Part shown: piece after piece, positions 1 through 10,428 of the stretch
Layout: every line of letters starts with the position of its first letter
Position numbering within the stretch: the first letter of the stretch is position 1
Assembly: GCA_032249095.1 (NCBI GenBank)
Contig: JAVVGN010000065.1
Span: 1 to 10,428 of the forward strand
DNA: 10,428 bases
Direction of reading: 5' to 3'
Source of the DNA: Candidatus Caldarchaeales archaeon
Lineage (GTDB): Archaea; Thermoproteota; Nitrososphaeria_A; Caldarchaeales; Calditenuaceae
Translations under genes and position numbers: made by a program
Notes under the pieces: generated by a model
What the model was told of the DNA's origin: nothing
The model's database searches: none
Seen by the model: only the letters and a program-made list of their open reading frames with translations

Positions 1-51
1 TATAGCTTTCACTTTAGGCAATCATGGACTTTCTGGTATATGTGGAATAAA

Positions 52-111
52 TAAAATAGAAAATATATGCCGATGGGGTATAAATAGAAAATAGTATATA
101 TGCCGGTGGGG
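52..111. repeat. Imperfect tandem direct repeat of two units: TAAAATAGAAAATATATGCCGATGGGG (52-78) and TAAATAGAAAATAGTATATATGCCGGTGGGG (81-111)
   Basis: Read directly. The units differ by a 1-nt indel, a 5-nt indel (GTATA) and one A/G substitution. The repeat lies immediately 3' of the minus-strand stop codon (115-117) of the IS110-like C-terminal ORF. On the minus strand each unit reads as a GC-rich clamp followed by a T-rich tract. Confidence 0.7.
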
Positions 112-114
112 CCG

Positions 115-456
115 TCAGGCTGGAGCGGCTAGTCCGGCCTCCTGGACTTCTATCGCTAGTCTCCTGATGTCTCCGAGGATTCTTTTCGCCACTCGTAGGA
201 TTGCCTGCCAACGCTTCCTACCCCTCCGACGATAGCTCTCATATACTGCTGGATATCTACGATGCTTGTTCAGAACCATTATATTGGCCAGAAGTATCAG
301 TAGTTGGCTCCGTAATCCTCTACCTCTCCAAGGACGCCTAAACAGCTCATAGCGCCTCTCCAACCCAGTTCTAGACAATGTCTTGAAGACGATGGAGTCG
401 TGGGAGACGATGTAGGCCAGTGGAGGACCCTTAAGACCTAGCCTCTCGACGGCCAT
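115..456 (-). pseudogene. IS110-family transposase, C-terminal domain fragment (113 aa), in a different frame from the N-terminal piece
   Basis: RGLRSQLLILLANIMVLNKHRRYPAVYESYRRRGRKRWQAILRVAKRILGDIRRL matches the IS110 C-terminal consensus (lR.aLy.aA......p....fY.r...rGK....A..AvARKL..i...ml). ERLGLKGPPLAYIV resembles the helix-hairpin-helix segment L..ipGiG..tAa.l. The fragment is separated from the N-terminal piece by a TAG stop, a frame change and an AT-rich 64-nt spacer (457-520). Confidence 0.55.
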
Positions 457-520
457 ACTGTAGAGCGGTAGTTACATATAGTCTTTTCATGAATCCTATC
501 GCCAGCCTATCGGCGTAGCG

Positions 521-976
521 CTAAAGAGTCCTGCGAGTCTCTACAGCTAATGGATCGTCTATTGTGCTCCGTGTATTTTTGGCCGCCTTCTTTATCCCAG
601 CCATCTCCACCCAAAGCTCCGCCAGAGCCCTAACCTCAAGCTCCAACGGAGAAGCATAGAGTGGCTGGAACAGACCTGGAGCCTTATAGAACATCTCTCT
701 CAGAGCCTTCACGTCGTTCTCATCCGTCTTCCTAAGACCATTGTTCCTTCTCACTTCGGAGACCGCTTTCAAATCTCCAAGCCTCAGGGACACCGCCCCG
801 TCAAGCCGCGTCATGGTTGGTAGGAGCCTCCTCAGATAACTATCAGCAACCACCATCTTCGGCCTCAACTTCTCAAACATCTCTAGGAAGTCGTTGAAGA
901 CCATCACCTCCTCGCCATCCTCCGGAAGAGCATAGACCCTCCCATGTCCGAAGTCAACGAAGACCCCACTCACCAC
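521..976 (-). pseudogene. IS110-family transposase, N-terminal DEDD (RuvC-like) domain fragment, 151 aa, ending at a TAG
   Basis: GVFVDFG matches the first catalytic-Asp segment (consensus GIDVsK). GLRKTDENDVKALREMF matches the conserved KTDxxDAxxLAxL motif. ELEVRALAELWVEMAGIKKAAKN matches the helix preceding the linker (R.L.r.R..Lv......N). The start is GTG at 976, with an SD-like GGAGGT (complement of 983-988) and a TATA-like GATAAAG (complement of 999-1005) upstream. Confidence 0.6.
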
Positions 977-1412
977 CTATCAACCTCCCTCCCCAAGCCT
1001 TTATCTCATATGGTCTCGCCACCAACTGAAACCTCACCACCATCCCACTCCATACCCATCACCCGCTCGGGGAAGAGCACCCACCGACCTCCACATATAA
1101 GGAGTCTGGCTCCAACAGCCGGGCCATCCCCAACCTAGACTCACTAAGAGCCGGACATACCAGAGAAAGAGATAGTAATATGGAAGGGGTGGTCTAAGCT
1201 CAAACATCCACTAGAGAACTACTAGAACACGGAAACATACCAATACAGCTATACCTATGGGGCAACGAGGTAATATTCAGGGTAAAGGACAGACAACACT
1301 ATACGGATACCCGGGGCCAGACTAAACCCACCTTAGTTCCCATCAAACTGTATTATTGAGGTCGCTATTAATCCAATTTATGTCGGTGGATTTGTTTTCT
1401 TCCTCATATTTC

Positions 1413-1436
1413 GCTCTTAAACAATGGGTTAAGAGC
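1413..1436. repeat. Perfect 8-bp inverted repeat / hairpin GCTCTTAA-(ACAATGGG)-TTAAGAGC
   Basis: Read directly: arms at 1413-1420 and 1429-1436 with an 8-nt loop. It abuts the TATA-like box of the lhr gene and sits at the probable outer boundary of the IS110-like element. Confidence 0.8.
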
Positions 1437-1445
1437 AAAATATCC
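1436..1445 (+). promoter_or_regulatory. TATA-like box CAAAATATCC for the Lhr helicase gene (leaderless-type spacing)
   Basis: The AT-rich element ends 24 nt upstream of the GTG at 1467. A nearly identical element, CAAAAATATC, sits at the same distance from the Fap7-like gene start (8532-8541). Confidence 0.45.
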
Positions 1446-1466
1446 GTGTGGGAGGCCTCTTAGGGG

Positions 1467-4295
1467 GTGGGGGAGGGTCCCGTGGAGGCTGAGGAGCTGC
1501 TGTGCCGCCCGGTCTTGGAGGCGGTTTACGAGAAGTTCGGGGGGCTGGCCGAGACCCAGAGGGCCGCCATCCCCCACATACTCAGGGGCGAGAACGTGCT
1601 CATCAGCTCGCCGACAGGCACGGGCAAGACCGAGGCCGCCCTCCTCCCAATACTACACTCCATCCTGACGGACCCCACAGTCCGGCCCATCTCCACCCTA
1701 TACATTACTCCCCTACGGGCGCTGAACAGGGACCTCCTCGACAGGCTCGAGTGGTGGTCTAGGAGACTCGACATCTCGGTCTCCGTGAGGCATGGCGACA
1801 CCCCGCAGCGGGAGAGACGTGTCCAGGCCATAAGCCCGCCCCAGATACTCATAGCCACACCCGAGGCGCTCCAGTCTCTCCTGATAGGGCGCGTCATGAG
1901 GACAGCCCTCTCTAACCTCAGATGGGTCATCGTAGACGAGGTGCATGAGCTGGCGACGGACAAGAGGGGGGCCCAACTGGCCGTCGCGCTCCAGAGAATC
2001 AGGAAGATCACGGGTAGGAGGTTCCAGCTCCTCGGCCTCTCCGCCACGGTAGGCGACCCCGGGGAGGTCGCGCGCTTCCTAGTCGGGCCCGCGGAGGGCT
2101 TTGTGGTTGTTGAGACTAGGATGCCGAGGGGGCTGGAGGTCGAGGTTGTCTTCCCCGAGACCGAGGCGCGGGATGTGGAGGTGGCCGGGGTTCTGGGGGT
2201 CGCGCCCGACGTCGCGGCCAGGATGAGGACAATCATGCAGCTTGTCTCGGAGCACTCATCAACACTTATCTTCACCAACACGAGGCCCCTCGCCGAGGCC
2301 CTCTCCAACAGGTTCAAGGCCTGGGACGAGGCCTTCCCAGTCTCGATCCATCACGGCTCCCTCTCCCGCGACCATAGGGTGAGGGCTGAGAAGGACCTGA
2401 AGTACGGCGAGATCCAGGGCCTGATCTGCACATCGAGCCTCGAGATGGGGATCGATGTGGGCAGGATAGACTTCTGCATCCAGTACAACTCGCCGCGAGA
2501 GGTCTCCCGCCTCGTCCAGCGTGTGGGCAGGAGCGGACACAGGATAGGGGGCGTCGCTAAGGGCGTCGTAATAGTCATGGACTCGGACGACGCGCTCGAG
2601 GCCCTCGTGATAGCCCGGAGGGCTAGGAGCGGCCAGCTCGAGAAGGTGAGGGTGGTGAAGAACAGCCTAGATGTCGCCATGCACCAGATAGCCGGCCTGC
2701 TCCTAGAGTATGGCCGGATAGAGAAGTCCGAAATCATGGAGCTCCTCAGACGGACCTACAACTTCTCAGACTTCAGCGAGGCCGACCTAGAAGCCCTGCT
2801 CCAGTACATGGGTACCCTCGGCATAGCGAGGGTCTCCGACGGCATAGTCCAGAAGCCCCCAAGAACCAAACGCCTCATCGAATACTACTTCGAGAACCTC
2901 TCGATGATTCCCGAAGAGAAGCAGTACCTCGTCGTGGAGGAGGAGAGCGGCGAGCCCGTCGGGATCCTTGACGAGGCCTTCGTCGCCGAGTACGGCGAGG
3001 TTGGCACCAAATTCATACTCGGAGGTAGGCCCTGGATCATCCTCAACCTCTCCGGGACCAGGATATACGTGGCGAGGCTTAAGGAAGGTGAGGGGGCCGT
3101 ACCCTCCTGGGTCGGGGACGAGATCCCGGTCCCCCTCGAAGTGGCTATGGAGGTTGGAGAGATAAGACGGCGCTACCAGGAGCACAGAGAGGGCGGCGCC
3201 TCGGCGGAGGAGGCCATAGCGGAGCTGGCTGACGAGTACCAGACCCCGCGCCACATCATGTCTAGGGCTCTGAGAGAGGTGGAGGAACATATCTCGCTCG
3301 GGATCCCCGTACCCACGGACAGGCGAATAGTGGTTGAGGAGGCCGACGAGTATGTCGTGGTCCACGTAACCGGCGGCCTCAGGATCAACAGGACCCTGGC
3401 CAGGCTCCTCACCGTGCACCTTGCGGAGAAGGTCGGGGCCCCGGTCTCGGCCCAGTCAGACCCCTACAGAATAGTTCTGAAGAGCAAGACCCTCTCGGCA
3501 GACAACATCCTGCAGGCACTCGGAGAGATCCTCAGTGAGAAGCTTCTGAGGAGGGCCGTGGAGACTTCGGGCGTCTTCAGGAGGAGGCTGGTCCACGTGG
3601 CTAGGAAGATGGGCGTGGTGGGGAAGGAGGTGAGTCTCCTAGACGTTAGCGCCCAGATGCTCGTCGAGTCCCTAAAGGGGACCCCTGTCTACGAGGAGGC
3701 CCTCAGATTCACGGTCTTCACCGACTATGATTGGGAGGGGGCCAAGTGGCTTATAGGCGAGGTGCAGGCGGGCAGGATCGAGACTGCCAAGTGCACGCTC
3801 GGAAGCCCCAGCCCCCTCGCCTCGCTCACCATCAGCAGATACCAGCACGAATACGAGGCCTACACACCCGAGAGGATCCACAGACTGGTCGTCAACGCCG
3901 TGAGGGCGAGGATAAACAGCGAGCTCGTCGTCCTAGCGTGCGTAGACTGCAGAAAATATGTCGAGACGGCTGAGGTCGGGGGCGTGGAGGGCAGGCCTTC
4001 CTGCCCCCTATGCGGGTCCCAAAGAATAGGCGTCGTGAGGACCGCCGGGAGGGAGGATGTCGAGAACGTTCTCCGCGGCAGGACCACCGAGTCTAGGAGG
4101 CTCTGGAGGGAGGCGGAGCGCACCTCCCCCCTTGTCGAGAAGTACGGCAAGGCGGCGGTGTTTGTCCTCTCGGCGAGAGGTATGAGTGTTAAGGACGCGG
4201 AGCAGCTTCTGAGCCGGGAGCCGAGGATCTCTCCCAGGCTGATCGAGGAGATAATCGAGCACGAGAAGAAGGCCCTGCTGAGGGAGTTCAGCTAG
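1467..4295 (+). CDS. lhr: Lhr-type (large helicase-related) ATP-dependent DEAD/DEAH-box SF2 helicase, 942 aa, with a C-terminal Cys4 zinc ribbon
   Basis: Motif I SPTGTGKT (1608-1631), Ia ITPLRAL, II DEVH (1935-1946), III SAT, then IFTNTR, HHGSLS, TSSLEMGIDVG and QRVGRSGH (motif VI). A long winged-helix/DEAD-associated region follows, as in Lhr-core. CxxC...CxxC lies at 3939-4013 (CVDC...CPLC). Size and domain order fit archaeal Lhr. Confidence 0.9.
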   Translation: MGEGPVEAEELLCRPVLEAVYEKFGGLAETQRAAIPHILRGENVLISSPTGTGKTEAALLPILHSILTDPTVRPISTLYITPLRALNRDLLDRLEWWSRRLDISVSVRHGDTPQRERRVQAISPPQILIATPEALQSLLIGRVMRTALSNLRWVIVDEVHELATDKRGAQLAVALQRIRKITGRRFQLLGLSATVGDPGEVARFLVGPAEGFVVVETRMPRGLEVEVVFPETEARDVEVAGVLGVAPDVAARMRTIMQLVSEHSSTLIFTNTRPLAEALSNRFKAWDEAFPVSIHHGSLSRDHRVRAEKDLKYGEIQGLICTSSLEMGIDVGRIDFCIQYNSPREVSRLVQRVGRSGHRIGGVAKGVVIVMDSDDALEALVIARRARSGQLEKVRVVKNSLDVAMHQIAGLLLEYGRIEKSEIMELLRRTYNFSDFSEADLEALLQYMGTLGIARVSDGIVQKPPRTKRLIEYYFENLSMIPEEKQYLVVEEESGEPVGILDEAFVAEYGEVGTKFILGGRPWIILNLSGTRIYVARLKEGEGAVPSWVGDEIPVPLEVAMEVGEIRRRYQEHREGGASAEEAIAELADEYQTPRHIMSRALREVEEHISLGIPVPTDRRIVVEEADEYVVVHVTGGLRINRTLARLLTVHLAEKVGAPVSAQSDPYRIVLKSKTLSADNILQALGEILSEKLLRRAVETSGVFRRRLVHVARKMGVVGKEVSLLDVSAQMLVESLKGTPVYEEALRFTVFTDYDWEGAKWLIGEVQAGRIETAKCTLGSPSPLASLTISRYQHEYEAYTPERIHRLVVNAVRARINSELVVLACVDCRKYVETAEVGGVEGRPSCPLCGSQRIGVVRTAGREDVENVLRGRTTESRRLWREAERTSPLVEKYGKAAVFVLSARGMSVKDAEQLLSREPRISPRLIEEIIEHEKKALLREFS

Positions 4296-4914
4296 TCCTC
4301 TCCAGCCCCTCTCCACCCTCCTCGGCCTGATCCTCGGCGGCCTGTTCGGGTGGTGCCCCACCGCTCCCCGGGGCCAGGGAGGCGAAGGCCTTCAGGAGCT
4401 CCTGTTTGTCAACCTCGACGAAGGTCCTCCAGCCAACGCTCAGGACACCGTCCTCGCTCCTCAAGAGGTAACCTCTCCTCGCCAGCCTCTCGAGAGTCGC
4501 CTCAACCCTCCACCTAGGATACTTCGACTCGAGGAGCTCGACAACCTCCTTCTCCGGAGAGCTGCCATTCCTGGAAAGCAGGTAGGCGAGTGTCGCCGAT
4601 AGTATGGCCAGCTCGTCTAGGCTGTATCCGAGCGTGGGTATGTCGGAGAGTGTGAGTGGGTCGGCGAGCACTATGTAGTACCTCGCCTTGTCGTAGTCGT
4701 TGGGCTCCGCATCGGGGTCTGGGACGACCTTCAGCCTAAGCCCTATCTGCCTGAGCCTCGAGTCGAGGGCGCTCATCACCTTAGGGAAGCTCTTCCCAAG
4801 CTTCCTCCTCAGCTCCCAGCCCCTGACGCCCGGGAGCCTGTGTCCTGAGGCCAGGATCATGGCCGCCGCCTGGGCCAGCCTTTTCTCCAGCTTACCAACC
4901 TCCTCCCCGCTCAA
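4288..4914 (-). CDS. Kite-like tandem winged-helix protein (Nse3/MAGE-like by eye; ScpB-like is the alternative), 208 aa, with an acidic C-terminal tail; third gene of the SMC-like operon
   Basis: The segments [22 protein letters not shown] ... [13 protein letters not shown] ... [27 protein letters not shown] ... [10 protein letters not shown] ... [17 protein letters not shown] follow the order and spacing of the two winged-helix halves of the MAGE homology domain, recalled from human NSMCE3/MAGE-G1. The TTG start at 4914 overlaps the upstream stop (TTGA). An alternative ATG lies 19 codons downstream. Confidence 0.5.
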   Translation of the reverse strand: [208 protein letters not shown]

Positions 4915-5660
4915 GCCGCCTCACCGCCCCTCCCGAGCGACACGACCAGCGAGGTCGTCCTCGGCTCATCCGACACCACGCCAGCCGCCCTGATCCATAT
5001 CTCGCGTCTCAGAGTATCAACCCTCACCTCAACCTCTCCCCTAGATATGAGGTAGCTGAGGAGGTAGGCCCTTCTCGCCCTCTCTCCCACACCCTTGGCG
5101 CCTATAAACTCCCAGTAATTTGTCCAGCCCCTCCTCGAGGAGAGCTCTGCGAGAAGCTCCTCAAGATCCGCGCTTATCTGTTTCTCGATCGCCTCGTAGG
5201 AGGGTTGCTGTGCGGATCCCACCGCCTCGCCCCAGAACTCGGCCAGCCCCCTCGCGGGTTTGGAGAGGAAGTGCTCGTAGCCCCGCATGAGAAGCTCCAC
5301 CGAGATCTGCTCGATCCTCGCAATAGGTCTCCAAGCCTGCAGGAAGGCTGAGACCAGGTCCCTGGGATCTGCAGAGAGGATCTTGGAGTAGACAAGGTTG
5401 GCGTCGATGAAGAGGGATGAGGCGCGGTCCCTTATCCATCTCTGCTGGAGCCCCAGGACCACCGTAACCCTGTAAAGCGTCTCAGCGTCAAGAACGACTA
5501 TCTCCGAGTCCCTCTCCCTCTCGATTATCTCCCTCAGCCTCTGGAGGAGCGAGGAGACGTCGACGCTGAAGGGGTCTAGCCTCCTCCCCTCTATCTCGCC
5601 CAGTATCGACATCATCCGGATGAGCTCCTCCCTGAAGACCCTGACCTTCCCGCTACTCAC
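4911..5660 (-). CDS. Kleisin-like protein (ScpA/Nse4-like), 249 aa; second gene of the SMC-like operon
   Basis: The N-terminal segment RLDPFSVDVSSLLQRLREII...VVLDAETLYRVTVVLGLQQRWIRDRAS fits the ScpA N-terminal helical pattern (idi.di.i..i..qYl.yl...l..a.e.l.maa.L...Ks). The C-terminal WTNYWEFIGAKGVGERARRAYLLSYLISRGEVEVRVD...REIWIR fits the kleisin C-terminal winged helix (f..l...r...v.tFLalLEL.k.g.v...q...geI.i). Its size and its position between the SMC-like and kite-like genes also fit. The GTG start at 5660 overlaps the SMC stop (GTGA). An alternative ATG lies 15 codons downstream. Confidence 0.6.
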   Translation of the reverse strand: MSSGKVRVFREELIRMMSILGEIEGRRLDPFSVDVSSLLQRLREIIERERDSEIVVLDAETLYRVTVVLGLQQRWIRDRASSLFIDANLVYSKILSADPRDLVSAFLQAWRPIARIEQISVELLMRGYEHFLSKPARGLAEFWGEAVGSAQQPSYEAIEKQISADLEELLAELSSRRGWTNYWEFIGAKGVGERARRAYLLSYLISRGEVEVRVDTLRREIWIRAAGVVSDEPRTTSLVVSLGRGGEAA

Positions 5661-7396
5661 GTCGCATCACTCATGGAGGTGACGAAGGACGACCCCCCCA
5701 CATTCTGAGTAATAATGAGGTTCACGCCGTCCGTCACAGGTATCCTCCCCGGCGTTATGAATAAGAACTGGACCGTCGGGTTGGCCTTAGCCATCTCCAC
5801 AAGTATCCTGGTCACCATCTCCCTGTTGAGTGGGTCGAGATGGACATCGAACTCGTCGACGGCCCTAATGGGCGACTTGACGTAGCTCTGGAGGGCGAGT
5901 AGGAAGGCGAGGGTCGAAACAACCCTCTCGCCGCCGCTGTGGGTCCTCGCGTCAACGAGGGTCGGCTCCATCCCCCTGAATCCCGCGAAGAGCTCCAGCC
6001 TGGCCGTAGGCGGATCGTCGAGCCCCCTGATCCTGATCATGCCCCGCCCCCCTACAGCCTCAAGAAGCCTCTGATAGACCGGGTTAATGTTCTCTAGGAT
6101 CTCCTCAAGCTTCTCCCTCCAGACCTGCCTCCTCCGCTCCACCTCCTCCAGAGCCCTCCTCACGTTCTCCTCTAGCTGCCTCGCCCTCGCCTCGACTTCC
6201 TTGAACCGCGAGTCGGCTAGGAAGAACATCGCCTCCGCATCGGGCGTCACCTTTCCTAGCGAGGCTATATTCAGGGTCACCATCTTCAGCTCCTCAAGGA
6301 TGTCGGAGGGCTCCCTAGTGGTCGGGACCTCCCCACCCCGCTGCCTCGCGGCCTCCCTCCTCTCCTCCAGCTCCCTCGAGAGGGACTCTATCTCCGACTG
6401 CGCCTCGGTTATCTCCCTCGACAGCTCTCCGATCCTGTAGCGCCTAATCCCCTCCTCGACCGAGACACTCACAAGCGAGTCTACGAGCTCCAGCACCTCC
6501 TCCGGGCTCCCGCCCCCATAGAGCCTTTCCCGAATCCCTCCCCTGAGGGCCCCCGCCTCCCGGCCAAGCCTCTCAGCCTCCTGCTCCAGGCCCTCCCTCT
6601 CCCTCAGGAGCCTCTCAAGAATACTCCTCTTCCTCTCGAGGCTCCTCAGGACTTGGTTGGCGAGGCTCCATGCATATTCCAGCTCGAGGCTGTTCTTCCG
6701 CTCCTCGAGGCTCCGGAGCTGCTGAAGCTTCTGGAGCTCCCTCCTCCAGTATTCGACCGCCTCCCCAGCCTCCGCCAGCAGCCTCTTGACAGAGGCCTCC
6801 TCAGACCTCAGGCTGTTGAGCCGCGCCTCTGCGTCCATAATCCTCTCCCTTAGGCTCGCGATCCCCACGGCGTCCTCCATGGCCCTGAGCTTCTCCACGT
6901 CATCCCTGGCCGCGAAGTTCTCGATCATGTTCTGGTGCATTATGATGAGGGCGTTGTTCGGGTTTATTCCGAGCCCCCGGAGAAGCTCCTCAAGCTCCGC
7001 CTTGGGGGTGAACCTATTGTTAACATAGTGCCAGTACTCCCCGTTCTTCTTGATGTAGCGCGTGATGGCGATCTCGTCGGACTTGATGTGCCTAAACGGC
7101 CTCTCACCGTTGACCGGCGAATTGTCAAGAATCACGGTGAGCCTCGCCGCCTCCTTACCCCTCCTGATCAGGTCGCTGAGCCTCGCCCCCCTCTCGGTGT
7201 AGGTCTGGCCAAGGGCCACCGCGAGGCCGAGGAGGATCGAGGATTTCCCGGAACCGTTGGGGCCCGTAATAACGTTGAGTCCCGGCTCGAGCCTAATCCT
7301 AGAGTACTCGTGGGACATGAAGTTTTCAAGTATGATCTCGCGTACGAAGGTCGGCCTTACACTCGTCTCAGCCTCGCCAAGCCGCGCCCTTGCCAA
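5657..7396 (-). CDS. Short hinge-less SMC-family ATPase with Smc5/6-like head motifs (archaea-specific SMC-related protein, possibly ClsN/coalescin- or Sph-like), 579 aa
   Basis: N-terminal head: FVREIILENFMSHEYSRIRLEPGLNVITGPNGSGKSSILLGLAVALG, with Walker A at 7238-7264. Q-loop: IIMHQNMIENF. About 130 aa of heptad-rich coiled coil lies on each side of a short apex (RLYGGGSPEE, ~6497-6526). Signature motif SGGE at 5927-5938. Walker B/D-loop VDEFDVHLD, with DEFD at 5846-5857. The H-loop position reads QFLFITPG. TTG at 7396 is the only possible start upstream of the conserved NFMSH strand. Confidence 0.85.
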   Translation of the reverse strand: MARARLGEAETSVRPTFVREIILENFMSHEYSRIRLEPGLNVITGPNGSGKSSILLGLAVALGQTYTERGARLSDLIRRGKEAARLTVILDNSPVNGERPFRHIKSDEIAITRYIKKNGEYWHYVNNRFTPKAELEELLRGLGINPNNALIIMHQNMIENFAARDDVEKLRAMEDAVGIASLRERIMDAEARLNSLRSEEASVKRLLAEAGEAVEYWRRELQKLQQLRSLEERKNSLELEYAWSLANQVLRSLERKRSILERLLREREGLEQEAERLGREAGALRGGIRERLYGGGSPEEVLELVDSLVSVSVEEGIRRYRIGELSREITEAQSEIESLSRELEERREAARQRGGEVPTTREPSDILEELKMVTLNIASLGKVTPDAEAMFFLADSRFKEVEARARQLEENVRRALEEVERRRQVWREKLEEILENINPVYQRLLEAVGGRGMIRIRGLDDPPTARLELFAGFRGMEPTLVDARTHSGGERVVSTLAFLLALQSYVKSPIRAVDEFDVHLDPLNREMVTRILVEMAKANPTVQFLFITPGRIPVTDGVNLIITQNVGGSSFVTSMSDAT

Positions 7397-7410
7397 TAAT
7401 CCCCGAGAAA

Positions 7411-7439
7411 AATCCTCCGGAGCCTCAATAAAGAGGATT
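7411..7439 (-). promoter_or_regulatory. Candidate promoter of the SMC-like operon: TATA-like TTTATT (complement of 7427-7432) bracketed by a 7-bp inverted repeat AATCCTC / GAGGATT
   Basis: The TATA-like element lies 31-36 nt upstream of the TTG start at 7396. The inverted-repeat arms at 7411-7417 and 7433-7439 were read directly. An adjacent bulged 8-bp hairpin lies at 7437-7463. Confidence 0.4.
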
Positions 7440-7526
7440 CCCCACCCCTCCGAAAGTGGGAATACGTCGGGATGACTCTGAGGAGGTACAGTTTAGGCGG
7501 CGGGGCTCGATGGGGAGGGGAAGGGA

Positions 7527-7560
7527 TTTAAAATAGGCTGCCCTATTCTTAGAAATAGGG
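7527..7560 (+). promoter_or_regulatory. Candidate promoter/operator of the 141-aa ORF: strong TATA box TTTAAAATA (7527-7535) followed by three AATAGG(G) half-sites, including the palindrome CCCTATT-N6-AATAGGG
   Basis: The TATA box ends 34 nt upstream of the ATG at 7569. Half-sites are AAATAGG (7531-7537), CCCTATT (7541-7547, inverted) and AAATAGGG (7553-7560). The palindrome covers the expected transcription start. Confidence 0.5.
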
Positions 7561-7568
7561 GGTTCATC

Positions 7569-7994
7569 ATGGAGATTGACGTCAAGACGGCGATCGAGAG
7601 GTTCAGGCTCTTCGTGATCTATAACACTTGCCTCTCCCACATACCGAAGGGCTATTTGAAGGATCCTACGATCTTTCCCGAGAGGGATGCCGACAAGGGC
7701 GAGATCTACGTCGAGGCGGCGAGTAAGATCGAGCTTGCGAGGATCAGGGATATACGGTTCGTGAAGGCCGCCGACATCCTAGGCGTCATATACAGGTCCA
7801 AGACCGGGAACACCAACCTGAAGTGGAGGCAGATTAGGGGGAATATTGGGAGGCTCACGGGTGTAGCCTCGCCAAACTCCATAGTGAACCTGCTTGAGGC
7901 TAAAGTCTTGACCAAGGAGTATATAGAGGAGTTTCTCCGGCATAAGTCGGCCGGCGCGAAGACGGAGGCCGAGAACACAGCGGCGAAGGTCTAG
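7569..7994 (+). CDS. Hypothetical protein, 141 aa, no family recognised
   Basis: ATG start with a good TATA box upstream. Codon usage (AGG Arg, ATA Ile, GC-rich third positions) matches neighbouring genes. No recognisable motif. The 3' end overlaps the convergent archaemetzincin gene by 4 nt. Confidence 0.55.
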   Translation: MEIDVKTAIERFRLFVIYNTCLSHIPKGYLKDPTIFPERDADKGEIYVEAASKIELARIRDIRFVKAADILGVIYRSKTGNTNLKWRQIRGNIGRLTGVASPNSIVNLLEAKVLTKEYIEEFLRHKSAGAKTEAENTAAKV

Positions 7995-8509
7995 GACAGC
8001 AGTCTCGACCTACAGGCCTTGCAGGGCTCGACACCCTTTAAGTCCGTGTCCTCGACTGTGTTGCTGAAGAACATGACGCACCGCGAGTCTACGCAGTGTC
8101 GGAGCCCGAGCAGGTGGCCGACCTCGTGGACGACCTCCTTCCTCAGCCTCTCTATGTATTTTGCCACGTCGGTTGTCCGGAGCCTGTAAACGGAGACGAC
8201 GGCCGTGTCCCTGAAGGCGAGGCCGAAGCAGTAGTTATACCTGTCGAAGTAGATGTCCAGCCCGGTGATGTGTAGTTGGAGGCCGTTCCAGGAGCCGTGT
8301 CTGGAGAGGCTTTGGACCGTCTTGTAGGCGTCGGCCTGCCTCCGGGCGGGGTTGATGCTCTTAGCCGCGGGGTCCTCCTCCAGCTCCTGCTCCTCGGTCC
8401 TCAGCCCGAGCACATCCTCAACCGCCCTCGCCGCTATCCTCCTCTCAGACCTGAGGCTCCCCGTGGAGGTGATCAGGACGCTCCCGCTCCTCGACAGCGA
8501 GGGCATCAA
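7991..8509 (-). CDS. amzA: Archaemetzincin (peptidase family M54 zinc metalloprotease)
   Basis: HEVGHLLGLRHC is the HExxHxxGxxH metzincin zinc site followed by Cys. It is followed by a Cys-rich second metal site, CVDSRCVMFF...CKAC. The ~170-aa length is typical. The track start is TTG at 8509; the adjacent ATG at 8504-8506 is the more likely start. Confidence 0.85.
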   Translation of the reverse strand: MMPSLSRSGSVLITSTGSLRSERRIAARAVEDVLGLRTEEQELEEDPAAKSINPARRQADAYKTVQSLSRHGSWNGLQLHITGLDIYFDRYNYCFGLAFRDTAVVSVYRLRTTDVAKYIERLRKEVVHEVGHLLGLRHCVDSRCVMFFSNTVEDTDLKGVEPCKACRSRLLS

Positions 8510-8531
8510 CTCTAGCTAATAATCCGACAAT

Positions 8532-8541
8532 CAAAAATATC
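8532..8541. promoter_or_regulatory. Single AT-rich TATA-like element CAAAAATATC, placed symmetrically between the divergent amzA and Fap7-like starts
   Basis: The element lies 26 nt from the GTG at 8566 on the plus strand and 26 nt from the ATG at 8506 on the minus strand. The whole intergenic spacer is only ~56-59 nt. Confidence 0.4.
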
Positions 8542-8565
8542 TTCCATCACCAGACCTCTAGGGCT

Positions 8566-9150
8566 GTGGCGCCGTCGGTATACATTTTAGCAGGTACGCC
8601 GGGTGTCGGGAAGTCCACGGTCTCGCGGGCCCTTGCGTCTAGGATGGGGGTGTGGCTGCTTGAGCTGGCCGACATAGTGGGGCCTAGGGCCGTGGAGGTC
8701 TCGGCGAGCGCCCTCTCGGCGCGGGCCGGCTCGATGATAAGGAGGGGTGGGAGAGACGCCGTAATAGCCACTCATATCGTCTTCAAGCCCCGCTCAATAC
8801 CTGTCCGGGCGGCTGTGGTTCTGAGGCGGGACCCCTACAGGCTTCTCGAGGAGCTGGCTATGCGAGGCTATCCCGAGGCCAAGGTGCTGGAGAACGTCGA
8901 GGCGGAGCTCCTCGGCATCGTCTACTGGGAGGCGCTATCGAGGTTCGGCGCTGGCAGGGTGTTCCAGATAGATACAACGGGGAGGGGGGGTGAGGAGGTT
9001 GTGGAGCTTGCCTACGAGGCTCTCACTGGTGGGTGGAGGGGTGAGGACATCGACTGGATAAGTAGGCTGGAGTCTGAGGGGAGGCTTGAAGGGCTCGTGA
9101 CAAGGCTCTCGACTAGGGGAAGAGCCTTAACGCACTACAGAGAGTCGTAG
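8566..9150 (+). CDS. Fap7 / adenylate kinase isoenzyme 6 (AK6)-like P-loop NTPase, 194 aa
   Basis: N-terminal P-loop ILAGTPGVGKSTVSRALA. The motif VVLRRDPYRLLEELAMRGYPEAKVLENVEAELLGIVYWEA matches the AK6/Fap7 pattern VLR.dp..L..RL..RGY...K..eN.e.Ei......EA. The size fits archaeal Fap7. GTG start. Confidence 0.75.
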   Translation: MAPSVYILAGTPGVGKSTVSRALASRMGVWLLELADIVGPRAVEVSASALSARAGSMIRRGGRDAVIATHIVFKPRSIPVRAAVVLRRDPYRLLEELAMRGYPEAKVLENVEAELLGIVYWEALSRFGAGRVFQIDTTGRGGEEVVELAYEALTGGWRGEDIDWISRLESEGRLEGLVTRLSTRGRALTHYRES

Positions 9151-10181
9151 ACGCGCACAGCCTCCCTCGCTATTGCATCAGCCATCTCGAGGGTGCTCGC
9201 AGTCCCCCCTAGGTCATAGGTCACCGTCTTGCCCTCGGCGATAACCTTCTCGGTCGCTGCGAAGATGCTTCTCGCGTGGCGCTGGAAGCCTAGGTACTCG
9301 AGCATCCAGGCCGCTGATAGGATCGTCGCGGTGGGGTTTACCTTGTACTGGCCCTTGTATTTGGGGGCGCTTCCGTGGGCCGGCTCGAACATGGCGTAAC
9401 GGTCGCCTATGTTGGCAGAGTAGACTAGCCCTATGTTGCCTATGAGGGATGAGCAGAGCTCGGAGATCACGTCCATGAATAGGTTGGTGCTTAGGAGGAC
9501 TGTCTGGTTGAAGCGCTGGGGGTTCTTGACGAGCTGCTGCGCCATGTTATCGATGTAATACTCCTCGAGCTCTATGCCGGGAAACTCTTTCGAGACGGCC
9601 TCAACTCCGCCCCAGAACATGCTGTCCGTCAGCCTCAGAATGTTTCTCTTAGTTATCGCTATCACTTTGCCATACCCCCGCCTCACAGCCTCTATGAAGG
9701 CGACACGCGCTATCCTCTCGGAACCGGTCCTAGTGATCTTCCTTATGGCGATCGCGGTGTTCTGGTCGAGTAGGGCCTCGGCTCCTATGTAGAGCCCCTC
9801 CGTGGCCTCCCTGACGCATAGAAAGTCCACCTCGCCCAGCGGCCCGACCCTGCCCTTAAAGGTCTTGATCGGCCTCAAGTTGGCGTATAGGTCCATCCTC
9901 CTCCTAATGTTGACCGCGACGCTCCCAGGAGCGTTTGGGTCGGGGGGTGTGGTGGTTGGGGCTTTGAGGCATGCGTCGCTGTTTAGTATGGCATCCCACG
10001 TCTCGGGCGGGATGAGGTTCGGGAGGGCTGGCCTCCCCGCTGATACCCACCACTCGTATCCCGCGTCGCACCTGACTACCTCCAGATCCGGCTTGAGGGC
10101 CTCGATAACCCTCAGCGCCGCCTCAGCGAGCTCGGGGCCAGTTCCATCCCCATTAATAACGACAACCCTCTTTCTACCCAA
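9135..10181 (-). CDS. Isocitrate/isopropylmalate dehydrogenase family protein (beta-decarboxylating dehydrogenase), 348 aa
   Basis: Family motifs in order: VVVINGDGTGPE, NIRRRMDLYANLRP, REATEGLY, ITKRNIL, YYIDNMAQQLVKNP, NLFMDVISE (variant of N-x-x-GD-I/Y-x-SD), FEPAHGSAPKYKG, NPTATILSAAWMLEYLG. TTG start at 10181 with a TATA-like TAAATA about 33 nt upstream. No leuCD or other pathway genes are present in the window, so substrate specificity is not assigned. Confidence 0.85.
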   Translation of the reverse strand: MGRKRVVVINGDGTGPELAEAALRVIEALKPDLEVVRCDAGYEWWVSAGRPALPNLIPPETWDAILNSDACLKAPTTTPPDPNAPGSVAVNIRRRMDLYANLRPIKTFKGRVGPLGEVDFLCVREATEGLYIGAEALLDQNTAIAIRKITRTGSERIARVAFIEAVRRGYGKVIAITKRNILRLTDSMFWGGVEAVSKEFPGIELEEYYIDNMAQQLVKNPQRFNQTVLLSTNLFMDVISELCSSLIGNIGLVYSANIGDRYAMFEPAHGSAPKYKGQYKVNPTATILSAAWMLEYLGFQRHARSIFAATEKVIAEGKTVTYDLGGTASTLEMADAIAREAVRVYDSL

Positions 10182-10375
10182 AGGCTTCTCCCAAATAGGC
10201 GCGAACAGCCATGCTATTTAGGCTTAAACTTTTCTTGCCTTGTGGCTTAATTCCTGGACTCTTTCGCCTCTCTTCGCTACCTTTTGGCGATTCCTGTGAC
10301 GTTTTCCGGCTCTCGTCTCAGATTCCCTATATCCTTTCGCCTCAAGGCCTATTGCCATGCCTCCACTCCTCTCCC

Positions 10376-10428
10376 ATGATGAGCTACTGGAAGAGGGTCG
10401 ATGAGAGGCTAATTAAGCGTGGCATGCT
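10376..10428 (+). CDS. 5' end (17 codons, truncated by the window edge) of a transposase-like ORF, IS5/IS4-superfamily-like N-terminus
   Basis: MMSYWKRVDERLIKRGM resembles the common N-terminal W..Y(N/D)..L(V/I).RG motif of archaeal IS5-type DDE transposases. It is preceded by ~150 nt of lower-GC, CT-rich non-coding DNA containing short direct repeats. Very little sequence is available. Confidence 0.3.
   Translation, partial: MMSYWKRVDERLIKRGM

Follow-up and report, generated by a model that had tools for sequence, protein, structure and literature searches.

A probable chromosomal operon for an archaeal SMC5/6-related SMC complex in a Caldarchaeales archaeon

Three adjoining genes on the minus strand of contig JAVVGN010000065.1 encode an SMC-family ATPase (ORF1), a kleisin (ORF2) and a kite (ORF3), and are probably a chromosomal, vertically inherited operon for an archaeal SMC5/6-related SMC complex that may clamp DNA in the course of repair or replication. 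The parts of this reading differ in strength. The subunit identities and the type of complex can be given with high confidence, while the clamp and repair role, which draws on gene neighbourhood and analogy, is put forward tentatively. The stretch of DNA analysed, here called the window, is 10 428 nt long. The initial annotation had looked to crenarchaea (Thermoprotei) for comparison; the host is not a crenarchaeon but a Caldarchaeales ('Aigarchaeota')/Nitrososphaerota archaeon.

Organization and precedents of the operon

ORF1 (positions 5657–7396, 579 aa) begins with TTG, ORF2 (4911–5660, 249 aa) with GTG and ORF3 (4288–4914, 208 aa) with TTG. As first described, the genes are joined by two stop/start overlaps, GTGA at 5657–5660, where the ORF1 TGA overlaps the ORF2 GTG, and TTGA at 4911–4914, where the ORF2 TGA overlaps the ORF3 TTG, and the three have a tight co-translation layout. 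Identical products of 579, 249 and 208 aa were called in four public contigs, and the start positions are backed by the conserved N-termini of homologues. Reading the sequence by eye, we found SD-like motifs (GGTGA/GTGAT) 6–12 nt 5′ of both internal starts, a 172 nt divergent intergenic region upstream of ORF1 (7397–7568) and, within it, a TATA-like TTTATT (7427–7432, minus strand) approximately 33 nt before the ORF1 TTG, which would leave ORF1 with a very short leader. A promoter and terminator scan of bacterial type, unsuited to archaea, returned nothing useful, and no tRNA or Rfam RNA genes were found in the window.

Whether such a trio had already been described was initially left as a question, and it has been. 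Archaeal 'SMC5/6-related' SMCs were defined in 2021 (Yoshinaga & Inagaki, 10.1101/2021.05.15.444277), and operons combining an SMC5/6-related SMC with an Nse4-like kleisin and an Nse1/3-like kite have been reported from TACK and Asgard archaea (van Hooff, Raas, Tromer & Eme, 2024/25 preprint, 10.1101/2024.01.07.573240). Supplementary Table 3 of the latter includes the exemplar archaeon HR02, in which BEHE01000017.1_4, _3 and _2 are listed as SMC5/6-related SMC, Nse4-related kleisin and Nse1,3-related kite. The same contig, BEHE01000017.1, is one of our loci (L006), and its products are 77%, 69% and 81% identical to ORF1, ORF2 and ORF3, respectively. The trio is already known in kind, and the one described here comes from another species in the same order as HR02. 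Published trees place the HR02 orthologue among the SMC5/6-related SMCs (10.1101/2024.01.07.573240); these supply the tree placement of ORF1, and the placement given below is by search scores. Both studies are purely phylogenomic (10.1101/2021.05.15.444277; 10.1101/2024.01.07.573240), and no experiments on the archaeal SMC5/6-related family were found in the literature searched.

Head and arms of the ATPase

ORF1 matched the Pfam family SMC_N (1.8e-32). When it was used to query the PDB with phmmer, the top relatives of solved structure were yeast Smc5 (8e-39) and Smc6 (1.2e-26), with an archaeal Smc, that of Pyrococcus, behind them (4e-25) and Rad50 far behind (~1e-7). In an exhaustive search of 1.84 billion representatives, the next named relatives outside the ORF1 clade were eukaryotic Smc6 and Smc5. 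The original description of ORF1 as an SMC-family ABC ATPase of SMC5/6 type is borne out by these matches.

The Walker A motif GPNGSGKS (aa 45–52, nt 7241–7264), the Q-loop MHQ (aa 153–155), the signature SGGER (aa 487–491, nt 5924–5938) and the Walker B/D-loop VDEFDVHLD (aa 513–521, nt 5834–5860) are all present on the minus strand and are invariant across the family alignment. Four head motifs had been singled out earlier as Smc6-like, namely ENFMSH (aa 24–29), SGGERVVSTLAFLLAL (aa 487–502), VDEFDVHLD and QFLFITP (aa 543–549). All are present in ORF1, and its motifs align to RNFMCHE, LDEFDVFMD and IIITPQ of yeast Smc6 and to QYFLITPK of yeast Smc5. By these sequence comparisons, canonical SMC is more distant from the ORF1 head than eukaryotic Smc5 and Smc6 are.

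With 579 aa, ORF1 is close in size to the 593-position ASRP profile (NCBIfam NF045487), and it has weak matches to that profile (1.1e-14) and to a Rad50 profile (1.2e-18). ORF1 could on these grounds be an ASRP (coalescin/ClsN, Sph, Arcadin-4) or a Rad50/RecN-type ATPase, followed by unrelated winged-helix proteins. However, ORF1 scored 54 bits with the ASRP profile, for which the cut-off is 300, and is not an ASRP/ClsN-type protein; for Rad50 the score was 67 bits against 700. In the PDB search Smc5 and Smc6 scored far higher, ORF1 contains no cysteine and hence no CxxC, no Mre11 gene was found in the window or its flanks, and the downstream genes, which are inherited together with ORF1, resemble kleisins and kites specifically. 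We regard this explanation as extremely improbable.

The coiled-coil arm of ORF1 (nt 6086–6883, minus strand) consists of an ascending helix at approximately aa 172–290 and descending helices at approximately aa 298–437 that are broken at aa 353–385. Between them lies a Gly-rich apex turn, 'LRGGIRERLYGGGSP' (aa 284–297, nt 6506–6547, minus strand). The arm is approximately 118 residues or 17 nm long, about one-third of the canonical length. Where the long relative P0250 has 558 aa, ORF1 has approximately 75 (aa 245–319), and in the family alignment the apex columns are hypervariable and rich in indels. No match to the SMC_hinge profile was returned for either the whole of ORF1 or its middle segment, and CxxC is missing from 20/20 short family members. 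On its length, the lack of a profile match and the variable apex, ORF1 appears to lack both hinge and zinc hook; its apex could dimerize through a novel small motif. The short form accounts for 50 of the 53 closest clusters. Among the long relatives, the top match of P0271 is SMC_hinge, which is weak (0.0049), and those of the P0250 type bear a CxxC that is hook-like by motif alone, as the segment containing it did not match the Rad50 zinc-hook family in Pfam. The initial annotation had described the whole complex as much smaller in format than its counterparts. The SMC is indeed unusually small, but a 249 aa kleisin and a 208 aa kite are of ordinary prokaryotic size.

Within the literature searched, the short hinge-less arms seem to have gone unremarked. 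In the parts of the text and supplements of the two phylogenomic studies that were accessible, there is no mention of such arms, of long relatives with CxxC or of the neighbouring gene for an Lhr-type helicase described below (10.1101/2021.05.15.444277; 10.1101/2024.01.07.573240), and coiled coils were taken out of at least the eukaryotic SMC orthologue alignments (10.1101/2024.01.07.573240). There is a real chance, a little short of even, that the dominant archaeal SMC5/6-related form is a natural 'mini-SMC', which would have kept the head, neck, kleisin and kite and would have a functional tie to an Lhr-type helicase. With arms this short and neither hinge nor hook, the usual arm/hinge compartment could not close, and DNA would therefore be held or moved differently. 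As the clade also has a hinge-bearing member (P0271) and members with CxxC (P0250 type), apex type and arm length would be evolutionarily plastic close to where eukaryotic Smc5/6 is rooted. This has not been pointed out in the literature searched.

Kleisin and kite subunits

The signals that identify ORF2 and ORF3 emerged only at the level of the family and in structure models. As a single sequence, ORF2 matched no family in Pfam or NCBIfam. Nse4_C was matched by 3/17 members of its family (best 9.9e-7), and the top three PDB profile matches of the family were EID3/NSE4B, followed by ScpA twice, all of them kleisin C-terminal winged helices. The ORF2 model, which is of moderate confidence (pLDDT 63.5), comprises an N-terminal helical domain (aa 1–83), a low-confidence middle (aa 84–155) that presumably binds the kite, and a C-terminal winged helix (aa 155–225). 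The first two Foldseek matches to it, 7qcd_F and 7tve_G, were verified to be yeast Nse4, and ScpA-C and Scc1-C came next. Taken singly, the E-values are marginal (2.8e-3 for Foldseek and 0.05–0.4 for the PDB profiles).

ORF3 is a tandem winged-helix protein whose acidic C-terminal tail (aa 184–208) is disordered. On its own it fell below the Pfam cut-offs and had no NCBIfam match. However, SMC_Nse1 was matched by 19/33 members of its family (2.6e-6), and MAGE likewise by 19/33. The AF2 model (pLDDT 84) had as its top Foldseek matches MAGE-G1/NSE1, Nse1-Nse3-Nse4, MAGEA4, Smc5/6 kite chains and MukE, with E-values of 4e-6 to 7e-5 for MAGE-G1/NSE1 and Nse1-Nse3-Nse4. As ORF3 contains no cysteine, it has no RING. 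Neither ORF2, ORF3 nor their families matched ScpA or ScpB in Pfam or NCBIfam. The roles proposed at first for the two downstream genes, kleisin and kite, hold, and both are of the Nse type.

The full SMC, kleisin and kite logic, together with a locus that belongs to the core genome throughout the order, might be taken to indicate the main chromosome-folding and segregation machine, a smaller condensin-like loop extruder equivalent to Smc-ScpAB. Against this, the arms are a third of canonical length and lack a hinge, ORF1 scored 178 bits with TIGR02169 (SMC_prok_A), for which the cut-off is 729, and the kite matches Nse1/MAGE rather than ScpB. HR02 has, in addition, a separate condensin/cohesin-related trio of SMC, kleisin and ScpB in BEHE01000012.1 (10.1101/2024.01.07.573240). 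A condensin-like machine is thus unlikely, and an SMC5/6-related complex is the reading we prefer.

Gene neighbourhood, possible role and known systems

Conservation of the three-gene order, proposed earlier as a check, was found in 45 of the 46 independent Caldarchaeales genome loci. Apart from two start-call outliers, the junctions between the genes range from −23 to +19 nt, distances that rest on approximate start calls. Such order and such tight junctions indicate an arrangement beyond chance. In the remaining locus (L022), the kleisin gene is found without an adjoining SMC or kite gene, and this was put down to rearrangement or chimerism of the MAG contig. The same trio is present in distant relatives in the Nitrososphaeria/Bathyarchaeia (L052, L054 and L055), where the relatives of ORF1 are 601, 657 and 982 aa. 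These were reached via a search of a representative library and look-ups of contigs. A kleisin-profile scan of the genome collection returned Caldarchaeales alone and, because two peptide patterns were used, is uninformative on distant lineages.

The flanking genes have housekeeping functions (HMG-CoA reductase, eIF2alpha, SerRS and isocitrate dehydrogenase). With such flanks and a single position across the whole order, we conclude that the operon has been inherited vertically and is not part of a variable island. A 141 aa divergent neighbour had no relative in Pfam, NCBIfam, PADLOC or the PDB. Convergent with the operon is a gene for a 942 aa Lhr-type helicase (1467–4295, plus strand; DEAD, Helicase_C, WH_Lhr and DEAD_assoc), the 3′ end of which overlaps that of ORF3 by 8 nt. 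Being convergent, it is not co-transcribed with the trio. It adjoins the trio in 32/46 Caldarchaeales loci, is absent from beside it in 14/46, and is found there again in two of the distant loci (L052 and L055). The helicase is possibly a functional partner of the trio. Within the literature searched, this conserved neighbour seems not to have been remarked on.

Some of these features might also suggest defence against plasmids or viruses, either of the Wadjet/Lamassu kind or by SMC5/6-style restriction of episomes, possibly with the helicase acting as a BrxHI-like component. In PADLOC, ORF1 matched mad3 (1.3e-29) and LmuB (1.1e-25), and the helicase matched BrxHI (3e-103). Lamassu systems typically have SMC-like ATPases with short arms, and human Smc5/6 restricts extrachromosomal DNA. 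However, the PADLOC matches reflect only generic similarity of heads and helicases, on which ground we reject this reading, and ORF2 and ORF3 matched no PADLOC defence family. No gene for a nuclease or other effector (JetD, LmuA) was found in the window or its flanks, and no relatives of the kleisin were found among viral contigs or plasmids. The housekeeping flanks, fixed position and vertical inheritance also argue against a defence system, which we consider very improbable.

For the SMC5/6-related complex, the architectures of Smc-ScpAB and Smc5/6-Nse4-Nse1/3 suggest an arrangement. The kleisin would contact one ORF1 head at the neck through its N-terminal helical domain and the other at the cap through its C-terminal winged helix, while a homodimer of the kite would sit on the kleisin middle. 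When ATP drives the heads to engage, DNA would be clamped, with the heads on one side and the kleisin/kite module on the other. The short arms, the variable Gly-rich turn and the apparent lack of hinge and hook lead us to propose that ORF1 clamps or tethers DNA at short range and is not a loop extruder with long arms. That task would fall to the canonical Smc-ScpA-ScpB, a set found in the sister genome HR02 as well. Eukaryotic Smc5/6 does repair and replication-fork work, and the conserved Lhr neighbour points to work of this kind here.

The trio confirms the published picture of TACK archaea with a second, SMC5/6-like complex beside the canonical one, and such a second complex is relevant to how eukaryotic SMC5/6 arose from archaea. 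A short-armed complex with no hinge would be a natural minimal version and could separate the activities that need long arms or a hinge from those of the head, kleisin and kite clamp. Being small and thermostable, the trio is attractive for structural and single-molecule work, and the recurring Lhr neighbour offers a definite starting point for testing whether the trio acts in repair or replication.

Like SMC-kleisin complexes in general, the complex has an ABC-type head, but the hinge, through which two SMC arms dimerize, appears to be absent. Rad50, RecN, Lamassu LmuB and ASRP/ClsN resemble ORF1 in their comparable size, short antiparallel coiled coils and lack of a canonical SMC hinge. However, they have a zinc hook, another apex or none, their partners are nucleases or other proteins and not a kleisin plus kite, and the ORF1 profile scores against this group are weak. 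Smc-ScpA-ScpB has the same three-subunit logic and operon organization, its kleisin and kite are similar in size to ORF2 and ORF3, and ORF2 has the C-terminal winged helix of ScpA among its top matches. It differs in that ORF1 falls far under the SMC_prok cut-offs and is about half as long, and that the kite is not ScpB-like. Eukaryotic Smc5/6-Nse4-Nse1/Nse3 is closer, with common head motifs, the best sequence matches, an Nse4-type kleisin and a MAGE/Nse1-type kite. It is built on a Smc5/Smc6 heterodimer, whereas the window has one SMC gene and the SMC is therefore presumed to form a homodimer. One kite gene without a RING stands in place of Nse1 and Nse3, and arms of approximately 118 residues with no hinge contrast with hinged proteins of approximately 1100 aa. 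Nse2 (the SUMO ligase), Nse5/6 and further Nse-like genes were not found in the window or its flanks. The closest counterparts are the archaeal SMC5/6-related complexes, which belong to the same family, are encoded in TACK archaea by single operons for the SMC, the Nse4-related kleisin and the Nse1/3-related kite, and differ in nothing of kind from the complex described here.

Subunits of the operon

The SMC ATPase gene (ORF1; 5657..7396, minus strand; 579 aa, TTG start), the kleisin gene (ORF2; 4911..5660, minus strand; 249 aa, GTG start) and the kite gene (ORF3; 4288..4914, minus strand; 208 aa, TTG start) are consecutive. ORF calls and strand reading agree with the initial annotation in coupling them by stop/start overlaps on the minus strand, GTGA at 5660-5657 for ORF1/ORF2 and TTGA at 4914-4911 for ORF2/ORF3. 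Independent gene calls in four public contigs with an identical ORF1 gave the same three products, the N-termini of the trio proteins are kept among homologs, and inspection found SD-like GGTGA/GTGAT shortly 5' of the ORF2 and ORF3 starts.

ORF1 matches the Pfam family SMC_N (1.8e-32). Against all PDB sequences its best match was yeast Smc5 (8e-39), then yeast and human Smc6 (about 1e-26), with Pyrococcus Smc (4e-25), cohesin and condensin SMCs (1e-16 and weaker) and Rad50 (about 1e-7) at lower ranks. Among 1.84 billion representatives searched exhaustively with phmmer, the clade to which ORF1 belongs occupied the matches to about 1e-35; just below it (1e-34 to 1e-30), the informatively named entries among ten full-length (~1000-1200 aa) matches checked were eukaryotic Smc6 (Bactrocera, Thecaphora) and Smc5 (Saccharomycodes). 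The four head motifs picked out in the initial annotation are present in ORF1 at aa 24-29, 487-502, 513-521 and 543-549, and their resemblance to Smc6 is backed by alignments to yeast Smc6 and Smc5, in which ILENFMSHEYSRIRL of ORF1 corresponds to ILRNFMCHEHFELEL of Smc6, AVDEFDVHLDPLNR to ALDEFDVFMDQVNR of Smc6, and QFLFITPGRI to both QYFLITPK of Smc5 and IIITPQDI of Smc6. The rival reading, that ORF1 is an ASRP/Rad50-type protein, can be set against the curated prokaryotic models, for which ORF1 scored 178 bits with SMC_prok_A (cut-off 729), 67 with Rad50 (cut-off 700) and 54 with ASRP (cut-off 300). As these scores are far under the cut-offs, we conclude that ORF1 is neither a canonical Smc, a Rad50 nor a coalescin/Sph-type ASRP.

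ORF2 searched singly had no match in Pfam or NCBIfam. Its homologs (n=20) are 240-263 aa, one with a precomputed PF08743 annotation, and in a per-member scan of 17 aligned members Nse4_C was the sole family matched more than once (3/17, best 9.9e-7). The top PDB matches of the alignment profile, human EID3/NSE4B (E 0.053) and Pyrococcus ScpA-C twice (0.25 and 0.39), are each non-significant singly and agree in that all three are kleisin C-terminal winged helices. The AF2 model of ORF2 is of moderate confidence (pLDDT 63.5): both end domains, the N-terminal helical one and the C-terminal winged helix, are predicted reasonably well, and the middle is predicted poorly, as expected of a kleisin without its partners. 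Foldseek against the PDB placed 7qcd_F and 7tve_G first (226 and 269 aligned columns), both confirmed as yeast Nse4, followed by ScpA-C on an Smc head, Scc1-C and other kleisin C-terminal domains. The Nse4_C matches, the agreement of the profile matches and the Nse4 chains at the top of the structural search thus uphold the proposed identity: ORF2 is a kleisin, and most Nse4-like.

For ORF3, the single-sequence matches to SMC_Nse1 (0.0081) and MAGE (0.026) are sub-threshold. Among 33 aligned homologs, 19 match SMC_Nse1 (best 2.6e-6) and 19 match MAGE (best 3.5e-4); NCBI names one homolog "MAGE domain-containing protein". The sole sequence match of the ORF3 profile in the PDB was the MAGE/Nse3 chain of the Nse1-Nse3-Nse4 complex. 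Two winged-helix units are seen in the AF2 model of ORF3, a good one (pLDDT 84), whose Foldseek matches are headed by MAGE-G1/NSE1 (4e-6, 1.6e-5) and Nse1-Nse3-Nse4 chains (3e-5, 7e-5), with MAGEA4, Smc5/6 kite chains and MukE among the others. From the family scan, model and Foldseek matches, ORF3 is, as had been suggested, a MAGE-like tandem winged-helix kite, of the Nse1/Nse3/MAGE archetype. As it has no cysteine, it lacks an Nse1-type RING.

Arm length and apex types

All three proteins had been described as small in format. This is correct for the SMC, which lacks the distal arm and hinge and is for that reason half the usual size, and incorrect for the other two. ORF1 aligns with yeast Smc5 over aa 11-240 (Smc5 35-266) and aa 380-550 (Smc5 877-1050), and about 75 ORF1 residues (245-319) replace 558 in P0250, a 1047-aa Bathyarchaeia relative. 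As read from the sequence, ORF1 ascends in a helix at about aa 172-290, turns at the Gly-rich LRGGIRERLYGGGSP (aa 284-298) and descends in helices at about aa 298-437 that are broken at 353-385; this gives arms of about 118 residues, or roughly 17 nm. Neither full-length ORF1 nor its middle searched separately matches the SMC_hinge profile. When 20 short members of the family are aligned, the apex shows hypervariable columns with many indels, and the part of the arm near the head has the invariant residues W217, W243, R422 and W426. CxxC is absent from all short members, and ORF1 is without any Cys. Among the 53 clusters (50% identity) closest to ORF1 (E < 1e-90), 50 span 541-685 aa.

Longer relatives were also found. 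P0271 (982 aa; 4001-8248 in the related locus L055) has a globular middle whose best Pfam match is to SMC_hinge, weak and under the cut-off (E 0.0049), and the kleisin and kite genes downstream of it are kept. P0250 (2105-5248 in the locus L051), P0252 and P0264, which are about 1020-1050 aa, share a mid-protein C-(D/E)-(K/R)-C-G motif, in the stretches KPQIRCDKCGSLL, KPQIKCDKCGSIL and TYITCERCGSTL. At the SMC-hinge position, this CxxC is reminiscent, in sequence, of the Rad50 zinc hook; the Pfam family Rad50_zn_hook has no match in the CxxC-bearing relatives, and in L051, the sole CxxC-type locus examined, neither a kleisin nor a kite gene lies within 6 kb. P0252 and P0264, like P0250, are from Bathyarchaeia, and the heads of the three are about 40% identical to that of ORF1. 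Three forms thus occur in one clade: the hinge form of P0271, the hook-like CxxC proteins and the short proteins with an apex only.

Conservation and genomic neighbourhood

A kleisin-profile scan of one genome per species returned 46 loci, all from Caldarchaeales, and in 45 of them SMC, kleisin and kite share one order and orientation. Adjoining genes of the trio overlap by up to 23 nt or are separated by up to 19 nt, except at two start-call outliers (-77 and -609); these lengths depend on approximate start calls. Outside Caldarchaeales, kleisin and kite genes, confirmed by our own HMMs for each (E 1e-27 to 1e-66), trail SMC relatives of 601 aa (L052), 657 aa (L054) and 982 aa (L055). The remaining Caldarchaeales locus, L022, has a kleisin homolog (5001-5723) without an adjoining SMC or kite, the only such case among the 46, and could reflect rearrangement or chimerism of the MAG contig.

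ORF1 is identical to a protein named "AAA family ATPase [Candidatus Caldarchaeales archaeon]", and close homologs of all three proteins are found only in Caldarchaeales, Calditenuaceae, Caldarchaeum, Wolframiiraptor and Pelearchaeum MAGs (the former "Aigarchaeota"). As the homologs are all Caldarchaeales, an order placed within Nitrososphaerota by NCBI, the host is not the crenarchaeon of the Thermoprotei that had been supposed.

A rival reading would make the trio a defence system, and its surroundings bear on this. One 14.5-kb contig with the trio has housekeeping flanks, namely HMG-CoA reductase, eIF2alpha, HD hydrolase and seryl-tRNA synthetase and, assigned by Pfam in the window, M54 archaemetzincin (7991..8509, minus strand), an AAA_18 nucleoside/adenylate-kinase-like protein (8566..9150, plus strand) and isocitrate/isopropylmalate dehydrogenase (9135..10181, minus strand). 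No kleisin relative was found in the viral contigs or plasmids searched. As an operon, the trio belongs to the core genome and is inherited vertically. The last two flanking genes are convergent and their 3' ends share 16 nt.

Divergent from the SMC gene is a 141-aa ORF (7569-7994, plus strand) with no Pfam, NCBIfam or PDB relative and just a weak PADLOC match; 26 of 46 related loci have it in this position (55-85% identity), and it is more conserved than the kleisin. Window positions 1-1466 have a G+C of 0.47-0.54 versus about 0.6 elsewhere, and could mark the margin of a mobile element. The 151-aa ORF there (521..976, minus strand) has no family match; its stretch RKTDENDVKALREMF bears a loose resemblance to IS110-type transposases. 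In one related contig (L003), a fragment of a DDE transposase lies close to the locus.

Convergent with the kite gene, and sharing 8 nt with its 3' end, is the gene for a 942-aa Lhr-type helicase (1467-4295, plus strand; Pfam DEAD, Helicase_C, WH_Lhr and DEAD_assoc). Such a helicase adjoins the trio in 32 of the 46 Caldarchaeales loci and is again beside the distant trios of L052 (7098-9806) and L055 (from 10586). This adjacency may reflect a functional link to the trio; no paper tying Lhr to archaeal SMC was found in the literature searched.

Published precedent and proposed working

The "SMC5/6-related aSMC" was defined by Yoshinaga & Inagaki (2021, 10.1101/2021.05.15.444277) from 80 proteins, 66 of them from TACK archaea; 44 co-occur with a canonical aSMC. 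In van Hooff et al. (10.1101/2024.01.07.573240), the SMC complex described as SMC5/6-related includes a kleisin related to Nse4 and a kite resembling Nse1/3. For HR02, a sister species (Candidatus Calditenuaceae archaeon), their Supplementary Table 3 lists BEHE01000017.1_4/_3/_2 as SMC5/6-related SMC, Nse4-related kleisin and Nse1,3-related kite, and BEHE01000012.1_19/_18/_17 as condensin/cohesin-related SMC, kleisin and ScpB-like kite. Since BEHE01000017.1 is our locus L006, whose trio proteins share 77, 69 and 81% identity with their window counterparts, the window trio is the ortholog, in another species, of one already published as an exemplar. The central idea of the initial annotation is thus right but not new. 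The searchable literature holds no experimental work on this SMC5/6-related trio family. The terms "hinge" (for these proteins), "helicase", "Lhr" and "zinc hook" are absent from the text and supplements of van Hooff et al. as available, where coiled coils were removed from at least the eukaryotic SMC ortholog alignments. Three features still of interest have apparently gone unremarked: the short arms without a hinge, the plasticity of the apex in this clade, and the linkage to Lhr.

Given the observed subunits, their layout and its conservation, a working can be proposed by analogy with Smc-ScpAB and Smc5/6-Nse4-Nse1/3. Two ORF1 heads would engage upon ATP, with the N-terminal helical domain of the kleisin on one neck and its C-terminal winged helix on the other cap. 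A kite homodimer would sit on the conserved kleisin middle, in which W110, P112, E117, Q118, G127, F131 and P135 are invariant among aligned ORF2 homologs, and DNA would be clamped by the engaged heads on one side and the kleisin/kite module on the other. The usual arm/hinge compartment would be tiny or open with such arms, and for this reason we prefer a DNA clamp or tether that works at short range to a long-range loop extruder. Long-range extrusion would be left to the canonical long Smc-ScpA-ScpB that the lineage has, as seen in HR02. A rival reading makes the trio the main chromosome organiser. For the clamp or tether, work in repair or at replication forks is suggested by the Lhr neighbour and by analogy with eukaryotic Smc5/6, and we put forward the clamp and this role tentatively, at slightly under even odds.

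What the first reader, a model, noticed from the sequence alone, without database searches (positions are those of the whole stretch)
4288..4914. Nse3/MAGE-like kite candidate encoded next to an archaeal kleisin
By eye, the 208-aa protein aligns block by block with the MAGE homology domain, recalled from human NSMCE3. [22 protein letters not shown] aligns with [36 protein letters not shown] aligns with [39 protein letters not shown] aligns with [44 protein letters not shown] aligns with FWGLRSYYETSKMKVLKFA. It lacks the motifs I associate with ScpB. MAGE proteins are generally treated as a eukaryotic family, so a prokaryotic homologue in an operon with an Smc6-like ATPase would be evolutionarily informative. 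The acidic tail ([16 protein letters not shown]) is an extra feature and could mimic DNA or regulate the ATPase.
Basis: partly seen in the sequence, partly recalled or inferred. Interest (0 to 1): 0.65.

Follow-up and report, generated by a model that had tools for sequence, protein, structure and literature searches.

The report
Archaeal Nse1/Nse3-like kite protein
This 208-residue archaeal protein is the small winged-helix "kite" subunit of an SMC5/6-like chromosome-maintenance complex and a distant relative of human MAGE/NSMCE3 and NSE1, but the family, and the direct orthologue of this operon, were already described in a 2024-25 preprint.

Summary
The ORF at 4288-4914 (minus strand, 208 aa) is real and conserved. 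It is the last gene of a three-gene operon: SMC-like ATPase (579 aa), kleisin (249 aa), then this protein. AlphaFold2 predicts two winged-helix domains and a disordered tail. The best Foldseek matches in the PDB are human NSMCE3/MAGE-G1, Xenopus Nse3 and human NSE1 (E about 1e-6 to 1e-5). MukE and JetB rank lower, and no ScpB appears in the top 50. The neighbouring kleisin is Nse4-like, and the ATPase heads match yeast Smc5 and Smc6 best. The trio is colinear in 66 of 79 archaeal genome loci.

The protein is as close to Nse1 as to Nse3. The acidic tail is not conserved across the family. The result is not new: van Hooff et al. (bioRxiv 10.1101/2024.01.07.573240) list the orthologous HR02 operon as an SMC5/6-related SMC, Nse4-related kleisin and Nse1,3-related kite.

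Two features are not discussed in the papers I read. The SMC partner is always short and has no hinge. An aLhr1 helicase gene is a conserved convergent neighbour.

The parts
4288..4914 (-). Kite subunit gene (208 aa, TTG start), of the archaeal Nse1/Nse3-related type. This is the finding.
   Evidence: ORF. 76 homologues. AF2 pLDDT 82.5 with a tandem winged-helix fold. Foldseek top hits NSMCE3, Nse3 and NSE1. Profile against PDB: Nse3 5.6e-5, NSMCE3 1.9e-4, NSE1 4.5e-4.
4660..4914 (-). Residues 1-85: N-terminal helix plus winged-helix A. Includes the most conserved family motif, [11 protein letters not shown] (residues 25-35).
   Evidence: AF2 secondary structure H3-22, H32-56, E59-64, E78-83. 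Invariant columns. Aligns to Nse3 residues about 4-90.
4372..4659 (-). Residues 86-181: winged-helix B plus two C-terminal helices. Contains the RGY (147-149) and GWRTFVEVD (161-169) motifs, which correspond to the MAGE WGPR...E motif.
   Evidence: AF2 elements H99-114 through H170-180. Y149, R163 and E167 are invariant across 42 diverse members. Pfam MAGE and Nse1 partial hits fall here. HMMER alignment to NSMCE3.
4291..4371 (-). Residues 182-208: disordered acidic tail, variable between lineages.
   Evidence: pLDDT below 50. Tail length 0-34 aa, median net charge -2, no sequence conservation, absent in several lineages.
4911..5660 (-). Kleisin gene (249 aa), Nse4-like. The conserved central motif AWRPI.R.EQ...LLRGYEHFLS.P is the presumed kite-binding region.
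   Evidence: No direct Pfam hit for the window protein. Homologue P0228 carries PF08743 Nse4_C, and 3/17 homologues hit Nse4_C, best E 9.9e-7. Profile against PDB: top hit is EID3 (which I take, from my own knowledge, to be the human NSE4 paralogue NSMCE4B) at E 0.053, then Pyrococcus ScpA C-terminal winged-helix domain. AF2 shows N-terminal helices and a C-terminal winged helix. Foldseek top hits are chains F and G of yeast Smc5/6 holo-complexes, then the ScpA and Scc1 C-terminal winged-helix domains.
5657..7396 (-). SMC-like ABC ATPase (579 aa), Smc5/6-related. It has short coiled-coil arms and no hinge domain.
   Evidence: Pfam SMC_N 1.8e-32 and no SMC_hinge hit. PDB: yeast Smc5 8e-39, Smc6 1.2e-26, Pyrococcus Smc 4e-25. 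The heads align at 11-240 and 380-550. Walker A (GPNGSGKSS), Q-loop (MHQN), signature (SGGER) and Walker B/D-loop (VDEFDVHLD) motifs are conserved.
1467..4295 (+). aLhr1-type Lhr helicase (942 aa), convergent with the kite gene and overlapping its 3' end by 8 nt. It is a conserved neighbour. Whether it functions with the complex is unproven.
   Evidence: Pfam DEAD, Helicase_C, WH_Lhr and DEAD_assoc. Directly convergent in 30/79 loci across several phyla and in divergent members. A C-terminal CxxC..CxxC motif is present in 44/44.
7397..7440 (-). Putative operon promoter region, with a TATA-like TTTATT at 7427-7432, about 31-36 nt upstream of the SMC start codon. Seen by eye only.
   Evidence: Sequence inspection. 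Not tested. The available promoter scanner covers only sigma-70 promoters.

Best explanation
[quoted passage not shown] It belongs to the archaeal 'Nse1,3-related' kite clade, which is homologous to eukaryotic Nse1 and Nse3/MAGE and predates their duplication.

Inferred mechanism: two copies form a homodimer, because only one kite gene is present. The dimer binds the conserved central stretch of the Nse4-like kleisin. With ATP-engaged heads, the kite dimer helps to clamp double-stranded DNA on top of the heads and modulates the ATPase, as described for Nse1-Nse3-Nse4 in yeast Smc5/6.

Shown here: the gene, its conservation, the tandem winged-helix fold, significant sequence and structure similarity to Nse3, MAGE and Nse1, the conserved operon with a kleisin and an Smc5/6-like ATPase, and orthology to a published example. 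Inferred, not shown: dimerisation, kleisin binding, DNA binding and the cellular role (probably DNA repair or chromosome maintenance).
For: ORF and operon with 4-nt overlaps. AF2 model with pLDDT 82.5 and two winged-helix domains. Foldseek against the PDB: 5hvq_D NSMCE3 1.1e-6, 7dg2_C Nse3 5.3e-6 (TM 0.52), 5hvq_C NSE1 8.2e-6 (TM 0.50) and MAGE-A4 1e-4 rank ahead of MukE (4e-4) and JetB (1e-3), with no ScpB in the top 50. HMM profile of 42 family members against the PDB: Nse3 5.6e-5, NSMCE3 1.9e-4 (query 4-178), NSE1 4.5e-4, yeast Nse3 0.024. Pfam sub-threshold hits to SMC_Nse1 and MAGE in the window protein, and in 11 and 13 of 20 homologues. One homologue is named 'MAGE domain-containing protein' by NCBI and another carries PF07574. 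Kleisin evidence. The SMC heads match Smc5/Smc6 best. The trio is colinear in 66/79 genome loci from Caldarchaeales, Bathyarchaeia, Methanomethylicia, Hydrothermarchaeota and Thermoplasmata, and in more divergent metagenome members. The orthologous operon of Calditenuaceae archaeon HR02 (BEHE01000017.1 genes _4, _3, _2, which is my locus L006; kite 77% identical) is listed by van Hooff et al. as an SMC5/6-related SMC, Nse4-related kleisin and Nse1,3-related kite. The same genome has a separate condensin-like SMC, kleisin and ScpB-like cluster (text).
Against: The window protein does not reach Pfam's curated thresholds for MAGE or Nse1. A single profile pass over 1.84 billion representative proteins recovered only archaeal relatives and no eukaryotic MAGE or Nse1. 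The E-values linking the family to Nse3 and Nse1 are significant only for the PDB-sized database. No physical interaction, dimer or DNA binding was tested. The kleisin model has low confidence (pLDDT 64), and its Foldseek and profile matches are individually weak (E about 5e-3 to 0.05). The SMC partner lacks a hinge, so the complex may not work as a canonical SMC ring. In 3 of 79 loci the kite gene stands alone.
Confidence: 0.9

Rival explanations
1. It is an ScpB-type kite of the canonical archaeal Smc-ScpA(B) condensin-like complex.
For: ScpB is the kite usually expected in prokaryotes. 2 of 42 distant family members give weak Pfam SMC_ScpB hits, best E 0.0014. All kites share the tandem winged-helix fold.
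Against: No ScpB hit for the window protein or for 0/20 close homologues. No ScpB chain in the profile search of the PDB at E up to 10, nor in the Foldseek top 50. The partner ATPase is Smc5/6-like and half the length of Smc. The orthologous HR02 genome carries a separate SMC, kleisin and ScpB-like cluster elsewhere.
Confidence: 0.03
2. It is a stand-alone winged-helix transcription regulator (MarR, PadR, TrmB or BlaI type) that merely neighbours an SMC-like gene.
For: Weak Pfam hits of some homologues to TrmB (6/20, best 0.0018) and Penicillinase_R (6/20). In 3 loci the gene is not next to an SMC or kleisin gene.
Against: Those hits cover only one winged helix and rank below Nse1 and MAGE. 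Foldseek places MarR-like regulators far below the kites. Translationally coupled operon position is kept in 66/79 loci across phyla. The protein has two winged-helix domains in the kite arrangement.
Confidence: 0.03
3. The operon is a Wadjet/MksBEF-like or Lamassu-like anti-plasmid or anti-virus defence module, and the protein is its JetB/MukE-type kite.
For: JetB and MukE appear among the Foldseek hits at E 4e-4 to 1e-3. The short SMC gives PADLOC hits to LmuB and mad3 at 1e-25 to 1e-29.
Against: The kite and kleisin have no PADLOC hits. There is no JetD/MksG-type nuclease or other effector gene in the operon. The SMC scores higher against Smc5 (8e-39) and SMC_prok_A (2.6e-52). The locus sits among housekeeping genes with conserved synteny in many species rather than in variable islands. 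No relatives were found on viral contigs.
Confidence: 0.04

Closest known systems
Archaeal 'Nse1,3-related' kites of SMC5/6-related operons (van Hooff, Raas, Tromer & Eme, bioRxiv 10.1101/2024.01.07.573240)
   Same: Same family and same operon order (SMC, kleisin, kite). The listed example BEHE01000017.1_2 from Calditenuaceae archaeon HR02 is the 77%-identical orthologue.
   Different: Nothing essential. The window protein is another member, from a related Caldarchaeales (Aigarchaeota) lineage, with a somewhat longer acidic tail.
Eukaryotic Nse3 / MAGE homology domain (NSMCE3/MAGE-G1, PDB 5hvq, 7dg2; Pfam PF01454)
   Same: Tandem winged-helix fold. Colinear sequence similarity over both domains, including the P-x-x-x-x-E-L block in WH-A and the W(GP)R...E...LLKF block in WH-B. 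Partner of an Nse4-type kleisin and an Smc5/6-type ATPase.
   Different: Only 14-17% identity. Below the Pfam gathering score. Shorter, with none of the N-terminal extensions of MAGEs. Presumably a homodimer rather than an Nse1-Nse3 heterodimer. No link to RING ligases.
Eukaryotic Nse1 (PDB 5hvq_C, 7dg2_A; Pfam PF07574)
   Same: Comparable structural and profile similarity to that for Nse3 (Foldseek 8.2e-6, TM 0.50; HMM 4.5e-4). It is the best Pfam hit of the window protein.
   Different: No C-terminal RING-like zinc domain. The protein ends after WH-B with a disordered tail.
Bacterial and archaeal ScpB, MukE and JetB kites
   Same: Same superfamily architecture (two winged helices, kleisin partner, gene in an SMC operon).
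   Different: More distant. MukE and JetB rank below Nse1/Nse3 in Foldseek, and ScpB is not detected by the profile or in the top 50. The partner SMC is of the Smc5/6 type.

Membership tests
Kite superfamily (kleisin-interacting tandem winged-helix elements) | Two consecutive winged-helix domains | tested here: met
   AF2 model (pLDDT 82.5) with WH-A at residues about 1-85 and WH-B at about 86-181. Foldseek top hits are all kites: Nse3, Nse1, MAGE, MukE, JetB.
Kite superfamily (kleisin-interacting tandem winged-helix elements) | Encoded with, and partner of, a kleisin and an SMC ATPase | tested here: met
   Overlapping genes in one operon. Colinear trio in 66/79 loci. Kleisin identity supported.
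Kite superfamily (kleisin-interacting tandem winged-helix elements) | Dimer that binds the central region of the kleisin | not testable with these tools
   No multimer prediction or experiment was available. Only indirect support: a single kite gene, and a conserved central kleisin motif that is disordered in the monomer model.
Archaeal Nse1,3-related kite clade (van Hooff et al.) | Orthology to listed clade members and adjacency to an Nse4-related kleisin | tested here: met
   77% identity and identical gene order to BEHE01000017.1_2/_3/_4, listed as the Nse1,3-related kite, Nse4-related kleisin and SMC5/6-related SMC.
MAGE homology domain / Nse3 (Pfam PF01454) | Score at or above the Pfam gathering threshold (25 bits) | tested here: not met
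   14.7 bits, E 0.026, matching only WH-B. 13/20 homologues give sub-threshold hits, best E 7e-4.
MAGE homology domain / Nse3 (Pfam PF01454) | Colinear similarity over both winged helices to solved Nse3/MAGE proteins | tested here: met
   Family profile against the PDB: 7dg2_C 5.6e-5 (query 3-150), 5hvq_D 1.9e-4 (query 4-178). Foldseek 1.1e-6 and 5.3e-6.
Nse1 (Pfam PF07574) | Score at or above the Pfam gathering threshold (23.3 bits) | tested here: not met
   16.5 bits, E 0.0081 for the window protein. Some homologues do better (best E 2.6e-6; P0039 carries PF07574).
Nse1 (Pfam PF07574) | C-terminal RING-like zinc-binding domain | tested here: not met
   The sequence ends after WH-B with a 27-residue acidic tail that contains no cysteine or histidine.
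ScpB (Pfam PF04079) | Detectable similarity to ScpB profiles or structures | tested here: not met
   No hit at E up to 1. 0/20 close homologues and 2/42 distant ones. No ScpB in the PDB profile searches or in the Foldseek top 50.
Wadjet JetB / MksE / MukE defence or condensin kites | Match to defence-system models and presence of the cognate partners (JetD/MksG nuclease, MukB-type SMC) | tested here: not met
   No PADLOC hit for the kite or kleisin. No nuclease gene in the operon. MukE and JetB rank below Nse1/Nse3.

The most novel reading that the evidence does not exclude
The archaeal SMC5/6-related complex to which this kite belongs is not a canonical SMC ring. Its ATPase is a hingeless mini-SMC of 565-698 aa. 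I estimate its arms at about 18-25 nm from the helix lengths; this figure is not a tool result. The three-gene operon is also evolutionarily locked, tail to tail, to an aLhr1 helicase gene across several archaeal phyla. On this reading the complex is a compact kleisin-kite DNA clamp that works with a repair helicase, so the functional link of Smc5/6 to helicases and DNA repair would predate eukaryotes. Neither feature is discussed in the papers I could read.
Probability: 0.25. Interest if true: 0.6.

Novelty: already known. Interest (0 to 1): 0.3.

Why it matters
MAGE/Nse3 and Nse1 were long regarded as eukaryote-specific. An archaeal homologue in an operon with an Nse4-like kleisin and an Smc5/6-like ATPase shows that the SMC5/6 module was inherited from archaea. 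That conclusion has already been drawn by Yoshinaga & Inagaki 2021 for the SMC subunit and by van Hooff et al. 2024/25 for the kleisin and kite, so this window adds another well-supported member rather than a discovery. What remains of value is practical. The proteins are still unnamed or labelled 'hypothetical protein' or 'AAA family ATPase' in the databases. The complex is small (579 + 249 + 208 aa) and thermophilic, which would make it an attractive minimal system for structural and biochemical work on Smc5/6-type DNA clamping. The missing hinge and the conserved aLhr1 neighbour are open questions that can be tested.

Tried and rejected
- The single-sequence phmmer search of the kite against the PDB gave only chance hits. 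A family profile was needed.
- The profile search of 1.84 billion representative proteins returned 136 hits, all archaeal-type short proteins or fragments. The few longer hits (P0183, P0184, P0194) are chimeric gene calls, not eukaryotic MAGEs. A jackhmmer-style link to eukaryotes was therefore not obtained at that database size.
- Alignment A2 was too diverse to seed the genome scan, so A1 was used.
- The kleisin alone gave nothing in Pfam, NCBIfam or the PDB. Only its homologues, its profile and its model gave Nse4, ScpA and Scc1 signals.
- The ASRP/coalescin family was rejected for the ATPase: 54 bits against a 300-bit cut-off for NF045487, compared with 178 bits for SMC_prok_A.
- PADLOC gave no hits for the kite and kleisin, and the viral-contig scan was negative.
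- No tRNA or Rfam family was found in the window.
- Context look-ups for the most divergent relatives (P0168, P0142, P0088) landed on contigs too short to show the SMC gene.
It cannot be excluded for this particular lineage.
- I could not run true profile-profile (HHpred) comparisons against the Pfam MAGE and ScpB models, or a multimer structure prediction.


Full report
**1. What is in the window**

The window is archaeal and moderately GC-rich (about 0.6).

- On the minus strand, three ORFs overlap by 4 nt each:
  - 5657-7396, 579 aa, Pfam SMC_N E=1.8e-32
  - 4911-5660, 249 aa
  - 4288-4914, 208 aa, TTG start (the finding)
- The 208-aa ORF starts inside the sequence GCT-TGA, where TTGA holds both its start and the upstream stop.
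- A 942-aa Lhr-type helicase gene (1467-4295, plus strand) converges on the 208-aa ORF and overlaps its 3' end by 8 nt.

**2. The 208-aa protein is a real, conserved protein with a tandem winged-helix fold**

- It has 76 homologues (E down to 1e-121) in the 5.8-billion-protein collection. Nearly all that carry a source name are Aigarchaeota, Caldarchaeales or 'Nitrososphaerota' MAGs, plus one Thermoplasmata.
- One homologue is already named 'MAGE domain-containing protein' by NCBI, and another carries a precomputed PF07574 (SMC_Nse1) hit.
- An exhaustive HMM pass over 1.84 billion representative proteins found 136 relatives, all short archaeal-type proteins or fragments.
- AlphaFold2 with a 20-sequence alignment gives mean pLDDT 82.5 and pTM 0.69. 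The model has an N-terminal helix and WH-A (residues about 1-85), WH-B plus two C-terminal helices (about 86-181), and a disordered tail (184-204, pLDDT below 50).

**3. It resembles Nse3/MAGE and Nse1 more than any other kite or winged-helix family**

*Structure search (Foldseek against the PDB), in rank order:*

| Chain | Protein | E-value | Note |
|---|---|---|---|
| 5hvq_D | human MAGE-G1/NSMCE3 | 1.1e-6 | |
| 7dg2_C | Xenopus Nse3 | 5.3e-6 | TM 0.52 |
| 5hvq_C | human NSE1 | 8.2e-6 | TM 0.50 |
| 2wa0 | MAGE-A4 | 1e-4 | |
| 3rpu_E | MukE | 4e-4 | |
| 8i13, 7tve | yeast Smc5/6 kite chains | 5e-4 to 8e-4 | |
| 8dk1_E | JetB | 1.1e-3 | |

Cullin, ESCRT-II and MarR-like winged helices come only after these. 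No ScpB chain appears in the top 50.

*Sequence profiles:*

- The window protein alone gives sub-threshold Pfam hits to SMC_Nse1 (E 0.0081) and MAGE (E 0.026).
- Among 20 homologues, 11 hit Nse1 (best 2.6e-6), 13 hit MAGE and none hits ScpB.
- A profile of 20 close homologues finds Xenopus Nse3 as the top PDB hit at E=0.06.
- A broader 42-member profile (A2) gives these PDB hits:
  - Nse3 at 5.6e-5
  - human NSMCE3 at 1.9e-4, over query positions 4-178
  - human NSE1 at 4.5e-4
  - yeast Nse3 at 0.024
- The one hit above these is a designed helical-repeat protein. It is a repeat artefact in which no single stretch passes the threshold.
They add a fifth block, PGVRGWEL, which aligns to the P-I-K-R-A-D-I region of Nse3.

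*What this shows:* homology to the Nse1/Nse3/MAGE group is supported by independent sequence and structure evidence. The protein is about equally close to Nse1 and Nse3, and it lacks the RING-like domain of Nse1. It therefore looks like a pre-duplication kite.

*Caveats:* the window protein does not reach Pfam's gathering scores. The E-values are significant for a PDB-sized search only. One profile pass over the large library did not reach eukaryotic proteins.

**4. The neighbours are an Nse4-like kleisin and an Smc5/6-like ATPase**

*Kleisin (249 aa):*

- On its own it has no family hit.
- One homologue carries PF08743 (Nse4_C), and 3 of 17 homologues hit Nse4_C (best E 9.9e-7).
- The three best PDB hits of its profile are EID3 (E 0.053) and two Pyrococcus ScpA C-terminal winged-helix domain chains. 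From my own knowledge, not from a tool output, EID3 is the human NSE4 paralogue NSMCE4B.
- The AF2 monomer model has low confidence overall (pLDDT 64), which I regard as usual for a kleisin modelled without its partners (my own expectation, not tested here). It shows N-terminal helices, including a long helix at 59-83, and a C-terminal winged helix at 155-225.
- Its best Foldseek matches are chains F and G of the yeast Smc5/6 holo-complexes 7qcd and 7tve (E about 5e-3). By elimination and size these should be Nse4, but I did not verify the chain identity. The next matches are the C-terminal winged-helix domains of ScpA and Scc1.

*ATPase (579 aa):*

- Its best PDB matches are yeast Smc5 (8e-39), yeast and human Smc6 (about 1e-26) and then Pyrococcus Smc (4e-25).
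- All ABC and SMC catalytic motifs are conserved.
- It is not an ASRP/coalescin: 54 bits against a 300-bit cut-off.

**5. The linkage is conserved**

- A scan of one genome per GTDB species returned 79 loci.
- Six-frame ORF calling and phmmer found the colinear SMC, kleisin, kite trio in 66 of them.
- The lineages are Caldarchaeales, Bathyarchaeia, Methanomethylicia, Hydrothermarchaeota and Thermoplasmata. A Hadarchaeales contig holds the kite and Lhr but is too short to show the rest.
- More divergent members, about 30% identical, have the same layout.
- Three loci have the kite alone, between arginyl-tRNA synthetase and a UbiA prenyltransferase.
- No relatives are on viral contigs, and neither the kite nor the kleisin matches any defence-system model.

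**6. Comparison with the literature**

- Yoshinaga & Inagaki 2021 (PMC8665677) found archaeal SMC homologues sister to SMC5+6, but could not place Nse1, Nse3 or ScpB.
- Van Hooff, Raas, Tromer & Eme (bioRxiv 10.1101/2024.01.07.573240; the held version is dated May 2025) describe three kite archetypes, including an archaea-only 'Nse1/3-like' one.
- Their Supplementary Table 3 lists, for Candidatus Calditenuaceae archaeon HR02, genes BEHE01000017.1_4/_3/_2 as the SMC5/6-related SMC, Nse4-related kleisin and Nse1,3-related kite. It also lists a separate cluster, BEHE01000012.1_19/18/17, for the condensin-like set.
- My locus L006 is that contig. Its Lhr, kite, kleisin and SMC genes map to genes _1 to _4, and its kite is 77% identical to the window protein.

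The window therefore holds an orthologue of a published example.

**7. How it most likely works**

By homology with Nse1-Nse3-Nse4 and other kite-kleisin modules, I infer the following:

- The kite forms a homodimer bound to the conserved central part of the kleisin. The motif AWRPI.R.EQ...LLRGYEHFLS.P is disordered in the monomer model.
- The kleisin bridges two ATPase heads.
- The kite and kleisin help to clamp DNA on the ATP-engaged heads, as seen in the DNA-bound yeast Smc5/6 structure (PMC9191643) and as suggested by DNA binding of Nse3 (PMC4756808). Both papers are known to me only from the listing.

None of these interactions was tested here.

**8. The acidic tail**

- The tail is real in this protein, with a net charge of about -6.
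- Across 78 distinct family tails it is 0-34 residues long, unconserved in sequence and has a median net charge of -2.
- It is missing in the Thermoplasmata, Hydrothermarchaeota and Methanomethylicia members.
- It is strongly acidic only in the window's own Calditenuaceae/HR02-like subclade.
- A lineage-specific regulatory role cannot be excluded, but the tail is not a family feature.

**9. Side observations not covered by the papers I read**

(a) *The SMC partner is always short: 565-698 aa.*

- The heads align to Smc5 residues 35-266 and 877-1050, which leaves only about 140 residues of coiled coil with a Gly/Pro turn.
- There is no SMC_hinge Pfam hit in the window protein, nor in the precomputed Pfam lists of the 120 listed homologues. 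There is also no CxxC hook.
- The longer Bathyarchaeia versions differ only by extra coiled coil at the apex.
- Neither paper comments on this. Asgard members were not sampled here.

(b) *The convergent helicase is of the aLhr1 type.*

- A C-terminal CxxC..CxxC motif is present in 44 of 44 full-length neighbours.
- It lies directly tail to tail with the kite gene in 30 of 79 loci. These include Hydrothermarchaeota, Hadarchaeales and Thermoplasmata, and the divergent metagenome members also show it.
- A dedicated Lhr study reported no conserved aLhr1 neighbourhood (PMC8301817).
- Whether this reflects function, retained synteny or co-transfer is open.

**10. Verdict**

- Novelty is 'already known'.
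- Interest is modest, because the evolutionary point has been published.
- The remaining interest lies in the hingeless mini-SMC architecture and the aLhr1 association.

Noticed in passing
window 5657-7396 (-); loci L001-L091: The Smc5/6-like ATPase partnered with this kite is always short (565-698 aa) and has no hinge domain or zinc hook. Only about 140 residues of coiled coil with a G/P turn separate the two head halves. The papers describing the archaeal SMC5/6-related clade do not mention this.
   Followed up: partly
window 1467-4295 (+): An aLhr1-type Lhr helicase (C-terminal CxxC..CxxC motif) converges on the kite gene with overlapping 3' ends. The same tail-to-tail arrangement is found in 30/79 genome loci across several archaeal phyla and in divergent metagenome relatives, although a published Lhr survey found no conserved aLhr1 neighbourhood.
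   Followed up: partly
window 7569-7994 (+): A 141-aa ORF with no Pfam or PADLOC hit lies divergent from the SMC gene. It is conserved in that position in 26/79 loci, all Caldarchaeales. Function unknown.
   Followed up: partly
L016 7962-8576, also L017 and L019: In three Caldarchaeales genomes the kite gene stands alone, between arginyl-tRNA synthetase and a UbiA prenyltransferase with a DNA ligase nearby. No SMC or kleisin gene lies within 8 kb.
   Followed up: partly
window 4291-4371 (-): The acidic C-terminal tail is disordered. Across the family it varies in length (0-34 aa) and sequence. It is strongly acidic only in the window's own subclade and is absent in several lineages.
   Followed up: yes
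window 1-1466: The left end has lower GC (0.47-0.54). Two minus-strand ORFs (115-456, 113 aa, not scanned; 521-976, 151 aa, no Pfam or PADLOC hit) are followed by a 490-nt gap before the Lhr gene. No tRNA or Rfam family was found there.
   Followed up: no
proteins P0183, P0184, P0194 (representative library): A few database 'relatives' of the kite are chimeric gene calls, with PolX, alanine dehydrogenase or PTA domains fused to short kite fragments. They are probably assembly or gene-calling artefacts rather than real fusions.
   Followed up: partly
window 7991-8509 (-), 8566-9150 (+), 9135-10181 (-): Housekeeping neighbours: an archaemetzincin-like peptidase (Pfam M54), an AAA_18 kinase-like protein and, by my reading of the translation, an isocitrate/isopropylmalate-dehydrogenase-like ORF that I did not scan. 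They recur near the operon in many Caldarchaeales loci (25, 13 and 18 of 79), which fits a core-genome location rather than a mobile island.
   Followed up: partly

Follow-up and report, generated by a model that had tools for sequence, protein, structure and literature searches.

Ring entrapment, segment capture and loop extrusion, the current models of how SMC proteins act, all presume a pair of long arms that meet at a hinge. A gene within a 10,428-nucleotide stretch of DNA from a Candidatus Caldarchaeales archaeon of the Calditenuaceae (GenBank assembly GCA_032249095.1, contig JAVVGN010000065.1, positions 1 to 10,428; hereafter the window) raises the question of how an SMC-like ATPase might function with short arms that carry neither a hinge nor a zinc hook. 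Our analysis shows that the gene product, P0001, is a derived 'mini' SMC that serves as ATPase subunit in an SMC-kleisin-kite complex of the archaeal Smc5/6-related type.

A complete SMC head

P0001 (579 aa) is encoded on the minus strand at positions 5657–7396, stop codon included, as indicated by the open reading frame list, the translation, and Pfam and PDB matches; the first-pass annotation, which gave no strand, had placed the gene at exactly these positions, and the plus-strand frame over the same interval contains many stops. The start is a forced TTG, no alternative in-frame start being found in the translation upstream of residue 27, and residues 1–13 are disordered in the AlphaFold2 model. 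Pfam SMC_N matches the protein with an E-value of 1.8e-32 (113 bits against a cut-off of 40). The N-terminal half of the head (residues 1–179, positions 6860–7396 of the minus strand, delimited by homologue alignment, AlphaFold2 and motif location) contains the Walker A motif GPNGSGKS (residues 45–52, nt 7241–7264) and the Q-loop glutamine Q155 (within nt 6926–6940); the C-terminal half (residues 447–579, positions 5660–6058 of the minus strand, delimited by motif location and alignment) contains the signature HSGGER (residues 486–491, nt 5924–5941), the Walker B/D-loop sequence AVDEFDVHLD (residues 512–521, nt 5834–5863) and ITP at the H-loop position (residues 547–549, within nt 5747–5761). 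The earlier description of a complete head with intact motifs holds, as all of them were located and are invariant or nearly invariant in an alignment of 43 homologues. P0001 is an ABC ATPase of the SMC superfamily, with a split head, the full motif set and an antiparallel coiled coil. The ITP of P0001 aligns with that of yeast Smc5, and TP occupies the H-loop position in eukaryotic Smc5 and most Smc6 representatives; because a few canonical-side sequences of the head tree have TP too, the residue pair named in the first-pass annotation as characteristic of Smc5/6 is typical of that group without being exclusive to it.

Kleisin and kite genes in the same operon

Two partner genes, anticipated when the locus was first read, follow on the minus strand: P0002 (249 aa, positions 4911–5660), a putative Nse4-like kleisin whose gene overlaps the SMC stop by 4 nt, and P0003 (208 aa, positions 4288–4914), a putative Nse1/Nse3(MAGE)-like kite whose gene overlaps the kleisin stop by 4 nt. 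The short SMC gene lies nearly always upstream of genes for an Nse4-like kleisin and an Nse1/3-like kite; of 50 loci, 46 keep the kleisin gene in synteny and 44 the kite gene, and the overlaps are mostly 4 nt long.

The kleisin and kite assignments are borderline, as they derive from sub-threshold or marginal profile matches and, for the kleisin, a model of low pLDDT. Pfam Nse4_C matches 3 of 15 kleisin homologues (best E-value 9.9e-7), and the top PDB match of the kleisin family profile is human EID3/NSE4B (E 0.016). The AlphaFold2 model of the kleisin (pLDDT 62.7) is helical at the N-terminus and floppy in the middle, and it ends in a winged helix; its top Foldseek matches are 7tve_G and 7qcd_F (chains of Smc5/6 complexes, whichever the subunit), followed by the C-terminal domains of ScpA and Scc1, all with E-values above 1e-3, so that they count only as a consistent ranking. 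P0003 matches Pfam SMC_Nse1 (0.008) and MAGE (0.026), both below the Pfam cut-offs; across its family MAGE matches 9 of 26 members (best 2e-5) and SMC_Nse1 7 of 26, and the Methanosuratincola orthologue bears the UniRef name 'MAGE domain-containing protein'. Because the kite family profile gave chance-level matches only against PDB sequences, the identity of the kite rests on the Pfam MAGE and Nse1 matches together with the literature.

No further conserved gene was seen in the operon among its open reading frames and the wide loci. Separately, 9 of 24 wide loci have an Lhr helicase gene no more than 5 kb away, hinge-bearing loci of Hadarchaeota included, and this provides the link to repair that we draw.

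Short arms and a bare apex

AlphaFold2 predicts for the P0001 monomer a hairpin coiled coil (mean pLDDT 85.8; 81–87 at the tip). The outgoing arm (residues 180–293, positions 6518–6859 of the minus strand) is modelled as one continuous helix of 114 residues (~17 nm) with pLDDT mostly above 90; it is followed by a turn, GGGS (residues 294–297, positions 6506–6517, minus strand), and by the returning arm (residues 298–446, positions 6059–6505, minus strand), in which helices 298–353 and 387–446 flank a head-proximal joint. The joint is predicted to break the coiled coil at residues 354–362 and 380–386 (nt 6239–6337), and its motif GGEVPTTREPSD (nt 6302–6337) is conserved in family alignments. 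The best structural match, and the best superposition, of this natural protein is with a construct, PDB 5xei, described as 'Smc head with coiled coil and joint'. The arms had been described as half-length, of about 130 residues; they are indeed shortened, but at ~115–130 residues (~17 nm) they are closer to one third than to one half of a canonical arm, and they fall short of the natural SMC arm-length modes of 163–515 aa (PMC5344682). Engineered Mini-Smc proteins with short arms keep ATPase activity and kleisin binding (Buermann et al. 2017, PMC5344682); those constructs retain the hinge, whereas P0001 has none.

Pfam found SMC_N in P0001 but not a hinge domain. This negative is weak by itself, since Pfam SMC_hinge matched nothing in the whole genome, the middle region of the canonical 1148-aa SMC included; the question is therefore decided by the AlphaFold2 model, in which the apex consists of a four-residue turn and the hinge-like fold that the first-pass annotation had weighed against its own reading is absent. 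The glycine-rich apex noticed earlier, LYGGGSPEE, corresponds to residues 292–300 (nt 6497–6523). A Rad50-type CxxC hook, already judged missing, is impossible because P0001 contains no cysteine. On the predicted structure, the apex has no room for a globular domain, and P0001 is a plain hairpin without hinge or zinc hook.

An apex of this kind invites comparison with bacterial RecN, which is SMC-like, comparable in length (~560 aa) and likewise short in its coiled coil, lacks both hinge and hook, and dimerises through three apical helices (PMC4255302). By analogy, two P0001 subunits might meet at the tips of their coiled coils, giving an elongated dimer whose heads lie at opposite ends, and ATP-driven engagement of heads between dimers would tether or polymerise the protein along DNA. 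We consider this unlikely, despite the precedent and the short, rigid-looking arm of the model: conservation along P0001 is lowest at the tip (0.33 over residues 281–300), which varies by 0–120 extra residues in an alignment of 49 family members; the predicted four-residue turn lacks an apical helical bundle; and RecN acts without the kleisin and kite that are here near-universally co-encoded. P0001 is not itself a RecN (NCBIfam TIGR00634, 25 bits against a cut-off of 408), and RecN is an architectural analogue rather than a relative.

Smc5/6 affinity and probable single origin of the mini form

An SMC5/6-related clade of archaeal SMCs has already been described (Yoshinaga & Inagaki 2021, PMC8665677), as have genomes with two SMC operons each, Nse4-related kleisins and Nse1/3-like kites, including that of the Calditenuaceae member HRbin02 (van Hooff et al., bioRxiv 10.1101/2024.01.07.573240). 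The orthologous HRbin02 operon appears in Supplementary Table 3 of the latter study, and its SMC, P0035, is likewise 579 aa long and 77% identical to P0001. The published proteins thus share with P0001 the clade, the three-gene operon and the canonical SMC operon alongside; both studies, however, treated head phylogeny only, with the coiled coils removed. Neither arm length nor loss of the hinge nor gain of a hook is mentioned in those of their main texts and supplements that were searched, and no description of a hinge-less or short archaeal SMC was found in the literature searched. The family is known, and the short-armed, hinge-less architecture is, on the literature searched, new within it.

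The Smc5/6 affinity proposed from the sequence alone is borne out by a phmmer search of the PDB, in which P0001 matches yeast Smc5 (8e-39, 137 bits) and Smc6 (1e-26) ahead of Pyrococcus Smc (4e-25), and by a head tree. In this tree (a single tree of 315 head columns, without deliberate Asgard sampling), 48 short and 2 hook-bearing representatives form one clade (support 100/98), whose sister is an archaeal long form, P0198 (88/83); a branch with support of 100/98 parts the canonical SMCs from the short clade, P0198 and eukaryotic Smc5 and Smc6. A QSGGER signature and ITP are common ground with Smc5, the window protein itself having HSGGER. Head phylogeny and PDB ranking together indicate that P0001 belongs to the archaeal SMC5/6-related clade.

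Eukaryotic Smc5 and Smc6 have about 1100 residues each, form heterodimers via their hinges and have as partners the SUMO ligase Nse2, which sits on the arm, and the loader Nse5/6. They resemble P0001 in the ITP at the H-loop position, the QSGGER signature, the Nse4-type kleisin and the MAGE/Nse1-type kites; P0001 differs in being a single 579-aa subunit without a hinge, encoded in an operon where no such extra subunits were seen. A heterodimer of the eukaryotic type, joined via a hinge, was accordingly rejected, the operon having one SMC gene and no hinge.

The P0198 family of Hadarchaeota (963–983 aa, loci L059–L062) shares with the window the SMC-kleisin-kite gene order, a kleisin 26% and a kite 33% identical, and an Lhr gene nearby. 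It differs in having arms of ~250 residues and a hinge: Pfam SMC_hinge matches the middle region in all 5 of 5 members (best 4e-7), as do PDB hinge structures. When the P0198 hinge region was sought in the 401 genomes of the phylum, there was no match; the set had no positive control, so this hinge counts only as not found in the genomes searched. Nested in the short clade is a Bathyarchaeota subclade whose long arms carry a CxxC at their centre. Single origin of the mini form from a hinge-bearing ancestor has moderate support from these sequence comparisons.

Distribution of the short form

Could P0001 simply be the product of a canonical smc cut short by truncation, frameshift or mis-assembly, or else belong to the ClsN/Sph (ASRP) family? 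Its length is about half that of an SMC, the NCBIfam ASRP model matches weakly, and relatives possess versions of ~980–1047 aa. The short form (570–700 aa, same architecture) is, however, present in 201 of the 401 genomes that were sampled from the phylum, with open frames of up to 705 aa among the matches listed, and it is free of stops at like length in hundreds of genomes and metagenome contigs; a separate canonical SMC of 1148 aa is encoded in the same genome; and the head tree groups P0001 with Smc5/6-type proteins, away from canonical SMC. The distant, hinge-bearing orthologues of ~980 aa at the syntenic locus in Hadarchaeota imply that the short form is derived rather than an artefact of truncation. 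The ASRP family (ClsN/coalescin, Sph1/2), although archaeal, of the SMC superfamily and ~600 aa in size, forms its own clade, the great majority of whose members carry a zinc hook, unlike the cysteine-free P0001, which reaches only 54 bits against the ASRP cut-off of 300. The truncation or mis-assembly reading is refuted by conservation, the first-pass annotation having dealt with an intact gene, and the two readings together retain next to no probability.

The region between the head halves is 247–380 aa long in 54 representative clusters, with CxxC in none of the 54. These lengths group near 250–285 and 312–360 aa, a spacing that does not fit the steps of roughly 100 aa by which the arms of hinge SMCs vary (PMC5344682).

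The second SMC system of the genome consists of the canonical 1148-aa SMC and a ScpB (5.8e-37). P0001 is not a canonical prokaryotic SMC (TIGR02169/SMC_prok_A, 178 bits against a cut-off of 729; no hinge in the model). Canonical SMC, scored as detected at E<=1e-60, was undetected alongside the mini form in 29 of 32 genomes of the Methanosuratincola type (f12), 5 of 5 of the Culexarchaeia type (f27), 7 of 8 of one Bathyarchaeia family (f13) and 4 of 12 Thermofilaceae (f28). Where canonical SMC was not found, the mini form is, as far as these searches indicate, the sole SMC-kleisin ATPase detected.

Comparison with defence-associated and Rad50-type proteins

Short LmuB proteins of Lamassu systems are also ~600 aa long with ~20 nm coiled coils, and their arms were shortened from longer ancestors (PMC12663957). 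As PADLOC mad3 (1.3e-29) and LmuB (1.1e-25) match the whole of P0001, and as antiviral roles of eukaryotic Smc5/6 are described in PMC10586767, the mini complex might be a defence-type SMC (cf. Lamassu, Wadjet and Smc5/6) that senses or restricts extrachromosomal or viral DNA, rather than one that serves chromosome upkeep. This is very unlikely. At 102 and 89 bits, the two PADLOC models score lower than Smc5 (137 bits) and SMC_prok_A (178 bits), the kleisin and kite have no PADLOC matches, the operon contains no effector nuclease, and, in contrast to patchy defence islands, it forms part of the syntenic core in half of the phylum, conserved by vertical descent. LmuB itself falls in the CxxC/SbcC branch (PMC12663957) and is partnered by the effector LmuA and by LmuC, neither of which is beside P0001; identity with LmuB was rejected although its model scores 88.9 bits, the neighbours being a kleisin and a kite. 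Rad50 was rejected as well (62–67 bits against cut-offs of 700–1000; no cysteine).

Proposed mechanism

Head-to-head dimerisation, kleisin bridging and DNA clamping constitute the most likely mode of action of P0001. Two copies would bring their heads together around two ATP; the Nse4-like kleisin, with the kites on its flexible middle, would bridge the two subunits by binding one at the neck and the other at the cap; and DNA would be clamped atop the engaged heads, in the compartment formed by heads, kleisin and kites, as in DNA-bound Smc5/6. With no dimerisation element at the arm tips, the kleisin compartment would be the only closed one, which points to an ATP-gated DNA clamp or sensor for DNA repair or surveillance rather than a ring or loop extruder acting over long range. 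Bulk folding of the chromosome is, in this genome, presumably the task of the canonical SMC-ScpAB that it also encodes. The lineages in which canonical SMC was not detected sit uneasily with a purely accessory, clamp-only role. Taken as a whole, the explanation (a mini Smc5/6-related complex acting as a kleisin-bridged, ATP-gated DNA clamp, of one origin) is one that we hold to be probable, with some reserve.

Implications

With its complete head, short arms and bare hairpin, P0001 offers a natural test of a hinge-free SMC complex: a thermostable, widespread complex with ~17 nm arms and neither hinge nor hook would allow the head/kleisin/kite module to be tested alone. More broadly, and tentatively, since we put the chance of it a little short of even, a clade of SMC-kleisin-kite complexes that are the closest prokaryotic relatives of Smc5/6 may function without any dimerisation element at the arm tip, as the sole SMC-kleisin ATPase detected in lineages of the Methanosuratincola and Culexarchaeia types and in some Bathyarchaeia and Thermofilaceae, and the apex may have been swapped within one orthologous family: a hinge in Hadarchaeota, nothing in most Thermoproteota, and, in the Bathyarchaeota subclade, a Rad50-like CxxC hook on arms that have lengthened again. 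That a CxxC variant is nested in this way suggests that a single SMC family can exchange one apex module for another; such swapping, if true, would cross the textbook divide between hinge SMCs and hook SMCs. The 'SMC5/6-related' proteins of TACK archaea, used as the prokaryotic anchor for Smc5/6, are a derived, hinge-less form, which bears on the origins of eukaryotes; accordingly, the hinge-bearing relatives in Hadarchaeota are the better model of the ancestor.

Architecture of a hinge-less mini SMC

The reading frame at 5657-7396 lies on the minus strand, as both the ORF listing and the translation indicate (the plus-strand frame is stop-ridden), and encodes P0001, an SMC5/6-related ATPase of 579 residues initiated at TTG, the sole start possible upstream of the first beta-strand. 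The complete head attributed to it by the first-pass annotation was confirmed: Walker A (residues 45-52), the Q-loop (Q155), the signature (residues 486-491), Walker B/D-loop (residues 512-521) and the sequence ITP at the H-loop position (residues 547-549), all encoded on the minus strand, vary little or not at all among 43 homologues sharing 50-97% identity. P0001 contains zero cysteines, and so the CxxC of a zinc hook, which had been reported missing, is impossible.

The reported lack of a hinge also agrees with an AlphaFold2 model built from an alignment of 43 sequences (mean pLDDT 85.8; arm mostly >90, tip 81-87), which predicts a plain hairpin: a single outgoing helix (residues 180-293); a four-residue turn, GGGS (residues 294-297), within the apex sequence LYGGGSPEE (residues 292-300, nt 6497-6523); a returning helix (residues 298-353); two short breaks (residues 354-362 and 380-386); and a helix back to the head (residues 387-446), all on the minus strand. 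According to this model, a globular hinge is absent and there is no space for one. The outgoing helix, with 114 residues, measures ~17 nm, whereas the arm of Bacillus Smc measures ~47-49 nm (PMC5344682, PMC5526789). The closest structure in the PDB is 5xei (2e-22), a Pyrococcus Smc construct described as 'head with coiled coil and joint', followed by heads of condensin, Smc5/6 and cohesin; thus natural P0001 resembles truncated constructs made by structural biologists. The identity and architecture of P0001 are, in our judgement, very probably as the annotation described them, its interpretation being supported as well.

Conservation among 49 family members is lowest at the apex (0.33 at residues 281-300 versus 0.8-0.87 in the head), and arm lengths differ by 0-120 residues. 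A RecN-like dimer of P0001 joined tip to tip, the main rival to the mechanism proposed below, seems unlikely with a tip that is variable, unconserved and four residues long, and with a kleisin present beside P0001. The best conserved arm feature is a joint motif, G-E-R-V-x-T-x-R-x-P-S-E (residues 354-365, nt 6302-6337, minus strand), located where the returning arm is first interrupted and still recognisable in long 'hook' forms ('GVRVETDRRP'). This motif may be where kleisin, kite or DNA makes contact.

Conservation of the short form

A word-indexed search with P0001 returned >100 clusters of 567-606 aa and 50-100% identity from Aigarchaeota, Calditenuaceae, Caldarchaeales and Nitrososphaerota, together with a small number of shorter fragments. 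In a sample of the phylum, the short SMC was matched (E<=1e-20) in 201 of 401 genomes and 88 of 161 genera; none of the frames listed for this sample exceeds 705 aa, complete ones are mostly ~570-705 aa, and internal stop codons are very rare. An exhaustive representative search yielded 54 clusters with inter-head regions of 247-380 aa, none of which (0/54) contains CxxC. The genome of origin, 2.03 Mb long at 93% completeness, has in addition a separate canonical SMC of 1148 aa (C47:5881-9327, minus strand), followed by a 226-aa ORF (C47:5259-5939), which is a putative ScpA with no Pfam match, and by ScpB, with a clear Pfam match (5.8e-37). The middle of the canonical protein, non-coiled over ~170 residues, goes unrecognized by Pfam SMC_hinge. 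Conserved length, rare stops and the co-resident canonical SMC rule out a truncated smc gene, consistent with the earlier reading of P0001 as something other than a broken canonical smc.

Family placement and origin

Pfam assigns P0001 to SMC_N, and its NCBIfam scores are 178 bits for SMC_prok_A (cut-off 729), 54 bits for ASRP (cut-off 300), 62-67 bits for Rad50 models and 25 bits for RecN. The best matches among PDB sequences are yeast Smc5 (8e-39) and Smc6 (1e-26), then Pyrococcus Smc (4e-25). In an IQ-TREE phylogeny of SMC head regions (75 rows, 315 columns), 48 short and two 'hook' representatives form one clade (100/98). Another branch (100/98) sets apart the canonical SMC group, including the genome's own SMC, and the short clade falls on the same side of it as the eukaryotic Smc5 and Smc6 clades; a QSGGER signature and ITP are common to the short clade and Smc5. 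The family is the 'SMC5/6-related aSMC' of Yoshinaga and Inagaki (PMC8665677). P0001 could serve in defence in the manner of Lamassu or Wadjet, but by family it belongs to neither system. Two further short SMC-like proteins (P0213 and P0217, 628-633 aa), an independent pair with support 99/93, group with the canonical side, and arm shortening may therefore have occurred more than once in archaeal SMCs.

The sister of the short clade (88/83) is an archaeal protein of 982 aa, P0198, whose family (963-983 aa) is found in Hadarchaeota. The middle region matches Pfam SMC_hinge in all five members (best 4e-7), as well as hinge structures of Smc3 and Smc. These hinge-bearing orthologues (L059:6001-10184, L060:4014-8261, and at L061 and L062) reside in the same SMC-kleisin-kite operon, with kleisin and kite 26% and 33% identical to those of the window; their surroundings recall those of the window's operon, with an AAA_18 (Fap7-like) kinase gene upstream and a Lhr helicase at a distance of ~2-3.6 kb downstream. 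Because the sister family has a hinge in the same operon, hinge loss and arm shortening appear to be derived and to have happened once on this tree.

Two Bathyarchaeota proteins, P0177 (1047 aa) and P0179 (1028 aa), are nested inside the short clade (100/98 and 100/90); the similar P0191 (1016 aa) was left out of the tree. Their heads are 47-50% identical to that of P0001, and each has a single CxxC (CDKC, CDKC and CERC, respectively; e.g. 'IRCDKCGSLL') at the exact midpoint of a Gly/Pro-poor coiled-coil region of 731-742 residues. Judged by sequence, the apex is zinc-hook-like, on re-lengthened arms, and it looks as if a Rad50-like zinc hook was gained within a hinge-type SMC family.

The SMC-kleisin-kite operon

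P0001 is co-encoded with P0002, an Nse4-like kleisin (4911-5660, minus strand), and P0003, an Nse1/Nse3(MAGE)-like kite (4288-4914, minus strand); consecutive genes overlap by 4 nt each, and among 50 loci of the phylum, 44-46 retain the order. P0002 (249 aa) itself has no Pfam match; three of 15 homologues match Nse4_C (best 9.9e-7), and the top PDB match of the family profile is human EID3/NSE4B (E 0.016). The AlphaFold2 model of P0002 (pLDDT 62.7) has a kleisin layout of N-terminal helices, floppy middle and C-terminal winged helix, and Foldseek, with uniformly weak E-values, places two non-SMC chains from Smc5/6 complexes at the top, ahead of SMC-head-bound ScpA and Scc1 C-terminal domains. 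P0003 (208 aa) matches SMC_Nse1 (0.008) and MAGE (0.026); within its family, nine of 26 members match MAGE (best 2e-5) and seven of 26 match Nse1. These assignments agree with the paired SMC/kleisin/kite operons of TACK and Asgard archaea (van Hooff et al., bioRxiv 10.1101/2024.01.07.573240), whose Supplementary Table 3 includes Calditenuaceae HRbin02; the HRbin02 SMC (P0035) is 77% identical to P0001.

A gene for a Lhr-type helicase of 942 aa (1467-4295, plus strand) converges on the operon, overlapping the 3' end of the kite gene by 8 bp (4288-4295). In nine of 24 wide loci, from several families and from Hadarchaeota, the operon has a Lhr homologue no more than 5 kb away, and this recurrence suggests that the system is functionally tied to DNA repair. 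The other ORFs of the window, at 7569-7994 (plus), 7991-8509 (minus), 8566-9150 (plus) and 9135-10181 (minus), including a divergent 141-aa orphan, have no operon-adjacent homologue in the 24 wide loci, which sets them outside the conserved system.

Proposed mechanism and distribution

With its competent-looking ABC head, neck, joint and short hairpin arm, P0001 might act as an ATP-gated DNA clamp or sensor, a mechanism we propose tentatively, at slightly less than even likelihood, by analogy with Smc5/6. Two subunits would engage through their heads in an ATP-dependent manner; the kleisin would bridge them asymmetrically; and DNA would be clamped on the heads within the kleisin/kite compartment, the model for such clamping being DNA-bound Smc5/6 (PMC9191643). 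A clamp or sensor would be favoured over a ring or loop extruder because a hinge-less complex lacks a second closed compartment.

Phylogenomic work had already recorded both the family and the operon; arm length, hinge and hook of the archaeal SMC5/6-related proteins are unmentioned in PMC8665677 and bioRxiv 10.1101/2024.01.07.573240, examined supplements included, and no natural SMC that lacks a hinge and has a kleisin partner is described in the further literature searched. The hinge-less, hook-less mini SMC architecture thus appears undescribed so far; the same holds for its origin in one event from an ancestor with a hinge, for the hook variant nested in the clade and for the sole-SMC lineages. 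The sister hinge, the nested hook and the co-occurrence with canonical SMC are three comparative results that go beyond the literature examined.

Canonical SMC (presence threshold E<=1e-60) accompanies the short form in the window's own order (families f1-f4; 58/59 and 59/59 genomes, respectively). Canonical SMC was matched in no genome of the Methanosuratincola-type family (f12; 0/32), one Bathyarchaeia family (f13; 0/8), the Culexarchaeia-type family (f27; 0/5) and Thermofilaceae (f28; 0/12), in which the short form was matched in 29/32, 7/8, 5/5 and 4/12 genomes, respectively; some of these genomes are single contigs. Family f5 has canonical SMC (56/56) and no short form (0/56), and f14 has neither (0/23 for each). 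The mini form may be the only SMC-kleisin ATPase in f12, f13, f27 and some f28 genomes, and lineages in which it is the only SMC found caution against a purely accessory role.
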